In this document: positions 1-64,000 of the stretch, piece after piece
Position numbering within the stretch: position 1 is the first letter of the stretch
How the letters are laid out: each line of letters starts with the position of its first letter
Assembly (NCBI GenBank): GCA_963555815.3
Contig: CAUVWX020000002.1
Coordinates: 544,001 to 608,000, forward strand
Reading direction: 5' to 3'
DNA length: 64,000 nt
Source: a bacterium
GTDB taxonomy: Bacteria; UBA8248; JACPRG01; G963555815
Notes under the pieces: model-generated
The model's database searches: none
What the model was told of the DNA's origin: nothing
The model's input: the letters and a program-made list of their open reading frames with translations, nothing else
Made by a program: the position numbers and the translations under genes

Positions 1-2
1 GC

Positions 3-902
3 AAGGGCCAAGGTGAGACGGGGAAAGGAGACCCCCGGGGTGAAGGGGAAGAAGAGATCTTCCACATGCCGGAAGAAGCGCCCGATGCCCAGGGGGAGGA
101 CACGGGGCCCAGGGGGGACGACAACTTCCCGAGCTATAGCCCCCACGAGGCCCTATCCGTCAAGGATTTTGGCAGTTTCAAGGGCGAAGAGGTGGAAGAG
201 ATCCGAAGGCTCATCGCCAAGCTGGCTCCCAAGCTGGCGACCCGCCTCGGCCGTCGCAAGCAGGCAACCCACCGAAGGAAGCTCATCGATCTTCGGCGCA
301 CCATCAGAAAGAATCTGCGCTACGGCGGGGAAGTGGTAAGGCTGTTTCACCGCAAACGGAAGATCAAAAAGAACGAGCTCGTTCTTATTTGCGACGTGAG
401 CGGCTCCATGGACGCCTACAGCCAGTTTCTGGTCCAGTTCATCTATGGGCTTCAAAACGAGATCCGGAACGTCCAAACGGCGGTCTTCAGCACCCGCCTC
501 ACAGTCGCCACCCCCCACCTCAAAGAGCGATACCTCCAAAAGGCCCTCGCCCGCCTGTCCGAGCGGGTCCACGACTGGTCCGGCGGGACCAACATCGAGG
601 GATGTCTCAAGACCTTCAACGAACGCTGGGGGAACATGATGGTGTCCAAACACACCACCGTCATCCTCATCAGCGACGGCTGGGATCGAGGTGACATTAA
701 GACGCTGGACCTGGAGCTTCGAAGGCTCCGAAACCGATGCCGACGCCTCATCTGGCTGAACCCCCTCCTGGGAAGCCCGGGCTACAAGCCCATCGACCGG
801 GGGATGCGGACGGCGCTCCCCTACATCGACAAGGGTTGCTTCCTCCCGGCCCATAACCTCCAGTCCCTCGAAAAACTCGTCGAAGTCCTGAGATTGAATT
901 AA
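3..902 (+). CDS. VWA domain-containing CoxE-like protein (5'-truncated by window edge)
   Basis: Frame is open from nt 3. Contains IDLRRTIR, MIDAS motif DVSGSM, WSGGTNI, ISDGWDRG and WLNPL, all typical of CoxE/VWA proteins. Confidence 0.85.
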   Translation, partial: KGQGETGKGDPRGEGEEEIFHMPEEAPDAQGEDTGPRGDDNFPSYSPHEALSVKDFGSFKGEEVEEIRRLIAKLAPKLATRLGRRKQATHRRKLIDLRRTIRKNLRYGGEVVRLFHRKRKIKKNELVLICDVSGSMDAYSQFLVQFIYGLQNEIRNVQTAVFSTRLTVATPHLKERYLQKALARLSERVHDWSGGTNIEGCLKTFNERWGNMMVSKHTTVILISDGWDRGDIKTLDLELRRLRNRCRRLIWLNPLLGSPGYKPIDRGMRTALPYIDKGCFLPAHNLQSLEKLVEVLRLN

Positions 903-966
903 GAAGCCCCGATGGTGGAGGGCTTGCACCCCCTTGGTCTGAGACGATGAGACGAGGGAGGCGGTA

Positions 967-2682
967 TTAATTCAGCCAGAAGGTCATGCCCGCATACGGA
1001 CTGGTGATAAAGCGATCCAGGTGGGCAAACTCGCGGTCAAAGAGGCGGACAGCTTCTGCGTGTTCCAGGTCCCGCCTCTCCCGCGGCTCCCTGGAATAGA
1101 TTCGGGCGAGGCGTTCCCCGTCATCAAAAATGCTCCCGGCCAAGTGATAGCGGTCCACGACCTCCTGAAGCTCGTCCAACACGGGGCCCTTCTCCAGTAA
1201 AACGATGTAATCCACGGGCGGGTCGGGCCGAAAATTTTCGAGAGCAAAAAGACGCTTCCGTTTCGGGTCTCCGCACTCGCACCGGACGGTCCCCAGGTAG
1301 AACTCGGCGAGGATCGGGTCGTCATTGATGTACACCCGGCTATCTGGCCCCCCATACTTGCGAATCCAGTAGCCAGCCGACTTCGTGCCCCGATATTGGC
1401 GAGTCCAGCCAAGGGCCCCCTGCCCTTCCGCCTTGACATACCAAGCCTGATTGGGAGTGGAAAAGAGGTAGTTCACCGCCAGGGCCCCCGAGGTCCCCTC
1501 GGCCAAGACCAGGACCGTCACAGCAACGGCGCCCCACCTTGCCCACCGACCATGTGAGCGCATGCCCCGTACCAGAAAGTCGGCCGAGAGGAGAAACACT
1601 GCAATTCCACACGTGGCGATGAGGTGAACCGGCTGGGCAGAGAAAACCCCCAGAAAGGGCAAGCCCAGCAGGATGGACCACCAGATCAGAAGGCCCCGCA
1701 CATTAAAGCGGACGAGGGCCGGGAGGTTTCGGAGAAATGCGGCCAGGGCGACGAGGATCAGGCCAAAGCCGAACGCGCTGCCGAAGACGCCGAGAGTGGC
1801 GGGCGTGAAGCTCATCGGCCGCCTGTGACCGAACGACCAGGCCAACAGGCCCACCAGCTCGCCCCGCCAGAGGGCCACAGCAAAGAAACCCAACTGAAGG
1901 ACAAGGACAATCAGAGGAAGTATGCCCCACCATATCAGGGCCGTCTCGCGTTTAAAGGCCAGCACTCTCTTCAGAGTCACCCGGCCCCCTTCGCCTGCGG
2001 CCTCCTGCCGCATGCGCATCCATCCGAAATAAACCAGCACCAGAAGCGTAAACGCAAACCCATTGTTGGAGAGCACCTCCAGGCTGAGCAGAATGCTCAC
2101 CAGGGCGGCCCAGATCCACGTCCGGGTGGAGAAGAGCCGCTCGGCGGCCAAAAAGAGCAACACCTGGATGAAGAAGATCCCCACCATGGGGTGATTGATC
2201 CGGGAGACGGCGATGTGGTAGGCGGCCAAGGCCCCGAAGAGGGTGGCCAGGAGACCCGTCTCTGCGTCGAACCACCGCCTTCCCAAAAAGTAGAGCCCCA
2301 GGAGGGAGAGGGTCCCGACCACCGCATAGGGGAGGAAGAGGAAAAACTCTCGAACGGGAACCCCAAGGAGGTTCAGGACGTTAAGGTTGATGAACTGGAT
2401 GAGGGGGGAGCTGGCCCCATTGTAATAGATAAAGAGCTGAGCCAGAAAATTCTCGATCCAGGGCCCCCCCGGCAGGAACCGGGCTTGGGTCAGGCGAAAG
2501 CCCGCCAGCAGGGGGTTGACTTCGTCATGGTTGGCGTCCACCACCCGGTCGAGACTGAACAGCCTCAGCCCGAAGGCCACCAGAAGCAGCAACACGAGGA
2601 GCCAGATCCCATATCGCTCCAGAAAGCGAGAGACCGCACCTTCTGTCCTGCCGGCAACTGGGCTTGCAGCCTTAAGGGACAC
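967..2682 (-). CDS. Polytopic GT-C glycosyltransferase (ArnT/PMT, GT39/GT83-like)
   Basis: 571 aa with many hydrophobic helices. N-terminal LRL...HDE motif and ArnT-like 'LYFLGRRWF...GLLA' segment. Confidence 0.65.
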   Translation of the reverse strand: MSLKAASPVAGRTEGAVSRFLERYGIWLLVLLLLVAFGLRLFSLDRVVDANHDEVNPLLAGFRLTQARFLPGGPWIENFLAQLFIYYNGASSPLIQFINLNVLNLLGVPVREFFLFLPYAVVGTLSLLGLYFLGRRWFDAETGLLATLFGALAAYHIAVSRINHPMVGIFFIQVLLFLAAERLFSTRTWIWAALVSILLSLEVLSNNGFAFTLLVLVYFGWMRMRQEAAGEGGRVTLKRVLAFKRETALIWWGILPLIVLVLQLGFFAVALWRGELVGLLAWSFGHRRPMSFTPATLGVFGSAFGFGLILVALAAFLRNLPALVRFNVRGLLIWWSILLGLPFLGVFSAQPVHLIATCGIAVFLLSADFLVRGMRSHGRWARWGAVAVTVLVLAEGTSGALAVNYLFSTPNQAWYVKAEGQGALGWTRQYRGTKSAGYWIRKYGGPDSRVYINDDPILAEFYLGTVRCECGDPKRKRLFALENFRPDPPVDYIVLLEKGPVLDELQEVVDRYHLAGSIFDDGERLARIYSREPRERRDLEHAEAVRLFDREFAHLDRFITSPYAGMTFWLN

Positions 2683-3961
2683 CGCTTGCCTCCTCCCTCA
2701 CCGCCCGCGCGTGGAGACCGACCAGGGCGACCAGCAGAAGCATCCCGCCGAGCCCCGGCCCCCCCCAAAGCTTCCAGGTGTCCAGCGCCACAGGAGGGGT
2801 CGCACTGAGCCACCAATCGATGAGGCGCATAGGGATGATGGGGCTCATCATAAGGTATGAGACGGCCAGGACGACGGCCCACGCCAGGCGCGTGCGGCGC
2901 TTGTCCGCTTGGCGCGACCGGCCCGCCGCCTCCCGCACCAGGTGGATGGCGGCCGCCGAAAGCCCGGGCAGCGCAAAGGCCAGATAGTAAGTTTGATTGC
3001 GATTCACCAGCATCGCCATGATCGTCAGGAGGAGCCCACCTTCCAGGGAGATTAAGCCGGGCCGCGTGGAGGGGAAGTACCGGATCACGTAGACCGCCAG
3101 GGCGGCCAGCACCGCCAGGTTTAGCCATCCCGCCCAGCGACGGACCCGAGCAGAGTCGCGGATCTCCAGAAAACCTCCCTCCAGCTGCCTCACGACAAAG
3201 GGACGCTGGAGCAGGTTCACCAAGGCCTGGTTATTGATGTGGGTCGTAGCGTGTCCCTGGCCGAAGGTCGTGACGCGATATTCCCGCAACGTACTAGACC
3301 GAGACCAGGGAAGCGCCGGCTGCAAGGCAAAAAAGAGCACGGCCGAGACCGCAACTGCCGCCCCCAAGGCTGCCCACCGCCGTTTCCACGCCAGGTAGGG
3401 AAAAAAGATGGCGGGCAGGAACTTCAGGGACACGGCCAGGCCGATGGCCACCCCTCCAGAGATTTGACGCCCCCAATAGGCAAAGGCCCAGACGATGAGG
3501 AAAAGCTCGAGAACCTCAATGGCACGCTGGCCGAAAGCCGCGTGAAGGGGCGTGAAGTTCAACCAAACGACTGCCACGAGGAACCACTCCCACCCACTCG
3601 AAAGGCGGAGCACTCTTCGTCCCCACAACCAAAAGGCAGCCACGGCGCTGGTCCACAGCCCAAGATGTGTCAGAAGGTCAATGACCCGGTAGGAGGTCAA
3701 GAAGGTCAGGGGGAAGGTGATCAGGTGGAACCCGGGGCCATAGTTCCACCACCCTTGCACGCTGACGTGGCCGGCGCCGAAGATAGCCTCCTGAAGAAGC
3801 AAGGGGTTATAGGACTGGACAAAAGGGCCGGGGAAGGCCGAATAAAAATCACCTATGATGGAGCGGGTGGGGGAGAAGATCCCACCAAAAGCAAATCGAA
3901 GAAGACTATAGGCCAGAAAAGCGACCCAGAGCGTCCGTGCCCACCTTTGGCCATCCACCAT
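2672..3961 (-). CDS. GT87/DUF2029-like membrane glycosyltransferase
   Basis: 429 aa polytopic protein with GGVAIGLAVSLKFLP and NNQAL motifs characteristic of GT87. Overlaps the downstream GT-C gene. Confidence 0.65.
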   Translation of the reverse strand: MVDGQRWARTLWVAFLAYSLLRFAFGGIFSPTRSIIGDFYSAFPGPFVQSYNPLLLQEAIFGAGHVSVQGWWNYGPGFHLITFPLTFLTSYRVIDLLTHLGLWTSAVAAFWLWGRRVLRLSSGWEWFLVAVVWLNFTPLHAAFGQRAIEVLELFLIVWAFAYWGRQISGGVAIGLAVSLKFLPAIFFPYLAWKRRWAALGAAVAVSAVLFFALQPALPWSRSSTLREYRVTTFGQGHATTHINNQALVNLLQRPFVVRQLEGGFLEIRDSARVRRWAGWLNLAVLAALAVYVIRYFPSTRPGLISLEGGLLLTIMAMLVNRNQTYYLAFALPGLSAAAIHLVREAAGRSRQADKRRTRLAWAVVLAVSYLMMSPIIPMRLIDWWLSATPPVALDTWKLWGGPGLGGMLLLVALVGLHARAVREEASGVP

Positions 3962-4185
3962 TTATGTCTCTCACAATTCACCCGCCCACCCCTCGCCCCG
4001 GCGGCTCGGCCATGGGAGAGACTGGCAAAAAAGCGGTTCAGATAATATCACCGAAGGGAGAAGATCACTAGAGGTGCAGACCGAGACCGGGAGTGCGTGG
4101 GGAAACTTCCGGGAAGTTGCGCGGCAACTGGGCAGAACTATATATTAGGGCATCAGTTGGATCTCCGTCACCCATGGGCCCACCT

Positions 4186-4882
4186 ATGGCTAAGCGTCCC
4201 CTCAAAGCCTTGCTCATCAGCCAGGACACAGCACTGGCCAAGGCACTGGGCCGCGCACTAGAGCCTCTGGGATTGACCGTCTTGAAGTCGTCGCCCCCCA
4301 TGGGAGCGCGAGAGAAGATCTCGTGGGGATCAGGGTTGAAAGGCGACAACTCTCTTCTCATCGTGGACGGTCGAGACTACCTTGCCAGCTTTCTCGGCAC
4401 CCCCTCGACGAACGGCCAAGCCCCCCCTACCCTCCTCCTGTTGAAAGGAGGAAGTCCTGTCGACGATCAGGGAACCCCTCCATGCGGATGAGGTGATCAT
4501 CCTGCCCCTTCGTCCTGGAGAGGTGAGGCTTCGGGTCGGACAGCTACTCGGAGAGCGGGTTTATGGTCGAAGACTGGGGTCTTCTCCCTCCTCTGAGGGA
4601 CCGGGCGACCTTTCGCTGGACGCCGACCGCTATGAGATCACCCTCGATGGGATTCCCCTTGAGCTGACGTATCTGGAATTCGAATTCCTCAAGTACTTGA
4701 TGACCCATCCCGAGCGGACCCTGACGCGCGAGCACCTCTTGAACCAGGTCTGGGGCGAGGATTACCTCGGAGGCACCCGAACGGTAGACGTTCACATCCG
4801 CCGCCTTCGGGCAAAGCTGGAGCGGGGAAACCGGGATTTCATCAAGACGGTTCGGGGGGTGGGATATCAGTTTCTGGTGTGA
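4186..4882 (+). CDS. GlnR-like OmpR/PhoB-family regulator with atypical receiver domain; +1 frameshift near 4444-4446
   Basis: C-terminal winged helix LTYLEFEFL...TREHLLNQVWGEDY.GGTRTVDVHIRRLRAKL. Removing one A at 4444-4446 joins ORFs 4186-4491 and 4493-4882 into a ~231 aa protein (PTLLLLKEEVLSTIREPLHADEVIILP). Lies directly upstream of glnA. Confidence 0.75.
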
Positions 4883-4906
4883 GAGGCCCTTTTGGAAACA
4901 GTCGAT

Positions 4907-4960
4907 TTAACACAAATTTAATCTCCTCGTAACCTCCCTGAAATATTCTCCTCTTAGACT
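4907..4960 (+). promoter_or_regulatory. GlnR-box-like direct repeats plus -10 element of the glnA promoter
   Basis: TTAAC-n6-TTAAT-n6-GTAAC-n6-GAAAT at 4907-4944 (11-bp period), followed by TAGACT at 4955-4960. Confidence 0.65.
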
Positions 4961-5016
4961 GTAGGTGTGAGAGTTTAGGCGCCCGTCGCCCTAGAAAAGG
5001 AGGAGAAGCCTGCCCT

Positions 5017-6411
5017 ATGGCCACCCGGACGTCCCGCCGCGCGACTACCACCGGTCAAAAATCTCTTCAGGGCTCCAAACCCAAGGCGAAGGACAAGGAA
5101 TATGTCCTGCGCATGGTCAAAGAGCACAACGTCAAGTTCATCCGTTTCTGGTTCACCGACATCCTAGGGTTCTTGAAGAGCTTTGCCATGACCCAGGACG
5201 AACTGGAGCTCTCTGTGTACGAAGGGCAGGGATTTGACGGCTCCTCTATCCAAGGGTTCGCCCGCATTGAAGAGAGCGACATGGTGGCCATGCCGAATCC
5301 CGCCACCTTCCAGATCCTCCCCTGGAGGAATCGAGAGGAGGGTGGCGTGGCCCGGATGTTCTGCGACATTCTGAACCCGGAAGGCACGCCCTATGCGGGA
5401 GACCCCCGCCACGTCCTCAAGCGAAACCTGAAGAAGGCCGCGGACCTCGGATACACCTTTTATGTGGGCCCTGAGCTCGAGTACTTCTACTTCAAGAACG
5501 CCGAAGGGACTGAAACCCTGGACCACGGGGGCTATTTCGATCCCACCCCCCTCGATGTCGCCAGCGACCTTCGGCGGGACACGGTCCTCACCCTTCAGGC
5601 CATGGGGATTGATGTCGAGTACAGCCACCACGAGGTGGGCCCCAGCCAACACGAGATAGACCTTCGCTATGCCGACGCCCTCACCATGGCCGACAATGCC
5701 ATAACCTACCGCTTGGTGGTCAAAGAGGTGGCCCTGAAGCACAACGTCTACGCCACCTTCATGCCAAAACCCATCTCCGGCGAGAACGGCAGCGGCATGC
5801 ACACTCACATGTCCCTCTTTCAGGGCTCAAAGAACGCTTTTTTTGACACCAAGGACCGAGACCATCTTTCCCCGGTCGCGAGAGCGTTCATCGCCGGTCT
5901 GATGCGCCACATCCCCGAGATCACCTTGGTCCTGAACCAGTGGGTGAACTCCTACAAGCGGCTCACGCCTGGCTATGAGGCCCCCGTCTACATCACCTGG
6001 GCCCGGCGAAACCGCTCCGATCTCATCCGGGTCCCCGTCTATAAGCCCGGCAAAGAGCAGGCGACCCGCGTCGAGGTCCGCTCCCCCGATCCCGCCTGCA
6101 ACCCCTACCTCGCCTTCGCCGTCATGCTGGCGGCTGGCTTGGAGGGGATTCAGAAGGGTTACAAGCTCAGAAAACCCGTTGAGCGCAATGTGTATGACAT
6201 GACCCAGGAGGAAAGGAAGAAGCTGGGGATCGAGACCCTGCCCTCAGATCTCCATGAGGCCATCAAGGTGGCCGAGGAGAGCAAGCTCCTGCGGGAGTGC
6301 TTGGGGGATCACGTTTTCACAAAACTCCTGGAAAACAAACAGATCGAATGGGACCGCTACTGGGCCCACGTCTCCAAGTACGAGCTGGACAAGTACCTAC
6401 CCATTCTCTAG
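5017..6411 (+). CDS. glnA: Glutamine synthetase type I
   Basis: FDGSSI, GPELEYF, HHEVGPSQHEI, ATFMPKP, NGSGMHTH and RVEVRSPDPACNPYL motifs. RBS AGGAGGAG. Confidence 0.97.
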   Translation: MATRTSRRATTTGQKSLQGSKPKAKDKEYVLRMVKEHNVKFIRFWFTDILGFLKSFAMTQDELELSVYEGQGFDGSSIQGFARIEESDMVAMPNPATFQILPWRNREEGGVARMFCDILNPEGTPYAGDPRHVLKRNLKKAADLGYTFYVGPELEYFYFKNAEGTETLDHGGYFDPTPLDVASDLRRDTVLTLQAMGIDVEYSHHEVGPSQHEIDLRYADALTMADNAITYRLVVKEVALKHNVYATFMPKPISGENGSGMHTHMSLFQGSKNAFFDTKDRDHLSPVARAFIAGLMRHIPEITLVLNQWVNSYKRLTPGYEAPVYITWARRNRSDLIRVPVYKPGKEQATRVEVRSPDPACNPYLAFAVMLAAGLEGIQKGYKLRKPVERNVYDMTQEERKKLGIETLPSDLHEAIKVAEESKLLRECLGDHVFTKLLENKQIEWDRYWAHVSKYELDKYLPIL

Positions 6412-6448
6412 GGGTCTAGAAGGGATTCTCGACGCTTCAGGGCAGGTG

Positions 6449-6715
6449 TCAGGGCGAGACGACGTCCCCTTCGATGGGGTCGACCCGGACTCCCCGGGTC
6501 TCCAGGGCCTCGACGGCCCGCTCGATCTCCTCCGGCTGGCCGGTCAGCTCCAGCTCCACCCAGCCCGATTCGGCCGTCACGTTAGCCCTGCGGATGTTGT
6601 AGACCACCTGAAAGGCCTTTCCGATCTCGTGGATATAGGGCCTTTTCACCTTCTCACTGGGGAAGGTGAGCCGAACCCGGACCCTTGTCGCCGTCTCTTC
6701 TTTCACGGTCCCCAT
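6449..6715 (-). CDS. NIL domain protein
   Basis: 88 aa: VRLTFP..VKRPYIHEIG..F.VVYNIRRANV...SGWVELELTG. Confidence 0.8.
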   Translation of the reverse strand: MGTVKEETATRVRVRLTFPSEKVKRPYIHEIGKAFQVVYNIRRANVTAESGWVELELTGQPEEIERAVEALETRGVRVDPIEGDVVSP

Positions 6716-6729
6716 CCCTCCCCGTCGAG

Positions 6730-6972
6730 CTACGAGTCGAGGTCCTCCTTGCGGGTCTCCTCGGGGCGAACCCCCCTCGACTGAAGATAGGCCATGGCTT
6801 TATCGATCTCGCCCTCGCTCCCCTCTATCTCCAGGACTATCAAGCCCCGCTCGGCATTTACGTGCGCCCGGAAAACACTGGTGACGACCTCAAACTGGCG
6901 GCCCATCTCATAGATGATGGGCTCCTTGATGAGATCCCCTTCATAGGTCAGGGTGATGAACTTTTTGGCCAC
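6730..6972 (-). CDS. NIL domain protein (second paralog)
   Basis: 80 aa: ITLTY...LIKEPIIYEMGRQFEVVTSVFRAHV...GLIVLEIEG. Confidence 0.8.
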   Translation of the reverse strand: MAKKFITLTYEGDLIKEPIIYEMGRQFEVVTSVFRAHVNAERGLIVLEIEGSEGEIDKAMAYLQSRGVRPEETRKEDLDS

Positions 6973-6986
6973 AGCTTATCCCCCGT

Positions 6987-7418
6987 TCACAGGACCGCCA
7001 GGTTGTGTTCCTCCAAAGACCAGGTGCTGACGCGGTAACGCTTGGATCCACCCCCCTTTCCGTCCACCCCGACGATGATGTAGATCCATCCCTCCCAATC
7101 ACCCATCCGCTCCAGATCGGTGGGGGAGAGTCGGGAGGGGTGGTCCGGATGGGAATGGTAAAACCCCACCACCTCCTGGCCGGTCTCCCTCAGGGAATCC
7201 TGAAGGCGCAGGAAAGCCCTGGGGTCAATTTCATAGCGGTCCTGGGCCCGTTCCTTATTGAGATTCTCTGTGGGGCGGGCCTCTTCGATGACGATGCGCT
7301 TTTGGCCACCCCGGCGCCCTGCGCCCCCGACCAGAAAGCCGCAGCACTCATGAGGGTAATCCCGCCCCGCGTGACGCTTTAGGGCAAGGAGGGCCTTTTC
7401 CCTGATCTCGACGCTCAC
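6987..7418 (-). CDS. JAB/MPN+ (Mec/M67) metalloprotease
   Basis: YPHECCGFL and GFYHSHPDHPSRLSPTD (JAMM HxH-x7-S-x2-D). GTG start overlaps the upstream stop (GTGA at 7415-7418). Confidence 0.9.
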   Translation of the reverse strand: MSVEIREKALLALKRHAGRDYPHECCGFLVGGAGRRGGQKRIVIEEARPTENLNKERAQDRYEIDPRAFLRLQDSLRETGQEVVGFYHSHPDHPSRLSPTDLERMGDWEGWIYIIVGVDGKGGGSKRYRVSTWSLEEHNLAVL

Positions 7419-7714
7419 GGGGCCCGTTGCACGCGAGGTCGACCGCCGGCGATGGCGGGGATGATAGACACCTCGTCCCCGTCCTTCACAGGTGTCTTCT
7501 CGCCATTCAAAAAGCGGATGTCCTCGTCGTTGACGTAGACGTTGATGAAGCGACGGATCTCTCCGGAGTTGTCGTAGAGCCTTTCCCACAACCCCGGGAA
7601 CATCTGCTCCATGTTCTCGAAGAGCTCCCGCACGTTTTTCCCCTCCGCCTTGACATTGCTGGCATTCTTCGTCAACTTCTGAAGGGGCGTCGGGATCCGC
7701 ACCGTCACACCCAT
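7415..7714 (-). CDS. MoaD/ThiS-family (CysO-like) sulfur-carrier protein with C-terminal extension
   Basis: VRIPTPLQ...RRFINVYVNDEDIRF...GDEVSIIPAIAGG followed by RPRVQRAP. RBS GAAGGAGG. Confidence 0.9.
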   Translation of the reverse strand: MGVTVRIPTPLQKLTKNASNVKAEGKNVRELFENMEQMFPGLWERLYDNSGEIRRFINVYVNDEDIRFLNGEKTPVKDGDEVSIIPAIAGGRPRVQRAP

Positions 7715-7718
7715 AGAC

Positions 7719-8972
7719 TCATCCCTCCTTCCACTGGGCCGCAAAGGCCTCCTGAAATGCGCTGAACTTAGCCTCGATGGTGAGGGGTTGACTCACTTGG
7801 TCCTGGACGGCCTCCTGAGTCTTCAGCCCGTTCCCGGTGATAGAGATAACCGTTAGGTCCTCAGGACGGATCCTCCCCTGCTCCACCAGCTTCTTGGTCA
7901 CGCCGACGGTCACCCCGCCGGCCGTCTCCGTGAAGATCCCCTCGGTTTCGGCGAGGAGCTGTATCCCCTCAATGAGTTCAGGGTCGCTGACATCCTCTCC
8001 GTAACCCCCGCTCTCCCGGACCGTCTGGATCCCGTAGTAGCCGTCAGCGGGGTTTCCGATGGCGATGGATTTCGCAATGGTCTGGGGTCGAACGGGCCGG
8101 AAGAAATCGGCCCCCTCCTTGATGGCTGTCGTGACGGGAGAGCAGCCCGTGGCCTGTGCCGCGTGGACCCGAGTTTTGACCTCATCCACCAGACCCAGGG
8201 CCTTGAACTCCTTCATCGCCTTCCACACCTTCGTGATGAGAGAGCTCCCCGCCACGGGGACCACGATGTGGTCAGGGGTCCGCCAGCCGAGTTGTTCCAT
8301 CACCTCGTAGGCAAAGGTTTTCGAGCCATCCCCGTAATAAGGACGAAGGTTGATGTTGACAAACGCCCAGCGATAGTTGCCCGCAATCTCACTGCAAAGG
8401 CGGTTCACGTCGTCATAGACCCCTTTCACGCCGATGAGCGTGGACCCGTAGACCAGGGTCCCGAGCACCTTGGCCACCTCCAAGTCGTCCGGTATGAAGA
8501 TATAGCTTTTCAGGTTGGCCTCGGCGGCCTGGGCCGCCACCGCATTGGCCAAGTTTCCCGTCGAGGCACAGGCCACCGTATCGAAGCCAAACTCCTTGGC
8601 CTTGGTGATGGCGACTGCGACGACCCGGTCTTTGAAGGAGAGGGTGGGGCAGCAGACACTGTCATTCTTGATATAGAGATGCCGAAGACCAAGGGCCTCC
8701 CCGAGATTCTGCGCCCGCACCAGGGGCGTCATCCCCACGCTGAGACCCACGGTGGGCTCCCCATCAATGGGGAGGAGGTCCCGATAGCGCCAGATGCTGG
8801 GAGGGCCCGCCTCGATCTGCTCTCGGGAGACATTTTTGGCGATGGCCTCATAGTCATAGACGACTTCCAGGGGGCCAAAGCAGAATTCACAGACGTGGAT
8901 CGGCTCCTTGGGATATTCCCGGCGACATTCCTTGCATTGTAGCCCCAGGACATGGCCCACTGGCTTAATCAC
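7719..8972 (-). CDS. thrC: Threonine synthase-like PLP enzyme (fold type II)
   Basis: N-terminal CxxC..CxxC, PTLSFKDR (PLP lysine), CASTGNLA, SIAIGNPADG, ITGNGLKT. Confidence 0.85.
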   Translation of the reverse strand: MIKPVGHVLGLQCKECRREYPKEPIHVCEFCFGPLEVVYDYEAIAKNVSREQIEAGPPSIWRYRDLLPIDGEPTVGLSVGMTPLVRAQNLGEALGLRHLYIKNDSVCCPTLSFKDRVVAVAITKAKEFGFDTVACASTGNLANAVAAQAAEANLKSYIFIPDDLEVAKVLGTLVYGSTLIGVKGVYDDVNRLCSEIAGNYRWAFVNINLRPYYGDGSKTFAYEVMEQLGWRTPDHIVVPVAGSSLITKVWKAMKEFKALGLVDEVKTRVHAAQATGCSPVTTAIKEGADFFRPVRPQTIAKSIAIGNPADGYYGIQTVRESGGYGEDVSDPELIEGIQLLAETEGIFTETAGGVTVGVTKKLVEQGRIRPEDLTVISITGNGLKTQEAVQDQVSQPLTIEAKFSAFQEAFAAQWKEG

Positions 8973-9272
8973 CCCTTCCGAGAGCTCGCCCAGGCGGGCG
9001 GGCTAAAGACCTTCTCCGCCTCGCATTAGTGCGGGAAGGCTGATTGACCTGGCGCACAAGAGCCCGGACTTTCCGAATCGGCGCGCCCTTGCCGCTATTA
9101 TATTAATTTATCGGGCTCAAAATTCAATCCCGTCCTCACCCCGTTTGCCGGGGCCTCTCCCTTTTGGCTATCATGGAGAGCCCCGAAAGCGTCGGGGTTT
9201 CCGAGAAACGGCCCTTTGACAGACCCCCCGAAGGGCCCTTTTGGTTCACTTCGAGGAGGGCAGCGGTCCAAG

Positions 9273-10073
9273 ATGGATCCCCCTTTTCCCTCAGCGCTCA
9301 CCATCGCGGGCTCCGATTCGGGAGGTGGGGCCGGCGTCCAGGCGGACCTCAAGACGTTCACCGTCCTGGGGGTCTTCGGGGCCTCGGTCCTCACAGCCCT
9401 CACGGCTCAAAACACGCTCGGAGTCCAGGCCGTCCACGCCGTCCCTCCCGATTTCGTCGCTCAGCAGATGGACTCCGTCCTCACCGACATTCCCATCCAG
9501 GCGGCCAAGACGGGGATGCTGGCCGACGCCGCCATCGTTGAGGTGGTGGCGGCAAAGATCAGGCAATACCAAGTGCGCCCCCTGGTGGTGGACCCCGTCA
9601 TGGTGGCGAAGTCAGGAGACCGTCTTCTGGCTAAGGGGGCCGAGCAGGCCCTCATCCGGGAGCTCCTGCCCCTCGCCACCCTCATAACGCCAAACCTGGG
9701 CGAGGCGGAGATCTTACTCGGGAGTCCGGTGCGAGACCTCCCGGCCATGCGGGAGGCCGCAAAGCGTCTCTTCAACTTCGGCTGCGGGGCCGTCCTCGTC
9801 AAGGGGGGTCACCTCCCCGATGGGGCCACCGACGTCCTATACGACGGAGAGGAGGTCACCGAGTTCCCAGCCCCCCATCTTGACACCCAAAACACCCATG
9901 GGACCGGCTGCACGCTCTCGGCGGCCGTCGCCGGATATCTAGCCCAGGCGCTTCCTCTTCGCGAGGCTGTCCGGGCGGCGAAGGAGTTCATCACGGAGGC
10001 CGTTGCCAGGGCCCCCGAAGGGCTCGGGGCTGGTCATGGCCCACTTCATCATATGCACCGGATTCGACCCTGA
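9273..10073 (+). CDS. thiD: Hydroxymethylpyrimidine/phosphomethylpyrimidine kinase
   Basis: [41 protein letters not shown]. Confidence 0.95.
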
Positions 10074-10095
10074 ACCGAATCCCTCAGGAGGCACT

Positions 10096-10497
10096 ATGGA
10101 CCGAGATGAAGCCCTGAAATTTCTTGAGGAAAATCACCGGGGGGTGTTGGCCGTCGTGGGCAGGGGCGGAAACCCTCATCTCTCGCCTATCTTCTTCGCC
10201 CTCATGGACGGGAAGATCCGAATCTCCTCTGCCTGGGATCGGGTGAAAACGAAACACCTGAAGCAAGACCCGAGGGCCTCCCTGTGCGCTCTCACAGAGG
10301 AGTTTCATCCTTACCTCACCGTGGAGGGGAAGATAGAATTGCTCTCAGATCCGGATGGGAGAAAGAACCTCGATCTCTATCAGGCCATCACGGGAGGCCC
10401 GCCCAAAAACCTCGCGGAGTATTTTGAGGCGATGAAGCGGGAAAAAAGGCTGGTCTATGAAATGACAATTGAGGGAATGTACCCTCTGGAAAAGTAA
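10096..10497 (+). CDS. PPOX-class (F420/FMN-binding split-barrel) oxidoreductase
   Basis: GVLA...G.PHLSPI, RVKTKHLKQDPRASL, YLTVEG. RBS AGGAGG. Confidence 0.8.
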   Translation: MDRDEALKFLEENHRGVLAVVGRGGNPHLSPIFFALMDGKIRISSAWDRVKTKHLKQDPRASLCALTEEFHPYLTVEGKIELLSDPDGRKNLDLYQAITGGPPKNLAEYFEAMKREKRLVYEMTIEGMYPLEK

Positions 10498-10527
10498 TCT
10501 CCAACTACAATCTTCGAGACGCCGTTC

Positions 10528-12450
10528 CTAAAGTTGAAGTAGAAATCCCGGCGAGATGTCCACGTCGGCACGGCCCCTGGCGTTCTCAAGCCACTGCTGA
10601 TAAATCACCCTCTTCTTGTTCTCCAGGATCTGGCTTCGAAAGTTCTCTGCCTCGGCTCCATCCTCGGCAAGCTTTGAAAGGTCTGCCTGGCGGCGTTCCG
10701 CCAGGACGAATACAAGCCTGTCCCCATCTAGCACTATCTCGGCCCCATCGCCCTCTTCCAGACCAAAGGCCACCTGGTAAAAATCGTTTCCGGGGCGCAG
10801 ATCAGGGACATCATCCGATCGGCGGAAAAGAGGCGTTTCCCGAACAGCGAGCCCCAGGTCACTCGCTACTTCGTCAAGACTCTTTCGGCCCTGGATAGCC
10901 GCCACCATCTCCTTTGCCCTGTCAGCAGCCCGGTTTTCCCCTTCGACCCGCCGCCAGACCTTTTCCACGTCCTCCCGAATTTCCTCAAGGGGTGGAAACC
11001 GGGAGGACGCTTCATCCAGGAGACGGATGAGATACCATCCACCTTCCCCCTCGACAGCCTCTCCCACTTCACCCTTCGTTAGCTGGAAGGCCGCGGTCGC
11101 CACTGCCTGTAAATCGGGAAGGAGAAGGCCCTCCCCCGCCGCCGAGAAGAAGTCAGAAGTCACCCGCTTGAGACCCGGACTCTCGGGAAAACTATCAAAG
11201 CGTTGTCCCTCATCCACGTTAATCAACGCCTGATTGATCAGGTTCCGGGCCTCCTCGTCAGCCTGGGTGGACCGAAGGATATCCAAGATGGCGGCCCTGA
11301 CCTCCTCCAGAGGCTGGGCGCCCTCGGATTGGATCTCCTCCAGTTGAATGAGGTGGAAGCCAAAGCGGCTCTGGACGGGACCGCGGACTTCGCCCACCTC
11401 CATGTTGAAGGCTGTCTCCTCAAAGGCCGGGTCGAATTCCCCGCGGCGGAAGAAACCCAGGTCTCCCCCCTCGTCCCTGTTGGGGTCTTCAGAGTGGATC
11501 TTGACAAGGGCCACGAAATCGCCGCCCTCTTGGATCTCTGCCAAGACGGCCTCGGCCTTTTCCCGGATCTCGGAAGTCCTGTCAGGGCCAGTCTCCGGAG
11601 CCATCTTGAAAAGGATATGCCGGGCCCGGCGACGCTCAGGCTGCTGGTAATCCGACTGACGGAACTCGTAGTAGCGGGTCACGTTTTCGTCCGTAACCTC
11701 GACCTGTCCCTCGAGTTCCAAGAGGTCGGCGAAGTAATATTCAATTTTGACTTTTCGGGGCTCCCGAAACTCCTCCTTGCGTTCCTCGTAGAGGTCTTTG
11801 ATCGCCTGCTCATCGGGGGCTACGGATGAGTCCAAATCTTCCGCTGGGAGTCGGATATACCGAACCTTGATCCGCTCGTTGTTCCAGAGATAGGCCTCCT
11901 CCAGCTCGGCGGGCAAAAGCCTGACCCCATTGATGATGAGGCCTTCCAGCCTCTGGATCAGAAGGGCCTGCCGCTGTCCCTCCTCAAAAACCTCGGGCGG
12001 GATACGGCTATGGCGAAGGGACTGAAGATAAAAATCTCGATCAAAGCGGCCCAGCCGCTGAAACTGTGGGAGTGAACTGATGACTCTCGCCACCTCGGCG
12101 TCCGAGATTTCCAAGCCCGCCCGGCGCGCCTCGATGAGCTGCACCCGAGTCCCGACCAAGTTGTCCAGGGCGCGCCTTCCAATCTGAAGCTGGGAGACAA
12201 GCTGGTCATCAAATGCGTTCCCGTAAAGCCGGCGGTAGAGGTTGTAAGTCCTTTGGTAGGCCTCATGATACTCGGCGAGGAAGATGTCCTCTCCTCCAAC
12301 ACTTGCCACCACATCTCTACTCACCGTTTGGTAGGGCCGGTGGAGGGCATTCCAGCCGAAAAAGCCAACGAAGCTCATGGCCACCATCACGAGGAGACCC
12401 TTGACGAACCAGGAATTAGCGAAACCCCTCATGTATCTCAGCATGGACAT
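10528..12450 (-). CDS. ppiD: PpiD/SurA-type peptidyl-prolyl isomerase chaperone
   Basis: N-terminal TM anchor, SurA-N domain, and parvulin domain (RRARHIL, HSED, GGDLGFF, SRFGFHLI). Confidence 0.85.
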   Translation of the reverse strand: MSMLRYMRGFANSWFVKGLLVMVAMSFVGFFGWNALHRPYQTVSRDVVASVGGEDIFLAEYHEAYQRTYNLYRRLYGNAFDDQLVSQLQIGRRALDNLVGTRVQLIEARRAGLEISDAEVARVISSLPQFQRLGRFDRDFYLQSLRHSRIPPEVFEEGQRQALLIQRLEGLIINGVRLLPAELEEAYLWNNERIKVRYIRLPAEDLDSSVAPDEQAIKDLYEERKEEFREPRKVKIEYYFADLLELEGQVEVTDENVTRYYEFRQSDYQQPERRRARHILFKMAPETGPDRTSEIREKAEAVLAEIQEGGDFVALVKIHSEDPNRDEGGDLGFFRRGEFDPAFEETAFNMEVGEVRGPVQSRFGFHLIQLEEIQSEGAQPLEEVRAAILDILRSTQADEEARNLINQALINVDEGQRFDSFPESPGLKRVTSDFFSAAGEGLLLPDLQAVATAAFQLTKGEVGEAVEGEGGWYLIRLLDEASSRFPPLEEIREDVEKVWRRVEGENRAADRAKEMVAAIQGRKSLDEVASDLGLAVRETPLFRRSDDVPDLRPGNDFYQVAFGLEEGDGAEIVLDGDRLVFVLAERRQADLSKLAEDGAEAENFRSQILENKKRVIYQQWLENARGRADVDISPGFLLQL

Positions 12451-12673
12451 TCCCCCCGCTGTTATTTATCCCAAAAGCGATTTAAGATTAGCGTAGAATA
12501 ACCCCCCTCTGCGCTGCAACCCTTTTCTTACAGGGCCGCGGAAGCCCCCTTCGCAGGCGGTATCCTGGGGGACAACAAAAAAAGCTTGATTTTACGAATC
12601 TATTTCTTGAACTACCCGACCTTTTGGCATAGAATTGCTTGGCTTTCGAGGTGGGGGGGTAGGGCCTCTCTGA

Positions 12674-13729
<1,056 letters not shown>

Positions 13730-13743
13730 CATAGAGGCCTCAA

Positions 13744-14559
13744 ATGAGACGGCCTCCTAATCGGCGTCAGGACATCATCTTGCTCCTGGGGCTTTTTCTC
13801 CTCACCTTCACGAGCATGACGGTCCACCTCCGCTGGCAAGATGCGACCAGCCCCGCCAGTAGGGTCGTCCTGGAGTTTTTAGGAACCCTTCAGGCCTGGG
13901 GCCAAAAGCCCATTGAGGCCCTGGGTGGTTTCTTTGGGAATTTCACCAGCGCTCAGACCCTTCGGGAAGAGAACGACAGGCTTCGGACCGAGGTGGGGCG
14001 TCTTCAACAGGCCCAAAGCCAGTTCGAAGAGTTTCGGCTTCGCCATAATCGCTTACAAGCCCTCCTGGATTTTCAAGAGACCTCCAGGCTGAAGACGGTG
14101 GCCGCGTCCGTCATCGGACGGGACGCCACCAATTGGTCCAAGACCATCACCCTCGACCGGGGCTCTGAGGCGGGGCTCGCAGAGAACATGCCGGTCATCA
14201 CCCATGAGGGAATCGTAGGGCACCTCATCCGCGTCAGCAGCTCCAAGTCTCAGGTCCTCCTGATCTCAGACCATCGGGGTGCTGTGGATGCCCGCATCCA
14301 GCGGTCCCGGGCCAGCGGGGTCTTTGTGTCCAACCCTCAAGGAGCGGGGCAGCTGAAGTACGTGCCCGAGGACGCAGAGGTGAAACCTGGGGACACCGTG
14401 ATTTCTTCGGGCCTCGGCGACCTCTACCCAAAGGGGCTGGTGGTGGGAAAGGTGGAGAAGGTGAAACAGAACGGAGATGGGCTCTTTCAGAGCGTGGAGG
14501 TGGCACCGGCCGTGGATTTCTCCCGGTTGGAAGATGTTCTCATTGTCCTAAAACCCTGA
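13744..14559 (+). CDS. mreC: Rod shape-determining protein MreC
   Basis: TM helix, coiled coil, GDTVISSGLGDLYPKGL motif; follows mreB. Confidence 0.95.
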   Translation: MRRPPNRRQDIILLLGLFLLTFTSMTVHLRWQDATSPASRVVLEFLGTLQAWGQKPIEALGGFFGNFTSAQTLREENDRLRTEVGRLQQAQSQFEEFRLRHNRLQALLDFQETSRLKTVAASVIGRDATNWSKTITLDRGSEAGLAENMPVITHEGIVGHLIRVSSSKSQVLLISDHRGAVDARIQRSRASGVFVSNPQGAGQLKYVPEDAEVKPGDTVISSGLGDLYPKGLVVGKVEKVKQNGDGLFQSVEVAPAVDFSRLEDVLIVLKP

Positions 14560-14567
14560 GTTTCTAG

Positions 14568-15098
14568 ATGGTCATTGTCTACACTGGCCTTGTTGTCCTG
14601 ATCGCCATTGTCTTTCAGACCACCGTCGCAGAGTATTTCCTGGAAACCGTTGGGGCGAAACCCGATCTCCTGCTTGTCCTGGCCTTAGTCCTGGGTCTCA
14701 TGCGAGGCAAAGGGGGGGGAGCCGTCTTAGGCTGCCTCCTGGGCTTCTTGCAAGACATCCTGTCTGGAGGCCTCCTCGGCATCAACGCTCTCTCTAAGGG
14801 CCTCATCGGTTTTGGGGCAGGGGCCTTCAGAAGGGATCTGATGTCTTTCCACCCGCTGGTTCAGGCCTTCTTCTTCGCCCTGGCTACCGCCTTTGACGCC
14901 GCTTTAAACCTCATTCTAGGCTTCCTCCTCTCTCCCCTGCCCGGCGGGATAGAGGGGATAGCAGGGGTCCTCTTAAGGCTCCTCGTCCTGCACGCCGTGA
15001 TAGGTCCCCCTATCCTCTGGGCCCTTGGCCGCCTGGAGTCCCGCTGGACTGATCGTGGGGGGGTCAGGGGCCCTGCGCCTCTTCGGAAACGAGGATGA
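14568..15098 (+). CDS. mreD: Rod shape-determining protein MreD
   Basis: Hydrophobic protein with PDLLL and GFLQD motifs; operon position. Confidence 0.9.
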   Translation: MVIVYTGLVVLIAIVFQTTVAEYFLETVGAKPDLLLVLALVLGLMRGKGGGAVLGCLLGFLQDILSGGLLGINALSKGLIGFGAGAFRRDLMSFHPLVQAFFFALATAFDAALNLILGFLLSPLPGGIEGIAGVLLRLLVLHAVIGPPILWALGRLESRWTDRGGVRGPAPLRKRG

Positions 15099-16966
15099 GA
15101 CTCGGCCTACGGAAATTCGGACAGCCTCTTCCAAGCAGGGTGAAAAGCGGCATCTTTTTCCTCGCAGTGGTTTCACTGGCTTGTTTTGGCCTCCTTATGA
15201 TCCGGCTTTGGTCTCTCCAGGTCATCCGCGGGGAGGAGTTTCACCAGCGCTCGGAGAACAACCGGATCAGCATCCAAGTCATCCCGAGCCCGCGGGGGCT
15301 CATCCTGGACCGAAAGGGCGAGGTCCTGGCAACCAGTCGCCCTGCCTTCCACCTCGCCCTGCTTCCCTATGCCGTCCCGGACCTCCCCGGGACTCTGGAG
15401 CTCCTTGGGCCTCGAGTCGGGCTGGATATGGAGGAGACCAGGGCCAGACTTGAACGGGCCAACGCCTTTAAACCAGTCGTCATTCGGCACGACATCCCGC
15501 GCGAGGCCGTCGCCTATTTAGAGGAGCACCGCCTTCAGTTCCCGGGCGTCCTCCTTCAGGTAGAACCCCTTCGCAATTACCCCGCCAAGGTCCAGCCCGC
15601 CCATGTGCTCGGCTATGTGGGAGAGGTGAACGAGGCCGAAATCCGACAGAAGGACCGGTCATACCGGTTGGGAGATTTCATCGGCCGGCAGGGGCTAGAA
15701 CGGGATTTTGAGGATTTCCTCCGTGGGGTCCCGGGCAGGCGCTGGGTCGAGGTGGACGCCTTCGGGCGAGAGCAAAGGGTCCTCAAGGAGCAACCCTACG
15801 GACCTGGAAAGAATTTGATTCTGACGCTCGATGCTTCCCTTCAAGAAAAGGCGGAGAGCTTGCTCGGCGACACGGTGGGAACCATCATTGCCGTGGACCC
15901 CCGAAACGGAGAGGTCCTGGCCATGGCGAGCCAGCCCCGCTTTGACCCCAACGCCTTCGCAGGGGGCATATCGGTCAACGCCTGGAAAGAGCTCACCTCA
16001 GACGCCCTGCACCCCTTGGAGGATCGGGCCACCCGCGGCCAATATCCCCCTGGCTCCGTCTTCAAGATCGCAGTGGCGGCTGCGGCCCTGCAAGAGGGCG
16101 CGATAAAGGAGGACGAGGAGCTCTTTTGTCCGGGCCACCTGGTGTTCGGGGGACGGACCTACCGGGACTGGCGCCCCGAAGGCCACGGATGGGTGAACAT
16201 TCACCAGGCCCTCGTCGAGTCCTGCGATGTCTTTTTCTGGAAGGTCGGGCTGCGCCTGGGGATCGACGCCATCGCCAGACACGCCCGGGCTTTTGGGCTG
16301 GGAGATTCCACGGGCCTTCGGGACCAGGGGGAGAAGGAGGGCATCGTCCCCTCCCCCGAATGGAAACTGGAGAACATAGGGGAGCCCTGGTATCCCGGAG
16401 AGACCCTCTCGGCCTCCATCGGGCAGGGCTACACCGTGGTGACCCCTATCCAGATGGCGGTCCTCATCAGCGCCATTGCCAACGAGGGGACGCTCTACGA
16501 GCCCCGGTTGGTCTTGCAGGTCGAGGAACCAGATGGACGGGTAATCCAAACCTTTGGGCCTAAAATGAGAGGACGTCTTCCCATCCAACCTCAATACATT
16601 GACATGATCCGCCGGGGCCTTCGGGGGGTCGTCAACGAGGAACGCGGGACAGGTTCTCTGGCTCGCATCCAAAACATCCAGGTGGCTGGAAAGACCGGGA
16701 CTGCCCAGGTCATCAGGCTGAGGAAAAGGCATGACCAGAAGGAACAGGAGACCAGGCCAAGAGAGCTGCGGGACCACGGCTGGTTTGTGGCTTTCGCTCC
16801 CTATGAAAATGCCACCATTGCTGTGGTCGTCCTTGGAGAACACGGAGGCCTGGCAGGAGGCCGCTACGCCCCTCTAGCGCGCGAGGTCATCGCCCATCAC
16901 TTGAATATGTCCAGGGAAGAACCCGGAAGTGAGCCCGCCAGCGACGGCGAGGGGGGGCACCCCTGA
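15095..16966 (+). CDS. mrdA: Penicillin-binding protein 2
   Basis: PRGLILDR, YPPGSVFK (SxxK), SCD, KTGT. Confidence 0.95.
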   Translation: MRLGLRKFGQPLPSRVKSGIFFLAVVSLACFGLLMIRLWSLQVIRGEEFHQRSENNRISIQVIPSPRGLILDRKGEVLATSRPAFHLALLPYAVPDLPGTLELLGPRVGLDMEETRARLERANAFKPVVIRHDIPREAVAYLEEHRLQFPGVLLQVEPLRNYPAKVQPAHVLGYVGEVNEAEIRQKDRSYRLGDFIGRQGLERDFEDFLRGVPGRRWVEVDAFGREQRVLKEQPYGPGKNLILTLDASLQEKAESLLGDTVGTIIAVDPRNGEVLAMASQPRFDPNAFAGGISVNAWKELTSDALHPLEDRATRGQYPPGSVFKIAVAAAALQEGAIKEDEELFCPGHLVFGGRTYRDWRPEGHGWVNIHQALVESCDVFFWKVGLRLGIDAIARHARAFGLGDSTGLRDQGEKEGIVPSPEWKLENIGEPWYPGETLSASIGQGYTVVTPIQMAVLISAIANEGTLYEPRLVLQVEEPDGRVIQTFGPKMRGRLPIQPQYIDMIRRGLRGVVNEERGTGSLARIQNIQVAGKTGTAQVIRLRKRHDQKEQETRPRELRDHGWFVAFAPYENATIAVVVLGEHGGLAGGRYAPLAREVIAHHLNMSREEPGSEPASDGEGGHP

Positions 16967-18072
16967 TGATCGATCGGCGCCTGCTCGCAAATATGGACTG
17001 GGTCCTGGTCGGCACCGTCCTGATCATCTGCTTAACGGGGATCTTTATGGTTTACAGCGCCACCTACACCAAAATCGAGGGGGCGTTGAGTGGGCTCTCT
17101 CTTCGCCAGCTATATTGGCTGGGGTATGGCTTGGCGGGGCTAACGGTCCTGCTGTTTCTGGACTACCATCTTTTCCAGCGTTACGGTTATCTCCTTTTTT
17201 TCCTGTCTCTACTTCTGTTGATCTTGGTCCCCATCACCGGACGAATCGTCTCGGGGGCACAGCGCTGGCTCATCTTCGGGCCCTTTCGGGTCCAGCCCGC
17301 CGAATTTGCCAAGCTCGCCCTGATCCTGGCCCTGGCCAAGTATTTTTCTGAGACCGCGAGGGAGCCTCCTCTCCGCCTAAGAGACCTGGCCCTTCCGGTG
17401 TGCTTGATCGGAGTCCCGGCATTCCTGGTGGCCGCCCAACCCGACCTCGGAAGTGCCCTCCTCCTGATCTTTCTCGGGGGGTCCATCCTGGTCGTCGCCG
17501 GGCTTCGCCGGGGAACCCTGTTGACCCTGGCCCTGGGGGGGATGAGTCTCGCACCCATCGGGTGGTTCTTCCTGAAGGGATACCAGAAGCAGCGGATCTT
17601 GACGGTCTTCTACGGCGCGGGCGCGGATCCTTTGGGGGCTGGCTACCAGAGTCTCCAGTCCCAAATCGCGGTGGGGTCCGGCGGAATCTGGGGGAAGGGC
17701 CTCCTGGCGGGGACCCAGAGCCAGCTCCACTTTCTCCCCGAACAACACACCGATTTTCTCTTCGCCGTCTTCGCCGAGGAATTGGGTTTCCTCGCCGTCG
17801 CCGCCCTGCTCGCGCTCTACTGTCTTCTCCTCGTGCGGGGAGCCCAGATCGCCTACCGAAGCCGGGACCTCTTCGGAGCCCTGGTGGCCTTGGGAGTCGT
17901 GGCCTCCATCGGCTTACAAACGATCCTCAATGTGGCCATGACGACGGGCCTCATCCCCATTGTCGGCCTCCCCCTCCCCTTCATGAGCTATGGGGGATCG
18001 GCCCTCGTCTCCCAGCTCCTTGGCGTGGGTCTGCTTCTCAGCATCCGAATGCGCCGCTTCGTCAACTACTAA
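16966..18072 (+). CDS. rodA: Rod shape-determining SEDS protein RodA
   Basis: GAQRW, QPAEFAK, QPDLG, LPEQHTDF, PFMSYGGS. Confidence 0.95.
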   Translation: MIDRRLLANMDWVLVGTVLIICLTGIFMVYSATYTKIEGALSGLSLRQLYWLGYGLAGLTVLLFLDYHLFQRYGYLLFFLSLLLLILVPITGRIVSGAQRWLIFGPFRVQPAEFAKLALILALAKYFSETAREPPLRLRDLALPVCLIGVPAFLVAAQPDLGSALLLIFLGGSILVVAGLRRGTLLTLALGGMSLAPIGWFFLKGYQKQRILTVFYGAGADPLGAGYQSLQSQIAVGSGGIWGKGLLAGTQSQLHFLPEQHTDFLFAVFAEELGFLAVAALLALYCLLLVRGAQIAYRSRDLFGALVALGVVASIGLQTILNVAMTTGLIPIVGLPLPFMSYGGSALVSQLLGVGLLLSIRMRRFVNY

Positions 18073-18219
18073 AACATCCCTGACCTCCCCTCGGGGCCCG
18101 CTTGACTTTCACAAGCCAAGGCTTAACCTTCCTTACAAGTAGCCAGGATATCAATAGGTGCTCCGTCAACGCCCGGGGTGTGGATTGGTGCCCAATTTTC
18201 AATAAGTTGAGGGAATTTT

Positions 18220-19737
18220 ATGGCAAGCGAGTTCATCGTCAACGCAGAGCCCCAGGAGACCCGTGTGGCCCTCCTAGAGAACAAGGTGGTCACAGAACTC
18301 TATGTGGAGCGAAAGCGGGACGAGGGGATCGTGGGAAACGTCTACAAGGGAAAAGTGACCCGGATCCTTCCCGGGATGCAGGCTGCCTTTGTGGACATCG
18401 GCCTCGAGAAGGCGGGATTCCTCTATGTGGCTGATGTTGACGTGGAACACGGAGAATATGGCCGCCTCTACGAGGAGGATGAAGAGCCAGATATCGAGTT
18501 CGACCGCCGAGCGCGCACGCGTCGAACCCCAACCGCCCCCATTGAGAACCTCCTCCAGACGAGCCAGGACATCCTGGTCCAGGTGACCAAGGATCCCATC
18601 GGGACAAAGGGTTGCCGCCTCACCTCCTACGTCACCCTGCCCGGAAGGTATCTCGTCTTCATGCCGACCATAGACCAGGTGGGGGTCTCCCGACGCATCG
18701 GGGACGACGGGGAGCGAAAGCGCCTGAAAAAGCTTGTGCGGCGCCTCAAGGCCGACGGGGCGGGCTACATTGTGCGGACCGTCGCCGAGGGCCTGGAGGA
18801 GGAGGAGTTTCAGAGGGACGCCCAGTTCCTCTCGACCCTCTGGAATAAGGTCCGCGAGGCCGAGGAGCAAGCGATGGCGCCGGCCATCCTCCACGACGAC
18901 CTGAACCTGGTCTCTCGGACCATCCGGGACCTCTTCACCGAGGACATCGAGCACATGTTCATCGACTCCCCTGAGGTATACGCTGAGACCCGGGAGTTCG
19001 TGGAGACGTTTTATCCCCACCTGGCCTCTCGAATTGAGCACTACCAGGGGCGAGAGCCCATCTTCGATGCCCACGGCGTGGAGCTGGAGATCGAGCGTGC
19101 CCTGGGCCGCCGGGTCTGGCTCAAGTCGGGAGGCTACATCGTCATTGACCAGACCGAGGCCCTCGTCAGCATCGATGTCAACACGGGCCGATTCGTCGGA
19201 AAACGCAACCCCGAGGAGACCATCCTCAAGACCAACCTGGAGGCCATCAAAGAGGTCGTCTACCAACTTCGTCTGCGGAACATCGGCGGGATCATCATTA
19301 TCGACTTCATCGACATGGAGCGGGGGGATAGTAAGGAGAAGGTCTTCGAGACCCTGGCCCAGGAACTTCGATCCGACCGATCCCGCACGAGAATCCTGAA
19401 GATCTCAGAGCTCGGCCTCGTGGAGATGACCCGAAAGCGGGTGCGGGATAGCCTCGGCTCGTTCCTCTGTCACCCCTGCCCTTACTGCGACGGTCGGGGC
19501 GTGATTAAATCCACCACCACCGTCTGTTACGAGATCTTCCGAGAACTCAGGCGAGTCTCCAACCGAGAGGGGCCCGCCGAAAAAATTCTGGTCAACGCCC
19601 ACCCCGCCGTAGCGGACCTCCTCCTGGAAGAGGAAAGCGTCTATCTGGAGCATATCGAGAAACAGCTCCAGACCAAGGTGGTGGTGAAGGCCGACAAGGA
19701 CCTCCACCGGGAAGGTTTTGAGGTGATGGCCCTCTGA
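18220..19737 (+). CDS. rng: Ribonuclease G (Rne/Rng family)
   Basis: S1 domain GNVYKG...PGMQAAFVDIG, DVNTG, LRLRNIGGIIIIDFIDM, CPYC. No long C-terminal tail. Confidence 0.92.
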   Translation: MASEFIVNAEPQETRVALLENKVVTELYVERKRDEGIVGNVYKGKVTRILPGMQAAFVDIGLEKAGFLYVADVDVEHGEYGRLYEEDEEPDIEFDRRARTRRTPTAPIENLLQTSQDILVQVTKDPIGTKGCRLTSYVTLPGRYLVFMPTIDQVGVSRRIGDDGERKRLKKLVRRLKADGAGYIVRTVAEGLEEEEFQRDAQFLSTLWNKVREAEEQAMAPAILHDDLNLVSRTIRDLFTEDIEHMFIDSPEVYAETREFVETFYPHLASRIEHYQGREPIFDAHGVELEIERALGRRVWLKSGGYIVIDQTEALVSIDVNTGRFVGKRNPEETILKTNLEAIKEVVYQLRLRNIGGIIIIDFIDMERGDSKEKVFETLAQELRSDRSRTRILKISELGLVEMTRKRVRDSLGSFLCHPCPYCDGRGVIKSTTTVCYEIFRELRRVSNREGPAEKILVNAHPAVADLLLEEESVYLEHIEKQLQTKVVVKADKDLHREGFEVMAL

Positions 19738-19750
19738 GACCCCCCCCGCC

Positions 19751-19780
19751 TTGACAGGTTCTCTCACAGCCATCTATATT
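19751..19780 (+). promoter_or_regulatory. Sigma70-type promoter upstream of dprA
   Basis: TTGACA-18 nt-TATATT. Confidence 0.55.
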
Positions 19781-19859
19781 CCATCCCCGGCTCTCGGCGG
19801 GTTCCAGTCCATCAGAAGCCGCGGGAAAAGGCGTACTCCTGACCCTCTGGAGGGATTCT

Positions 19860-20963
19860 TTGGAAGCTCGCGGTGGACGGTCGGCGTGGATTGCCCTGAA
19901 CCTTCTTCCAGGTCTCACGCCGCGACAGGTTGAAGTTCTGCTGGCAGGCTTCGGAGGGCCGGAGGCCATCCTTGAGGCCACTGAGGCCGACCTCAAGGCG
20001 CGTGGTCGCCTTTCGGCCAAGTCCGCCTCTCGCGTGCGTGGATTTCAGCGGGAGAAGGCCCTCGAGGAAGAGCTGCGAGAGGCCGAACGTCTCAAGGTCA
20101 CGATCATGACCCGGGAGGAGCCTGAGTATCCCGCCTCCTTGCTGGCGATCCCCGACCCCCCACCCGTCCTCTATGTGCGAGGCGAACTCCTGGAGAGGGA
20201 TCGACTGGCCATCGCCATCGTGGGGACACGAAGGTCCACAACTTACGGCCGGCGGACCGCAGAGCGTCTTGGCCGGGGGCTTGCCGAGAAGGGACTCACG
20301 GTGGTGAGCGGCATGGCGCGGGGCGTCGACAGCGCTGCCCACCGGGGCGCCCTCTCGGGGAAAGGTCGTACCGTGGCCGTCTTCGGGAGCGGGCTTGCGA
20401 AGCTATATCCTCCTGAGGCAAAGGAGCTTTTTGACGCCATCGCACAGAGTGGGGCCGTTGTGTCCGAGTGGCCCCTCGCCACTCCTCCCCTCCCTCGCCA
20501 CTTCCCCCAGAGAAACCGGGTCATCAGTGGTCTCGCCCTGGGAACAGTGGTCGTGAAGGCGCCAAAGGCGAGCGGAGCCCTCATTACGGCCCGGTTGGCT
20601 GCGGAACAAGGCCGAGACGTGTTCGCCGTGCCAGGACGTGTGGACTCCCCCCAGAGCCGGGGCACCCACCATCTTCTCCGAGAGGGGGCCCAGCTCGTGG
20701 ATTCGGCCGAGGACATCCTGGCCGAACTTCCCCCCGAGCTGGTGGCCCTGCTTCCCTCGGTACAGGAGGTCCCCGGGAGTGCACCCCCCCTGCCCGCCCG
20801 AGAGGCCAAGGTCTTCACGCTGGTGGGCACGGGAGAAAAGCACATTGACCGCCTCATTGAGGAGAGCGCCTTGTCGGCGGGAGAAGTCTCTGGGGCCCTG
20901 ATGAGCCTTGAGCTCAAGGGGCTTGTCCGACAATTTCCCGGCAAAATCTTTGCCCGGGCCTGA
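19860..20963 (+). CDS. dprA: DNA-processing protein DprA
   Basis: AIVGTR, VVSGMARGVD, FPQRNRVISGL, SGALITA, C-terminal winged helix. Confidence 0.95.
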   Translation: MEARGGRSAWIALNLLPGLTPRQVEVLLAGFGGPEAILEATEADLKARGRLSAKSASRVRGFQREKALEEELREAERLKVTIMTREEPEYPASLLAIPDPPPVLYVRGELLERDRLAIAIVGTRRSTTYGRRTAERLGRGLAEKGLTVVSGMARGVDSAAHRGALSGKGRTVAVFGSGLAKLYPPEAKELFDAIAQSGAVVSEWPLATPPLPRHFPQRNRVISGLALGTVVVKAPKASGALITARLAAEQGRDVFAVPGRVDSPQSRGTHHLLREGAQLVDSAEDILAELPPELVALLPSVQEVPGSAPPLPAREAKVFTLVGTGEKHIDRLIEESALSAGEVSGALMSLELKGLVRQFPGKIFARA

Positions 20964-21101
20964 TGCGGTTTTAGGAATATATATAAGAAAGGGGTGTGCA
21001 ACCTCATGAGATTCACCGCCAGGCACACGGTTTCCGATCGGGTCTCAGGACCCCTCCCGCGCTTTGTACCGCGCGGGAAAAAGCCCTTCCCAAACTAAGC
21101 C

Positions 21102-23360
21102 ATGTCAAACCCCCTCGTCATTGTCGAGTCTCCTGCCAAAGCCAAGACTCTAAAGAAATTCCTGGGCAAGCGCTTCCACATAAAAGCCTCGGTGGGACAC
21201 GTGAGAGACCTCCCCGTAAAGAAGTTGGGGGTGGATGTAAAAAAAGATTTTGAGCCCCAATACGAGGTCATCTCGGGGAAGCGAAAAGCGTTGGAGGAGC
21301 TCAAAAAAGCGGCGGCGAAGGCCAAAACCATCTACCTCGCCCCGGACCCCGACCGCGAAGGGGAAGCCATCGCCTGGCACATCCAGCAGGAACTCGAGCC
21401 CGTCACTTCCGCCCACATCTACCGCATCAGCTTCAACGAAATCACCCAACAAGCCGTGACCCACGCCGTGGAGAACCCCGGGGAGATCGACCCCAACAAA
21501 GTCAACGCACAGCAGGCCCGCCGGATCCTGGACCGCCTGGTGGGTTACAAGCTCAGCCCCCTCCTGGGCCAGCGACTCAAAAACTGGGGCCTCAGCGCAG
21601 GCCGCGTCCAATCCGTAGCGCTTCGGATAATCTGCGACCGAGAGCGTGAGATCGAGGCTTTTAAGCCCGAGGAGTACTGGTCACTGACGGCAACCCTGCT
21701 GGGCAGGGAGGAGCCCTCCTTCGAGGCAAAGCTCGTCGGACTGGACGGCAAGAAGCCCAAGATCCGGAACCAAGCCGAAAACGACGCCCTGCTGAAAGAG
21801 CTCTCTGGAGCCCAATTCCAGGTGGCGAAGGTGGAGCAAAAGGAACGGAAGCGAAAGCCCCTACCTCCTTTTATCACCTCCACCCTTCAACAAGACGCCT
21901 TCCGAAGGCTTCGCTTCTCCGGGAAGAAGACGATGCGTGTGGCCCAGCAACTCTACGAAGGCCTCGAGCTTGGAGAGCTCGGCGCTCAGGGCCTCATCAC
22001 CTACATGCGGACCGATTCAACGCGAATTACCTCCGAGGCCCTCACCGAGGCCCGGGACTTCATTCAAAACCATTTTGGAAAGGATTACCTCCCGACCAAG
22101 GCCCAGGTCTATCGAGGAAAGAAGGGGACCCAAGATGCCCATGAGGCGGTGCGGCCGACCTCGGTCCGCCGGGAACCCGACCAGGTAAGCCAGTTTCTGA
22201 CAAAAGACCAGCTGGTCCTTTACCAACTCATATGGAACCGTTTCATCGCCTCTCAGATGAACCCCGCCCGTTATGACCAGACCACCATCGACGCCGCCAC
22301 GGGACGTTTTGTCTTCCGAGCCACAGGGTCCATCCTGAAATTCCCCGGCTTCACTCGGCTCTACGAAGAGAGTGAAAATGGAGAGAAAGCCCCGGCCACC
22401 CTGCCCACGGTCCAGAAGGCAGAACCCTTGAGCTGCCAGGGTTTGGAAGGGAAGCAGCATTTCACCCAGCCGCCTGCGCGCTACACCGAGGCGAGCCTGA
22501 TCAAGACCCTGGAGCAGGAAGGGATCGGACGGCCGAGCACCTACGCCGCTATCATCACCACCCTGTTAGGGCGGGATTACGTCCGAACAGAAAAGCGCCA
22601 GCTCACTCCCACCCCCATTGGCCTCATGATCTCAGACCTCCTGACCCAGCACTTCCCCCACCTGATGGACCTTGGGTTCACAGCCGAGATGGAGTCCCGC
22701 CTGGATCGGATCGAGGAGGGCCAGGACAACTGGGTGAAAACCCTCGAGAAATTTTACGCTGACTTTGAGTCAGACCTGGAGCGGGCCAAGGACACCCTGA
22801 CCGCACCCGAGGTGCTGAAGGATCGCAAGTGTCCCGACTGCGGGGCCAACCTAGCCAAGCGACCGGGATCTTACGGGATGTTCATCGGGTGCACCGGATA
22901 TCCGGACTGCCGATACCGGGAGTCCCTGGAGAAACGGGAGGTGGCACCGCCCGTGGAGACGGACATCGAGTGTGAGCGCTGCGGGGCAAAAATGGTGGAG
23001 AAGGAGGGCCGCTTTGGCCGGTTCCTCTCCTGCTCGACCTACCCCAAATGCAAAAATGCAAAACCCCTTCCGACCGGCATCTCCTGTCTCTTACCGGATT
23101 GTAATGGAGAGCTGATTCGACGGCGCTCCAAGCGGGGTCGCTTCTTCTACGGATGCAACCGCTATCCCGAGTGTTCTTTTGTCGCCTGGTCGCGCCCGGT
23201 GCCGCGCCCGTGCCCTCTGTGCGAGTCCCCCTATCTAGTGGAAGGCCGAAAAGGCCTCCGCTGCCCCACAAAGGGTTGTGGCCACCAGGAACCCCTCCCA
23301 GAGGCCGCCGAAGAGAAAGGGGCCGCAGCTGTTGTAGAGGGAGGACAGCCGGCCAAGTGA
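21102..23360 (+). CDS. topA: DNA topoisomerase I
   Basis: [39 protein letters not shown]-terminal Zn ribbons. Confidence 0.97.
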
Positions 23361-24670
23361 GCGGCCATGTCACCATCATCGGCGGTGGGCTTGCCGGGGT
23401 AGAGGCCGCCTGGCAGGCTGCCGAACGGGGTGCGCGGGTTTCTCTCTACGAGATGCGCCCCGTCCAGATGACGCCCGCTCACAAGACAGGAGACCTGGCC
23501 GAGCTCGTCTGCAGCAACTCCCTCAAGGCAGATGGTCCCACGACGGCGCCCGGCCTCCTGAAGGCGGAGATGCGGGCCCTCGGCTCTCTGGTGATGGAGG
23601 CCGCCGACCAGCACCGCGTCCCGGCGGGTGTCGCACTCGCCGTTAACCGGACCGCCTTCTCACGGACCCTGACGGACCGCATTGGGTCTCATCCCCGGAT
23701 CGAGATCCACCGAGAAGAAGTGAAGATTATGCCGGCCTGCGACCCCCTCATCCTGGCGACGGGGCCCCTGACCTCCTCGGCCCTTGCCCAAGAGCTGGCG
23801 ACCCTCACCCAGGAGCGCTACCTCTATTTCTACGACGCCATCTCTCCCATTGTGGACGGGCAGACGGTTGACGGCTCCAAAACCTTCTTCGCCTCCCGAT
23901 ACGGCAAGGGAGGGGATGATTATCTGAACTGCGGTCTATCCCGGGAGGAGTACCAGCTCTTCTGGAAGGCCCTCCTTGAGGCCGAGAAGGTCCCCCTTCA
24001 CCCCTTCGAGAAGGCCATGTACTTTGAGGGGTGTCTTCCCATCGAGGAAATGGCGAGCCGGGGGGAAAAGGTCCTCGCCTTTGGTCCCATGAAGCCGGTC
24101 GGCCTCACCCATCCGGGGACGGGAGCGCGCTATCACGCTGTCGCACAACTGCGGCGCGAGAATACGGCGGGCGAGTCATACAACCTCGTCGGCTTTCAGA
24201 CGAAGCTCACCTATCCCGAACAAAAACGTGTCTTTCGGATGATCCCGGGTCTGGAGGGGGCCGCGTTCTTCAGATACGGGAGCCTCCACCGAAACACTTT
24301 TTTGAACGCCCCGCGGCTTCTTCAGCCAAGCCTCCAGCTCAAGGGGCACGCCCACATCTTCATCGCAGGCCAGATCACCGGGGTGGAGGGATATCTCGAG
24401 TCTGCGGCGACGGGCTGGCTGGCTGGTGTGGGGGCGGTCCATCGCCTCTCAGGCCTCCCCTTCCCCCCCCCCCCTCCAACCACCGCCCTGGGTTCCCTGA
24501 TCCACTACATCACGACGGCCGACCCTGCCCACTTCCAACCCGTCAATATCAACTATGGCCTCATTCCCCCTGTAGACTCCCGGGCCCCTAAGAAGGAGCG
24601 TCGCCAACAGATCGCCCAAAGGGCTCTAGAGGATCTCGAACGGTGGAAAAAGGATCCCGAATCCGTCTGA
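23357..24670 (+). CDS. trmFO: Folate-dependent tRNA (m5U54) methyltransferase
   Basis: [44 protein letters not shown] overlap with the topA stop. Confidence 0.96.
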
Positions 24671-25605
24671 AGGAGGCCATCCGTCTATTTGAGCGTCACC
24701 TCTCGCTCGAGCGGGACGCCTCGGTCCACACCCGCAGAAACTATGGGCGGGACCTCGCCGATTTCTCCGACTTTCTGGCCCAGTGGGGGGAAAAAGACCC
24801 TGAGGTCTCAAAGATTGACCGCCTGGCCCTTCGGGCCTACTTGGCGGCCCTCCATCAGAGGGGAAACCGTCCGGCCACTGTCGCCCGAAAGCTGAGCACC
24901 CTGAGGAGTTGCTTTAAATTACTTCAGCGGGAGGGTCTCCTCTCAGGCGATCCAACGACCACCCTCGCCCCTCCCCGTAGGGAGCAACGACTCCCCAGGA
25001 CCCTGACCGTGGACGAGGCCTTCCAGCTTATGAAGGCCCCAAAGGGTGAGGGACCGCTCCAGCGCCGGGACCGGGCCATGTGGGAGGTGTTATACTCGAC
25101 CGGGATCCGGGTGAGCGAGCTGGTTGGCCTGGATCTGGTGCATGTGGACTTAGAGGGAGGGTCCCTTCGGGTGATGGGGAAGGGGAAAAAGGAGCGCTAC
25201 GTCCCTCTCGGGAGCCATGCTAGAGAGGCCCTCTCGCAATATCTCACAGTTCGCCAAAAGATCTCCCCATCGGAGGAGGGAGAGCCCGTCTTCCTCAACG
25301 CTCGCGGGTCACGCCTGACTTCGCGGGGCGTGCGGGGTCTCCTCCACCGACACCTCACGGAGATAGGGCTATCGGGGCGCGCCTCCCCCCACTCCCTTCG
25401 GCACTCCACGGCGACCCACCTCCTGGAGGCGGGGGCCAACCTGCGGGACATCCAGGAGCTCCTCGGCCACAGTTCCCTCTCGACGACACAAAAATACACC
25501 CACCTCGCCCTGGACCATCTCTATGCCGTCTACGACCGGGCCCATCCCCGCGCCCGGCCGAAGAGACCGTCCTCACAGGCACGGGATTTGAAGGGTAAAT
25601 CATGA
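24643..25605 (+). CDS. xerC: Tyrosine recombinase XerC
   Basis: [28 protein letters not shown]...TTQKY; lies between trmFO and hslV. Confidence 0.9.
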
Positions 25606-26129
25606 TCCGATCGACGACCATCCTGGCCGTGCGGCGCAATGGGCAAGTGGCCATGGGGGGAGACGGCCAGGTGACCATCGGCAATACGGTCATGAAGCAA
25701 CATGCCGACAAGATCCGCCGTATGTATAAAGACCAAGTGTTGACGGGCTTTGCGGGAAGTGCCGCTGACGCCCTCGCCCTCTTTAGCAAGTTCGAGGGCA
25801 AACTCGAGGAGTATCACGGCAACCTCTCCAGGGCCTCCGTGGAGCTGGCCAAGGAATGGAGGACGGACCGGATCCTTCGCCGCCTGGAGGCGCTCCTTGC
25901 CGTCGCGGACCGGGACCACGCTTTCATCCTGTCCGGTTCCGGCGACCTCATCGAGCCTGACGACGGCATCGTCGGGATCGGGTCCGGGGGGCCTTACGCC
26001 GTGGCGGCCGCCCGCGCCCTGATCACCCGAACCGAGATGGGCGCCGAGGAGATCGTCCGAGAGGCCATGGTCATCGCCGCATCTCTTTGCGTCTACACCA
26101 ACGAAGTCCTCCACATCGAAGTCCTCTGA
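25602..26129 (+). CDS. hslV: ATP-dependent protease subunit HslV
   Basis: N-terminal TTILAVR, GDGQVT, GSGG. Confidence 0.97.
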
Positions 26130-26130
26130 G

Positions 26131-27531
26131 ATGGAAGACCTCACCCCGCGCCAGATCGTAGAGGCCCTAGACCGATATATCATCGGCCAATCGGCGGCCA
26201 AGCGGGCGGTCGCCATCGCCCTTCGAAACCGCTGGCGGCACCGTCAGCTCTCTCCTGAACTCCAGGAGGAGGTGGCCCCCAAAAACATCATCATGATCGG
26301 GCCCACCGGCGTGGGCAAAACGGAGATCGCCCGCCGGCTTGCCCGCCTGGCCAAGAGCCCCTTCCTCAAGGTAGAGGCCTCGAAGTTCACCGAGGTCGGC
26401 TACATGGGCCGCGACGTGGAGTCTATGATCCGAGACCTGACGGAACTCGCAAAAAATATGGTGGAGTCCGAACACAAACAGAAGGTGCAGGAAAGGGCCG
26501 AGGCGCTGGCCGAGGAGAGGGTCCTGGACGCCCTCCTTCCACCGGGGTCCGCTGAGGCCGTGCCTGAGGTGGAGCCGGAGGCCGAACCTGCGGCCGCTGG
26601 CCCGCGGCGCTTTGACTATATCGGTCCGGAGACCCCTTCGGCCCCACGGGGCCACCACAGCCGTGAAAAGATCCGCGAACTCCTGCGGGCAGGAAAATTG
26701 GATGACCGTGAAGTTGAGATCGAGGTCGCCTTCAAAGTCACGCCCATGATCGGTGTCGTCCCCGGCACCGGCCTTGAGGACCTCGACATCAACCTGAAGG
26801 AGATGCTGGGCGGGATTCTTCCCGAGCGAAGGAAGCGCCGCAAGGTCAACCTTTCCGAGGCCCACCGCATCTTCAAGGAGGATGAGGCCGCAAAGCTCAT
26901 CGACATGGACAAGGTGCTCCATGAGGCCATCCAGCGGGTCGAGGAGTCCGGGATCGTCTTCATCGACGAGATCGACAAGGTCGCAAGCCGGGATCGGACG
27001 GTGGGCCCCGACGTCTCCCGCGAGGGGGTCCAGCGGGACATTCTTCCCATCATTGAGGGAACCTCAGTCGCCACCCGCTATGGGACGGTCCACACGGACC
27101 ACATCCTCTTCATCGCAGCGGGGGCCTTCCACATGACGAAACCCTCAGACCTCATCCCCGAACTCCAGGGGCGCTTCCCCATCCGGGTGGAGCTCGACGC
27201 CCTCGGGGAGGAGGAATTAGTCCGGATCCTCACCGAGCCTCAAAACGCCCTCACCCGCCAGTACACGGAGCTCCTGGCCACAGATGGGGTGCAGATTGTC
27301 TTCACCCCGGAGGGCATCCGCGAGATTGCCCGCCTCGCCGCCCTCGTCAACACCCGGGCGGAGAACATCGGGGCCCGTCGCCTCCACACGGTCCTGGAGA
27401 AGCTTCTGGACGAGATCTCCTTCGAGGCTCCAAACTCGAAGGAGAAAATGCTCACCATCGACCGGGACTATGTCCAAACCTGCCTCCAGAGCATCATCCA
27501 GGACGAAGACTTGAGTCGATACATCCTCTGA
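26131..27531 (+). CDS. hslU: ATP-dependent protease ATPase HslU
   Basis: [29 protein letters not shown]-terminal DLSRYIL. Confidence 0.97.
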
Positions 27532-27618
27532 TTCGTCTGGACAATTTGTGTTGAAAGGAATTCGCAGGGGACTAGTATGTAAGAGTTCTTGAACGGCTGG
27601 TCCCGCAGGGAGCACACG

Positions 27619-28497
27619 ATGACGCTCACACCTCAGGAAAAAACGCGAATTCTCGTCCAGGCCCTTCCCTATATCCGCCAATTTCGCGGAAAGACGTTCG
27701 TCATCAAGTACGGGGGAAGTGCCATGGAGGAGGAGTCCCTTCGTGAGGCCTTCGCTGAGGATGTGACCTTCCTGAACTTCATCGGCATCCGAACCATCGT
27801 CGTTCACGGAGGGGGTCCTCAGATCGGAGAGGCGCTGGAGCTCCGGGGAAAGAAAAGCGAGTTCGTGATGGGGCTCCGGGTGACGGACGCCGAGACCATG
27901 GACGTCGTCTCTGTGGTCCTGGGGGAGAAGATCAACAAGGACATCGTGAACCTGATTAACACACACGGGGGGCAAGCGGTGGGCCTCTCGGGGGCGGACG
28001 GCGGGGCCCTGCGGGCCCAGAAGCTCAGCCTCACCCCCCCCGCGGGTTGGAAGGGCAAGCCCCCTGAGCTGGGGATGGTGGGAGAGGTGGTTGGCGTGGA
28101 CACCGCTTTGCTGGGCCGGCTGGGGGATGGGGGCTTTATCCCGGTGGTGGCGCCCCTCGGGGCGGGGGAAGACGGCCTCCTCTATAACATTAACGCCGAC
28201 AACGCCGCGGGAAGCCTGGCGGCGGCCCTAGGGGCGGAGAAGCTTGTCTACCTCACGGATGTCGTCGGGGTCCAGGACAACGGCCAAAAGCTCATCTCCT
28301 CTCTTGCCAGAGCACAGGTCGAAGATCTCAAGAGCAGAGGGGTTATCTCGGGCGGGATGATCCCCAAGGTGGACAACAGCCTTCGGGCCATCGAGGCGGG
28401 AGTCAAGAAGACCCACGTCATCGATGGCCGGATCCCCCACGCCCTCCTCCTAGAGATCTTCACGGACGAAGGGATCGGGACAGAGATTATCTTGTGA
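27619..28497 (+). CDS. argB: Acetylglutamate kinase
   Basis: VIKYGGSAM, VHGGGPQI, NINAD, GGMIPK. Confidence 0.96.
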   Translation: MTLTPQEKTRILVQALPYIRQFRGKTFVIKYGGSAMEEESLREAFAEDVTFLNFIGIRTIVVHGGGPQIGEALELRGKKSEFVMGLRVTDAETMDVVSVVLGEKINKDIVNLINTHGGQAVGLSGADGGALRAQKLSLTPPAGWKGKPPELGMVGEVVGVDTALLGRLGDGGFIPVVAPLGAGEDGLLYNINADNAAGSLAAALGAEKLVYLTDVVGVQDNGQKLISSLARAQVEDLKSRGVISGGMIPKVDNSLRAIEAGVKKTHVIDGRIPHALLLEIFTDEGIGTEIIL

Positions 28498-28605
28498 GCA
28501 TAAAATTAGGGGGTGCAGCCGGCTGTAAAGCTCACAGGCCGACCCCCCCTTGTTTGCTTTCCAGAAGCGTCTCTTAGTCTTCTGTTACCCCAGGGGCGTA
28601 TCCCT

Positions 28606-28944
28606 TTATTTTGCACCCGCCTTGAGATGCTTAATCATCTCCTGAACTCCCTCGATCCGATGCTCAAAGCTTTCCAGCGGGGTCACCTGCCATTTGATGA
28701 TCCCCCAGAAGGGCAGGTTCTCCAATAGCCGGCTCAGCTCCTCGTTGGACGGCGCATCCACGATAAACACACCGGACCTGGCTCCCACCTCAAGCCCCCC
28801 AGCCAGGATTTTTCTGTCCTTCTCCAGCTTGACCAAAGTCTGAAAACTGGGAACAACGAGGTTTTCTAAAATCCCGGCAACCTGCTGTGGGGAGAGCAGC
28901 GGACCCGGGTCAATTAAATCCATCCTGACAAGATATTTCATCAC
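28606..28944 (-). CDS. Muconolactone delta-isomerase-like protein (cytoplasmic)
   Basis: C-terminal FIVDAPSNEELSRLLENLPFWGIIKWQVTPL resembles the MIase/CatC fold. Confidence 0.65.
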   Translation of the reverse strand: MMKYLVRMDLIDPGPLLSPQQVAGILENLVVPSFQTLVKLEKDRKILAGGLEVGARSGVFIVDAPSNEELSRLLENLPFWGIIKWQVTPLESFEHRIEGVQEMIKHLKAGAK

Positions 28945-28976
28945 TCGCCCTTAAGCCGGTACTGTCCCTACGACAG

Positions 28977-29381
28977 TTACTCTCCGCCACTAAGGTGCTC
29001 AACGTGACGGCGGGCGATCCCAATCCTCTCCTCAAAACTCTCCAGCGGGGTCGTGTGCCATCTGACAATTCCCCAGAAGGGCAGGTTTGCCAACATATTG
29101 CTCAACGCATGGTTAGACTCCGCTTCCACGATAAAAAAACCATTCCTGCCTCCGGCCTCGAGTCCTCCCACCAGGACTCCTTGCTTGTCCATCTCCGCCA
29201 AGCTCGTCAGGCTCGGGATGACCAGGCCTTCCAAAAGCCCGACCACGTCTTGAGGGGAGAGGAGCGGACCAGGGTCAATCAAATCCATTCTGACGAGAAA
29301 CCGCTGTTGCGCCGATGCTGTCCCCCCGATGAGAAGCGCGAGGACGAAGAAAGCGCTAAGGAACGTTAAACGTCGCCTCAT
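28977..29381 (-). CDS. Muconolactone delta-isomerase-like protein with signal peptide
   Basis: Paralog of the downstream gene (identical LVRMDLIDPGPLLSPQ), preceded by MRRRLTFLSAFFVLALLIGGTASA. Confidence 0.65.
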   Translation of the reverse strand: MRRRLTFLSAFFVLALLIGGTASAQQRFLVRMDLIDPGPLLSPQDVVGLLEGLVIPSLTSLAEMDKQGVLVGGLEAGGRNGFFIVEAESNHALSNMLANLPFWGIVRWHTTPLESFEERIGIARRHVEHLSGGE

Positions 29382-29435
29382 GGTTTTCTCCTATTGAGAT
29401 AATGAGATGAAACATATGGAACGGTGTAATTAATC

Positions 29436-30434
29436 CTATTTAGCGACCCCCCTTGTGTCAAGGAAAAACCCCTGCAGAGCCCGGACGAGGGAGGCGATCG
29501 CCGCATTGTGGGGGGCTTCCCCCCGTTTCGCGACATAACCATTCAGATAGTCCACCTCGGTCCGCCTTCCAAGACGCAGGTCCTGGAGCATCGAGTTCTC
29601 ATTCTCCGCCGTCTTCTCCGCCGTCTCTTCCACCTGGCGGACAACCTCCTCCAAAGGGATGGCAAAACCCTCTGAGGAGGCGAGGCGGCAACCCTCCCGA
29701 AGGAGAGACACCCATAGGTCTCGCAGCGCCTTATGGGTGCCGACGACCCCGTTTCGGACTCGGGCCAGGGCCCCGACGGGATTGATGGCGAGATTGACCA
29801 GGGCCTTCTGCCACACGGCACGTCCCATGTCGGGAACCTCCTCGACTGGGAAACCAGCCGAGCGGAATAGAGAGGCCGAAAGGCGAACGCCCTTTCTCTT
29901 CTCCTCCGTGTCGTCTTGAGGAGGCCACGCCCCCACCTGAATCGGCCCCTCCCCGGTCCAACGGACACATCCCGGACCTTCCGAAAGAGCCCCTGAATAG
30001 ACGACCCCCCTCAGCGCCTGTTCCGAAGGGAGCTGACCCCACACCTCGGCCTCAAGGCCGAGGCCGTTGGAAAGGAGCAACACCCAAGTCTTGGCCCCGA
30101 CGAGGCCCGCCTTGAGGGCTGACCGCAGGGCGGCGGAAGCGTCATAGGCCTTGGTCGCAACGAGGAGGAGATCAGGGGGGGAGAGGTGAGCGCCGGGCCG
30201 GGCGAGATTCACAGAAATCTGAAACTCCTGGACCCCTGTGACGCGGAGGATCGGAGTCCCCTTCACATTTGGCCAGCCCTCGGACGGGCGACGCAGGCAG
30301 AGGGTCACCCTGGCCCCGCCCCTGGCCAGACAGGCCCCCAGGAGGCCTCCCAGGGCACCGGCTCCGAGGATCACAATGTCTTTCAAGGGTGGCGCCCCCA
30401 GGAAGGGGACCACCCCAGGGGAGAGACAAAACAC
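29436..30434 (-). CDS. panE: 2-dehydropantoate 2-reductase (true start possibly TTG at 30386)
   Basis: ILGAGALG, ATKAYD, WQKALVNLAINP, SMLQD...RRTEVDYLNG. Confidence 0.9.
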   Translation of the reverse strand: MFCLSPGVVPFLGAPPLKDIVILGAGALGGLLGACLARGGARVTLCLRRPSEGWPNVKGTPILRVTGVQEFQISVNLARPGAHLSPPDLLLVATKAYDASAALRSALKAGLVGAKTWVLLLSNGLGLEAEVWGQLPSEQALRGVVYSGALSEGPGCVRWTGEGPIQVGAWPPQDDTEEKRKGVRLSASLFRSAGFPVEEVPDMGRAVWQKALVNLAINPVGALARVRNGVVGTHKALRDLWVSLLREGCRLASSEGFAIPLEEVVRQVEETAEKTAENENSMLQDLRLGRRTEVDYLNGYVAKRGEAPHNAAIASLVRALQGFFLDTRGVAK

Positions 30435-30458
30435 CTTGCGGAGGCGAAATCCGCCCTG

Positions 30459-31301
30459 CTATCGCCCCTGGCCATTTCCTTGGGCCACGGCCTCCGAGAT
30501 TTCAGCCCCGTCGGTCCCTTCGGCCGAAACACGGGAGAACTCGGTGAAGGCGTAAGCGCTGTGATTATGGAGGCTCTCAAAATTCTCGCAGCCCACCGTG
30601 AACCAGGTGAAGTTTTCGTCCTCTTCGAGGGCCCCGTAGACCTCCCTCACCACGTCCTCGACGAACATGGGGTGGTCGTAAGCGAGCTCCGTCACGTATT
30701 TCTCATCGGAGCGCTTGAGGAGGGCGTAGACCTGATTGATGGCCCGCTCCTCCACCTTAGCGATGAGGTCCTCCATCCAGAAGAAGTGGCGGAAGCGAAC
30801 CTGGACGCTGACCTCTCCCCGCTGGTTGTGGGCCCCGTAGTCGCTGATGGCCTTGGAGCAGGGGCAAAGCGTGCTGATAGGCACCGCGATGCCGACGACA
30901 AAATCCTCCTCATCCCCGGGCCCCAAGCTCCCCGAGAAGGTGCACCGATATTCCATGAGGCTCTGGATTTGGGAAACGGGCGCCCGCTTCTCGACGAAAT
31001 AGGGGAAGGCCATTTCCAGATGCGCCGACTGAGCGTCGAGGCGATGGCGCATGGTGGCCAAGATCTCTTGGTAGTTTCGGATGCTGACACCACCCCGATA
31101 GTGGTTCAGGATCTCCACGAAGCGGCTCATGTGGGTCCCCTTGAACTGGTGGGGGAGATCCACATACATGTTCACCGTGGCCGTCGTGTGCTGGTATTCC
31201 TTCACCTTGTCAAGGACGGTGATGGGATAGCGGACGTCCTTGACCCCCACCTTGTCCAGGACGACCTTTCGGTGGTCACGCTGGCTCTGCACATCGATCA
31301 T
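30459..31301 (-). CDS. folE2: GTP cyclohydrolase IB
   Basis: KGTHMSRF, TLCPCSK, GAHNQR, FVEDVVR, ESLHNH. Confidence 0.95.
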   Translation of the reverse strand: MIDVQSQRDHRKVVLDKVGVKDVRYPITVLDKVKEYQHTTATVNMYVDLPHQFKGTHMSRFVEILNHYRGGVSIRNYQEILATMRHRLDAQSAHLEMAFPYFVEKRAPVSQIQSLMEYRCTFSGSLGPGDEEDFVVGIAVPISTLCPCSKAISDYGAHNQRGEVSVQVRFRHFFWMEDLIAKVEERAINQVYALLKRSDEKYVTELAYDHPMFVEDVVREVYGALEEDENFTWFTVGCENFESLHNHSAYAFTEFSRVSAEGTDGAEISEAVAQGNGQGR

Positions 31302-31675
31302 CTACTCTCTCCATGATAGGTGGCACTGCAGCGATCTGTCTCAAAGACGGTGACCCTGTGGAGCCGGACGGCTGGAATTTTCAGGCGTCTCGAAAGGGCC
31401 TCGAAGAGGTGCCTGGCGATGTTCTCTACCGAGGGACTCACCTGCCGGAAGGCAGAGACCTCATTCAAGTTTCGATGGTCCAGATCTCCGAGAACCTCCC
31501 GCATCTCCTGTTCCAGACGCTTGAAATCCACCGCCATCCCCGCCCCGTCCAACCCCTGAGCCGTCACACTCACTTGGACCCGGAAGTTGTGCCCGTGAAG
31601 GGGTTCTTTTTCCCCATGATCGTTCTGAAGCTGATGCGCTGCCGCGAAATCTGCCTCGACAGTCACTTCGTACAC
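31298..31675 (-). CDS. 6-pyruvoyltetrahydropterin synthase/QueD family protein, PTPS-III signature
   Basis: FAAAH..., KEPLHGHN (Glu, no Cys), DFK, LDHRNLN, SVENIA, VFET. Confidence 0.85.
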   Translation of the reverse strand: MYEVTVEADFAAAHQLQNDHGEKEPLHGHNFRVQVSVTAQGLDGAGMAVDFKRLEQEMREVLGDLDHRNLNEVSAFRQVSPSVENIARHLFEALSRRLKIPAVRLHRVTVFETDRCSATYHGESR

Positions 31676-31727
31676 GGGTTGAACCCCAAAAAGGCAAGAA
31701 GGCATCCAGAGTTAGTTATAGATTATA

Positions 31728-32570
31728 TCATTTGGGGCCCTCGCGCCAAGAACCCCGGATGGCCTCGACCATCTGTACCGTCCGAACAGCGGCCCGAACT
31801 TCGTGGACCCGCAGGAGGTCAGCCCCCTGCCAGAGACCCAGGGCGTTGCTCACGATGGTCCCTTCCAGGCGGTCGAGGGGGCTTTCAATTCCGGTGATCT
31901 TTCCGATGAAGGACTTTCGGGAGACCCCCAGGCATAGGGGATAGCCCAGGGTGCGAAGAGAGGAGAGGTGGCGCAGAAGAGAGAGGTTGTGCTCGACGGT
32001 CTTCCCAAATCCGATGCCAGGGTCCAGGATGAGATTTCGGATCCCCGCCTTGTCGGCAAGCCTCGCTTGGCCGTCGAGATACGCCTTCACCTCCTCCACG
32101 ACGTCGTCATAGCGGGGAGAGCGCTGCATGGTCTGAGGCTCTCCCTGCATGTGCATAATAACGGCGCTGGCCCCAAAACCCCCGATGACCTCCCGAAGGG
32201 CAGGATCTCTTAAGCCTCGGACATCATTGATGAGCGGGACCCCTCGGGCCAGGACCTCCTCCGCAACCTTGGGCTTAGAGGTGTCCACGGAGATGAGAAG
32301 AGAGGGGTCCTTCAGGAGGGGTTCGAGAACCGGAAGGAGACGGTCGAGCTCCTCCTCGGCCTCAATGAGGTGGGCCCCCGGCCGGGTCGACTCCGCCCCC
32401 AGGTCCAGGATGGCCGCCCCTTCTTCGGACATCTCTCTCGCTCGCCTGAGGGCATCTTCGGGGCGCACATAGAGACCCCCGTCGGAGAAAGAGTCGGGCG
32501 TGAGATTGAGGGCGCCCATCACCTTCGGAGGCTTGAGGGAGAGCGAGCGACCCCACAGATGAAACTTCAT
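31728..32570 (-). CDS. folP: Dihydropteroate synthase
   Basis: MGALNLTPDSFSDGG, AESTRPG, DPGIGFGK, GVSRKSF, LRVH. Confidence 0.96.
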   Translation of the reverse strand: MKFHLWGRSLSLKPPKVMGALNLTPDSFSDGGLYVRPEDALRRAREMSEEGAAILDLGAESTRPGAHLIEAEEELDRLLPVLEPLLKDPSLLISVDTSKPKVAEEVLARGVPLINDVRGLRDPALREVIGGFGASAVIMHMQGEPQTMQRSPRYDDVVEEVKAYLDGQARLADKAGIRNLILDPGIGFGKTVEHNLSLLRHLSSLRTLGYPLCLGVSRKSFIGKITGIESPLDRLEGTIVSNALGLWQGADLLRVHEVRAAVRTVQMVEAIRGSWREGPK

Positions 32571-32574
32571 CTCT

Positions 32575-33966
32575 TCACGCCTCATGGGGATAGAGGCTCC
32601 CGGTGGCCAGGATCTCCTCCAAGGGGTGCCAGTGCTCTCTGAGCTCTCCGACCAGGAAAAGGGAGCCGGTGACACAGATGAGGTCTTCCTGGCCGGCTGC
32701 GTTCAGGGCCGCATCCAGGGCGTCAAAGGGGTCCAGGAAGACCCCGGCCACCGGGGCGAACTTCCCGCAGAGTTGGGCGAGCCTCTCAGGAGGACATGGC
32801 GGCCGCGGGGGGGAAGTGGGGCGCGTCACGAAGACTCCGGCGCTCCCCGGGGCCAGGACTCTTGCGATCCCCTCGACGTCTTTGTCGCCGAGGACGCCCA
32901 GGACCAGGTAGCGACGCTTGGGTGAGAAAAGGTTTAGAGCTTCTCGAAAGGCCGATGCCTTGTCGAGGTTATGGGCCCCGTCCAGGATGACCCGGGGGGC
33001 CTCCTGGACGCACTCCATTCGGCCAGGGAGCCTGGCCCCCAGAAGCCCTCGGCGGATGGCCGAAGCCGGAAGACCGAGGAGCTGGGCGGCCGCAGCGGCA
33101 AGGGCCCCATTTTGAGCCTGATGGGCTCCCCCCATTTTTAGTTCGAGCCCTCGCATGGGCTCAAGCCCACAGGCCTCCAGATGAAACCGTGTGCTTGACG
33201 GCGTTGTCCCCTCAAGGGCCACCCCCTCCGCCAGGGAGAAGAGCCTGGCGCCTCGGCTGGCACAGGTCGCCTCGATGACCTTTCGGGCGGGGCCCTCCTT
33301 CACGCCAGTCAAGACCAGTCCACCGGGTTTAATAATCCCCGCCTTTTCTTTAGCGACCTCTTCCTCGGTCTTTCCCAGGATATCTGTGTGATCCAGTCCA
33401 ATGTTGGTGATGACGGTGATCGCGGATCTCGGGAAGACGTTGGTGGCATCCAGGCTTCCCCCGAGTCCCACCTCGAGGATAGCCCGTCGGCACCCCTCTT
33501 CATAAAAGCAGAGGAGGGCAAGCCCCAGCGTCGCCTCAAAATAGGAGGGGATCCCAAAGGGGCCCTCCCGATGCGCCCGAAGAAGGGTGGGCTTGAGCGT
33601 CTGGACGAGCTCCACCAGCCGGGACGCCTGGACCATCCGGCCGTCTATCCAGATGCGCTCCAGAAGAGTCGTCACATGAGGGGAGAAGAAGGCCCCGGTG
33701 GGGCCGACCTTCGGGGCCTCCCTGAAGATGGAAGCCAGCATGGCGCAGACGGAGCCTTTGCCGCTCGTCCCACCCACATGAATGACCTCGAGTCCATCGA
33801 AGGAGAGACCCATGGAGTCCAAAAAATCCTCCATCCGCCTGAGACCAATGACAAAAGGTCTCCCCTTTCCAGCCGGGTAGTCCCGGTGGTCATGCTGGAC
33901 CAGGTCCGAGAGGGAATCCAGCCAGCGGATCGTGCGGTGATAGTCGAGAAAGGGCCTGGAACTCAT
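32575..33966 (-). CDS. folC: Folylpolyglutamate synthase/dihydrofolate synthase
   Basis: HVGGTSGKGS, SPH, EVGLGGSLDATN, LDGAHN, TGSLFLVG. Confidence 0.93.
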   Translation of the reverse strand: MSSRPFLDYHRTIRWLDSLSDLVQHDHRDYPAGKGRPFVIGLRRMEDFLDSMGLSFDGLEVIHVGGTSGKGSVCAMLASIFREAPKVGPTGAFFSPHVTTLLERIWIDGRMVQASRLVELVQTLKPTLLRAHREGPFGIPSYFEATLGLALLCFYEEGCRRAILEVGLGGSLDATNVFPRSAITVITNIGLDHTDILGKTEEEVAKEKAGIIKPGGLVLTGVKEGPARKVIEATCASRGARLFSLAEGVALEGTTPSSTRFHLEACGLEPMRGLELKMGGAHQAQNGALAAAAAQLLGLPASAIRRGLLGARLPGRMECVQEAPRVILDGAHNLDKASAFREALNLFSPKRRYLVLGVLGDKDVEGIARVLAPGSAGVFVTRPTSPPRPPCPPERLAQLCGKFAPVAGVFLDPFDALDAALNAAGQEDLICVTGSLFLVGELREHWHPLEEILATGSLYPHEA

Positions 33967-34006
33967 CCCGGGCCTTCCCTGAATCGAAGCACAATGAATG
34001 GCGGCC

Positions 34007-35590
34007 TTAATGGCGAAAATGTCTCATCCGGGTGAGGACCATCACGATCCCCGCCTCGTCTGCGGCCCGGACGACCTCCTCATCGCGGATGGAGCCGCCG
34101 GGCTGGACGATGGTTTTAATACCGGCCCTGGCGGCCTCGTCAACCCCGTCCCGAAAGGGGAAAAACCCGTCGGAGGCAAGGGCAGCGCCCGACAGAAGGC
34201 GTTCATGTCTCTCCTGGGCCTTCCTGATGGAGAGCTTTACGGCGTCCACTCGACTCATCTGTCCGGCCCCGATCCCAATGGTAGCCATGCCTCCCTCCGG
34301 GACCCTGGCGGCCAGGACGATGGCGTTGGACTTCACGTGCTTTGAAACCTGCCAGACAAATTCAAGGAGGGAAAGGGCCTCAGGAGATGGTTTCTGACGG
34401 GTGGGAATTTCCGCCCCTTTGAGGTCGACATCTCCCCGGTCACACTCCTGAAGGAGGAGGCCCCCGAGAACAGATCGCAACTCTGTTCTCTCTTCACCCA
34501 ATGGCCCGTCTGCCAGACCCGGGAGACGGAAGATTCTCAGATTTCGCTTCTTTCGGATAACCTTCAGGGCTGCGGGCGCAAAATCCGGCGCCGCCAGGAC
34601 CTCAAGAAAGCCCTCTGCCAGAATCTTCGCCCCCTCCTCCTCAAGCGGCCGGTTCACAGCCACCACGCCCCCATAGGCCGAAACTGGATCGCAGTTGAGC
34701 GCGTGGCGAAGGGCGGGGGTCGGGCCTTCGGCCGTTGCCGCCCCACAGGGGTTCCCGTGTTTAATGGCGGCGGCAGAAGGCCTCTGAAACTCCCGAACCA
34801 GAGAGACGGCGGCATCCAGATCGAGGAGGTTATTGTAGGAAAGCTCTTTTCCCCCCAGAAGCTCCCCATCTGCCAGAGAGAGGCCAGGCCCCTCGGTCCG
34901 GTACCAAGCCCCCGCCTGGTGAGGGTTTTCGCCGTAGCGAAGAAGACTGAGTCTTTGGAAACCCAGTGAGAGGACATCAGGGAGAGGATCTTTTGCCCCG
35001 GCGAGGACCTGGCCGATCAGGGCGTCGTAGGCCGAAATCTTCTGAAAGGCCTTCGCCGCAAGGCGCCTTCTCACTTCTAAGGGTGGACCCGCTGGCCCTT
35101 TTTTGAGATGGGCCATGACCTCGGAGTAATCGTCAGGCTCTGAGAGGACGAGGACTCGAGAATGATTTTTCGCCGCCGCTCGAAGGAGGGAAACCCCGCC
35201 GATATCAATGAACTCCAGGAGCTCCTCTGTGAGGGGGTTTTTATGGCCGGCCCGCAAAAACTCCTCGGCCTTCTCCTGAAATGGATAGAGGTTGACGGCG
35301 ATGAGGTCGATGGGAGGAAGATCTTGTCCCGGGCCTTTAGGCTCTTGCTCCCTTCGGTGAAGGATGCCCCCAAAAATCTTGGGGTGGAGAGTCTTTACCC
35401 TTCCCCCAAGGATCTCGGGCTCCCCTGTGAAGTCGGAGACCCTGCTCACCTCAAGACCTGAGGATTCTAAAAGTTTATACGTCCCCCCTGTCGAGACGAC
35501 CTCCGCCCCGTGGTCCACAAGGGCCCGGGCGAGGTCCACGACCCCTCTTTTGTCATAGACGCTGAGGAGCGCCCTCTGAACCCAGCTCAA
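34007..35590 (-). CDS. purH: Bifunctional AICAR transformylase/IMP cyclohydrolase
   Basis: ALLSVYDK, GGRVKTLHP, LRYGENPHQ, KHGNPCG, C-terminal RHFRH. Confidence 0.97.
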   Translation of the reverse strand: MSWVQRALLSVYDKRGVVDLARALVDHGAEVVSTGGTYKLLESSGLEVSRVSDFTGEPEILGGRVKTLHPKIFGGILHRREQEPKGPGQDLPPIDLIAVNLYPFQEKAEEFLRAGHKNPLTEELLEFIDIGGVSLLRAAAKNHSRVLVLSEPDDYSEVMAHLKKGPAGPPLEVRRRLAAKAFQKISAYDALIGQVLAGAKDPLPDVLSLGFQRLSLLRYGENPHQAGAWYRTEGPGLSLADGELLGGKELSYNNLLDLDAAVSLVREFQRPSAAAIKHGNPCGAATAEGPTPALRHALNCDPVSAYGGVVAVNRPLEEEGAKILAEGFLEVLAAPDFAPAALKVIRKKRNLRIFRLPGLADGPLGEERTELRSVLGGLLLQECDRGDVDLKGAEIPTRQKPSPEALSLLEFVWQVSKHVKSNAIVLAARVPEGGMATIGIGAGQMSRVDAVKLSIRKAQERHERLLSGAALASDGFFPFRDGVDEAARAGIKTIVQPGGSIRDEEVVRAADEAGIVMVLTRMRHFRH

Positions 35591-35614
35591 GGGGATATTC
35601 TCTCCTATAGGACC

Positions 35615-36820
35615 CTACACCGTGTCGGCCCGGTAGCCTTCATCGGCCAGGCGCTCCAGCAGCTGGTCCAGATGGTCCCAGCCCCTGACCTCGACATGGA
35701 GCTCGACCAGGGTCTGCCCCACAGGGAGGTCCGGGCGGGTCCGGTCATGCTGAATGTGGAGGATGTTAGCACGGGCGGCCCCCAACACCTTCCCGAGCCG
35801 GCCCAGGGTGCCCGGGTGGTCTGAAAGCTCGACCCGGATTCTGGCGAAGCGGCCGGACCGGACGAGTCCCCGCTCAATGACCCGGGAGAGGAGATTGACA
35901 TCTACATTTCCGCCGCTCACGAGGAGGAGAACAGGGTCGTCGCCGGGGATCTTGCCGTCCAGGAGGGCCGCCAGTCCCACCGCCCCCGCCCCTTCCACCA
36001 CCGTCTTCTCCCGCTCGAGGAAGGTCAGGATGGCCTGGGCGATGGTGTCTTCATCAACCGCCACGATGGCATCGACCCATTGGGTGATGAGGGCAAAAGC
36101 CTGCTCTCCCACGCGGCGGACCGCGATACCGTCGGCCATGGTATGAGAGAAAGAGGTCTCCACACGTTCTCCCGACCGAAAGGAGAGGGCGGGGCTCGGG
36201 GCCTCTGCGGCGCACACACCGATCACCCGCACATCCGGGCGCTCTATCTTCAGGGCGAGGGAGACCCCCCCGATAAGTCCTCCCCCACCGACGGGGACCA
36301 CGACGCTCCCCACCTCCGGGGCCTCCTTCAGGATTTCGAGCCCCACTGTCCCCTGCCCCGCGATGACCGCTTCGTCGTCAAAGGCGTGAAGGAACACCCT
36401 TTCCTCCTCGGCCGCCAGAGAGAGGGCGCGATCGAAGGCCTCCTCATAGGTCGCCCCGGCGAGAAGGGTCTTCGCCCCCCCCTCCCGCAGCCCCTGAAGC
36501 TTTGCCTGAGGGGTCTCCTCTGGCATGACGATGAGGGCCGACGTGCCAAAGGCCAACGCCGCCTGCGCCACCCCCCGGGCGTGGTTCCCAGCCGAGGCCG
36601 CGACGACCCCCCGAGATCGCTCGGCGGGCGAAAGGGTGGCCATCCGGTTGAAGGCCCCGCGAATCTTGAAGGACCCCGTCACCTGGCGATGTTCGGGCTT
36701 CAGGTAGACCGGGCGGCGGCAAAGGGTCGAAAGCTCATGGGCCCTCTCAACGGGGGTCGGCCGAAGAACCTCCTTGAGGCGTTCGGCCGCCGCATAGATG
36801 TCATCGGGAAAGGTCACCAA
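35615..36820 (-). CDS. ilvA: Threonine ammonia-lyase with one ACT domain
   Basis: TGSFKIRGA, ASAGNHA, PVGGGGL, SGGNVD, C-terminal ACT domain. Confidence 0.92.
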   Translation of the reverse strand: MVTFPDDIYAAAERLKEVLRPTPVERAHELSTLCRRPVYLKPEHRQVTGSFKIRGAFNRMATLSPAERSRGVVAASAGNHARGVAQAALAFGTSALIVMPEETPQAKLQGLREGGAKTLLAGATYEEAFDRALSLAAEEERVFLHAFDDEAVIAGQGTVGLEILKEAPEVGSVVVPVGGGGLIGGVSLALKIERPDVRVIGVCAAEAPSPALSFRSGERVETSFSHTMADGIAVRRVGEQAFALITQWVDAIVAVDEDTIAQAILTFLEREKTVVEGAGAVGLAALLDGKIPGDDPVLLLVSGGNVDVNLLSRVIERGLVRSGRFARIRVELSDHPGTLGRLGKVLGAARANILHIQHDRTRPDLPVGQTLVELHVEVRGWDHLDQLLERLADEGYRADTV

Positions 36821-36974
36821 TGTCCTCGCCTCTAAAAATCAGGGCGGACAGCGCCCTTCTTGAAATCCTGTGTCGTTCGGTTAAGTATAATGCCACTTCT
36901 TGTCCCTCTTGAGTAGACGAGCGGGGGGGCAGTTGAGGGGGGGTGCCTGATGGGCGCCCTTGGAGATGGGGACC

Positions 36975-37634
36975 ATGCGAAAGAAGGCTCGGAATTCCTT
37001 CTGCTTCTCCGGGTGCTTTGAGCTCCGGGAGATCCTGGGGAAGGCGGCCTGGGACACGAGGGAGCTCCTGGAATTCTTGGAGGAGGTCCCCGAGGATTCC
37101 GTCTATTACCACACCCACAGCTATTTCCTGCGCCATCCCTATATCGCAGGTTTCTATCCCAATGATTTCGCTCATTGGGCAGCCACTCAGGTGGGAGACA
37201 AGGTGCTGGCGGAGCGTCTGGCCGTTCTCCTTCCCCGCGATTTTCTTGACCTGGAAGGCCTGCGAAACGCCATGCTCAACGTCCTGGACCAACACCTCTC
37301 ACACCTCGACCTCGTCTCGCGGGTCGCCTATGGGGAAGCCTTTCATTTTATGCGGTCCACAATGCGCAAGGTGGATACAGGCCTTGAGGCACGGAATCTG
37401 AAGACCTTCCGGGAGATCCTGGCGGGTGTGGACCTCAGCGTCATCTTTTTCCATACCTTTGAAGCCTGGTTCCGCCACGGGCGCATGGAAGGAGATTTCG
37501 CCATCTGGCTCGATGAGGAGCTGGGCCTGAGGGAGCTCCGCCAGCGGATTGCCCAGTTGGACCCTTACGCCATGAGCCTGGAGGGATACCGAAAGAGGCT
37601 CCTCGCCCTCTGTGACGAATACAGGAAGGCTTGA
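36975..37634 (+). CDS. DUF5752-like protein associated with trehalose synthase TreT
   Basis: Duplicated motif SVYYH...NDFAHW / SVIFFH...GDFAIW; translationally coupled to the treT-like gene. Confidence 0.7.
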   Translation: MRKKARNSFCFSGCFELREILGKAAWDTRELLEFLEEVPEDSVYYHTHSYFLRHPYIAGFYPNDFAHWAATQVGDKVLAERLAVLLPRDFLDLEGLRNAMLNVLDQHLSHLDLVSRVAYGEAFHFMRSTMRKVDTGLEARNLKTFREILAGVDLSVIFFHTFEAWFRHGRMEGDFAIWLDEELGLRELRQRIAQLDPYAMSLEGYRKRLLALCDEYRKA

Positions 37635-37639
37635 CAGGG

Positions 37640-38855
37640 ATGGCCATCGATCTTGAGCAGTATCGGGAGGTGACCCTGCCGGGGACCGTGGATCTCCTCT
37701 ACCGGCTGAGCGATGCCGCCCGGGGAAAAAGCTTCCTCCGCGTGAACTCCACGCGCCATGGAGGCGGGGTGGCGGAGATCCTCCACCGCCTGGTCCCCCT
37801 CCTTCAGGAGCTCGGGATAAAAACCCGTTGGGAGGTCATGGAGGGAGATGAGGAATTATTCTCCGTCACCAAACGCATGCACAATTGCATTCAGGGGGCG
37901 GAGCAGACCATCCCGGAGTCTCTGCTGAAGGCCTACTCGGCATGCAACCGGCGCAACATTGCCCGGATGGATCTGAGGGCCGACATGGTCTGCATCCACG
38001 ACCCTCAGCCGGCGGCCCTCGTGGAGGGACGTCGGGGCCGCGACCGCTGGCTGTGGCGCTGCCACATTGATTGCTCCCGCCCTCAGCGTCGCACATGGAA
38101 TTTCCTCCGCCAGTTCGTCGTCCGCTACGACGCCGCCATCTTCTCCCTGCCCAGATTAGCTCATTCCCTTCCCATCCCTCAATTTCTCGTCTATCCCACC
38201 ATCGACCCCCTCAGCGACAAAAACCGGCCTCTCTCTAAGCGGGAGGTGAACAAGCGGCTTAAGGCGCTCGGCATCCCCCAGGATAAGCCCATCGTCCTTC
38301 AGGTCTCCCGCTTCGACCGTTTTAAGGACCCTATCGGCGTTATCTCGGCCTTCCAGAAGGTCCGAGGGCACACTGACTGCAGACTGGTGCTGGCGGGCGG
38401 AGGAGCCGAGGACGACCCTGAGGGGCGCTCAGGTCCTCACGGAGGTCAAAGAGGCCGCGGGAGAGGATCCTGACATTCACATCCTTGTCCTCCCCCCTTC
38501 GGCTCACCTAGACATCAATGCCCTTCAGCGGGCAGCTGCGCTGGTCCTACAGAAGTCGACCCGAGAAGGGTTCGGCCTCACCGTCACCGAGGCCTTATGG
38601 AATGGAAAACCCGTCATCGGAGGGGCCACGGGGGGGATCATGGTCCAGGTCATACCGGGTGTGACCGGGTATCTCGTCAACTCCGTGGAGGGGGCCGCCT
38701 TCTACATCCGAAAACTCTTGAACGACCCTTCCCTCTGCCGCACCTTGGGAGAAAACGCCAGAGAATACGTTCGAAGTAACTTCCTGATCACCCGTGTCCT
38801 GGGAGACTATCTCATCCTGATGACTTCTTTGAAGCAAAAATCCCGGAAACGTTAG
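37640..38855 (+). CDS. treT: Trehalose synthase TreT-like GT4 glycosyltransferase; +1 frameshift at 38422-38425
   Basis: NSTRHGGGVAEIL, HDPQP, WRCHID, VSRFDRFKD. Removing one G after DDPE restores AQVLTEVK...QKSTREGFGLTVTEALW and joins ORF 38640-38855 (~404 aa). Confidence 0.85.
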
Positions 38856-38951
38856 GGGTCCGCTTTTGCCCTGTGTCGTTGGCCCCTGTCGAATAACGGG
38901 ATTTTTCAAAGAGGTGCCTAAAGATCGGTCGGCCTGTTGAATGCTAAAAAA

Positions 38952-39016
38952 TATCAGTAGGTTCCTTTCCTTTTCCCCAGCTTTATCCCCAGGTAATCCA
39001 CAGCAAACGGGGAAAA
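38952..39016. promoter_or_regulatory. Cluster of DnaA-box-like 9-mers with IHF-like site
   Basis: TTTTCCCCA (38971), TTATCCCCA (38983), TAATCCACA (38994), reverse CGGGGAAAA (39008); TATCAGTAGGTTC at 38952. Confidence 0.5.
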
Positions 39017-39255
39017 CACCGAAAACCCAAGGGTTCGGAAGGTCTTAGAGGAAGGAACATCACGTCCCATATTGAGGATGGAGTCCACCACAAAAACTGT
39101 TCTAGACCTCTCTGCCAGAGGCGGGTGAGAGTTCCTGGATACCGAGGATGGATCTGCCGGAATCGAAGTTTGGGCGCTGTTTGAACCGCCAGATCGCGAA
39201 ATCTGTCTACCCCCTGTCTACCCCAAGGTGCGGGAGGAATTCGCCCCCGGCTACA

Positions 39256-39284
39256 TTGACAGCGGACGGCAGCCTTTCTATATT
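39256..39284 (+). promoter_or_regulatory. Sigma70-type promoter of leuA
   Basis: TTGACA-17 nt-TATATT. Confidence 0.65.
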
Positions 39285-39352
39285 CTGAGGGTTACGGAGC
39301 TTTCGATAAATCTCCGCGCCAGGAAATGTGGTCCTGGCCAGAGGGAGGACGC

Positions 39353-40864
39353 ATGCGGGAGCAGGTTTACATCTTCGACACCACCCTTCGGGACGGAGAG
39401 CAGTCTCCCGGGGCCAGCATGGATGCCCAGGAGAAGCTCGATCTCGCTCTTCAGCTCGAAAGGCTCAAGGTGGATGTCATCGAGGCTGGCTTTCCCATCG
39501 CCTCTCAGGGAGAGTTTGAGGCCGTCCGCGAGGTCGCCCGGCATGTCAAGGACTGCCAAGTGGCGGGTCTGACCCGGACCCGGCGGGCGGAGATCGACCG
39601 GACCTGGGAAGCCCTAAAGGAGGCCGAGGCCCCCCGCATTCACACTTTTATCGCCACTTCGGACATTCACCTCCACCATAAGCTCCGGATGACTCGAGAG
39701 CAGGTTCTCTCCGAGGCCGTCGAGGCTGTCCGGCACGCCAGGAAATACTGTGAAAATGTGGAGTTCTCCCCGGAGGATGCCTCACGGACCAATGTGGACT
39801 TCCTCTGCGAAGTCATCCGGGCGACGATTGAGGCTGGGGCCAAGACCATCAACGTCCCAGACACAACAGGTTACGCGATCCCCGAGGAAACGGCCCAAAT
39901 GTGGCATTCCATCTTCGAGCGAGTGCCGATCCACGAAGGGGTTGTCTTCAGCACCCACTGCCATGACGACCTCGGCCTTGCCGTCGCCAACAGCCTTGCA
40001 GCCATCCAGGCGGGGGTCAGGCAGGTGGAATGCACAGTGAACGGGATTGGCGAGCGGGCCGGAAACGCCTCCCTGGAGGAGGTGGCGATGGCCATCAAAA
40101 CCCGGGAGGACTTTCTACCCTTTTTCACCCGCATCAAGTCCGAGGAGATCTACCGAACGAGCCGGCTTCTCAGTAGCCTGACCGGCCTCGCCATCCCCAG
40201 ACACAAGGCCATCGTCGGAAAGAACGCCTTCGCCCACGAGGCAGGCATCCACCAGCATGGGGTCATTCAGAAGGCCCTCACCTACGAGATCATGAGGCCC
40301 GAGTGGGTCGGGCGAAGTGACAGCACCCTGGTCCTCGGAAAACACTCCGGGCGCCATGGCCTTCGCAAACGATACAGTGAACTGGGGCATGAGCTCACAG
40401 AAGAGCAGCTGAACGAAATCTACCCCCGGTTTCTGAGGGTGGCCGACAAGAAGAAGGAGGTCTATGACGATGACCTCCTCGCCATCCTGTCGGACGAGCT
40501 GAAAACCCACGCACAAAGATTCCAGTTGGAGTACCTCCACATCACCAGTGGGAGCCACGCCGTCCCGACCGCCACCGTGAAGCTGAGGGACGGGGAGCGT
40601 GTCCTCATGGAGACGGGAAACGGAGATGGGCCCGTGGAGGCCACCTTCAACGCCATCTCGAGCATCACTCAGCTCCCAGGCAAGCTCATGGACTACTCTG
40701 TCCATTCCGTCACCCGGGGAAAGGAAGCCCTCGGGGAGGTCTTCGTGAAGGTAGATTTTGGCGGAAAGGTGACGGGAGGAAAGGGGGCCAGCACGGACAT
40801 CATCGAGGCCAGCGCCAAGGCGTACCTCGATGCTCTCAACAAACACTTGGCAGGCGGTCGTTGA
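39353..40864 (+). CDS. leuA: 2-isopropylmalate synthase
   Basis: [33 protein letters not shown], regulatory domain GDGPV. Confidence 0.95.
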
Positions 40865-41016
40865 GAAAGCATGCGGCCCTAAAGCGGCGAACGAGACGGC
40901 CAGGAGCGGGCCCCCCCTCATCAAGGCGCGGCTCAGGCCCCGCGGCGCCCCCCCCCCCAGGAAGAGGCGTGTCTGGCTTGGAATTCCTGACATGACTCGC
41001 CTGGAACCGCGTCAGT

Positions 41017-41206
41017 TGTGGAAAAAAAGGGGTGGGGGTGAGAAAAAAGCCCTTCGGGAGGGTTGGAATTTTGCAACTATATGATTTTAAAAGCATTATT
41101 CCGTTGAACAAAAAATAGGCAATTCGGTTAAACTAAAGGAAAAATGAGGAGTTAGGAGCTATCGGGCCTAAGATTTCCGCAGGTTTTCCACAGGATCGGT
41201 GGAAAA
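41017..41206. promoter_or_regulatory. DnaA-box-like cluster with AT-rich tract and IHF-like site
   Basis: TGTGGAAAA (41017), ATTTCCGCA (41173), TTTTCCACA (41184), GGTGGAAAA (41198). AT-rich tract ~41065-41145. Reverse-strand AATCATATAGTTG at 41074-41086. Confidence 0.5.
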
Positions 41207-41210
41207 GAGC

Positions 41211-42350
41211 ATGCCCCTGAACGCAGACCGATTCAACGGTGCTCAGCCCGAGGAGCAGGCCCCGGAGCGGGTCGTCATCGCCATGAGTGGCGGTGTCGAT
41301 AGCTCGGTGGCAGCTGCCCTCCTCAAGCGGGAGGGAAGAGAGGTCATCGGAATCGGGATGCACCTTTGGAATTATGAAGAGGATCGCCTCGCCTTTGACT
41401 CCTGCTGCTCTCCCTACGATGTCCTGGATGCCAGGGCCGTGGCGGGGCGTCTGGGCATTCCTTACTATCTACAGAATTATGAAGAGAGTTTCCGAGAGGA
41501 GGTCGTCGGTTATTTCATCGGCGAATACCAGGCCGGAAGGACGCCCAATCCCTGCGTCGCCTGTAACCAGCGCTTCAAGTTCTCCCACCTGCTGAGACGG
41601 GCGAAGGAACTCGGGGCCGACCAGGTCGCCACGGGGCACTATGCCCGCGTCAAATGGCTTCCCAGGGAGGACCGCCCCGGTCTGGGGGGCCGGTTCGGCC
41701 TCTTTCGGGGCAAGGATCCAGTTAAGGATCAGAGTTATTTCCTCTTCAGTCTGAACCAGCCCCAGCTCGAAAGGGCCCTCTTTCCCGTAGGGGACCTCAC
41801 GAAGGAGGAGGTCAGGGAGCTTGGCCGGGAGCTTGGCCTGAAGACGGCCGAAAAGCCCGAGAGCCAGGATATCTGCTTTGTGGCCGGTGGAGACCATAGC
41901 CGCTTCATCGAGGAGCAGACAGGCGTGGCCTCGGCCCCCGGGCCCATTGTGGATCGGGCTGGCAGAACCCTTGGTCAACACCAGGGGCTCACCCACTACA
42001 CAGTGGGGCAGCGAAAGGGGCTTGGCGTCTCGGCGAAGGCACCCCTTTATGTCCTCGAGCTCGATGGAGCCCGAAATCAAGTCGTAGTCGGAGAAAAAGC
42101 AGACCTCGAGCGCTCGGTCTTCACTGTCCGGGGCGTCAACTGGATCGCACCTCCAGGTGAGGAGAGCGGAGGAACCCGCGCCTGGGTCCAGATCCGCCAC
42201 CACCACACCCCTCAGCCAGCCCAGCTCCTTCCCATTGCGGGAGGGCGAGTCCAGGTCGAGTTTGAGGCCCCTGAGCGGGGCATCGCCCCAGGCCAGGCCG
42301 CCGTCTTCTACCGGGAAGATGAGATATTGGGCGGGGGATGGATCGAATAA
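41211..42350 (+). CDS. mnmA: tRNA-specific 2-thiouridylase
   Basis: AMSGGVDS, TPNPCVACN, ATGHYA, KDQSYFL, ESQDICF, PGQAAVFY. Confidence 0.97.
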   Translation: MPLNADRFNGAQPEEQAPERVVIAMSGGVDSSVAAALLKREGREVIGIGMHLWNYEEDRLAFDSCCSPYDVLDARAVAGRLGIPYYLQNYEESFREEVVGYFIGEYQAGRTPNPCVACNQRFKFSHLLRRAKELGADQVATGHYARVKWLPREDRPGLGGRFGLFRGKDPVKDQSYFLFSLNQPQLERALFPVGDLTKEEVRELGRELGLKTAEKPESQDICFVAGGDHSRFIEEQTGVASAPGPIVDRAGRTLGQHQGLTHYTVGQRKGLGVSAKAPLYVLELDGARNQVVVGEKADLERSVFTVRGVNWIAPPGEESGGTRAWVQIRHHHTPQPAQLLPIAGGRVQVEFEAPERGIAPGQAAVFYREDEILGGGWIE

Positions 42351-42453
42351 AAGGGAAAAGAGACCCCAATAACGACTTTCTGAAACCCCTCGGTCAATTC
42401 CTCGTCTTAGCCCCGTCGAATCCTCAATCTCTTTAATCCACGCAAACTGGACC

Positions 42454-43308
42454 CTAGCGGCTGAGATTTTGGAGGAATCTCTCAGCGTCAGTCGCCTGGG
42501 TGCTTTCGATTCGACGATAGATCTCAAGGGCTTCTATCGCATACAGGATGGCTTGGTCTCTTGAGCCCAGGGCTTTGGCGAGGACGGCAAGGCTGAAGAG
42601 CGTCTCTGCAGCGCCGGGCTCGTCGCCAATCCTCCTTCGAATCTCCAGGCTTTCCCCGTAGAGCCTTTCGGCTTCGTCATAGCGCCCCAGATCCTTCGCA
42701 AGAGTGCTGAGGCCCATGAGGGTCGTCGCAACGCCGGACTCGTCGCCAATCCTCCTTGCGATCTGGATGCTCTGCTGGTAGAAGTCTTCGGCCTCGCCGT
42801 AGTGCACAAGTTTCCAAGCGATTATCCCGAGGCTGTTCAACCTTCTAGCGACGGCCGGTTCGTTGCCAAGTCTCCTCTCAATCGTCAGGCTCTCCTGGTA
42901 AAGCACCCTGGCCTCGAAATAGTTCCCCAGATTCTCGGCGGCAGCGCCTAACTGATTTAGGGCTGCGCTTCTCCCTCTCCCATCTCCCTTCTCCGTGACA
43001 AGGGAAAGGGCGCGTCGTCCCACCTCTTCGGCCTCTTCCCACCTCCCGTGCTTCCCCAGGGCTTCTCCAAGCCCTTGCCAGGCCTCGACAAGGTCCGGAT
43101 CAAGGTCTAGGGCCTGCCTGTAGAGGGAGATGGCCTCATCCCAGCGGTGGCGGCCATGCGCCTCGCGCGCCTTCGTTAGGAGGACACTCTTCTCTTCGTC
43201 AGAGAAGGAAAGGCGAAACCCATCGGGGAGCTCTCCCAACCGGCCCCCTTCAACAGGGAGCGTAGGGAGCGTCAGAAAGAGACTGAGAAAGAAAACGAAA
43301 AGGGGCAT
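42454..43308 (-). CDS. Exported tetratricopeptide repeat protein
   Basis: Hydrophobic N-terminus and 40-aa TPR-type repeats (A..LN.LG...Y.EA...Y.ESL.I.RR.GDE). Confidence 0.85.
   Translation of the reverse strand: MPLFVFFLSLFLTLPTLPVEGGRLGELPDGFRLSFSDEEKSVLLTKAREAHGRHRWDEAISLYRQALDLDPDLVEAWQGLGEALGKHGRWEEAEEVGRRALSLVTEKGDGRGRSAALNQLGAAAENLGNYFEARVLYQESLTIERRLGNEPAVARRLNSLGIIAWKLVHYGEAEDFYQQSIQIARRIGDESGVATTLMGLSTLAKDLGRYDEAERLYGESLEIRRRIGDEPGAAETLFSLAVLAKALGSRDQAILYAIEALEIYRRIESTQATDAERFLQNLSR
42599..42674 (-). repeat. 76-bp block shared (74/76) in inverted orientation with 48979-49054
   Basis: Direct comparison of the two TPR genes shows two mismatches. Confidence 0.85.
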
Positions 43309-43352
43309 GGGACCCCACCCTTATAGGAGAGAACCCTGAATCTTGGGGGACA

Positions 43353-43694
43353 TCACCCGGGGGGCCAGCGAAATCCCCGGCCGCCGAGGAGGTGAAGGTG
43401 GATGTGGAAGACAGATTGCCCCGCCCCCCGGTTACAATTCAGGACAAGGCGAAAGCCGGCCTCAAGCCCCCTCTCCCGGGCGATATCAGTGGCCTTGAGG
43501 TGGAGGGAGCCGAGGAGCTCCGCGTCCTCCTTCTTCGTGTCCAGAAGGGTTGAGATGTGCTTTCTTGGAATGAGGAGGACATGGGTTGGAGCCTGGGGGT
43601 TGATGTCCTCGATGGCGATGAGCTTTTCGTCCTCATACACCTTGGTCGCGGGGACCTTGCCTGCAATCACATCGCAGAAGAGACAGTCGGCCAT
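43353..43694 (-). CDS. hinT: HIT family nucleotide-binding protein
   Basis: CLFC, DINPQAPTH, GQSVFHIHLHLLGGR, C-terminal WPPG. Confidence 0.93.
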   Translation of the reverse strand: MADCLFCDVIAGKVPATKVYEDEKLIAIEDINPQAPTHVLLIPRKHISTLLDTKKEDAELLGSLHLKATDIARERGLEAGFRLVLNCNRGAGQSVFHIHLHLLGGRGFRWPPG

Positions 43695-43793
43695 GCGCCT
43701 CCCCATTCTCGAAACAGATCGCGCCTAAGGACCCCCCCTACGGCAACATCCCCCTCACCAGCTTTTCAGGGGGTAGCCCTATCTTGGAGGGCC

Positions 43794-45128
43794 TCAGGCC
43801 TTGGCGAAAAATTCCCGGGTCCCCTGGGCCTCGATGGCCTCCGCCAGACGCCGAAGGGCCAAGATATAAGCCGCCGTCCGGTTGTCCGTGGAATACTCCT
43901 TGGCCACACTGAGCAGCTCACGGAACTCCGTCACCATGATGGTCTTAAGCCGGCTGTGCACCTCTTCCAGCGTCCAATAGAACCCGGCCCGGTTCTGAAC
44001 CCACTCAAAATAGCTGACCGTCACACCCCCCGCGTTGGCCAGAATGTCGGGGATGAGAAAGACGCGGTGCTTCATGATGGCGCTCGCCTCTGAGGTAATC
44101 GGACCGTTGGCGAGCTCCACCATGTAACGGGCCTTCACCCTCGGCGCGTTCTCAGCCGTAATCACATTCTCCAGGGCGGAGGGAATGAGAATATCCACGT
44201 CCAGCTCCAAAAGCTCCTCGTTGGTGATCCGGTCGTGGGGGACCTCCTCAAATTCGCCGTTGCGCCGACTCACCCCGGCCACTCTCCCCTCCACGTCCTT
44301 GTGGGCCTTCACCGCCTCCGGATCAAAACCCTCCGGACGATAAATGCCCCCCTTGGAGTCACTCAAGCCCACAATCCGATAACCGTCCTGGGCAAGAAGC
44401 TGGGCCGCAAAATAACCCGCGTTCCCATAGCCCTGAATGGCCACCGTCGTCTTCTCGGGCTTCAGCCCAAACTCCTTCGCCATGACCTGGATGGTGTAAT
44501 AGCCTCCCCGGGCCGTCGCGTCCTCGCGGCCCAGACTCCCACCCAAAGAAACGGGCTTGCCGGTAATCGTCGCAGGGGTCTTCATCCGACGAATCAGACT
44601 GTACTCGTCGGCCATCCAAGCCATGATGGTGGGGTTGGTGTAAACGTCAGGAGCAGGAATATCAATGTCAGGGCCAATAAACTCCGCAATGGCGTCTATG
44701 TACCCCCGACTTAATCGTTCCAGCTCCGCATGAGAAAGCTCTCTCGGGTCGACCGCCACACCCCCCTTCGCCCCACCGAAGGGAATGTTCACCAACGCAC
44801 ACTTGAACGTCATCCAAAAGGCAAGGGCCGTCACCTCGTCTTGATCCACATCCGGATGAAACCGAATCCCCCCCTTTCCAGGACCCCGGGCGTCGTTATA
44901 ACGAACCCGATACCCCTGAAAAAGACGGAGGGAACCGTCGTCCATCCGAACCGGAATCGAAACCTGAAGGGAAAGCCTTGGATGACGAAGGGTCTCCTCG
45001 ACCTCTTCACTCAGAGGAAAAAACTCAAGCGCCCGGTCCAAGCGCCGCGTGGCGTCTTTAAAGGAACCCCCTTTTGCGGCTGTAGACTCCATCTTCAAAA
45101 CCGCAGAAGGCGTCTTACTCTCACTCAT
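43794..45128 (-). CDS. gdhA: Glu/Leu/Phe/Val dehydrogenase (glutamate dehydrogenase)
   Basis: GPGKGGIRF, PFGGAKGG, DIPAPDV, IQGYGNAG, ELANGP, NAGGVTVSYFEW. Confidence 0.9.
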   Translation of the reverse strand: MSESKTPSAVLKMESTAAKGGSFKDATRRLDRALEFFPLSEEVEETLRHPRLSLQVSIPVRMDDGSLRLFQGYRVRYNDARGPGKGGIRFHPDVDQDEVTALAFWMTFKCALVNIPFGGAKGGVAVDPRELSHAELERLSRGYIDAIAEFIGPDIDIPAPDVYTNPTIMAWMADEYSLIRRMKTPATITGKPVSLGGSLGREDATARGGYYTIQVMAKEFGLKPEKTTVAIQGYGNAGYFAAQLLAQDGYRIVGLSDSKGGIYRPEGFDPEAVKAHKDVEGRVAGVSRRNGEFEEVPHDRITNEELLELDVDILIPSALENVITAENAPRVKARYMVELANGPITSEASAIMKHRVFLIPDILANAGGVTVSYFEWVQNRAGFYWTLEEVHSRLKTIMVTEFRELLSVAKEYSTDNRTAAYILALRRLAEAIEAQGTREFFAKA

Positions 45129-45217
45129 GACATGCTCCTCGTAACCTCAGGAGTCAAACAGGGAGGGGGGGGCCATCCCCCCTCCTGAAAAGCTCCTAAA
45201 AATCGAATAAACGTACC

Positions 45218-45246
45218 AGTATAGCCCCCTTCCAAAAACCCTGCAA
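45218..45246 (-). promoter_or_regulatory. Sigma70-type promoter of gdhA
   Basis: Minus strand TTGCAG-17 nt-TATACT. Confidence 0.55.
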
Positions 45247-45278
45247 CGGACAAGGACAACCCTGAGAAACAGGGCCCC

Positions 45279-46466
45279 TCAGCGCTGGGTCACGAGGTAT
45301 TCCGCCGCCCGAAGGGCTGCCTTGGCCCCCTCCCCTGCGGCCACGAGGATCTGTTTGTCCCTCACGTTGGTCACGTCGCCTGCGGCGAAGACCCCCGGGA
45401 CGCCTGTGTTCGTATCGCAGTCAATGAGGATCTCGCCAATTGGATTCGTCTTAAGGGCGTCCAGGGCGAAGCCCGAATTCGGCAGCAGACCGACCTCGAC
45501 AAAGACCCCCCGGACCGAAAGGGTCTTCTCCTCCCACGAACTTTTAGAGCGGACGCGGACCCCCTCCACCTCGTCCTTCCCCAGGATCTCAAGGGTCTCA
45601 TGTCCTGTGAGCTGTTCCATGCGCTTCGTCTGCCTCAGCTTGTTCACGAGAACGTCGTCACCCGTGTAGTCCCCGACGACGATGAGGTAAACCTTTTTGG
45701 CCATGCGGTCGAGCTCCAGGGCCGCCTCTATAGCCGAGTTCCCACCCCCCACAACGGCCACATCAAGGCCTTTGTAAAAGGGGGCGTCGCACGTGGCGCA
45801 AAAGGCCACCCCCTTTCCCATGAGCCGCTCCTCGCCCGGAACCCCTATGCAACGCGGGCGTTTTCCCGAAGCGATGATGAGGGAACGACCCTGATACTCA
45901 TGGCCCGTCTGCGTGCAAACGCGCTTTATCTTGGGGAGTGCCTCCAGGCGGACGACGTTCGCCCCGATGATGCGGTCCATCTCGAACTGCTTTACGTGCT
46001 CGTCGAATTTGTCGATGAGGCTCTGGGCCTCGATGTAGTGGAAGCCCAGGTAGTTTTCGAGTTCAGCCGTGATGTTCAGCTGGCCCCCCACGTCCTTTCC
46101 TAGAACAAGGCATTTCAAGCCCTTCCGGCTGGCGTAAACGGCGGCCGTCATCCCGGCGGGGCCGGCCCCGATGATGATGACGTCATAGAGGGTTTTTAGG
46201 TCCGCCCGCTTCACAAGACCCAGCTTCTCATCGAGGACGCCCGTGGCGTTGAGGGCAGCAAGCTCGTCGTAACCCCCAATGACCTCCTCATCAATGAGGA
46301 TCTGGGGGGTGGTCCGCCCCCTTGTCCGCTCGATCATGGTGTCCCAGCCAGGGGTCCCGCCAAGGACCTCGATCTCCTCCGCCGTCACTTCCTTCTCCTT
46401 GAGCAGCGCCCGCGCTCGATCGCACCAGGGTCAGCCAGGTTGGGAATACATGAGGACTTTCGCCAT
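45279..46466 (-). CDS. Selenoprotein: glutaredoxin (UPWC) fused to TrxB/AhpF-type FAD disulfide reductase, 395 aa, Sec12
   Basis: RBS AGGAGG and ATG at 46466 give MAKVLMYSQPG-TGA(46431-46433)-PWCDRAR, in frame with ORF 45279-46388. Grx motifs TTPQILID and IGGYDEL; reductase motifs GAGPAG, CATCD, GGGNSA, AAGD. Confidence 0.9.
46397..46430 (-). promoter_or_regulatory. Putative bacterial SECIS element
   Basis: AGCG-CGGG-CGCT hairpin (alternative GAGC/GCTC pairing) with loop starting ~19 nt after UGA. Confidence 0.6.
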
Positions 46467-46640
46467 GAGGACCTCCTTTCGGTGGATGAGAGAAACGTGA
46501 TGGGGGATGGATCATCGGCCAGGGAAAGGGATTTAGACCCCTCCCGATTTTCGAAACTCCCCCTCCTCCCCCTTATAATGAAAAGAGATTGAAGAAACCA
46601 TTATAATTAGGGCAAAAATGCCACCGGAGAGAAGGCCATT

Positions 46641-47633
46641 CTGAGACCGCCACAATTCCGCCAAGCCAGGGTCATCCGGGGGTTCTTCTGGGGCCTTCTG
46701 CTGACGGGTGCTTTCGGATGCGCCCAAGGTTCCCATTCGAAACACCCAGGACAGGAACCCCCCCCCCTTCTCGACACGGTGAGGCTCCTTGAGGGACGCA
46801 CCGACCAGGAGAGATTGCTCGCCGTCGAGGAGATCTTGCAAGGAAAGGGGGTCCCTTTTGAGAGACGACCTTATCTGGTCTCGGGCGAGGAGAGGCAAAA
46901 CCTCCTTTGGGAGGTTCACCCGGGCCACGAGATCCTCATCCTCTCGGCCCACTATGACGCCGCAAGGGGCTCTCCTGGGGCAAATGACAACGCCTCCTGC
47001 GTTTCGGTCCTCCTTGAGGCGGGAGAGCGCCTCGCCCGGGAGCACCTTGGCCCCCTGGGCCTTCGAATTCTCTTCTTCGGAGATGAAGAGGGAGGGCTCC
47101 TCGGGAGCCAGGCCTACGTTGCGGGGGAAGACCTCAGGGAGGTCATCGGCGTCCTGAACCTCGAGCTTTGTGGGATAGGGGATATGGCAGGGCTCTGGGA
47201 TGTCCGGAACGACGACCGGGGCTCCCTTCTCTTTCGCTCCCTCGTTGCCGCCTTTGAACGGGAGGACATCCCCTTTGGGGTCGTCCCGAGGCTCCGGAGG
47301 TTTTCCAGCGACCACCGGAGCTTTTGGAGACGGGGGATACCCGGCTTCGCCCTGACGGTGGTCCCGGAAAAGGAGGAGGCACTTCTTCGAGCTTACGTGG
47401 AGGACCCCGGGGCAGAAAGGTGGCGGGATCCTTCCTCCCGGCCCACTCCCTTTCAGACCTATCACTCGGCCGGGGATCTTGCCGACACCCTCAGTGAGGG
47501 GGCTCTTCGATTGATGGCCGGGGCCGTTGTGGAAGGCGTCCTCGAGCTCTCGAGGAAGCTCAGGCCGACGAGCCCGGATGGGGAGGCGTCCATCGAGGAT
47601 TTTTATAAGACCGAAGTCTCTTTGGTGGAATAA
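46641..47633 (+). CDS. M28 family peptidase, probable lipoprotein (start uncertain)
   Basis: SAHYD, PGANDNAS, DEEGGLLGS, LNLE, SDH, YHS..D motifs. The frame extends upstream of GTG 46779 through RVIRGFFWGLLLTGAFG-C. Confidence 0.8.
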   Translation: MRPPQFRQARVIRGFFWGLLLTGAFGCAQGSHSKHPGQEPPPLLDTVRLLEGRTDQERLLAVEEILQGKGVPFERRPYLVSGEERQNLLWEVHPGHEILILSAHYDAARGSPGANDNASCVSVLLEAGERLAREHLGPLGLRILFFGDEEGGLLGSQAYVAGEDLREVIGVLNLELCGIGDMAGLWDVRNDDRGSLLFRSLVAAFEREDIPFGVVPRLRRFSSDHRSFWRRGIPGFALTVVPEKEEALLRAYVEDPGAERWRDPSSRPTPFQTYHSAGDLADTLSEGALRLMAGAVVEGVLELSRKLRPTSPDGEASIEDFYKTEVSLVE

Positions 47634-47674
47634 CGCTGCAGGGCACCCCTGAGGCCCGAAAGGGGTGAGGGGAA

Positions 47675-48373
47675 ATGGCTGTCGAGCGAAATCACTATCA
47701 GAGAATCCCCCCAGGGCCTCTGTTTGGCTTATGGTCCTGGCGCTATCTCGACCTCCTGAAGATGATCCGTCTCAGGCTGAACCCGCGGATCCATGGCTTC
47801 TATACAAAGTTTCCCACCATTCCCCCCCCCGGCTCCAAATTCCCCGAGGTCGACCTGGAGACGGTGGACGGAGGGAGAATCAACACAAAAGCGCTTCAAG
47901 GGAGGAGGCACTTCGTCCTCCTCACCGGGGCCCTCACCTGACCTCCGACCCGGAGGCAGTTGCCTCTCATGGAGGAGCTGGCAAGAAAGTATAAGGACCG
48001 GGGTGTGGAGGTCTTCCTCATGTACGTCCGGGAGCCCCATGCGAAAGAGCGGGGCTTTCGCCAGTACCGAAAACATGAGAGTTACGACCACAAGATGGAG
48101 TACGCAAAGCTCCTGGTGAAAAAGCACAGCCTCGTCATCCCCTGTCTTGTGGACAGCCTTGATGAAAAGTTGCACCAGATTCTTGGAAACCTTCCAAATC
48201 TTGTTTATGTGGTGGATAAGAAAGGGGAGGTCTTCTACAAAAACACCTGGACAGACGCAGACGCCATTGACGAGATCCTGGCTGAGCTGGTGACGGCGGA
48301 AGACCCATCGCGCCCCGTCCAAAAGACGATGGACAGTCGCCACGTGCCGGGCCGGATCCCCGTTGAGGTGTAG
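47675..48373 (+). CDS. Selenoprotein: iodothyronine deiodinase-like thioredoxin-fold protein, 232 aa, Sec89
   Basis: ORFs 47675-47941 and 47960-48373 are one frame separated only by TGA at 47939-47941: FVLLTGALT-U-PPTRRQLP...YKDRGVEVFLMYVREPH...DSLD...GNLPNLVYVV. Confidence 0.88.
47942..47975 (+). promoter_or_regulatory. Putative bacterial SECIS element
   Basis: Lower stem CCTCC/GGAGG, upper stem GAGGC-AGTT-GCCTC, loop at +17 to +20 from UGA. Confidence 0.7.
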
Positions 48374-48512
48374 GTCCGGGATGAGCGGCCCTCCCACACC
48401 ATCCGGCCCCAGAAAGTTCTTGTCTGAATGTTCTCTTGGATAGTACTATTTAGCCCTTGATAGGGATCCAGTGAAAGGGGCACAACCGACCCCTCTTTTC
48501 GGGAGAACACCC

Positions 48513-49688
48513 ATGATCCTCGCCAGGATATCTCTTCTCGCCCTCTTTTTCCCTCTTCTCCTCGTCCTCCCAGCCGAGGGGGTTCGGCAGGTCTCTGCTG
48601 TCTTTCTTAAGAACCAAGCCGGGCCTGAAAGCGGTGCGCGGGACCATCGGAAAGGGCTCGACCCGGAGCTTCTTTCCTTCTTTGGCCCCTCTGATGAAGA
48701 GAAGAATGCCATCCTAACGAAGGCGCACGAGGCTCATAACAGTCAGCTTTGGGATGAGGCCGTCTCTCTCTACCGCCAGGTCATTGCCCTCGACTCGGAC
48801 GACGCCGAGGCCTGGCAAGGGCTTGGGATCGCACTTCAACACCAGGAAATATGGGGCGAGGCACAGGACGCTGGGAAGCAGGCCCTTTCCATTTTCACGG
48901 AGCGCGGAGACGAGAAGGGGAGAGGGGAGGTCCTCTACAACCTCGGCAACATCTCTGAGGACCGCGGGCACCATGACCAAGCCGAAAGGCTCTACGGGGA
49001 AAGCCTGGAGATTCAAAGGAGGATTGGCGACGAGCCCGGCGCCGCAGAGACGCTGAACAACCTGGGAATTCTCGCTGGGATCCAGGAGCGCTATGTCGAG
49101 GCCGAGACGCTCTTCCAGGAGAGGCTGGAGATCCAGAGGAAACTCGGCGACGAGGCCGGCATCTCAGAGACGCTGTACAACCTGGGAGTGGTCGCCGAGA
49201 GGGAAGCACGCTACGACAAGGCCAAAGAGCTCTACCATGAGGGCCTGGAGATTGAAAGGAAGCTTGGCGATGAGGCCGGCTTGGCGACGACGCTGAATAA
49301 CCTCGGCGATGTTGCCGCGAGACAAGAACAGTACGAAGAGGCCAATGGGTTCTTTCAGGAGAGCCTGGAGATTCAAAGGAAACTGGGAGATGAGTCGGGG
49401 CTCGTCGTGACGCTGTTCAACCTGGGAGTGGTGGCCGAGAACCGCGAGCAGAGCGGAGAGGCCATGGGGTTGTACCAGGAGGCCTTAGAGATCGGCAGGA
49501 AGCTCAACGATGAACCCCTCGTCGGGCAGACTCTATTCTCCCTCGCCCTCCTCGCTGAGGCTGAGGGCTCAAGGGACGAGGCCGTCGAATACGCAAAAGA
49601 GGCCCATGAGATATTCGGCAAGATAAAGAGCCCATTGGAAGTGAGAACCCGAAACTTCCTGCGAATCCTGGGATGGCCCGTTCCGTAG
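48513..49688 (+). CDS. Exported tetratricopeptide repeat protein (paralog of 42454-43308)
   Basis: Signal peptide MILARISLLALFFPLLLVLPAEG, shared SDEEK..LTKA.EAH...WDEA.SLYRQ segment, 40-aa TPR repeats. Confidence 0.85.
   Translation: MILARISLLALFFPLLLVLPAEGVRQVSAVFLKNQAGPESGARDHRKGLDPELLSFFGPSDEEKNAILTKAHEAHNSQLWDEAVSLYRQVIALDSDDAEAWQGLGIALQHQEIWGEAQDAGKQALSIFTERGDEKGRGEVLYNLGNISEDRGHHDQAERLYGESLEIQRRIGDEPGAAETLNNLGILAGIQERYVEAETLFQERLEIQRKLGDEAGISETLYNLGVVAEREARYDKAKELYHEGLEIERKLGDEAGLATTLNNLGDVAARQEQYEEANGFFQESLEIQRKLGDESGLVVTLFNLGVVAENREQSGEAMGLYQEALEIGRKLNDEPLVGQTLFSLALLAEAEGSRDEAVEYAKEAHEIFGKIKSPLEVRTRNFLRILGWPVP
48979..49054 (+). repeat. 76-bp block shared (74/76) in inverted orientation with 42599-42674
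   Basis: Direct sequence comparison. Confidence 0.85.
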
Positions 49689-49719
49689 GTCTTCATTCGT
49701 CCAGATCGAGGCCAGCACG

Positions 49720-50493
49720 TCACCGCGCCGCCCGTTTTGCCTCCTCCCAAAGGGCGTCAAGCGTCGCCCCATCCACCTGCGAGGGGGTGAGACCTCTTGT
49801 CGACAGAGAGGACTCGATATACCGAAAGCGTTCCATGAACTTTGAGGTGGAAAGCCGGAGGGAGGCCTCGGCGTCGATGCCAAGGTGACGGGCCGCGCTC
49901 ACCAGGGCAAAGAGGAGGTCCCCAAACTCCCGCTCCGTCTTTTCCTGATCCCCAGATTGTCTCGCCTGATCGAGCTCACCAAGCTCCTCCCGGACTTTCT
50001 CAAGGGCCCCTTCCGCCGCCTCCCAATCCAGCCCCACGCGCCCCACCTTGGTCTGAACCCGCTGGGCCTTCAAGAGGGCTGGAAGGGTGGTGGGGACCCC
50101 GTCCAGGACCGACCGTCCCCCCCCTTCGCTCTGTTTGATGGCCTCCCAATTTTTGAGGACTTCCTCCGGCGTCTCTGCCAGGACATCCCCGAAGACGTGG
50201 GGGTGCCTCCTGACCAGCTTCTCATGGACCTCCCGGATGACCTCCCAAACGGTATAGCGGCCTTCCTCAGCGGCGATCTGGGCGTGAAAGACGATCTGGA
50301 GGAGGAGATCCCCTAATTCCTCCCTCACCTTTTCGTCCGCCCCCGCCTCGATCGCCTCGATCACCTCGTAGGCCTCCTCAATGAGATAGGGTTTTAGGGA
50401 ATCGGGCGTCTGCTCCCGGTCCCAAGGACACCCCCCTTCCCCCCTCAGGCGGGCCATAATCTGAACCAGGTCTTCAAAGGATCGCTCAGGCAT
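49720..50493 (-). CDS. mazG: Nucleoside triphosphate pyrophosphohydrolase
   Basis: GCPWDREQT, EEAYE, EELGDLLLQ, RRHPHVF, EFGDLLF. Confidence 0.95.
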   Translation of the reverse strand: MPERSFEDLVQIMARLRGEGGCPWDREQTPDSLKPYLIEEAYEVIEAIEAGADEKVREELGDLLLQIVFHAQIAAEEGRYTVWEVIREVHEKLVRRHPHVFGDVLAETPEEVLKNWEAIKQSEGGGRSVLDGVPTTLPALLKAQRVQTKVGRVGLDWEAAEGALEKVREELGELDQARQSGDQEKTEREFGDLLFALVSAARHLGIDAEASLRLSTSKFMERFRYIESSLSTRGLTPSQVDGATLDALWEEAKRAAR

Positions 50494-50738
50494 TTTTTCG
50501 TCTTACTTTCGTGAAACAGAGAAGTATATTGCCACTAAACAGAAGGGTCCTCCTTATTATAGATACGCGGCGAGGCCTCGCAAGGGGAAAAGTGCCCCTC
50601 CCCTAAAACCCGACATTTTGTAGTGGCAGAAGAAAAAAACACCAGGGGTAGTATCTTTTCTCTTGACAGGCCCTTTTCCTCGGGAGTAAAGAAGGGACAC
50701 TTTCCATCTTGTCTGAAAAGCCATCTTCGGAGAAACTC

Positions 50739-52501
50739 ATGGAGCCGAAGATCCAGGTTCTTCCTCCTATCCTGGCCGACCAAATTGCGGCGGGGGAGGT
50801 TATCGAGCGCCCGTCCTCGGTCGTGAAGGAGCTCCTTGAGAACGCTCTGGACGCCGGGGCCAGGTCCATTGAAGTCCAGATCAAAGGGGCCGGTCGGGGT
50901 CTCATCCGGGTCCTCGATGATGGGGAGGGGATGAGTCCTGAGGACGCAAGGCGGGCCTTTCTTCGCCACGCGACCAGCAAGATCGAACGTGCGGAGGATC
51001 TCAGGGCCATCCGAACGCTCGGCTTTCGGGGTGAGGCCCTGCCGAGCATCGCCGCCGTATCCCGAGTCACACTCATCACGCGCCCAAGGGGAGGAGGTCC
51101 CGAGGGGACGCGCGTCCTGATCGAAGGCGGCAAGGTGAGAGACGTCTCACCGGCTCCGTCTCCTGAGGGGACGTCCATTGAGGTTCGGGATCTTTTCTTC
51201 AATACGCCGGCGCGTCTTAAATTTTTAAAAAGCCCGGGGACCGAAATCTCCCGGATCGTCGAGGCAACCTCTCAGGCGGCCCTCTCAGCCCCCGGCCTTC
51301 GCCTGAAGCTGACCCATGAGGGACGGGCCCTCCTCGACCTTCCCCCCGCGAGGGACCGGGGGGAGAGAGTCCGAAGGCTCCTCGCAGGAACAGAAGCAAA
51401 GGAGCTTTTTTCCCTCCCTCTCTTTGAGGAAGGGCCCAGTGGAATCAGGGTCGAGGGCTTTTGTTCGCCCCCTCCCCTAACCCGGGCTTCCAGGTCTTGC
51501 CAGCACGTCCTCGTCAACGGCCGCTACGTCAGGGACCGGATCATCCTGAACGCCCTCTCCGAGGCCTATCGAAACCTTTTGCCCGCCGGAAGGCATCCCC
51601 TTGCTTTCCTCTTCATCGAGATGGCGCCAGACGCACTCGATGTGAACGTCCATCCGGCAAAGGCCGAGGTGCGCTTTCAAGATGGGAGACAAGTGTTCTC
51701 GGCGGTGAGGAAGGGAGTCCTGGAGGGCCTGGTCCGGGCCGGGGCCTCCCCCGCCCTCGAGACGCCAAAGGGGCCCGCTTATTCTATGAAGGGCCATAGA
51801 ATGCCCGCGCCGTCTCCTGCGAGATGGTCTCTTCCCGTCCGCTCTCTGGGAAAGGTGGTGGCGCTGGCGCCAAAGGAGGCGCCTGATGAGCCCCTCCCCC
51901 TCCTTGCACCTGGGACACCAAAGAACCTCCTCTCGGAGGGCCGCGTCCTGGGCCAGCTCCACGCCACCTACATTCTCTTGGAGCACGCCCGCGGGATGAT
52001 GCTTGTGGATCAGCACGCGGCCCATGAGCGGCTCCTCTTTGCCCGTCTGAAGGACAGGATTGAAAAAGGGAAGGTCGAAGGCCAGGGCCTCCTCCTCTCC
52101 CTCCCCATTGATTTCTCTCCGGAAGATGCCGAGGTCCTCTCCGAGCGCCTGGAGGATCTCAAAACCCTGGGATTTCATCTCGAACCCTTTGGGCCAAGGA
52201 GCTTCCTTCTGAGAGAGGTTCCCGCCCTTCTCGCCCACGAGGACCCGGAGGAGCTTCTCAGGGAACTCCTGGCCGGCCTGAAGGAGGGGAGGGACAAAAA
52301 ACTCTCCGAGCTCGGGGAGGGCCTGCTTGAGCAGATGGCCTGCCGGGGAGCCCTCAAGGCGGGAAAGACTCTTAACCGTGAGGAGATGGAGCACCTCATC
52401 TCTGAGTGCCTCGAGCTCGATCTCCTCTTTGCCTGCCCTCATGGGCGGCCCATCACCCTTCTTCTCCCAAAGGAAGAAGTAGAGCGGAGATTTTTGAGGC
52501 G

Positions 52502-52505
<4 letters not shown>
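50739..52505 (+). CDS. mutL: DNA mismatch repair protein MutL, endonuclease type
   Basis: IAAGEVIERP, GFRGEAL, DVNVHPAK; C-terminal DQHAAHER, ACR and CPHGRP. Confidence 0.96.
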
Positions 52506-54821
<2,316 letters not shown>

Positions 54822-54870
54822 GATCCATTTAGGCCGGGCCTCGCGCCCTTTACGTATGAAAAGAGGGAAG

Positions 54871-56436
54871 ATGGCCTCGAAGGTCCTCATCCTCGATTTT
54901 GGCTCTCAGTACACCCAGCTCATCGCCAGGCGGGTGAGAGAGCAAAAAGTCTACTGCGAGATCATGCCCTGCACGGTGTCTCTCGAAAAGATCCGGGCCT
55001 TTGAGCCGGGGGGCCTCATCCTTTCAGGGGGTCCCTGGAGCGTCTATGGGTCAGACGCCCCCAAAGTCCCGAAGGCCGTGCTGGAGCTCGGGGTCCCGGT
55101 CCTTGGGATCTGCTACGGCCTCCAGTTCATGGCCCACCATCTGGGCGGAAAGGTCCGCCCACAGGCGAGACGGGAGTATGGACACGCGGGGCTCGAGATA
55201 CTGGACTCCTCAGACCTCTTCCAGGGCTTTGCGGGCGAGATCCCCGTCTGGATGAGCCACGGGGACGCCATCGAGGAGTGTCCGCCCGGGTTTCAGTCCA
55301 TCGGGCGGACCGAGAACTCCCCCGTGGCCGCGATGAGGAACGGGAGCCGAAAACTCTTTGGCATCCAGTTCCACCCCGAGGTGGTCCATACGCCAAAAGG
55401 CCGGGAGGTGCTGAGGAATTTCCTGTTTGGGATCTGCGGCGTCGCCCCTGAGTGGACCATGGCTTCCTTCATCGATACCTCTGTCCGAACCATCCGCGAA
55501 CAGGTCGGGGAGGAGGGGGTACTGCTCGGGCTTTCAGGGGGCGTCGATAGCGCTGTCGCCGCGGCCCTTCTCCAGCGTGCCATTGGGGATCAGCTGACCT
55601 GCATCTTTGTGGACAACGGCCTCCTACGAAAGGGGGAGGCACAAGAAGTGCTGGAGTTCTTCCAAGACCACATGAGGCTTCGGCTTCGCTTTCGGGAAGC
55701 CGGCCTGGAATTTTTAACGGCCCTTCGGGGAGTGACCGACCCCGAGGAGAAGCGACGGAGAATCGGTCGGCTCTTTATCAAAATATTCGAAATGGAGGCC
55801 GAGGGTGCCGAGCGCGAAAGCGCAAGAAGGCCCTGCCCTGCGCCGTTCACCTACCTATCCCAGGGGACCCTCTACCCCGACGTCATTGAGAGCGTCTCCT
55901 TCAAAGGTCCCTCGGCCACCATCAAAACGCACCACAACGTGGGAGGGCTCCCGGAGAACATGAATCTGAAACTCCTGGAGCCCCTTCGAGAACTCTTCAA
56001 GGATGAGGTGAGGAAGCTCGGCCAAGAGCTGGGGCTCCCCAGAGAGGTCCTCATCCGGCATCCCTTCCCGGGCCCAGGGCTCGCCGTGCGCATCCCCGGG
56101 GAGGTGACGGAGGGGGCCCTCCAGATCCTCCGCGAGGCGGACGCCATCTTCATGGAGGAGATAAAACGGGCGGGTCTCTACGAAGAGATCTGGCAGGCCT
56201 TCGCCGTCCTCCTTCCCGTCCGGACGGTCGGCGTCATGGGGGACCAACGGACCTATGAGCACGCCGTCGCCCTCCGGGCCGTAACGAGCCAAGACGGCAT
56301 GACGGCCGACTGGGTGAAACTCCCCGGGGACCTCCTGGGGGTCATCTCGGCCCGCATCATCAACGAGGTGAAAGGCGTGAATCGGGTTGTCTATGATATC
56401 TCCTCAAAACCCCCCGCCACGATTGAGTGGGAGTGA
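54871..56436 (+). CDS. guaA: GMP synthase
   Basis: [36 protein letters not shown]. Confidence 0.97.
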
Positions 56437-56440
56437 GGTC

Positions 56441-56752
56441 GTGACGAAGAACGTCATCATGATCAATCTGATCGAGGTAAAGGAGGAAATGGCGAAAGAA
56501 TTCCTTGCCAGGTGGGATAAGGTCACTCAGTATATGCGAAAGCAACCGGGCTTCGTCCAGACCCAGCTTCACCGAAGGTTCGACGACCCCTCCCGGTGGG
56601 TCAACGTGGCTGAGTTCACGTCCATCCGGGCCATCAGGGCCGCCTTTGCCAACAAGGAGTTCGAGCTAATCTCTGGGGACTACCCCGGCCGTCGAGACAT
56701 CGGCCTCTACGCCATCGTGCGCTCGGCCCGAGCCACGAAGCGGAGGGGCTGA
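56441..56752 (+). CDS. Antibiotic biosynthesis monooxygenase (ABM) family protein
   Basis: F...W.....MRKQPGFVQTQLHR...WVNVAEF. Confidence 0.75.
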   Translation: MTKNVIMINLIEVKEEMAKEFLARWDKVTQYMRKQPGFVQTQLHRRFDDPSRWVNVAEFTSIRAIRAAFANKEFELISGDYPGRRDIGLYAIVRSARATKRRG

Positions 56753-56852
56753 CTTCCCGCGCTAAAAAGATCTAATCTAGATGTCATAGCGTAGCTCTTT
56801 AGAGCCGCCCTAGGGAATTCGGTTGCTGGCGTGCCCCCTGAGGGAGTGCCCC

Positions 56853-59800
56853 ATGCCCCACTCCGATTTCGTCCACCTTCACCTCCACACCCAATACAGC
56901 CTTCTCGACGGGGCGATCCGGATTGAACCACTCCTCCAAAGAGCCAATGCCCTCCAGATGCCGGCCCTGGCCGTCACCGACCACGGGAACCTCTTCGGGG
57001 CCATCAAGTTCTACCGGGCGGCCAAGGCCCACGGGATCAAGCCCATCCTAGGTTGTGAGGTCTACATGGCCCAGGGGAGCCGCTTTGACCGCACCCCTCT
57101 GTCAGGGGACTCCGCCGTCGGCGTCAACCACCTCCTTTTACTGGTCAAGAATGAGACGGGCTATCAGAACCTCATCCGGATCGTCGGAAAGAGCCACCTC
57201 GAGAGTTTTTACTACCGCCCCCGGGTTGACCGCGAGCTCCTGGAGCACCATGCCGAAGGCCTGATTGCAACGAGCGCCTGCCTGAACGGCGAGATTCCCC
57301 AGCGCCTTCTCCTAGGGGACGAAGAAGGGGCTCGTCGGACCGCCCGCTACTACCGGGACCTCTTCCCGGACCGCTTCTACATCGAGGTCCAGGACCACGG
57401 CATCTCGGAGCAGAAGAAGGTCCTGCCGGGGCTCATCAAGATTGCCCGGGAGCTGGAACTCCCCCTTCTGGCCTCGAACGACTGCCACTATCTGGAGGCC
57501 GGGGACGCCTCGGCCCACGAGACCCTCCTCTGCATCCAGACGGGAAAGACCCGCTCAGACCCGGCGCGCTGGAGGTTCGGATCCGATCAGCTCTACCTCA
57601 AGTCTCCCGAGGAGATGAAGGCGCTCTGCCAGGAGTTCCCCGAGGCCTGGAAGAACACCCTTCGGGTGGCCGAGCGTTGCAACCTGGACATTCGATTCGG
57701 CGAAGGCCATCTTCCCCACTACCAGACCCCGGACGGGACCTCCCTGGACGAGTACCTCGCTCGGCGAGCGCAAGAAGGTCTCGAGGCGCGCCTCTCGACT
57801 GCGGGTCCGGCCCCCGGTTTCCCACCGGAATCCTACGCCAAACGCCTGGAAGAAGAGCTCCGGATGATTCGAGAGATGCACTACTCGGGCTATTTCCTCA
57901 TTGTCTCGGACTTCATCGACTACGCCAAGGGGAGGGAGATCCCCGTCGGTCCAGGCCGCGGCTCTTCCGCCGGGAGCCTCGTCGCCTACAGCCTGGGGGT
58001 CACCGACCTCGACCCCCTTCGCTACGGCCTTCTCTTCGAGCGTTTTCTGAACCCGAAGCGGGTCAGCATGCCCGACATCGACATTGACTTCTGCATGGAG
58101 CGCCGAGACGAGGTCATCCAATACGTCACGGAGAAATACGGGCGGGAGAATGTGGCCCAGATCATCACCTTCGGGACCATGATGGCCAAGGGCGTTATCC
58201 GCGATGTGGGCCGGGCCATGGACATCCCTTACGGCGAGGTGGACCGGATTGCGAAGCTCGTGCCGACGCGCCTGAATATTACGCTGGAGGAGGCCCTTCA
58301 GGAGGAGCCCCGCCTTCGTGAACAGCGCGACCGAGAACCGAAGGTCGCCGAGCTTCTGCAGACGGCCAAAACCCTTGAGGGGCTCTCGCGCCACTCCAGC
58401 ACCCACGCCGCTGGCGTCGTCATCTCCCCCCGGCCTCTCATCGAGACGGTTCCTCTGGCCAAGGGGACCAAGGGAGAGGCGCTGACCCAGTACGACATGC
58501 TGGATATCGAGGCCCTCGGGCTTCTAAAGATGGACTTCCTGGGCTTGAGGACTCTGACGGTCATCCGCCGGGCCGAGGAGCTCATCCGGGCCGAAGGGGA
58601 GAAGACAGATTTTCAGATCGAGGATATCCCTCTCGATGACCCCGAGACCTTCCGCCTCTTCGGCGAGGCCAGGACAACGGGGGTCTTTCAGTGCGAGAGC
58701 CGGGGGGTCCGTGAGATCCTCAGGAGGCTTCGGCCCGAGCGCTTTGAGGACATCATCGCCGTTGTCGCCCTCTACCGCCCAGGGCCCCTTGGGAGCGGGA
58801 TGGTGGAGGAGTTCATCAATCGAAGGCAGGGCAAGGTGTCCACCGAATACGATCTCCCCCAGCTGGAGGACATTCTTAAAGAGACGCACGGTGTCATCCT
58901 CTATCAGGAACAGGTGATGCAGATGGCCACCCTCCTCGCCGGCTTCAGCCCGGGCGCGGCCGACCTCCTTCGCCGGGCCATGGGAAAGAAGAAGCCTGAG
59001 GAGATGGCCCGCCAGCGCGAGAATTTTTTGCAGGGCTGCGCCGAGCGGGGGATCCCCACTGAACGGGCCGAGCGCCTCTTTGAGCTCATGGCCTACTTTG
59101 CCGGTTACGGCTTCAACAAGTCCCACAGCGCCGCCTACGCCCTCGTGGCTTACCGAACCGCTTACCTCAAGGCCCACTACCCACGAGAGTTCATGGCCTC
59201 CCTCCTCACGTGCGACATGGACAACACCGACAAGGTGATGAAGAACATCGGGGAGTGCCGCGAGATGGATATCCCCGTCCTCCCCCCGGACATCAACCAG
59301 AGCGGAAAACAGTTCACCGTCTCCCCTGAGGGCCTCCGCTTTGGCCTCGCCGCCGTTAAAAACGTCGGCGAAGGGGCTGTGGACGCGATGCTCAAGGCGA
59401 GAGAGGAAGGCCCCTTCTCTTCTCTTTTCAACTTCTGCGAGCAGGTGGACGCCCGTCAGGTCAACCGAAGGGTGGTGGAGTCTCTCATCAAGTGCGGGGC
59501 CTTCGACTCGACCGGCGCAAAACGCTCTCAGCTCATAGCCGTCCTCGACCAGGCCCTGGGAAGGGCGGGAAAGAGCCAGCAGGACCGGATGACGGGCCAA
59601 AAAAGCCTTTTTGGCGCGGACACCTCCGAGGGCGCGGCCGACCTTCCCCTTCCGTCCATAGAAGAATGGACGGACCGGGAGCTTCTGAGTCAGGAGAGAG
59701 AGGCCTTGGGCTTCTTCATCACAGGACACCCCCTCGACCGCTTTGAACGCGACCTGAAACTCCTAACAGACACCAACACAGGGGCCCTTCCCGAGGTTCC

Positions 59801-60314
59801 ATCGGACCGAAAGGTCCGCCTCGGGGGGATTGTGAGCGGCCTAAAAGTGCAAACCACAAAAAGAGGCAATCTGATGGCCCGGTTCCGCCTGGAAGATCTG
59901 GATGGCTTTGCCGACGTCATCGTCTTCCCGGACACTTATAAGGAGGCGGCCCCCCATCTTGAAATGGGCGATGAGCCGATCTTCGTCATTGGGACGACGG
60001 ACTCGGGAGAGAACGGCGTCACGCTCAAGGCGGAGAAGATTCTGCCCCTGACCCAGGCCCGGAAGAAGATGGCCTCGCGCGTTTTCATCCGGATCCCGGC
60101 ACAAGATCGAAACAGAGAGGTCCTTCGAGCCCTCCTCATCGATCTCAAAGAGGTCCTGGGGAATTTCCGAGGGGATCTCCCGCTGGTCCTTCAATTTCTC
60201 TCCGGCGCCACAAGCCGTAAGAAGATTTTTGCCGAATTCAAGGTCGATCCCTCCCCTGAGATGGTCGAGCGGGTCGAGGCCCTATTGGGCAAAGACTCCG
60301 TCCACCTGGGGTGA
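56853..60314 (+). CDS. dnaE: DNA polymerase III subunit alpha
   Basis: FVHLHLHTQYSLLDG, GPGRGS, MPDIDIDF, KMDFLGL, YGFNKSHS, OB fold. No intein. Confidence 0.98.
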   Translation: MPHSDFVHLHLHTQYSLLDGAIRIEPLLQRANALQMPALAVTDHGNLFGAIKFYRAAKAHGIKPILGCEVYMAQGSRFDRTPLSGDSAVGVNHLLLLVKNETGYQNLIRIVGKSHLESFYYRPRVDRELLEHHAEGLIATSACLNGEIPQRLLLGDEEGARRTARYYRDLFPDRFYIEVQDHGISEQKKVLPGLIKIARELELPLLASNDCHYLEAGDASAHETLLCIQTGKTRSDPARWRFGSDQLYLKSPEEMKALCQEFPEAWKNTLRVAERCNLDIRFGEGHLPHYQTPDGTSLDEYLARRAQEGLEARLSTAGPAPGFPPESYAKRLEEELRMIREMHYSGYFLIVSDFIDYAKGREIPVGPGRGSSAGSLVAYSLGVTDLDPLRYGLLFERFLNPKRVSMPDIDIDFCMERRDEVIQYVTEKYGRENVAQIITFGTMMAKGVIRDVGRAMDIPYGEVDRIAKLVPTRLNITLEEALQEEPRLREQRDREPKVAELLQTAKTLEGLSRHSSTHAAGVVISPRPLIETVPLAKGTKGEALTQYDMLDIEALGLLKMDFLGLRTLTVIRRAEELIRAEGEKTDFQIEDIPLDDPETFRLFGEARTTGVFQCESRGVREILRRLRPERFEDIIAVVALYRPGPLGSGMVEEFINRRQGKVSTEYDLPQLEDILKETHGVILYQEQVMQMATLLAGFSPGAADLLRRAMGKKKPEEMARQRENFLQGCAERGIPTERAERLFELMAYFAGYGFNKSHSAAYALVAYRTAYLKAHYPREFMASLLTCDMDNTDKVMKNIGECREMDIPVLPPDINQSGKQFTVSPEGLRFGLAAVKNVGEGAVDAMLKAREEGPFSSLFNFCEQVDARQVNRRVVESLIKCGAFDSTGAKRSQLIAVLDQALGRAGKSQQDRMTGQKSLFGADTSEGAADLPLPSIEEWTDRELLSQEREALGFFITGHPLDRFERDLKLLTDTNTGALPEVPSDRKVRLGGIVSGLKVQTTKRGNLMARFRLEDLDGFADVIVFPDTYKEAAPHLEMGDEPIFVIGTTDSGENGVTLKAEKILPLTQARKKMASRVFIRIPAQDRNREVLRALLIDLKEVLGNFRGDLPLVLQFLSGATSRKKIFAEFKVDPSPEMVERVEALLGKDSVHLG

Positions 60315-60456
60315 GAAACATAGCCCTCATGATTCACAGCCCCCCCGAGGGCCCGACCAAAGCAGACCCCTTCCTTTCTTTACTCGCCCCCCCGAAATGG
60401 ATATCCTGAGGGGACCAGGGAAAAGCTGGGGGCCGTTATCCGAGGGTGGTTTCAGG

Positions 60457-61161
60457 ATGCCGAGTTTTAACTGGACGTGGCTTGGCCGGACGGACTATGA
60501 AGAGGCCCTCGGGCTTCAAAAAACCCTCCGGGAAAGACGCCAGGCCGGAGAGATCCCTGACCAGCTCCTTCTCCTCGAGCACCCTCCCGTCCTGACCGTG
60601 GGCCGGGGCGGGAACGCGGGCAATATCCTGGCCTCCCCCAAAAAACTTCTGGGTCTGAGGATTCCTGTTCACCGCATCAACAGAGGGGGAGACGTCACCT
60701 ATCACGGGCCCGGGCAGCTCGTGGGCTATCCCATCCTCGACCTGAGGGCGAGGGGGAGAGACGCCCACCGCTACCTTCGAGACCTTGAAAAGGTTTTCAT
60801 AAAGCTCCTCCTTGGACGGGGGATTCAGGCCCGTCGATCCCCTGGCCGCACCGGGGTCTGGGTGGGAAACGCAAAGATCCTCGCCATCGGGGTCGGCCTC
60901 AGGCGGTGGACGACGCTTCACGGATTCGCCTTCAATGTCAGGACGGACCTCTCCCTGTTTGACCTCATCCGGCCCTGTGGCCTCGAGATGGGGACCGCGA
61001 CGTCCCTGGAGACCCTGGAGGGACAAAAAACGCGGGTTGAAGACCTTGTGGATGAAGTGGTCGCCCGGTTCGCCGAGGTCTTCGGGATGGAAGGAGAACC
61101 GCTTCACAAGGACGAGCTGTTCCTTCCCGTGACGCAAGTGGGAACCGAGGGGTCTCTTTGA
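60457..61161 (+). CDS. lipB: Octanoyltransferase
   Basis: LLEHPPV, RGGDVTYHGPGQLVGYPI, HGFAFN, PCG. Confidence 0.95.
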   Translation: MPSFNWTWLGRTDYEEALGLQKTLRERRQAGEIPDQLLLLEHPPVLTVGRGGNAGNILASPKKLLGLRIPVHRINRGGDVTYHGPGQLVGYPILDLRARGRDAHRYLRDLEKVFIKLLLGRGIQARRSPGRTGVWVGNAKILAIGVGLRRWTTLHGFAFNVRTDLSLFDLIRPCGLEMGTATSLETLEGQKTRVEDLVDEVVARFAEVFGMEGEPLHKDELFLPVTQVGTEGSL

Positions 61162-62006
61162 GAGGAGGGAGGATGGGCAGGACCCAGAAAATTTTTACCC
61201 CTTCTCCGCCACCGGCGCTGGGGTCCTTGGGACGAGAGGGACCGAGGGCGGTGGGCTTCGTCTTATTGGCCATCGTGTTTTTCTTCATGGCCACCGACGC
61301 TTATGCTACAAGTCTTTTGTCTCTTGAAGGGTGGAGAGAGTTCGGGCTTCGGGGCTGGATTCTCTTTCAGCGGGGCGGGGTCGTCATGTACCCCATCCTC
61401 TTCTGCTCCATCCTGGGCGTGGGGGTTTCCCTGGAGCGCCTCTTCAGCCTGAGGCGAGGCCGCGTCATCCGGCAGGATTTTCTGGACGATGTGCGCCACC
61501 ACTGGTCCAACGGGGACGCGAAAGAGGCTCTGAAAGTCTGCCAGGGTTGCAACATTTCCATCGCCCGGGTCCTCCGGGCGGGACTTCAACGCCTCGGCCA
61601 TCCTCTTGCCGACATCGAGCGGGCCATTGATTCGGCGGGCCAGCACGAAGTCTCCCTCCTCACCACTCATCTTCGGGCCCTTGGGTTCCTGGGCAATGTC
61701 GCCCCCATGCTGGGCTTTCTCGGGACAGTGGCGGGGATGATCCAGGCCTTTAACGTGATCTCTCAAAGCGGGACAGGGGATCCGGGTCTGGTGGCGGCGG
61801 GGATCTCAGAGGCCCTGATCACGTCGGCCGCCGGCCTCGTGGTGGGGATCCCGTCTCTGGCCGCCTACCATTACTTTCGTTCCAGGGTGGACGGTTACGT
61901 CTCCGAGATGGAGGGCATCTCCCTCGACCTCCTAGAGGGTCTTGCCAAGGGGATTTCGGAGGGAGGCGCCCCGGGGGTCAAGAGCCATGCGGTTCAATCG
62001 TCCTGA
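61158..62006 (+). CDS. exbB: MotA/TolQ/ExbB proton channel protein
   Basis: GGVVMYPI, APMLGFLGTVAGMI, GISEALITSAAGL. Confidence 0.88.
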   Translation: MRGGRMGRTQKIFTPSPPPALGSLGREGPRAVGFVLLAIVFFFMATDAYATSLLSLEGWREFGLRGWILFQRGGVVMYPILFCSILGVGVSLERLFSLRRGRVIRQDFLDDVRHHWSNGDAKEALKVCQGCNISIARVLRAGLQRLGHPLADIERAIDSAGQHEVSLLTTHLRALGFLGNVAPMLGFLGTVAGMIQAFNVISQSGTGDPGLVAAGISEALITSAAGLVVGIPSLAAYHYFRSRVDGYVSEMEGISLDLLEGLAKGISEGGAPGVKSHAVQSS

Positions 62007-62385
62007 GGAAGATTACAACCTTCCTTTCATCTCCATGGTCGACGTCGTCTTCCTCCTCATCATCTTCTTTATGGTCTCGACCACCTTCATCGATTTCACG
62101 CGGCGGATTGACATAGAGCTGCCGGACGCGAAGGCAGGGGCTCCGACCGAAAAGGTCCACGAGATCCTCATCGAGGTGGAGGAGAACGGGGACCTATTTT
62201 TGAACGGCCAGGCGATCACGCTAATCGGCCTTGAGGCGGCCCTGGAGGCCACTCGAGGGGAAGAGAGGCGCTCGGCCGTCATCCGGGCAGACCGAAGGCT
62301 CCCCTACGGTCTCATCGTGAGAGTGTTGGGGATCTCCCGGGCCTCTGGGATTTACGACATCGGGGTCGCCTTGAAGGAGGAGTGA
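61987..62385 (+). CDS. exbD: ExbD/TolR biopolymer transport protein
   Basis: MVDVVFLLIIFFMV, ELP, IRAD. Confidence 0.88.
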   Translation: MRFNRPEEDYNLPFISMVDVVFLLIIFFMVSTTFIDFTRRIDIELPDAKAGAPTEKVHEILIEVEENGDLFLNGQAITLIGLEAALEATRGEERRSAVIRADRRLPYGLIVRVLGISRASGIYDIGVALKEE

Positions 62386-62481
62386 CCTCTCATCCCGGGC
62401 GAAAGGCACGAAAATTAACCGGGGTCATCAAGGAGTCTAAGCAGTCTATCGCCGGACGGAGTTGATGGAGCAAAAAGTCTG

Positions 62482-63261
62482 ATGGCCATCCCCTTCTCGA
62501 CGCGTCTCTGGGTCTACACCAATTACGACTGCAACCTCTCTTGTATTTACTGCTGTGCCCGCTCCCACCCCAAGGCCGAACGGCGGGAGATCGGTCTAAA
62601 AACTTTCCAAAAATTGGTGGATGAGGCCGCCAATCTTGGGTTTGAGGAACTTTATCTGACAGGAGGAGAGCCGTTCCTTCTGCCCGAGATCTTCGACATG
62701 CTGAGCCACTCCCTCCCCCGGATTCCCACGACCGTCCTCACCAATGCGACCATCTTCACGCCAAAGCGGCTCGAACGCTTGAAGACGCTGCCGACAGGAC
62801 ACCTCTCCCTTCAGGTGAGCATCGACAGCCCAGACGCCGTTGTGAATGATTTTTACCGCGGAGCGGGGAGTTTCGAAAAGGCCCTAAAAGGGGTCCGTAG
62901 CCTGACGGCGGCGGGCATGCGCGTCCGCATCGGGGCGACAGAGACGCCCAAAAGCCGCGGACAGGGGGAGACCCTCTTTGACTTCCTCTCTGGCGAAGGG
63001 ATCTCTCGGGATGACCAGGTCCTTCGGCCCCTCGCCATGCGGGGCTTCTCGGAGGACGGGAAGGAGATCACGACCGACAAGCTCCTTCCCGAGCTTTGCG
63101 TAGACCGGGATGGGGTCTACTGGCACCCCGTCTCGACGGACGAGGACTTCCGCATCTGCCAGGAGATCTTTCCCCTCTCTCGGGTTGTTGCCACCGTTGA
63201 GGCTGAACTCATTCGCAGGGAGCGGGAAGGCATCCAAAGCGTCCCGTTTCAGTGAGCCTAG
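62482..63261 (+). CDS. Radical SAM protein (Rv1681/MoeX-like), probable selenoprotein with penultimate Sec
   Basis: CNLSCIYC, TGGEP, DGVYWHP. Ends TTT CAG TGA GCC TAG = F-Q-U-A-stop. Confidence 0.8.
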
Positions 63262-63284
63262 CCCTTTGGCCCGGTCGGGCCGAG
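63256..63284 (+). promoter_or_regulatory. Putative bacterial SECIS element
   Basis: TTGGCCC-GGTC-GGGCCGA hairpin, loop at +18 to +21 from UGA 63253-63255. Confidence 0.65.
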
Positions 63285-63341
63285 TCAAGAAGAAGATAGA
63301 CGGCCATTCAAGGTTTTTATTTTTCCATCACAAAATAACGC

Positions 63342-63998
63342 CTAAGAGGACTTGGCGCCCTCGCCTGACAAGACCTCCCAGAGACAAATGGTATTGTCCG
63401 CTGACCCTGAGGCGAGGAAGCGGCCATCCGGCGAAAAGGCGACAGAGCGGACCGTCCTTTCGTGCCCCCTCAGGCATCCCAGCTCTTTTCCTGAGGACAC
63501 GTCCCAGAGGCGGATCTTATGGTCCCGCGATCCAGACGCCAGAAGGCGGCCATCGGGCGAAAAGGCGACGGAGTAGACCCTGCCTACATTTTCGCCGAGG
63601 CGCCTCAATTCCTTCCCTGAGGACACATCCCAGAGGCGGACGGTCTCGTCAACAGCCCCTGAGGCCAGCAGGCGGCCATCGGGCGAAAAGGCGATGCTCC
63701 TGATCCAATCCCTGTGTCCATCAAGGCGCATCAGCGGTTGACCTGAGGACGGATCCCATAAGCGGATAGTCCTGTCGTCCGACCCGGAGGCCAGGATGCG
63801 GCCATCGGGCGAAAAGGCAATGGAGTTCACATCAGCCTTATGCGCTTCCTTACGTTCCTCCGTAAGGACTTTTAGCCCCTGCCCAGAGGACACGTCCCAG
63901 AGGCGGATCAAGGCGTCTTTTGACCCTGACGCCAGGACTTGACTGTCAGGCGAAAAAGAAACGGCGTAGACCCAGCCCCCAACCCCCCCAAGGCGTCT
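63342..63998 (-). CDS. WD40 repeat protein (5'-truncated by window edge)
   Basis: Repeats of (G)H...V.S(V/I)AFSPDGR.LASGS.D.TIRLWD; frame open to the window end; 126-bp DNA periodicity. Confidence 0.92.
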   Translation of the reverse strand, partial: RRLGGVGGWVYAVSFSPDSQVLASGSKDALIRLWDVSSGQGLKVLTEERKEAHKADVNSIAFSPDGRILASGSDDRTIRLWDPSSGQPLMRLDGHRDWIRSIAFSPDGRLLASGAVDETVRLWDVSSGKELRRLGENVGRVYSVAFSPDGRLLASGSRDHKIRLWDVSSGKELGCLRGHERTVRSVAFSPDGRFLASGSADNTICLWEVLSGEGAKSS

Positions 63999-64000
63999 TA

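Follow-up and report, generated by a model that had tools for sequence, protein, structure and literature searches.

The window analysed here, a 64,000-nucleotide stretch of a bacterial genome, contains a predicted selenoprotein that joins a glutaredoxin to a thioredoxin reductase-like module and, on the opposite strand, a predicted deiodinase-like selenoprotein. Because the relatives examined show the two genes side by side in a single genus, the genes are likely to encode redox enzymes that work independently, with no dedicated dehalogenation module (a probability of about two-thirds in our estimate). The initial annotation had placed two UGA-recoded genes on opposite strands, about 1.2 kb apart and with an M28 peptidase gene between them; both read-through frames were recovered there, with divergent starts 1209 bp apart. 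The features of the locus are as follows.

42454..43308, minus strand: TPR paralogue, 48% identical to the TPR protein at 48471..49688 (context)
43794..45128, minus strand: glutamate dehydrogenase gdhA (context)
45239..45282, minus strand: two terminator-like hairpins past the fusion stop and ahead of gdhA (consensus scan only)
46466-45279, minus strand: Grx(UPWC)-TrxR(CATC) fusion, predicted selenoprotein of 395 aa (domain and motif matches)
46401..46417, minus strand: SECIS-type hairpin of the fusion, bulged stem, loop GGGC about 19 nt past the UGA
46431..46433, minus strand: in-frame UGA, predicted Sec12, aligned with Cys of CPWC homologues
46551..46607, plus strand: two sigma-70-like promoter matches (10/12) in the divergent intergenic region, facing M28 (2 found, 0.8 expected)
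46638..47633, plus strand: M28 zinc peptidase, predicted lipoprotein (PF04389, 104.7 bits)
47675-48373, plus strand: deiodinase-like thioredoxin-fold protein, predicted selenoprotein of 232 aa (TUPP motif)
47939..47941, plus strand: in-frame UGA, predicted Sec89, aligned with Sec170 of mouse Dio3
47954..47965, plus strand: SECIS-type hairpin of the deiodinase-like gene, 4-pair stem, loop AG(G/U)U 16 nt past the UGA
48471..49688, plus strand: TPR-repeat protein downstream of the deiodinase-like gene

Predicted UGA recoding and selenocysteine machinery

The fusion starts at ATG 46466 and its UGA is codon 12, within YSQPG-U-PWC; the deiodinase-like gene starts at ATG 47675 and its UGA is codon 89, within GALT-U-PP. 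Both UGAs sit at Cys/Sec columns of homologues, with conserved flanks on either side. The U89 column was TGA in 36/36 aligned deiodinase-like copies (34 distinct), and codon 12 of the fusion across 31 metagenome loci was TGA in 27 and a Cys codon in 3, with one copy frameshifted. Short-read contigs from 3/3 non-RNA runs cover both codons unchanged, and the UGAs are therefore not assembly errors. The SECIS-type hairpin of the fusion is weak in this genome and was not recovered as the minimum-energy fold of the 54-64 nt after the UGA (z +0.6, +1.2); 8/8 of its pairs are present in 28/28 TGA homologues outside the genus. For the deiodinase-like hairpin, 4/4 pairs are kept at 33/35 sites, the outer pair being C-G in 28 and A-U in 5. 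A check of the Sec machinery put forward in the initial annotation found selA, selB, selD and tRNA-Sec (selC) all present over curated cut-offs; selD itself contains one TGA. Both are predicted selenoprotein genes, and selenocysteine is presumably inserted at each codon. The opposite reading, that each UGA is a genuine stop or an error and both genes are broken, is highly implausible: the weak fusion hairpin and frameshifts in the fusion within the assemblies of the congener (G001) and of G014 would fit it, but TGA holds the catalytic column in nearly all copies, flanks and hairpins are conserved, no Sec machinery gene is missing and short-read contigs agree.

A genome-wide selenoprotein scan gave 937 noisy candidates, from which 19 were chosen by motif or score for Pfam searches; 10 showed a redox domain across the UGA. 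The resulting count of at least 14 selenoprotein genes is a lower bound, because just 19 of the 937 candidates went to Pfam. Gene callers miss both genes, as the initial annotation had expected: 56 of 66 close homologue records of the fusion lack the N-terminal motif and begin downstream of the UGA, and database matches to the deiodinase-like protein are mostly C-terminal pieces of 115-142 aa. An 895-aa frame that would continue past the last TGA of the fusion into gdhA was rejected, since homologues end at the same residue.

The fusion and the deiodinase-like protein

In Clostridium pasteurianum, AhpC is reduced by separate TrxR-like and Grx-like proteins (Cp34/Cp9). Here, residues 4-63 of the fusion form a Grx domain (Pfam PF00462, 48.8 bits, cut-off 22.9) carrying the (C/U)xxC and TxPQI motifs of that family, and residues 94-380 match Pyr_redox_2 (Pfam). 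The motifs UPWC (12-15), GAGPAG, CATC (223-226) and GGGNSA are all present, and GAGPAG, CATCD and GGGNSA align with the AhpF structure 1HYU. In both NCBIfam and the PDB the top match is AhpF (the closest solved structure is its C-terminal part, E 3e-67), and fusion homologues are annotated as AhpF by JGI. The protein scores under the cut-offs for both AhpF (TIGR03140, 319.6 versus 502.9 bits, covering only profile positions 171-514) and thioredoxin reductase (TIGR01292, 291.4 versus 343.45 bits). With AhpF (TIGR03140; 1HYU, 4O5Q) it shares an N-terminal thioredoxin-fold domain and a TrxR-like FAD/CxxC module without HRR, but it is shorter (395 aa versus about 520), has one Grx3-like domain in place of the AhpF N-terminal domain and carries Sec in UPWC. 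No AhpC exceeded the family cut-off in the genome (best 52.4 versus 272 bits) and none adjoins the fusion; the classical AhpF client is therefore missing, which speaks against an AhpF-like reductase. Sec-glutaredoxins (PF00462; PMC13188914 Table 1; C. oremlandii Grx1) likewise have an N-terminal UxxC and a SECIS-type hairpin past the UGA. The fusion differs from them in being joined to its own flavin reductase, and in a genome where glutathione synthetase was not found (no match to gshB or gshF in a 96% complete assembly, in which absence is no proof). Cys-type Grx3-TrxR fusions (CPYC; records labelled Halanaerobiales, Deltaproteobacteria and Halobacterium) have the same domain order over 395-440 aa; those seen carry Cys only, whereas the clade here is (U/C)PWC, alternating between Sec and Cys.

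The HRR motif, which recognises the 2'-phosphate of NADPH in thioredoxin reductase (PMC5627308), was present in 0/66 fusion homologues (VVGD occupies the site here), which makes NADPH an unlikely electron donor. The fusion is probably an AhpF-like general reductase fed by NADH, with electrons passing to FAD, to CATC and then to its own Sec-glutaredoxin domain, whose UPWC selenolate would reduce oxidised client proteins. Of the electron relay envisaged in the initial annotation, the internal steps from FAD through CATC to UPWC agree with the domain order; NADPH is an unlikely source. As no glutathione synthetase turned up, the glutaredoxin domain is probably recycled by the flavin domain to which it is fused. 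The fusion may have as clients at least 10 other redox selenoproteins of this genome (including two Prx-like, two AhpD/CMD, ArsC and DsbA-like proteins) and both deiodinase-like copies.

In the deiodinase-like protein, PF00837 spans the Sec site (residues 52-189, 36.8 bits, cut-off 27; relatives reach 59.5 bits), and the NF038285 cut-off was missed (74.5 versus 250 bits). The motif residues are T88 U89 P P, Y117, E120, H122 and H134, the last four being invariant. Profile searches gave mouse Dio3 as the best solved match (E 6.6e-13), with Dio2 at E 7.2e-11; that this match is Dio3 and not a peroxiredoxin argues for deiodinase-like chemistry. Foldseek with the predicted model placed ResA, Bcp and Prx at the top, with no deiodinase among the matches listed. 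A Prx-like fold and the T-U-P-P, YxxExH and HxS motifs are common to this protein and Dio1-3 (4TR3, 9H48), and five of the six proton-relay residues of Dio3 (T169, Y197, E200, H202 and H219, but not S167) have counterparts, S167 being Ala here and mostly Ala among copies. The resolving Cys is not conserved: Leu87 stands at the Cys168 position (Leu, Ile or Val among copies), Cys239 is not conserved, and Cys157 near the 239 region occurs in this genus only. Thyronine-binding residues are replaced as well, with Pro174 and Asn175 at Phe258-Glu259 and Arg275 outside the aligned stretch. The protein differs further from Dio1-3 in having no clear membrane anchor (it is apparently soluble). Bacterial deiodinase-like selenoproteins (PMC1088965, PMC2398784) are alike in the PF00837 match over cut-off, the in-frame UGA and the SECIS-type hairpin, but TUPP here lacks a second Cys, in contrast to UxxC in the representative tabulated in PMC13188914, there is a conserved N-terminal extension (PPGPxxGxWSW), and the protein is class-wide and multi-copy here. 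Dehalogenation is possible for a protein that keeps the proton-relay residues but not the thyronine-binding and resolving ones. The substrate reduced by the one-Sec enzyme would be a small electrophile, with a peroxide-type oxidant likelier than a thyronine; having no conserved resolving Cys, the enzyme would need an outside thiol or selenol protein to re-reduce it after each turnover. The fusion could recycle it as one client of several. It is also worth noting that, in one metatranscriptome, a single 202-nt contig lay at the 3' end of the gene (share 0.07), which is no proof of expression or of an operon.

Linkage in relatives and the alternatives

The deiodinase-like gene was found in 41/41 class genomes, often in 2-4 copies, and the fusion in 6/51 phylum genomes. 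No fusion was found in 35 of the 41 genomes with a deiodinase-like gene, and in most relatives the reductant of that protein therefore cannot be the fusion. Adjacency of the two genes is confined to this genome and the congener, where gene order is kept. Outside the genus, both occur unlinked in 4/4 genomes that hold them: in G014, both with TGA, they lie on a single contig at 23.6 kb versus 1.56 and 2.28 Mb (>1.4 Mb apart), and in G002, G003 and G005 the fusion, deiodinase-like and M28 genes are on separate contigs or at least 99 kb apart. None of 31 metagenome fusion loci had a deiodinase orthologue or M28, many of these contigs being short and 13 of the 31 holding at least 2 kb upstream; the fusion's upstream slot was an LpoB-like gene in 19/31. 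The dedicated paired module of the initial annotation, which had itself been made to depend on co-localisation in relatives, fails because co-localisation is absent outside the genus (0/4 genomes, 0/31 metagenome loci). In the family members G003-G006 the deiodinase-like gene has an M48 peptidase gene on one side and selB-selA on the other; in this genome M48 and selAB are 3.3 kb apart without it, and a rearrangement may have moved it off that site and so given the adjacency. A single-sequence search of genome contigs matched the congener only and is uninformative on other phyla. A candidate deiodinase partner 5.5 kb from a Cys-type fusion (locus L138) was rejected, the weak match being a TlpA-like protein.

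Ligands of the intervening M28 peptidase (H-x-D, D, EE, E, H) can be read from the translation, which is over the PF04389 cut-off. Its first ATG/GTG/TTG is at 46779, and the frame reaches further upstream through a signal peptide with a lipobox Cys at 46719-46721; the start codon may be ATT 46638 or CTG 46641. Similar Met-initiated signals with Cys were seen in 3/4 family orthologues. The TPR genes, read in the initial annotation as a bracket around the locus, are indeed inverted paralogues, but merely two of at least 6 copies (the genome has at least 4 further close paralogues in other places); they stand 2.0 kb and 0.1 kb away from the selenoprotein pair, with the gdhA gene and a HIT gene intervening. 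A mobile or functional boundary was rejected on this count and because one of the two (TPR2) is nearer another copy (51%) than its counterpart TPR1 (48%); G+C is also flat (0.57-0.62) over the locus and the inverted repeats are TPR coding sequences. The order of deiodinase-like gene followed by TPR gene is repeated at the second deiodinase-like copy on another contig (C1:251-253 kb).

At 1209 bp, the fusion and deiodinase-like genes are the closest pair among the 14 selenoprotein genes (next closest, 9268 bp). When 14 such genes were placed at random, 16-18% of placements had some pair separated by no more than one gene, and the chance of the fusion in particular having such a neighbour is about 3%; the closeness is only moderately beyond chance. 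Together with the shared intergenic region and the order kept in G001, it speaks against independence. It is also the starting point for a genus-specific co-regulated unit, in which the Sec-glutaredoxin domain would be the preferred reductant of the deiodinase-like enzyme through a Sec-to-Sec relay. Such a unit would suit an enzyme without a conserved resolving Cys and the retention of Sec in this genus' fusion versus Cys in three family members, and it has a precedent in the Sec-Grx/Sec-MsrA pair of Clostridium oremlandii, in which Grx, unlike Trx, reduces the one-Sec MsrA (PMC4479559). We consider it unlikely, given the unlinked genes outside the genus, the many genomes with a deiodinase-like gene and no fusion, and the second deiodinase-like copy on another contig; the congener is also about 92% identical, so that gene order is common by descent.

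That the deiodinase-like protein is a true halophenol reductive dehalogenase, recycled by any cellular Trx/Grx and only incidentally adjacent to the fusion, is doubtful but somewhat easier to entertain, and it differs from independent redox enzymes in substrate only. The Dio3 and Dio2 profile matches and the invariant Y117, E120, H122 and H134 are consistent with it, given the roles in Dio3 of His202 in binding the substrate phenol and of His219/Glu200 as a proton relay (PMC12025243). Presence in all 41 class genomes, often in multiple copies, better fits a housekeeping redox role, the top Foldseek matches are of other families, and a different redox function has been proposed for the bacterial family (PMC1088965). 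Extending this chemistry to a three-gene catabolic route, in which M28 frees halogenated amino acids, the deiodinase-like enzyme dehalogenates them and the fusion supplies electrons, is very improbable. The co-directional M28 and deiodinase-like genes (41 bp gap), the Dio3 residue counterparts and an M48 peptidase gene upstream of the deiodinase-like gene in five family relatives would accord with it, but M28 is a predicted lipoprotein and hence in another compartment, its orthologues lie elsewhere in 4 family genomes and are missing from 45/51 genomes at 1e-25, the M48 and M28 families are unrelated, and Ser167, Cys168, Phe258 and Glu259 are replaced. The peptidase step suggested in the initial annotation is weakened by the same predicted exported location and unlinked orthologues. 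Scarcely more probable is a class-wide Sec enzyme with deiodinase chemistry on iodo/bromo phenolics that is recharged in this genus by the fusion's Sec-to-Sec relay; if true, it would allow the deiodinase cycle to be modelled with a soluble bacterial enzyme whose native reductant is the product of a neighbouring gene.

Significance of the two enzymes

The pairing of the two enzymes is probably no discovery in itself. As a selenoprotein, the glutaredoxin-TrxR fusion appears to be uncatalogued: a literature search found no description of it, and a Grx-TrxR fusion is absent from the 119 families of a 2026 table (PMC13188914 Table 1). The Sec fusion is common in metagenomes, where callers drop the active site and the remainder is labelled AhpF. 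Its natural Sec and Cys versions, with the SECIS hairpin gained or lost in step, make a test set for what selenium contributes to a self-recycling reductase. No function has been assigned to the deiodinase-like family since 2005; with an invariant Sec and proton-relay residues in a class-wide, multi-copy and apparently soluble protein, it is a good subject for assay.

Two probable UGA-recoded genes and their neighbors

Both UGA-recoded genes that the initial annotation had placed at this locus were present as read-through frames, with two annotations corrected:

46466-45279, (-) strand: glutaredoxin-thioredoxin reductase (Grx-TrxR) fusion, 395 aa, read with TGA=U; U12 in YSQPG-U-PWC
47675-48373, (+) strand: deiodinase-like protein, 232 aa; U89 in GALT-U-PP

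The fusion comprises a glutaredoxin followed by a TrxR-like module with GAGPAG, CATC (223-226) and GGGNSA motifs; the deiodinase-like protein scored 36.8 bits against Pfam deiodinase (PF00837; cutoff 27). The genes are divergent (start-to-start distance 1209 bp), and a single M28 peptidase gene is everything coding between them. By consensus scan only, two sigma-70-like matches were oriented toward the M28 gene and terminator-like hairpins lay 3′ of the fusion. Both UGAs were unaltered in spanning contigs from three non-RNA runs of three studies. Short-read contigs in three runs broke at window 45248-45290; because a second contig shares the identical 30-43 bases at the break, the hairpin after the fusion stop seems to occur again elsewhere. 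An ORF resembling a Dam-type DNA adenine methyltransferase (52406-53347; translation judged by eye) has mutL on one side and guaB on the other.

Gene callers miss both genes, as had been anticipated: the fusion and deiodinase-like records mostly begin past the recoded UGA. The start lay downstream of the N-terminal motif in 56 of 66 close fusion homologue records, and deiodinase-like database records were mostly C-terminal pieces called hypothetical protein, the named ones labeled Nitrospinota, Nitrospiraceae or Rokubacteria.

The M28 frame runs 5′ of the called GTG via a hydrophobic stretch, with no ATG, GTG or TTG start, to a lipobox Cys, and three of four M28 orthologues in the family carry a comparable signal; the peptidase is predicted to be an exported lipoprotein. 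Here and in the congener (G001), the gene appears to need a nonstandard start (ATT or CTG; window 46638-46721) to take in this signal. Neither the fusion nor the deiodinase-like protein showed a signal peptide. The family that includes the TPR genes has at least six close paralogues; a second deiodinase-like copy also has a TPR gene 3′, in this genus only.

Probable selenocysteine decoding and the selenoproteome

Both UGAs very likely encode selenocysteine (Sec). Checking for selA, selB, selC and selD in this genome (2.08 Mb, 95.7% complete) recovered selA, selB and selD above cutoffs together with a tRNA-Sec, and selD itself contains a TGA. The deiodinase-like gene was matched in 41/41 class genomes, usually as 2-4 copies with one TGA, and the U89 column was TGA in all 36 aligned copies (including two fetched twice). 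A hairpin 16 nt past its UGA (4 pairs, loop AG(G/U)U) was intact at 33 of 35 sites, its outer pair being A-U in 5 and C-G in 28, with both positions synonymous. For the fusion, codon 12 in 31 metagenome loci (≥65% identity) was TGA in 27, TGC or TGT in three and frameshifted in one. With the frameshifted locus set aside, a perfect 8-pair hairpin was found in all 27 TGA-type loci and in phylum genome G014; among Cys-type fusions it was gone in four, kept 7 pairs in one and all 8 in family relative G002. The window and G001 have a bulged variant with the loop position unchanged; the window hairpin is not the minimum-energy fold of a longer stretch, which counts against it. In a 27-row tree (4 of the 17 loci selected were too short and left out; codons not seen for protein-record rows), Cys copies branched amid the Sec copies in several supported positions, which suggests that Sec/Cys exchange happened repeatedly. 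The fusion is frameshifted in assemblies G001 (L083:8161-8532) and G014 (L109), probably through assembly errors, since a very similar intact record (P0048) exists for G014.

The selenoproteome is rich for a genome of this size, with at least 14 genes: selD, the fusion, two deiodinase-like copies and 10 (of 19 candidates tested) whose UGA is spanned by a Pfam domain:

L162-L171 (this genome, contigs C1 and C2): the ten UGA read-through redox genes: two CMD/AhpD, four AhpC-TSA/redoxin types, DsbA-like, rhodanese, ArsC, small glutaredoxin

The second deiodinase-like copy (L094:8077-10387; C1:251-253 kb) is 67-69% identical and followed by a TPR paralogue, as in the window; it has Ser at the Dio3 Ser167 column, an 8-residue insert and a TTG start. 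Tandem deiodinase-like selenoprotein genes occur in G014 (L096:7981-9451) and likewise on contig C50 of G038. A second RNA above the Rfam tRNA-Sec cutoff (50.4 bits; L181:249-340, C1:678548-678639, +), uncalled by ARAGORN, has anticodon UAA, an 8-pair acceptor stem with one mismatch, a 4-pair T-stem, a long variable arm, discriminator A and an encoded CCA; an ordinary tRNA-Leu(UAA) is also present. We take this RNA to resemble the 8/4 "allo-tRNAs".

Proposed working of the two enzymes

The nearest match of the fusion flavin module was AhpF (1HYU, E 3e-67), with a family score of 319.6 bits, below cutoff. The HRR motif, described in the consulted part of PMC5627308 as selective for NADPH, was missing from the fusion and from all 66 homologues; with GGGNSA intact, this points to NADH as the probable donor, and ferredoxin could also serve. 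Electrons would pass from FAD to CATC to UPWC inside one enzyme, whose selenolate would then reduce client proteins. As the genome yielded no gshB or gshF match and no AhpC above the family cutoff, its Prx-like, AhpD/CMD, ArsC, DsbA-like and deiodinase-like selenoproteins are likely clients. A one-Sec MsrA, which takes electrons from glutaredoxin and not thioredoxin, offers a precedent (PMC4479559, in part).

The architecture is not new, since Cys-type Grx3-TrxR fusions are known in other lineages; the Sec form is the variant here. The full Table 1 of a survey (PMC13188914) contains entries for Grx (UxxC) and for deiodinase-like proteins but none for a Grx-TrxR fusion, and sections of PMC1088965 report bacterial deiodinase-like selenoproteins with a proposed redox role. 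No description of the Sec fusion or of the pairing was found in the mostly open-access main texts covered, which also included parts of PMC1976440 and PMC2398784; supplementary sequence sets, such as those of PMC2398784, could hold such a fusion. What is new is the Sec form; the deiodinase-like gene extends a known, functionally unassigned family by one member.

The best solved match of the deiodinase-like family profile was mouse Dio3 (E 6.6e-13), followed by ResA and Dio2. Counterparts of Dio3 T169, U170, Y197, E200, H202 and H219, a set assigned to proton relay and phenol binding in the portion of PMC12025243 consulted, are kept, whereas Ser167 (Ala here), Cys168, a conserved Cys239, Phe258 and Glu259 are not. 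The AlphaFold model (pLDDT 77.5) matched ResA, Bcp and peroxiredoxins best, with no deiodinase among the structure matches listed. We infer a one-Sec enzyme in which the selenolate would attack an electrophile, a His/Glu relay would give a proton to the leaving group and an external reductant would reset the selenium site. Peroxide-type or other redox substrates are favored (about 55%); halogenated phenols are a weaker candidate, something else is rather improbable and thyronines are unlikely. The fusion cannot be the obligatory reductant, because no fusion was seen in most genomes carrying the deiodinase-like gene. The boldest reading, a bacterial dehalogenase recharged through a selenium relay, is highly improbable.

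Conservation of the pairing

The initial annotation had proposed a dedicated module of the two genes, but adjacency in relatives did not support one outside a single genus. The fusion was found in 6 of 51 phylum genomes, and the order fusion, M28, deiodinase-like gene, TPR was retained only in G001 (∼92% identity). In family relatives G002, G003 and G005, the Cys-type fusion, M28 orthologue and deiodinase-like genes lie on separate contigs or at a distance of 99 kb or more from one another. G014 has both genes in TGA-type form on its one 3.68-Mb contig, the fusion at position 23.6 kb and deiodinase-like copies at 1.56 and 2.28 Mb. None of the 31 metagenome fusion loci (many short, 13 with ≥2 kb upstream) held a deiodinase orthologue or M28 gene, and an LpoB-like gene filled the upstream slot in 19. 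Random placement brought some selenoprotein pair this close, with no more than one gene in between, in 16-18% of trials, but gave the fusion specifically such a neighbor in only ∼3%. The two genes are also the closest selenoprotein pair in the genome, and it is on this point that the case for a link now chiefly rests.

In family relatives G003-G006, the deiodinase-like gene is flanked by an M48 peptidase gene and selB-selA (L087, L090, L091, L093); in this genome, the 3.3 kb that separates M48 from selAB (C1:363-371 kb) holds no deiodinase-like gene. In the larger sister family, the deiodinase-like gene is usually found next to an uncharacterized gene and a DinB gene. Because relatives place the deiodinase-like gene in other neighborhoods, the arrangement in the window is probably a derived state. 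The deiodinase-like gene is interrupted by ∼1.4 kb of other DNA in G003 (L090), and only its C-terminal half is visible between M48 and selB-selA in G006 (L093). In the sister-family loci (L098-L102 plus 13 shorter ones), the DinB-superfamily gene lies 3′ on the same strand and a conserved gene without a Pfam match lies 5′. This neighborhood may be a better clue to function than that of the window.

Follow-up and report, generated by a model that had tools for sequence, protein, structure and literature searches.

A probable selenoprotein that joins a Grx3-type glutaredoxin domain to an AhpF-core-like reductase

The product of the gene described here is very likely a glutaredoxin that contains selenium and is fused to the flavin enzyme predicted to recharge it. 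The gene lies on the minus strand of the window (the whole 64,000-nt stretch of DNA that was analysed). Its reading frame and motifs, the exchange of TGA and TGC or TGT (TGY) across orthologues, and the selenocysteine (Sec) machinery of the host can all be observed directly. The predicted product carries a Grx3-type domain with the site U12-P-W-C15, a short linker and a reductase that resembles the core of AhpF, and we consider it likely that this selenoprotein works as a glutathione-independent relay within one chain.

Reading frame and the selenocysteine codon

A preliminary description of this DNA had placed a ribosome-binding site and an ATG 78 nt upstream of the open reading frame called by program. 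Both are present, and the called start, GTG 46388, lies exactly 78 nt downstream of ATG 46466. Translation from this ATG with TGA read as U gives MAKVLMYSQPG-U-PWC…, and the second TGA in the frame (45281-45279) is its stop. The motifs listed earlier (YSQPG-TGA-PWC, TTPQILID, IGGYDEL, CATCD and LIVVGDYTGD) all fall within this minus-strand frame of 395 aa; a plus-strand reading of 45279..46466 was rejected, the coding strand being the minus strand. The gene and its signals comprise the following features:

45279..46466, minus strand: full coding sequence, 395 aa with Sec12 (Grx–low-Mr disulfide reductase fusion), from translation with TGA = U and from Cys orthologues
46471..46478, minus strand: Shine-Dalgarno sequence AAGGAGGT, with its AGGAGG core 5 nt before the ATG, from the sequence
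46431..46433, minus strand: in-frame TGA, codon 12, predicted selenocysteine of U-P-W-C, from the frame, orthologue codons and host Sec machinery
46401..46417, minus strand: candidate bacterial SECIS (4-bp stem, bulged U, 2 bp, G-first loop), from comparison with relatives
46386..46388, minus strand: GTG27, start of the truncated called ORF, with its own SD-like AAGGAG upstream
45262..45282, minus strand: terminator-like hairpin over the stop codon, a consensus match only

Codon 12 almost certainly encodes selenocysteine. The TGA aligns with the catalytic Cys codon of relatives, in agreement with the earlier placement of Sec in the attacking position of the glutaredoxin site. Tabulation of Cys versus Sec at position 12, which had been proposed as a check, yields TGA in 23 and TGC or TGT in 6 of the 29 resolved loci of the clade, with 1 further locus unresolved and neither TAA nor TAG at any of the 29. 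By genome, same-clade orthologues carry TGA in three of six cases and TGY in the other three; the metagenome loci contribute 20 TGA and 3 TGY among 23 resolved (1 unresolved). These counts, like those for the hairpin below, leave out repeat loci (L036, L048-L052), unfused genes (L081, L083, L117), a locus of another clade (L084) and a frameshifted one (L066), and the single-protein scan of genome contigs reached, among fused forms, only the same-genus genome. A Cys codon in sequencing reads had been named earlier as evidence against Sec; contigs of public runs from three studies span the codon with up to 10 differences elsewhere, and all show TGA unchanged, with no other letter in any of them (one may represent the window's own source). 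In the one public RNA run that holds part of the stretch, no contig runs across the fusion gene.

The database record of the family follows the same division. Full-length Cys orthologues measure 390-398 aa at 63-68% identity, and 58 of the 76 clade members are N-truncated proteins, 42 of them at exactly 375 aa, with a CPxC site in none of the truncated ones. Where a truncated protein is at least 97% identical to an analysed locus (n = 19), that locus has TGA in 17 cases and TGT in 1, with 1 locus unresolved. Labels on relatives suggest a UBA8248/Tectomicrobia-like lineage for the host. The host genome (G000; 2.08 Mb, 95.7% complete) contains tRNA-Sec (selC) as well as selA, selB and selD over cut-off, and its selD carries an in-frame TGA of its own. 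TGA-bearing redoxins make up 6 of the 15 PF00578 matches in the host and 3 of the 4 PF00462 matches, the fusion gene included. Since selA is found in all five relatives checked, including three with Cys at codon 12, the Cys forms were not forced by loss of the Sec machinery.

That the TGA might be a true stop, with only the 369-aa product from GTG27 being made and the glutaredoxin part pseudogenised, is extremely improbable. The SD-like AAGGAG ahead of GTG27 and the weakness of the hairpin in this gene would fit such a reading, but it does not sit well with a codon 12 that is TGA or TGY at 29 of 29 loci, with codons 1-26 that are conserved behind a strong ribosome-binding site in relatives, or with a host that combines full Sec machinery with many other TGA-redoxins. 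The product from GTG27 would be devoid of the CPxC-type site, and the AAGGAG suggests that this Grx-dead form may additionally be made beside the selenoprotein.

Other genes of the host and of the window deserve mention in their own right. On the plus strand of the window at 47675-48373, reading through an in-frame TGA links called ORFs of 88 and 137 aa to give a deiodinase-like redoxin of 232 aa (GALT-U-PPT), and a hairpin follows the UGA at 16 nt; a paralogue (GSIT-U-PPS) is found in the host genome at C1:251247-251678. A cluster of TlpA/Prx-like redoxins with a Sec-Grx-like gene (HVPD-U-SGC) is located at C1:572630-582598 and other sites of that genome; a search of a few families yielded at least 10 redox genes with a TGA there. 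The window also includes a TreT-like trehalose glycosyltransferase that seems split (37631-38855, plus strand; ORFs of 280 and 71 aa) and adjoins a DUF5752 gene, and, by eye, a pair of similar TPR-like repeat proteins separated by about 5 kb (42454-43308, plus strand, and 48471-49688, minus strand).

The SECIS-like hairpin and the history of the family

The SECIS-like hairpin of the preliminary description stands in part. Its position, its G-first loop and a register shared with Sec relatives hold, but it is not the minimum free energy (MFE) fold (z of about +1.4), and 559 of 2000 synonymous recodings of this gene fold as well. The hairpin (46417-46401; -5.8 kcal/mol) places its loop 19 nt after the UGA, has a pair probability of 0.002 in a 64-nt context, and goes unseen in MFE folding and an Rfam search of this gene, which gave no SECIS. 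In the same control, again with 2000 recodings each, an equally good fold arose 656 times for the relative L053, 18 times for L011 and 113 times for L118, and only the hairpins of the last two stand out. For the present gene, comparison with relatives weakly suggests that the hairpin may serve as a SECIS.

In Sec forms, the segment 14-30 nt downstream of the UGA typically contains a 7-bp hairpin whose loop begins with G. Every one of its seven pairs is kept by 13 of the 15 distinct Sec sequences versus one of six Cys sequences, the Ala codon within the stem is GCA in the 13 intact Sec forms and GCC in five of the six Cys forms, and 95% of cells are paired in the conserved register versus 18-55% in slid registers; these counts overstate independence because the aligned rows are kin. 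Two-sided compensatory change occurs at none of the hairpin pairs in the alignment. The top of the hairpin is rearranged in this gene and in its closest relative, L118 (4 bp, bulged U, 2 bp), and the loop distance resembles that of hairpins after other host TGA codons, which is 16-20 nt for most. The Mann-Whitney comparison of hairpin energy between Sec and Cys forms (P 0.026) is given no weight, because the compared sequences are related and their mean energies lie 0.5 kcal/mol apart. One Cys (TGT) orthologue, L007 (G002:C369), retains a perfect 7-bp SECIS-like hairpin, which suggests a recent change from Sec to Cys.

A quick tree of 109 reductase domains with SH-aLRT supports joins the fused reductases into one clade (99) with two arms, apart from the HRR-type TrxBs (99). 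This gene and relatives with the label Nitrospinota make up the first arm (100). The second comprises proteins labelled Deltaproteobacteria or Pseudomonadota, with Cys in 44 of 44 among the matches listed, a count in which N-truncated forms would rank lower and may be missed. The fused clade is joined to the group that contains AhpF with a support of 84 only. Within the first arm, this gene and L011, both with TGA, branch first and the Cys forms are dispersed among those with TGA, a pattern that suggests a single gain of Sec followed by several reversions to Cys.

The fusion itself is not rare, and Cys versions are widespread. Inspection by eye of 22 of the best 150 representatives (50% identity) suggested about 12 fusions of a single redoxin with a reductase, labelled at their source as AhpF or FAD-dependent oxidoreductase. 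At three loci (L081, L083, L117) separate Grx and reductase genes stand side by side. A split counterpart of the fusion was observed at L148 (G002:C164:5160-6331), where a separate Sec-Grx-like gene (HQPG-U-GDC) lies directly upstream of a non-HRR TrxB-like gene; the fused copy of the same genome has Cys. By eye, related AhpF-core reductases (P0145, P0203, P0193, P0212) carry other modules, namely a 2Fe-2S ferredoxin at the C-terminus, a YHS-like domain at the N-terminus, and helical extensions at the C-terminus. L010/L036 (G001) are frameshifted near aa 250 and 312 and L011 (G014) near aa 52; close database proteins show no such shifts, which are probably assembly errors.

Domain architecture, known systems and the electron donor

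The protein is divided into the following parts, all on the minus strand:

46221..46466, minus strand: Grx3-type domain, aa 1-82 (UPWC, TTP cis-Pro loop, GGYDE), from TIGR02181, PF00462 and pLDDT 84-92
46191..46220, minus strand: linker of about 10 aa (aa 83-92), predicted flexible, from pLDDT 68 for aa 81-90
45282..46190, minus strand: low-Mr thioredoxin-reductase/AhpF-core flavoprotein, aa 93-395, from GAGPAG, ASG, GKG and GVFAAGD
45786..45800, minus strand: redox-active CATCD (C223/C226), with C223, C226 and D227 invariant in 49 aligned sequences
45726..45749, minus strand: NAD(P)H pyrophosphate motif GGGNSAIE, aa 240-247, intact, from the sequence and comparison with relatives
45657..45686, minus strand: 2'-phosphate site LIVVGDYTGD, aa 261-270, with neither the His/Arg of HRRxxxR nor a Glu as in AhpF LLEF

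The assignment of the first domain to the Grx3 type, made earlier from its TTP and GGYDE features, is supported by the Pfam glutaredoxin model (PF00462, aa 4-63, 48.8 bits against a cut-off of 22.9) and by the best score among glutaredoxin models, that of TIGR02181, which at 81.2 bits for the isolated domain falls just below its cut-off of 90. The YruB-like model TIGR02196 reaches 52 bits, and the UXX-star models also remain below cut-off (NF041212, 40.4 versus 66; NF041114, 27.1 versus 72). The fusion to a low-Mr reductase is likewise confirmed, with Pyr_redox_2 at aa 94-380 and the AhpF core as its closest relation. The reductase core of about 305 aa, with the C-terminus YLVTQR, retains the FAD motifs, CxxC, GKG and GGGxxAxE of canonical TrxB, and its best PDB sequence match is AhpF (1hyu, 3e-67), above TrxB. 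Among the best 25 of 105 NCBIfam matches no model exceeds its cut-off; the AhpF model TIGR03140 scores 319.6 versus 502.9. Structure prediction, proposed earlier as a check, gave an AlphaFold monomer model (pLDDT 77.9, pTM 0.66) with a C-terminal part below pLDDT 55 and without visible domain docking, and a fold search with this model ranked 4xvg, 4o5q and 1hyu first to third, AhpF being the top match.

The protein belongs to none of AhpF, canonical TrxB, FFTR/TRi, TGR and UXX-star, since in each comparison a tested feature departs from that of the system. AhpF (PDB 1hyu, 4o5q, 1fl2), the best match in both sequence and fold, shares the N-terminal redoxin on a low-Mr TrxR core and the lack of HRR. 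However, AhpF has a double-Trx N-terminal domain of about 200 aa in a chain of 521 aa, CPHCD with a Glu at the NADH site and an ahpC partner that is usually adjacent, whereas here one 82-aa Grx heads a chain of 395 aa with CATCD, Val263 and Sec, and ahpC is found neither in the host nor beside the gene. Canonical NADPH TrxB combines HRRxxxR with a TIGR01292 score over cut-off; the present protein reads VVGDYTG and scores 291.4 versus 343.45. In FFTR/TRi enzymes GGGxxAxE is lost or degenerate, whereas GGGNSAIE is intact here.

Another parallel is the set of proteins Cp34, Cp9 and Cp20 of Clostridium pasteurianum, reportedly described by Reynolds, Meyer and Poole in 2002. There, a small glutaredoxin homologue with CP[YW]C carries electrons for an NADH-type TrxR-like protein, according to the available part of the source (PMC3720550). 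As far as that source goes, the likeness lies in the pairing of a TrxR-like reductase with a small Grx homologue, but Cp34 and Cp9 are two chains, whereas here there is one chain with Sec and no linked peroxiredoxin gene; unlike Cp9, the redoxin is also more Grx3-like (TIGR02181, 81 bits) than YruB-like (TIGR02196, 52 bits). A bacterial Sec-glutaredoxin is said to have been described by Kim et al. in 2011. The UxxC family of PF00462 is an experimentally verified selenoprotein family in Table 1 of PMC13188914, and it shares the UxxC in a Grx fold with our protein; in that table it is catalogued as the Grx domain alone, without a low-Mr reductase.

With regard to the electron donor, the site residues make NADH the somewhat favoured candidate, whereas NADPH or dual use appears rather doubtful and ferredoxin or another donor quite unlikely. 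The earlier statement that the NADPH-binding HRR motif is absent holds for LIVVGDYTGD (aa 261-270) and extends to all 120 fused proteins examined. The call for NADH rests on absence, as the acidic residue of AhpF is missing too, its place being taken by Val263. In the excerpts available, GGGxxAxE and HRRDxxR are the motifs defined for NAD(P)H binding (PMC5627308), and a Thermoplasma enzyme without HRR uses NADH (PMC6262447).

The same Sec relay could instead run on NADPH or on both nucleotides if the Arg that remains in relatives binds the 2'-phosphate, which we hold to be unlikely. An Arg at the TrxB R176 position is kept in 72 of 76 close relatives, and an AhpF-type Glu is missing, both of which would favour this reading; however, the present protein has Val at that position, the host already encodes a separate HRR-type TrxB, and in DvTRi one basic residue at the 2'-phosphate place is described as insufficient for NADPH (PMC5627308, as far as available). 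Loss of every Arg at this site is a trait of this small lineage and not of the family. A reductase independent of pyridine nucleotides and fed by ferredoxin or flavodoxin, as in FFTR/TRi enzymes, seems distinctly improbable. HRRxxxR is indeed missing throughout the fused proteins examined, and such enzymes do exist, but GGGxxAxE is intact here and in nearly all relatives, whereas the available parts of the sources describe a ferredoxin-type TrxB1 that has neither motif and an NAD(P)H-independent TRi in which the first motif, GGGxxAxE, is degenerate (PMC10880999; PMC5627308). Of the alternatives named in the preliminary description, an NADH- or ferredoxin-linked reductase, the first hence remains plausible and the second is weakened by the intact GGGNSAIE. 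In the PDB search, the clostridial-type short reductases 6gnc, 6gna and 6gnd, which we take to be FFTRs, stand near the bottom of 45 matches.

The predicted relay and its cellular context

The relay that we consider likely is drawn from the chemistry of TrxB and AhpF. A homodimer would take hydride from NAD(P)H, in this lineage most likely NADH, onto FAD, whose electrons would pass to C223/C226 of CATC. After the usual domain rotation, C223/C226 would reduce the Se-S bond between U12 and C15 of the tethered Grx domain, and the resulting selenolate might then attack protein disulfides or oxidised thiol/selenol peroxidases without glutathione. Such a relay would run beside the separate canonical NADPH TrxB/TrxA pair of the host and act as a mini-AhpF, or as a fused form of Cp34–Cp9 of C. 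pasteurianum.

The thiol inventory of the host bears on this reading. No gshA (PF04262, PF04107) or gshB gene was detected in the five genomes searched, G000 and four of its relatives, apart from one weak sub-cut-off gshB-family match in G014, and neither glutathione reductase (gor) nor bshC gave a match over cut-off in any of seven family genomes; controls for these searches were positive in E. coli or B. subtilis. The host encodes a canonical TrxB (HRRDQLR), one thioredoxin (WCAPC), a stand-alone Grx sharing 51% identity with the fused domain, a BCP/AhpE-like peroxidase at C1:1255311-1255679 and a ribonucleotide reductase that we read as class II (NrdJ). MsrA was not found in G000, so the precedent of Sec-Grx serving with Sec-MsrA does not transfer to this host.

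The preliminary description had likened the chain to AhpF or to thioredoxin-glutathione reductase (TGR). The likeness to AhpF as a single-chain relay is the best inference, whereas that to TGR, and with it the rationale for a GSSG assay, is weakened: searches of the 95.7%-complete host genome and of relatives revealed no gshA, gshB or glutathione reductase over cut-off, and the reductase belongs to the low-Mr type. TGR is a high-Mr enzyme that serves glutathione; its Sec lies in a GCUG tail at the C-terminus, and its Grx has Cys. Like mammalian TrxR it includes selenium in its relay, and it is also a Grx and flavoreductase in one chain, but the Sec of the present protein belongs to the Grx domain, its core is of low Mr, and glutathione seems to be missing from the host; the likeness is at most convergent. 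A TGR-like enzyme whose Grx domain handles glutathione or another low-molecular-weight thiol, by GSSG reduction or deglutathionylation, is therefore very improbable, even though the TTP and GGYDE features are kept and TIGR02181 is the best-scoring Grx model, since neither gshA (two families) nor gshB was found in 5 of 5 genomes, gor and bshC fell short of cut-off in 7 of 7, and the scaffold is low-Mr.

For the glutathione-independent relay, our best guess at a substrate is the BCP/AhpE-type peroxidase of the host along with its many Sec/Cys Prx-like redoxins, class II ribonucleotide reductase coming second. AhpC was rejected as a substrate: AhpC-type Prx was not found in the host (PF10417 is absent from G000), and with it the analogy of an AhpC partner fails. 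Among 35 fused-family loci (1.3-9 kb, some cut) none contains ahpC, and strong ahpC matches occur in 10 metagenome loci of the AhpF group. The fusion gene has no co-oriented upstream neighbour close by, neighbours vary among loci, and none of the loci examined shows a conserved redox neighbour that hints at the substrate. At about a dozen metagenome loci (L057, L059, L062-L064, L113 and others) the fusion is divergent from a lipoprotein-like gene, LpoB-like by eye.

Both parts of this protein, their partnership and the Sec-glutaredoxin are already known. Table 1 of the 2026 review PMC13188914, the part of that paper available, includes Sec-Grx and a Sec-containing homologue of the N-terminal domain of AhpF among its 119 selenoprotein families, and has no entry for a Grx-reductase fusion; a Sec form of it is likewise absent from the accessible portions of PMC9312934 and PMC2398784. 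A literature search, with subscription journals mostly outside its reach, found no paper describing the fusion. BSepDB, in the part available, attributes 48-54 selenoproteins to UBA8248/Nitrospinota MAGs (PMC13326102); a term search of its supplement did not find the fusion, and the database itself may list these genes under 'Grx'. We regard the Sec fusion as probably an uncatalogued architecture made from known parts, and as probably a real, functional selenoprotein.

The fusion adds to the bacterial selenoproteome a chain of the low-Mr TrxR family that carries its own Sec, and it accounts for the systematic truncation of a set of database entries (58 of the 76 clade proteins). Natural Sec and Cys orthologues with 63-68% identity are interleaved on the tree, and this, in a self-contained enzyme, offers a one-protein assay of the benefit of Sec over Cys as well as an assay of Grx-fold recharging in glutathione-free cells. 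We further speculate, as a rather unlikely extension, that a bacterial low-Mr TrxR independently came to carry a selenolate on a mobile arm of its own, as the mammalian enzyme does, and became the recharger of the large selenoproteome of this lineage; in this scenario Sec arose a single time at the base of the clade and gave way to Cys on several occasions, in one case with the SECIS left intact. If true, the enzyme would provide broad glutathione-free reducing power towards peroxides, selenite or Se-S bonds, and might have a dedicated role in recharging the selenoproteome, including the supply of selenide to SelD.

Follow-up and report, generated by a model that had tools for sequence, protein, structure and literature searches.

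A deiodinase-like gene with an in-frame TGA, probably read as selenocysteine, in a UBA8248 bacterium

Is the TGA that interrupts a deiodinase-like reading frame in this genome a stop or a selenocysteine codon, and what might the full-length protein do? The locus lies in a window of 64,000 nucleotides, by which we mean the whole stretch of DNA that was analysed. Translation with table 11 splits the frame into an 88-aa and a 137-aa ORF, which the first-pass annotation had read as a single frame interrupted solely by one TGA. That reading is correct: the codon context is G-A-L-T-U-P-P-T, and Y-V-R-E-P-H stands at residues 117-122 of the 232-codon frame. The gene and its immediate signals are as follows.

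47675 to 48373, plus strand: predicted deiodinase-like selenoprotein gene, 232 codons, from the ATG at 47675 to the TAG at 48373, with one internal stop
47939 to 47941, plus strand: in-frame TGA, codon 89, inferred from the homologue alignment to be selenocysteine at the catalytic position
47660 to 47672, plus strand: purine-rich, Shine-Dalgarno-like stretch 5′ of the start codon, seen in the sequence, its function inferred

GGAG-type stretches precede the matching ATG in homologues too. Strains in two other runs carry an in-frame 6-nt insertion at 47708, in the N-terminus of the gene.

Recoding of the in-frame TGA

A sequencing or assembly error at the TGA was considered and rejected. Contigs from three sequencing runs (contigs, not raw reads) cross the locus with no difference listed at 47939-47941. 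The contig of run X4 is identical and possibly the source, and those of runs X6 and X7, from other studies, have 9 and 11 differing letters elsewhere. Because the contigs of all three runs show no change there, the TGA is not an assembly error. Homologues keep it as well, among them the copy in a genome of 91% identity and the paralogue (67% identical) in the window's own genome. RNA coverage consists of a single 202-nt contig from one run (depth 2.8), located 3′ of the UGA, which may be DNA carry-over. Small shares in other runs, one labelled sponge and one seawater, are not evidence of habitat.

The codon is conserved across the phylum. A six-frame search of 51 phylum genomes found 111 matches at E ≤ 1e-25, spread over 48 of the genomes; 109 matches span codon 89, and all 109 contain a TGA. 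In a set of distinct close homologues (37-100% identity), made up of part of the phylum matches together with metagenome loci, the TGA falls exactly at the Sec column in 69/69, the sole other codon being a TGT in a distant relative at 29% identity. A profile search of 1.84 billion representatives returned 1,742 matches at 1e-10. Wider homologues have Cys at this column in 122 of the 135 with a residue there (best 150 of 15,793), so that the pattern of Sec or Cys at residue 89, which the first-pass annotation had named as the one to look for, is what the alignment gives. No Cys form of the clade itself was found among the best 120 of 142 matches or the best 150 of 15,793. Gly or Trp stands at the Sec column of two records that are complete or nearly so, on one contig each (best 120 of 142), and is likely due to an error or a TGA=Trp call.

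Database copies of the gene are halves, with the N-terminal pieces from gene callers ending exactly at G-A-I-T. In a protein database search, 72 of 73 matches were 127-142 residues long and none covered >58% of the query. Being stored as halves, the clade is nearly invisible in these databases.

The genome of the window (2.08 Mb, 95.7% complete) has selA, selB, selC (tRNA-Sec) and selD, all over cut-off, and its selD itself carries a TGA. While selA was found in 49 of the 51 phylum genomes, one 99%-complete genome has selA yet no family member, so that Sec users do not all have the gene. Another sequence scoring above the tRNA-Sec cut-off (contig C1:678548-678636, 50.4 bits) was not called by ARAGORN and may mean nothing, since a tRNA-Leu also exceeds it. 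A screen of the genome gave 71 matches, most of them probably chance, including other candidate UGA redox genes. By eye these are AhpD-like (CxxU), TlpA-, DsbA-, ArsC- and rhodanese-like (C1:613365, 994249, 628154, 572890, 522249, 1028120, 712847; C2:610262, 498129).

A two-stem hairpin had been described after the TGA, and its two stems fared differently.

47952 to 47967, plus strand: SECIS upper stem-loop GGAGGC/AGTT/GCCTCT, loop at 47958-47961 with G second in the loop, supported by covariation
47942 to 47975, plus strand: possible lower stem, 47942-47947 with 47970-47975, which can form in this gene and is not conserved

The upper hairpin, with a 4-nt A-G-U-U loop, 6 pairs, 16 nt between the UGA and the loop, and an energy of -8.7 to -9.3 kcal/mol, lies within the bSECIS model on all five counts. 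That model, as given in a recent review, calls for a loop of 3-9 nt, a stem of 4-16 bp, G in the first two loop positions, a spacing of 16-37 nt and an energy ≤ -7.5 (PMC13188914). Across 53 distinct homologous stretches, 84.9% of upper-stem cells were paired versus 74.6% after shuffling, and covariation scored 0.257 versus 0.083, with 0 of 500 shuffles as high, in a kind of test that kinship among stretches inflates. Two further measures on the same 53 stretches, based on counts of pairs or types, gave no excess over shuffles (138/500 and 217/500). Double-sided changes in the stem include A-U versus C-G and G-C versus C-G. A control in which the upper stem was slid by +1 scored 0.241, likely because one clade has a 7-pair stem with its register slipped by one base. 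The stem has at least 4 pairs in 58 of 64 distinct stretches and only 3 in the other 6, and the loop G is present in 63/64. When the gene's peptide was recoded with synonymous codons (n=200), an equally good hairpin arose in 3.5%. Codons within the hairpin are near-fixed (R as CGG in 57/66, Q as CAG in 65/66), compared with 26% and 76% elsewhere in the same genes.

The lower stem, CCTCC/GGAGG, gives a nested fold of -17.6 kcal/mol in this gene, but it is complete in just 2 of 64 distinct homologous stretches, and longer sequence windows prefer folds other than the nested two-stem form. The upper stem is thus supported and the lower is not, and we rejected the latter as a conserved part of the SECIS. 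Also rejected was an alternative in-register stem (columns 4-9 with 13-18), paired in 69.2% of cells versus 68.6% after shuffling. Rfam gave no match within 40000-56000 of the window.

Together, the conserved TGA, the covarying upper stem and the sel machinery uphold the selenoprotein claim of the first pass, and from the sequence we consider it almost certain that TGA 47939-47941 is recoded to selenocysteine. That the TGA is a real stop, leaving two short genes or a pseudogene, is extremely improbable: databases contain only halves and a small number of copies are disrupted (by an insertion in G002, by loss of the 5′ half in G004 and by a frameshift in the second G001 copy), but the codon falls on the catalytic position in all 69 copies, conservation extends over both halves, which make up a single domain, and the gene has a covarying SECIS in a genome with the Sec machinery. 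The insertion that splits the G002 copy is ~1.4 kb long, and its ORFs look like transposase by eye.

A predicted soluble clade of the deiodinase-like family

The gene belongs to a kind known since 2005, when deiodinase-like selenoproteins of bacteria were described in both Sec and Cys forms (Zhang, Fomenko and Gladyshev 2005, PMC1088965), and it lies in a distinct clade, predicted to be soluble. The family was counted again in 2008, with no motif in the accessible text (PMC2398784), and stands as uncharacterised in a 2026 review (PMC13188914). These sources agree with the earlier statement that such proteins are known and their substrates not established (PMC1088965, PMC13188914). In a search of papers available without subscription, we found no description of this clade and no experimental work on a bacterial deiodinase homologue. 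'deiodinase' and 'PF00837' had no match in one BSepDB supplement file (~4.0 million characters, probably incomplete), and the database may already include the clade. Of the ten BSepDB genomes richest in selenoproteins, three are from UBA8248 (PMC13326102).

PF00837 (T4_deiodinase) scores 36.8 bits against a cut-off of 27, in agreement with the family assigned in the first pass. Redoxin scores slightly higher (41.9), PF00578 (AhpC-TSA) is also above its cut-off, and 45/45 aligned members match PF00837 at E ≤ 0.001. The family profile finds mouse Dio3 (9e-16) and Dio2 (1e-14) as its top two PDB matches, and the single sequence finds ResA as its best match in both the PDB and Foldseek. A structure model (mean pLDDT 90.5, pTM 0.90) aligns with mouse Dio3 (4tr4) at Z 16.0 and rmsd 2.8 over 164 residues, which ties with a TlpA-type protein (3gl3, Z 16.3, 137 aligned). 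The peroxiredoxins AhpE and Bcp1 reach Z 15.4 and 15.3. TlpA/ResA and BCP/AhpE proteins thus share the core fold at equal Z (14-16), along with the Redoxin and AhpC-TSA matches, but TlpA-type proteins and peroxiredoxins align over 135-150 residues versus 164 for Dio3.

The protein consists of an N-terminal helical extension (residues 1-48), a thioredoxin/peroxiredoxin-type core (~49-209) and a C-terminal tail. The extension is predicted to form three helices; it begins with a conserved P-P-G-P...W-S, is positively charged overall and is barely probed by the fold searches. The core holds an insertion of the deiodinase type.

48023 to 48076, plus strand: deiodinase-type insertion, codons 117-134, from alignment to 4tr3 and 9h48

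The likeness of GALT-U-PP and YVREPH to deiodinase motifs, noted in the first pass, was confirmed: U89 aligns with the Sec/Cys of mouse Dio3 and Dio2, and within the insertion Y117, E120, H122 and H134 correspond to Y197, E200, H202 and H219 of mouse Dio3, with F128 near W207. T88, Y117, H122 and H134 occur in 45/45 members and E120 in 44/45. The invariant or nearly invariant residues are G85, T88, U89, P91, R94, Q95, Y117, E120, H122, H134, D160, G171, P174, N175, Y188, K189 and W192. T88, Y117, E120, H122 and H134 match the proton relay or loop-anchor residues of the mammalian enzymes as described in two papers (PMC9141512, PMC7506546). There, T125, E156, H174 and Y153 of DIO1 (PMC9141512) and H202, E200 and H219 of Dio3 (PMC7506546) are shown or proposed to be necessary for deiodination, and one simulation study gives the relay network a structural role, that of anchoring the loop (PMC7506546). 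Of 135 wider prokaryotic homologues, mostly of the Cys type (best 150 of 15,793), 72 have the same T/Y/E/H/H set, so it marks the family and not a halogen substrate.

Around the Sec, U-P-P-[Y/F/T/S] occurs in 64 of 66 clade sequences; a UxxC/CxxC active site was found in 0/66, and 37/66 have no cysteine anywhere. Position 87 is I/L/V, the residue at -3 is Ala in 43/45 and that at -7 is Leu; C157 is present in 4/45, and an L-P-N turn occupies the cis-Pro position. The 19-residue hydropathy maximum is 0.51 in the first 60 residues and 0.99 over the whole protein, and the N-terminal maximum of the clade is 1.18 versus 1.9-2.9 in membrane-anchored relatives. The protein is probably cytoplasmic.

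The clade is present in 48/51 genomes of the phylum. In a midpoint-rooted tree of 74 core segments, built from bacterial sequences after 20 near-duplicate loci and broken copies were left out, 46 phylum rows and one outside row form the clade at 100/97, apart from the sampled UxxC and membrane-anchored bacterial types. The outside row (L105, genome G163) has the TGA and a similar hairpin, and may have been transferred or misbinned. The name Nitrospinota is attached to one genome of the same class and to two homologues. Several old subclades occur within the clade, at 1-4 copies per genome, a pattern that would fit substrate-specialised paralogues. The 2.08-Mb genome of the window keeps two copies. 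The second (C1:251076-251810, L060 7077-7811) is 67% identical, shares the TGA and the hairpin, has Ser at -3 and an insertion of 8 residues in the loop, and lies between hpnH and a TPR gene. No family member was found on viral contigs, and plasmids gave one distant Cys relative. Among 7,996 longer candidates, fusions were limited to two weak thioredoxin/TPR proteins.

With the bacterial 'deiodinase-like protein' family (PF00837) the clade has in common the UGA at the catalytic site, a bacterial SECIS and the PF00837 score. It differs in lacking a Cys form among its best matches, in its P-P-G-P...W-S extension and in having several copies per genome. The family as tabulated in the 2026 review has UxxC (PMC13188914), which the clade lacks; UxxC does not define the family, since it marks one clade among several and the 2008 survey gives no motif. 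NF038285 ('deiodinase family protein') has a homologous core, but the window protein scores 74.5 bits and other clade members 73-108, against a cut-off of 250. The membrane-anchored, Acidobacteriota-type selenoproteins also share the homologous core and have UGA in most cases; they keep E-A-H-x-x-D-x-W, G-P-x-G and a mostly hydrophobic N-terminus, in all of which the clade differs.

How close, then, is the protein to the animal enzymes? DIO1-3 and the clade have in common the fold, G-x-x-T-U-P-P, Y-x-x-E-x-H, a second His and V-D before the last helix pair. Unlike DIO1-3, the clade protein has no N-terminal transmembrane helix, no conserved distal Cys and (compared with DIO1/3) no proximal Cys, and has Ala in place of Ser at -3. 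In mouse Dio2, too, the proximal Cys is missing, and the enzyme shows activity with DTT (PMC11592359). The AHxxDGW loop of Dio3 is absent, replaced by a shorter loop with P-H-A-K-E-R-G-F, and R260 and the R275-G-P turn of the thyronine cleft are absent, with Y-K-x-x-W in place; structural identity to Dio3 is ~21%. Thyroid hormone is an unlikely substrate, judging from the missing membrane helix, resolving cysteines, DGW and Arg/G-P turn and the rarity of Ser at -3.

Two claims of special resemblance to the animal enzymes did not hold. The upstream W-x4-LD-x2-K motif is ~19 residues out of register: in the profile alignment, D-F-F-K of mouse Dio3 lies 5 residues before the Gly matching G53, versus 24 for K29. 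The window protein is also less closely related to the animal enzymes than are some other bacterial selenoproteins, as judged by HMM scores: the membrane-anchored L118 scores 77.6 bits on Dio3, 74.2 on Dio2, 108 on PF00837 and 211 on NF038285, compared with 24.5 on Dio3 and 36.8 on PF00837 for the window protein. The anchored types are the more promising place to look for the nearest bacterial relatives of animal deiodinases. Several of them (L118, L120, L121, L123, L124, L131-L133) carry F-G-S-x-T-U-P-P-F, E-A-H-x-x-D-x-W and G-P-F-G, and 50 of 301 sampled genomes of their phylum match the profile (a count that includes the unpublished genome G075).

Proposed activity and neighbouring genes

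We tentatively propose, with a rough probability of 0.4, that the protein is a one-Sec reductase that uses deiodinase-type chemistry to take iodine or bromine off a small aromatic compound other than thyroid hormone. SelB on the hairpin 16 nt past the UGA would deliver Sec-tRNA, with incorporation almost certain, and the chain is predicted with high confidence to fold as the deiodinase variant of the thioredoxin fold. By analogy with the mammalian enzymes, the substrate would sit beneath the 117-134 loop, the U89 selenolate would attack its halogen, and the conserved T88-E120-H134, with Y117 and H122, would protonate the ring. The oxidised Sec would be re-reduced by an outside thiol system, an external reductant being needed because there is no second cysteine. 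Mammalian deiodinases need to form dimers (PMC11592359). Speculatively, the basic, aromatic N-terminal helices could take the place of the membrane helix and linker here, serving as a module for dimer formation or for contact with the membrane surface.

The argument for dehalogenation is indirect: it draws on the conserved relay residues and on the absence of both CxxC and the peroxiredoxin motifs. Against it, the relay set is family-wide, AHxxDGW, R260 and R275-G-P are absent, TlpA/ResA and peroxiredoxins tie structurally with Dio3, and the candidate reductant gene is adjacent in one genus. No recognised dehalogenase or halogenase was found among 40 representative neighbour proteins. Bmp8 is a bacterial debrominase; a literature search on it, among papers available without subscription, found nothing.

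45279 to 46466, minus strand: fusion of a glutaredoxin (U-P-W-C, TGA 46433-46431) and a thioredoxin-reductase/AhpF-like flavoprotein, a putative second hidden selenoprotein

This fusion gene is divergent, lies 1.2 kb from the deiodinase-like gene and is adjacent only in the window's genus. It has the TGA form in the window's genome and G005, and occurs as Cys-form long open frames in G001, G002 and G006; the hairpin screen of the window's genome did not list it. Its position weakly suggests a candidate reductant for the deiodinase-like selenoprotein. The more specific idea that the soluble Sec-only clade is a thiol-driven reductive dehalogenase of natural iodo- or bromo-aromatics, with the fusion as NADPH-linked reductant, is one we consider unlikely.

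A one-Sec peroxidase or oxidant scavenger (acting on hydroperoxides or hypohalous acids), recycled by glutaredoxin or a small thiol, is a close rival, somewhat less likely than the main proposal, with several points in its favor: the peroxiredoxin-like core with its AhpE and Bcp1 scores and PF00578 match, the many other candidate UGA redox genes in the genome, and the redox role suggested in the 2005 paper (PMC1088965). AhpD-like and glutaredoxin genes also flank a Cys relative, which favours a general redox role. That relative, a RefSeq 'deiodinase-like protein' on a Mycolicibacterium plasmid (NZ_CP126902.1, L104 5345-7315), lies between AhpD/CMD-family and glutaredoxin genes, behind a TetR regulator. 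Peroxiredoxins have the motif P-xxx-T/S-xx-C and a catalytic Arg. The clade has neither, with N175/L176 at what we take to be the Arg position, and its conserved His/Glu loop, extra to the peroxiredoxin fold, would be unnecessary for such chemistry. In the family profile search, moreover, Dio3 and Dio2 outrank every peroxiredoxin.

It is improbable that the protein is a monothiol-type disulfide reductase or thiol transferase acting on proteins or mixed disulfides, like a cytoplasmic TlpA/ResA. The ResA matches of the single sequence, the L-P-N turn and a DinB/thiol-transferase gene that follows one clade in one genus agree with this idea, but the CxxC of TlpA/ResA is missing in 66/66, the inserted His/Glu loop and the predicted N-terminal helices are absent from ResA, and the DinB adjacency is limited to one lineage.

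Equally improbable is a Sec-plus-relay site acting on another small electrophile (a sulfoxide, N-oxide or organometalloid) in a catabolic pathway with flavin oxidoreductases. In its favor, luciferase-like flavin oxidoreductase genes lie beside three paralogue clades (30 loci) without being orthologous across clades (0-36% identity), and one of the clades also has a flavin reductase. The association was picked after the fact and is weakened by abundance, since four relatives have 27-42 such genes per genome; the window's genome has one, far from both family copies.

Viewed as an annotation correction, the gene is ordinary; as an assay target it is useful. The protein should be easy to express and assay because it is small, lacks a membrane helix, has a high-confidence predicted fold and keeps the relay residues, and the clade is thus a convenient route to a question dating to 2005, the role of bacterial deiodinase-like proteins. 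If the dehalogenase reading is true, deiodinase chemistry exists outside animals and an enzyme class is added to halogen cycling; it would be the first activity for a bacterial deiodinase homologue that we found in print, and a selenium-based route of microbial dehalogenation. Peroxidase or disulfide activity would instead show what the fold did otherwise.

No operon around family genes is conserved across the phylum. Intact or broken copies lie inside a selA/selB/selD cluster in four family genomes (L098, L099, L077 and L078, in G001, G003, G002 and G004), adjoining selB/selA with selD nearby. The genes flanking the window's copy are as follows.

46779 to 47633, plus strand: M28 peptidase gene, 41 nt upstream, possibly co-transcribed
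48471 to 49688, plus strand: TPR-repeat gene, downstream; the C1 paralogue is also followed by a TPR gene

Beyond the window's genus, the M28 adjacency was seen on just one close metagenome contig. The downstream TPR gene is related to another at 42454-43308 (minus strand), with a similar N-terminus and within 6 kb, and strains in two other runs carry a 21-nt in-frame insertion in it at 48566.

Follow-up and report, generated by a model that had tools for sequence, protein, structure and literature searches.

Radical SAM selenoproteins are represented by only two entries, TIGR04167 and TrsS, among the 119 selenoprotein families in the accessible part of Table 1 of a 2026 review (PMC13188914). 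TIGR04167 corresponds to ArsS, whose selenocysteine (Sec) motif is listed as GxxU and for which the available portions of two sources describe the reaction of a 5'-deoxyadenosyl radical with DMA(III) to give DDMAA (PMC13598754, 10.64898/2026.04.29.721666). C-terminal tails with Cys or Sec are found in ArsL (RCCLKC tail) and the CUAEP/CCAEP proteins, and the C-terminal cysteines of ArsL bind arsenic according to the parts available of 10.64898/2026.04.29.721666 and 10.1101/2024.02.01.577332. The Rv1681 family (NCBIfam NF049973), whose gene is accompanied by the name "MoeX" in literature search listings and whose model name bears no selenoprotein label, has Cys as its penultimate residue, an N-terminal TusA-like extension of ~70 aa, and adjoining Rv1679/Rv1680-type genes. 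Sec at or next to the C-terminus also occurs in SaoC and the UXX-star proteins, whose folds are unrelated to that of the radical SAM protein described here, and mammalian thioredoxin reductase has Sec as its penultimate residue. With Sec in such a position, the bacterial SECIS element comes after the stop codon, and automatic gene calls leave the protein truncated.

The window analysed here, a stretch of 64,000 nucleotides, contains a radical SAM gene near its end. The gene starts at the ATG at 62482, and its frame is open as far as a TGA at 63253-63255, which is followed by GCC and by TAG at 63259-63261. The codons thus read as the original prediction had described them, namely an apparent TGA stop, one further codon, and TAG. 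If the TGA is read as Sec, the C-terminus becomes S-V-P-F-Q-U-A and the protein has 259 aa; public gene calls end it at 257 aa. The features of the locus are as follows.

62482..63261, + strand: radical SAM gene, 259 aa with TGA 63253 read as Sec (profile match, predicted radical SAM fold)
62530..62553, + strand: CxxxCxxC cluster motif, C17, C21 and C24 (alignment of 80 proteins)
63112..63129, + strand: GVYWHP motif, with G211, W214 and H215 invariant (alignment, model)
63253..63255, + strand: in-frame TGA, predicted Sec258 (aligned with the penultimate Cys of Cys-type homologs)
63256..63261, + strand: Ala259 codon and predicted true stop TAG (sequence)
63265..63284, + strand: SECIS-like hairpin, entirely within the 3' untranslated region (fold, homolog conservation)
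63342..63998, - strand: convergent WD40-repeat gene, extending past the window end (open reading frame list)

The genome is 2.08 Mb in size and 95.7% complete. The segment 63253-63284 was identical in contigs from all four sequencing runs compared (four studies, one of them possibly the source of the window), which rules out an assembly error behind the TGA. The motif at 62509-62540 was also matched by the contig of a second organism in all four runs, so these samples also contain a related member of the family.

The best match of the protein in NCBIfam (version of June 2026) was NF049973, the Rv1681 family (E 5e-88, 295.1 bits, profile positions 72-314 of 326), and no model scored above it. 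The two have the RLWxYTNxxCNxxCxYC and GVYWHP motifs in common, as well as a chalcogen residue in the penultimate position. However, the score of 295 bits lies below the family cut-off of 380; the window protein starts seven residues before RLW and has no N-terminal TusA-like domain; it carries a predicted Sec instead of Cys; and the Rv1678 and Rv1679 partners were not found. Single-protein queries of the genome gave no match to Rv1678 or Rv1679 and only a distant one (28%) to Rv1680, and none of these adjoins the radical SAM gene. Some TGA-type loci in Chloroflexota do have Rv1679-like or Rv1678-like neighbours. The original prediction had taken the protein to be a close relative within the Rv1681 family, with an F-P-C-A end given for Rv1681. 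Two proteins above the family cut-off (520 and 530 bits) do end in F-P-C-A, but the window protein, judged from its sequence, is a sister of that family and not a member. A quick, unrooted tree of 55 rows placed a Cys-only branch, which has the TusA-like N-terminal domain, opposite a mostly Sec branch containing Cys forms by reversion or parallel change; three rows labelled "none" carry Cys at the site. The Cys form of Rubrobacter (L042:5086-6783, L043) is fused to an N-terminal metallophosphoesterase domain and occurs in genomes without a selA match.

Membership in the described radical SAM selenoprotein families was rejected in each case. The protein scored 43.9 bits against a cut-off of 300 for ArsS (TIGR04167) and 17.9 bits against 490 for TrsS (NF045646). 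The only match of the genome to the CUAEP-tail family (NF040546) at E<=1e-10 was another gene; ArsL and CUAEP proteins, of about 470 positions and with several tail Cys, also differ from the family of the window gene in these respects. That other gene (G000:C1:1106494-1107888, - strand; L165/L172) scores above the NF040546 cut-off and has an in-frame TGA, which brings the radical SAM Sec candidates of the genome to two or more. A TrsS-related radical SAM gene (G000:C1:642195-643508, L053) reached 368 bits against the cut-off of 490 and has no internal stop.

The AF2 model of the protein showed a radical SAM fold with a mean pLDDT of 96.2. Over residues 251-259 the pLDDT was about 90, so the tail is predicted to be ordered, at odds with the flexible C-terminal tail first envisaged. 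Across 80 aligned proteins, C17, C21, and C24 were the only (nearly) invariant cysteines upstream of the tail, and the conserved extra cysteines of a SPASM/Twitch-type auxiliary cluster were not found; the GVYWHP motif lies on a beta-hairpin in the model, likewise without a conserved auxiliary-cluster Cys. This pattern implies that there is no auxiliary cluster and that, apart from the cluster motif, only residue 258 is a conserved chalcogen. There is no second Cys beside the Sec in the tail, hence no intramolecular selenosulfide pair there. The fold matches were SkfB, BlsE, SuiB, viperin, and EpeE, at 14-22% identity, and these show the fold only.

We consider it very likely that TGA 63253 is decoded as Sec with the help of the 3' hairpin. 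The genome has a tRNA-Sec, adjacent selA and selB, and a selD with an in-frame TGA of its own, i.e., the full set of selA, selB, selC, and selD expected for a bacterial selenoprotein. Genome-wide recoding of TGA is ruled out, because 1320 of the 2505 long frames end in this codon. All six genomes of the same family have TGA at the site, in each case as TGA-Ala-stop (one gene is frameshifted upstream). Thirty-one related genome loci from Chloroflexota, Myxococcota, Actinomycetota, and the window's own family had TGA at the site in 24 cases, Cys in six, and TAA or TAG in none, with one locus unreadable; 21 of the 24 were direct TGA-x-stop ends, one had a two-residue tail, and two were frameshifted. 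A separate, even sample of 151 Chloroflexota genomes (of whose 14 carriers three were known beforehand and one is the sample's centre) contributed 15 genes, 11 of which end in TGA-Gly-stop and four of which have Cys. With the exception of the unreadable L048, every locus that seemed to lack the TGA tail proved either to have Cys in this position or to be frameshifted. On the side of the Cys-type family, all 78 readable loci among 80 metagenome loci retrieved with a Cys-type query ended in F-x-C-[A/S]-stop. The in-frame TGA therefore aligns with a conserved Cys of homologs, as the original prediction had proposed from the Rv1681 family, and Cys-type homologs do carry this Cys in the penultimate position. 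Among the best 120 of 3670 protein matches, in whose records stop codons are invisible, 115 ended in F/Y-x, two in F-P-C-A, and three otherwise.

The alternative is that TGA simply ends the protein at F-Q and that the hairpin is a terminator or a product of chance. This would fit the fact that TGA is the commonest stop in the genome, that the hairpin by itself is not significantly stable, and that two TGA-type MAGs lack a selA match. However, in 31 TGA-type genes the first stop codon was always TGA, whereas the stop one codon later varied freely (TGA 17, TAG 11, TAA 3) behind a last residue that was G (22) or A (9), and every other readable homolog had Cys at the site. The accessible part of one source (10.1101/2022.07.06.499078) asks for at least 10 examples with TGA at the site in all of them; we found 31 distinct TGA-type 3' ends, with neither TAA nor TAG at the site. 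Furthermore, a selA match was obtained for 21 of the 23 genomes of TGA type, the two misses being MAGs whose completeness is not given, and in four of six Cys-type genomes (it was absent from both Rubrobacter genomes) as well as in the one unreadable case. In the Chloroflexota sample, selA was present in 11/11 TGA-type genomes and in 14/14 carriers, compared with 112/151 overall. A plain stop is thus very improbable, and, on the sequences compared, the family of the window gene appears to be a real and well-supported new selenoprotein family.

The hairpin at 63265-63284 has the loop GGTC at 63273-63276, and its first loop G is at +18. This loop and its position agree with the original prediction, but the stem is 8 bp in RNAfold, two G-U pairs among them, rather than 7 bp. 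Compared with shuffled sequences the hairpin showed no excess stability (z -0.57 for 40 nt; z -1.8 for 29 nt, 8/200), and its significance accordingly rests on position and conservation. A similar hairpin stands behind 33 of the 1946 TGA triplets within the window, and among the 1320 genomic open frames that end in TGA and span 200 codons or more, only the radical SAM gene combines a strict hairpin with a second stop one codon on. The hairpin rule was set after the sequences had been viewed. Of the TGA-type 3' ends, 30 of 31 satisfied it, against 16 of 70 for the distinct Cys-type ends and 15% for shuffled sequences; the two sets leave out L024, L026, L032, L048, L050, L066, L086, and four duplicate loci. 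SECIS conservation, which had been named as a check on the prediction, is thus seen in the TGA-type genes, and the Cys-type genes stay at background level. Since an ungapped MAFFT alignment of the SECIS regions mixes loops of 3, 4, and 5 nt, pairs were counted after anchoring on the loop. By this count, the loop G fell within +18 to +20 in 26 of 30 TGA-type hairpins, the fixed distance expected of a bacterial selenoprotein, and the stem pairs changed type but seldom broke (pair 5: GC 12, CG 10, AT 3, TA 2, GT 2, broken 1). The loop G of the selD hairpin in this genome is also at +18. No terminator was called at the hairpin and no U-tract follows the stem on either strand, and homologs retain the hairpin although their downstream genes differ; that it is merely the terminator of the convergent WD40 gene is therefore ruled out.

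The original prediction had placed this hairpin in the same register as two other SECIS candidates, probably those of the TGAs at 47939 and 46433. This is true of the former, whereas the latter has a weaker fold. The gene with TGA 47939 (47669-48373, + strand) encodes a redoxin/deiodinase-like protein with a T-U-P-P context and a stable hairpin (z -2.5) whose loop G is at +18, and is a likely selenoprotein. The other (45279-46460, - strand; TGA 46433-46431) is a glutaredoxin (U-P-W-C)-thioredoxin-reductase-like fusion, also a likely selenoprotein, split by stop-based calling. Elsewhere in the genome, in-frame TGAs with hairpins lie near G000:C1 522249 (- strand) and 628154 (- strand) in V-U-P-F and W-U-P-Y-C contexts, and probably belong to a DUF3179-like and a thioredoxin-fold selenoprotein.

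In the window, the radical SAM gene is preceded by lipB, exbB, and exbD and followed by the WD40 gene, a neighbourhood that is not conserved beyond the genus. Neighbour scans of the homologs, which took in selected ORFs, returned DUF2064/TIGR04282 at 10 of 31 genome loci and GT2 at 11 of 31. Other recurring neighbours were a DoxX-like membrane protein, GT-C-type transferases, ArsM-like methyltransferases, NUDIX, phosphorylase, epimerase, TusA/DsrE, and Rv1679/Rv1680-type genes. Several loci have different GT2, GT-C membrane transferases, phosphorylase, and epimerase in place of ars genes. ArsM-like methyltransferases flank the radical SAM gene in three loci (L036:3-710, L037:4358-4981, L041:3485-4195) and have an in-frame TGA of their own in D-W-F-R-U-I-G-G; their proteins fell below the cut-offs of three named selenoprotein models. 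One locus contains a DUF2064-NUDIX domain fusion (L037:2938-4260).

The distribution of the family followed that of TIGR04282. Among the 151 Chloroflexota genomes, the family of the window gene occurred in 14, TIGR04282 in 43, and ArsS in eight. TIGR04282 was present in 13 of the 14 carriers against a background of 43/151 (Fisher p 2e-7, related genomes not being independent), and lay within 3 kb of the radical SAM gene in seven of them. All eight ArsS genes adjoin TIGR04282, and ArsS and the family were found together in no Chloroflexota genome, where 2.4 were expected among the 43 (p about 0.04, again with non-independent relatives), so that the exclusion in this phylum is statistically weak. 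In the class to which the window belongs, the radical SAM gene was present in 7/7 genomes of the same family and in 0/44 others, ArsS was present in none of the former and in 40/44 of the latter, and TIGR04282 occurred in nearly all genomes; this split represents one lineage event. The CUAEP family received no support as a partner of TIGR04282, which was found in 13 of 35 genomes against the background of 43/151, and it accompanied the family of the window gene in one of the 14 Chloroflexota carriers.

No ArsS was found in this genome. The linkage to TIGR04282 that characterizes ArsS is seen in the family of the window gene as a whole, whereas in this genome TIGR04282 is present but unlinked, lying with ArsM-like partners on another contig. 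There it is divergent from an ArsM-like gene ending in Cys-Cys (L140:8455-12916; G000:C1:114.4-118.9 kb), a pair located close to a sulfite-oxidase-type molybdoenzyme and a CxxCH cytochrome. Elsewhere in L140, a different pair of open frames is present in two copies about 3 kb apart (L140:2734-3520 and 5743-6508), which suggests a local duplication or a repeated element. The ArsM-like query had a match in three of five genomes of the family and none at E<=1e-30 in the other two. A TIGR04283 glycosyltransferase gene (L141; G000:C1:765998-766946) immediately precedes tRNA-Sec in the same orientation, and TIGR04283 was found in all five family genomes tested.

Co-occurrence with TIGR04282, near-exclusion of ArsS, and ArsM-like neighbours lead us to propose an ArsS-like role. 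As our main reading, with a probability of roughly 0.4 for the explanation as a whole, the gene encodes a radical SAM enzyme with Sec that works as a non-orthologous stand-in for ArsS. That the family feeds a TIGR04282/DUF2064 and GT2 module for the activation and transfer of 5-substituted pentoses is probable. SelB would bind the hairpin in the 3' untranslated region to yield the U-A C-terminal end, an ArsM-like methyltransferase would supply a methylated As(III) species, and the tail would dock over the barrel, where the predicted Sec258 selenolate may hold the methylated As(III) as Se-As. The 5'-deoxyadenosyl radical would then attack the arsenic to give a 5'-arsinoyl-adenosine resembling the DDMAA of ArsS. 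Since dimethylarsinous acid has one free valence, a single Se or S ligand would suffice on chemical grounds, and arsenic binding by the ArsL tail, as far as the sources available describe it, is a precedent for arsenic on a C-terminal chalcogen residue. We regard this use of Sec258 for radical attack and a DDMAA-like product as a tentative proposal. The wider idea, a multi-phylum family that replaces ArsS and joins carbon to arsenic by way of a Se-As intermediate formed at its penultimate Sec, is put forward a little more tentatively still. ArsS and the family share a radical SAM enzyme with a Sec form, adjacency to TIGR04282, and near-complementary distributions; however, DDMAA formation is known for ArsS, whereas a product of this kind is a proposal for the family, and the family has the motif F-x-U-x-stop instead of GxxU. 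Among 30 genomes carrying the radical SAM gene, 28 have TIGR04282 and one has ArsS, a pattern in favour of a stand-in for ArsS. Against it count the one genome that has both enzymes and the 22 of the 43 Chloroflexota genomes with TIGR04282 that have neither, as well as the distance of the gene from its proposed partners in this genome, the loci with sugar-type genes in place of ars genes, and the two family genomes in which the ArsM-like query found no match. In this genome the CUAEP-tail enzyme could serve ArsM instead.

A selenoprotein of the same sugar module whose tail carries sulfur (or selenium) rather than arsenic is an unlikely alternative. Sec258 would receive a selenosulfide from TusA/DsrE-type carriers and give up its sulfur to the 5'-deoxyadenosyl radical, with 5'-thioadenosine as the product. 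From this, the combined action of a methyltransferase, phosphorylase, DUF2064, epimerase, GT2, and GT-C would lead to a methylthio-pentose decoration of the envelope like mycobacterial MTX. The profile of the N-terminal extension of the Cys clade (69 sequences) matches the free-standing TusA-like neighbours of Ktedonobacterial TGA-type genes, with hits to five of eight small ORFs tested (best E 7e-8), and these neighbours adjoin DsrE. Such neighbours are, however, limited to few loci, and the neighbour queries matched no TusA or DsrE in this genome. Methylthioadenosine is a common by-product of SAM, so that a radical route to it is not obviously needed. Phosphorylase-family genes in three loci, epimerases in three, and GT-C-type genes in several also favour sulfur, as does the resemblance of the neighbours to the mycobacterial MTX cluster, in which Rv0539 makes the MTX lipid donor (PMC12088412, accessible part).

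The sugar-handling neighbours would also suit an enzyme in which Sec donates a hydrogen atom or quenches a radical during the epimerisation or reduction of a sugar or nucleotide, a role of the type played by Cys223 of the epimerase EpeE. A single conserved chalcogen outside the cluster motif and the lack of auxiliary-cluster Cys agree with this, and the best-scoring fold matches include EpeE (Z 18.6) and BlsE (Z 20.2). Those matches are family-wide and show no function at 14-22% identity, and the exclusion of ArsS and the ArsM-like neighbours would be left unexplained; we find this reading doubtful. About as doubtful, or slightly more so, is a Sec tail with no function other than to coordinate or shield the Fe-S cluster or to serve as a redox switch, in an enzyme whose reaction has nothing to do with the DUF2064 module. 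The ordered tail in the model is compatible with it, as are the uninformative, non-conserved lipB, exbB, exbD, and WD40 neighbours in the window, but it does not account for the strong co-occurrence with TIGR04282 (13/14 versus 43/151) and the frequent adjacency of the genes. Under the arsenic reading, the gene context lets us be more specific than the redox, metal-binding, or radical-quenching residue of the original prediction: the residue likely holds the substrate, in a slot like that of ArsS.

The family of the window gene is absent from the part of Table 1 of PMC13188914 described above, but that part also omits CUAEP, which is present in NCBIfam, so that absence from it is no proof of novelty. 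The accessible parts of PMC9312934, PMC12013277 (where the term "radical SAM" does not appear), and the Haft and Gwadz preprint 10.1101/2022.07.06.499078 do not name it. A literature search of incomplete coverage returned no paper naming the family as a selenoprotein and none combining two of Rv1681, Rv1680, and selenoprotein. What is new here is the link to TIGR04282/DUF2064 together with the near-exclusion of ArsS, which occupies the same slot.

With our analysis, the bacterial selenoproteome gains a radical SAM family whose last two residues are missing from public gene calls. Lost with them is the one conserved chalcogen that does not belong to the cluster motif, so that an enzyme cloned from the annotated gene would likely be crippled. 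The TIGR04282 link and the near-exclusion of ArsS turn a family without a known reaction into a question for one assay, and bear on which microbes produce arsenosugars or related 5-substituted pentoses. If the proposal is true, bacteria scored as incapable of making arsenosugars for want of arsS would be producers after all, and there would for the first time be a reaction class to test in Rv1681, the Cys-type sister family.
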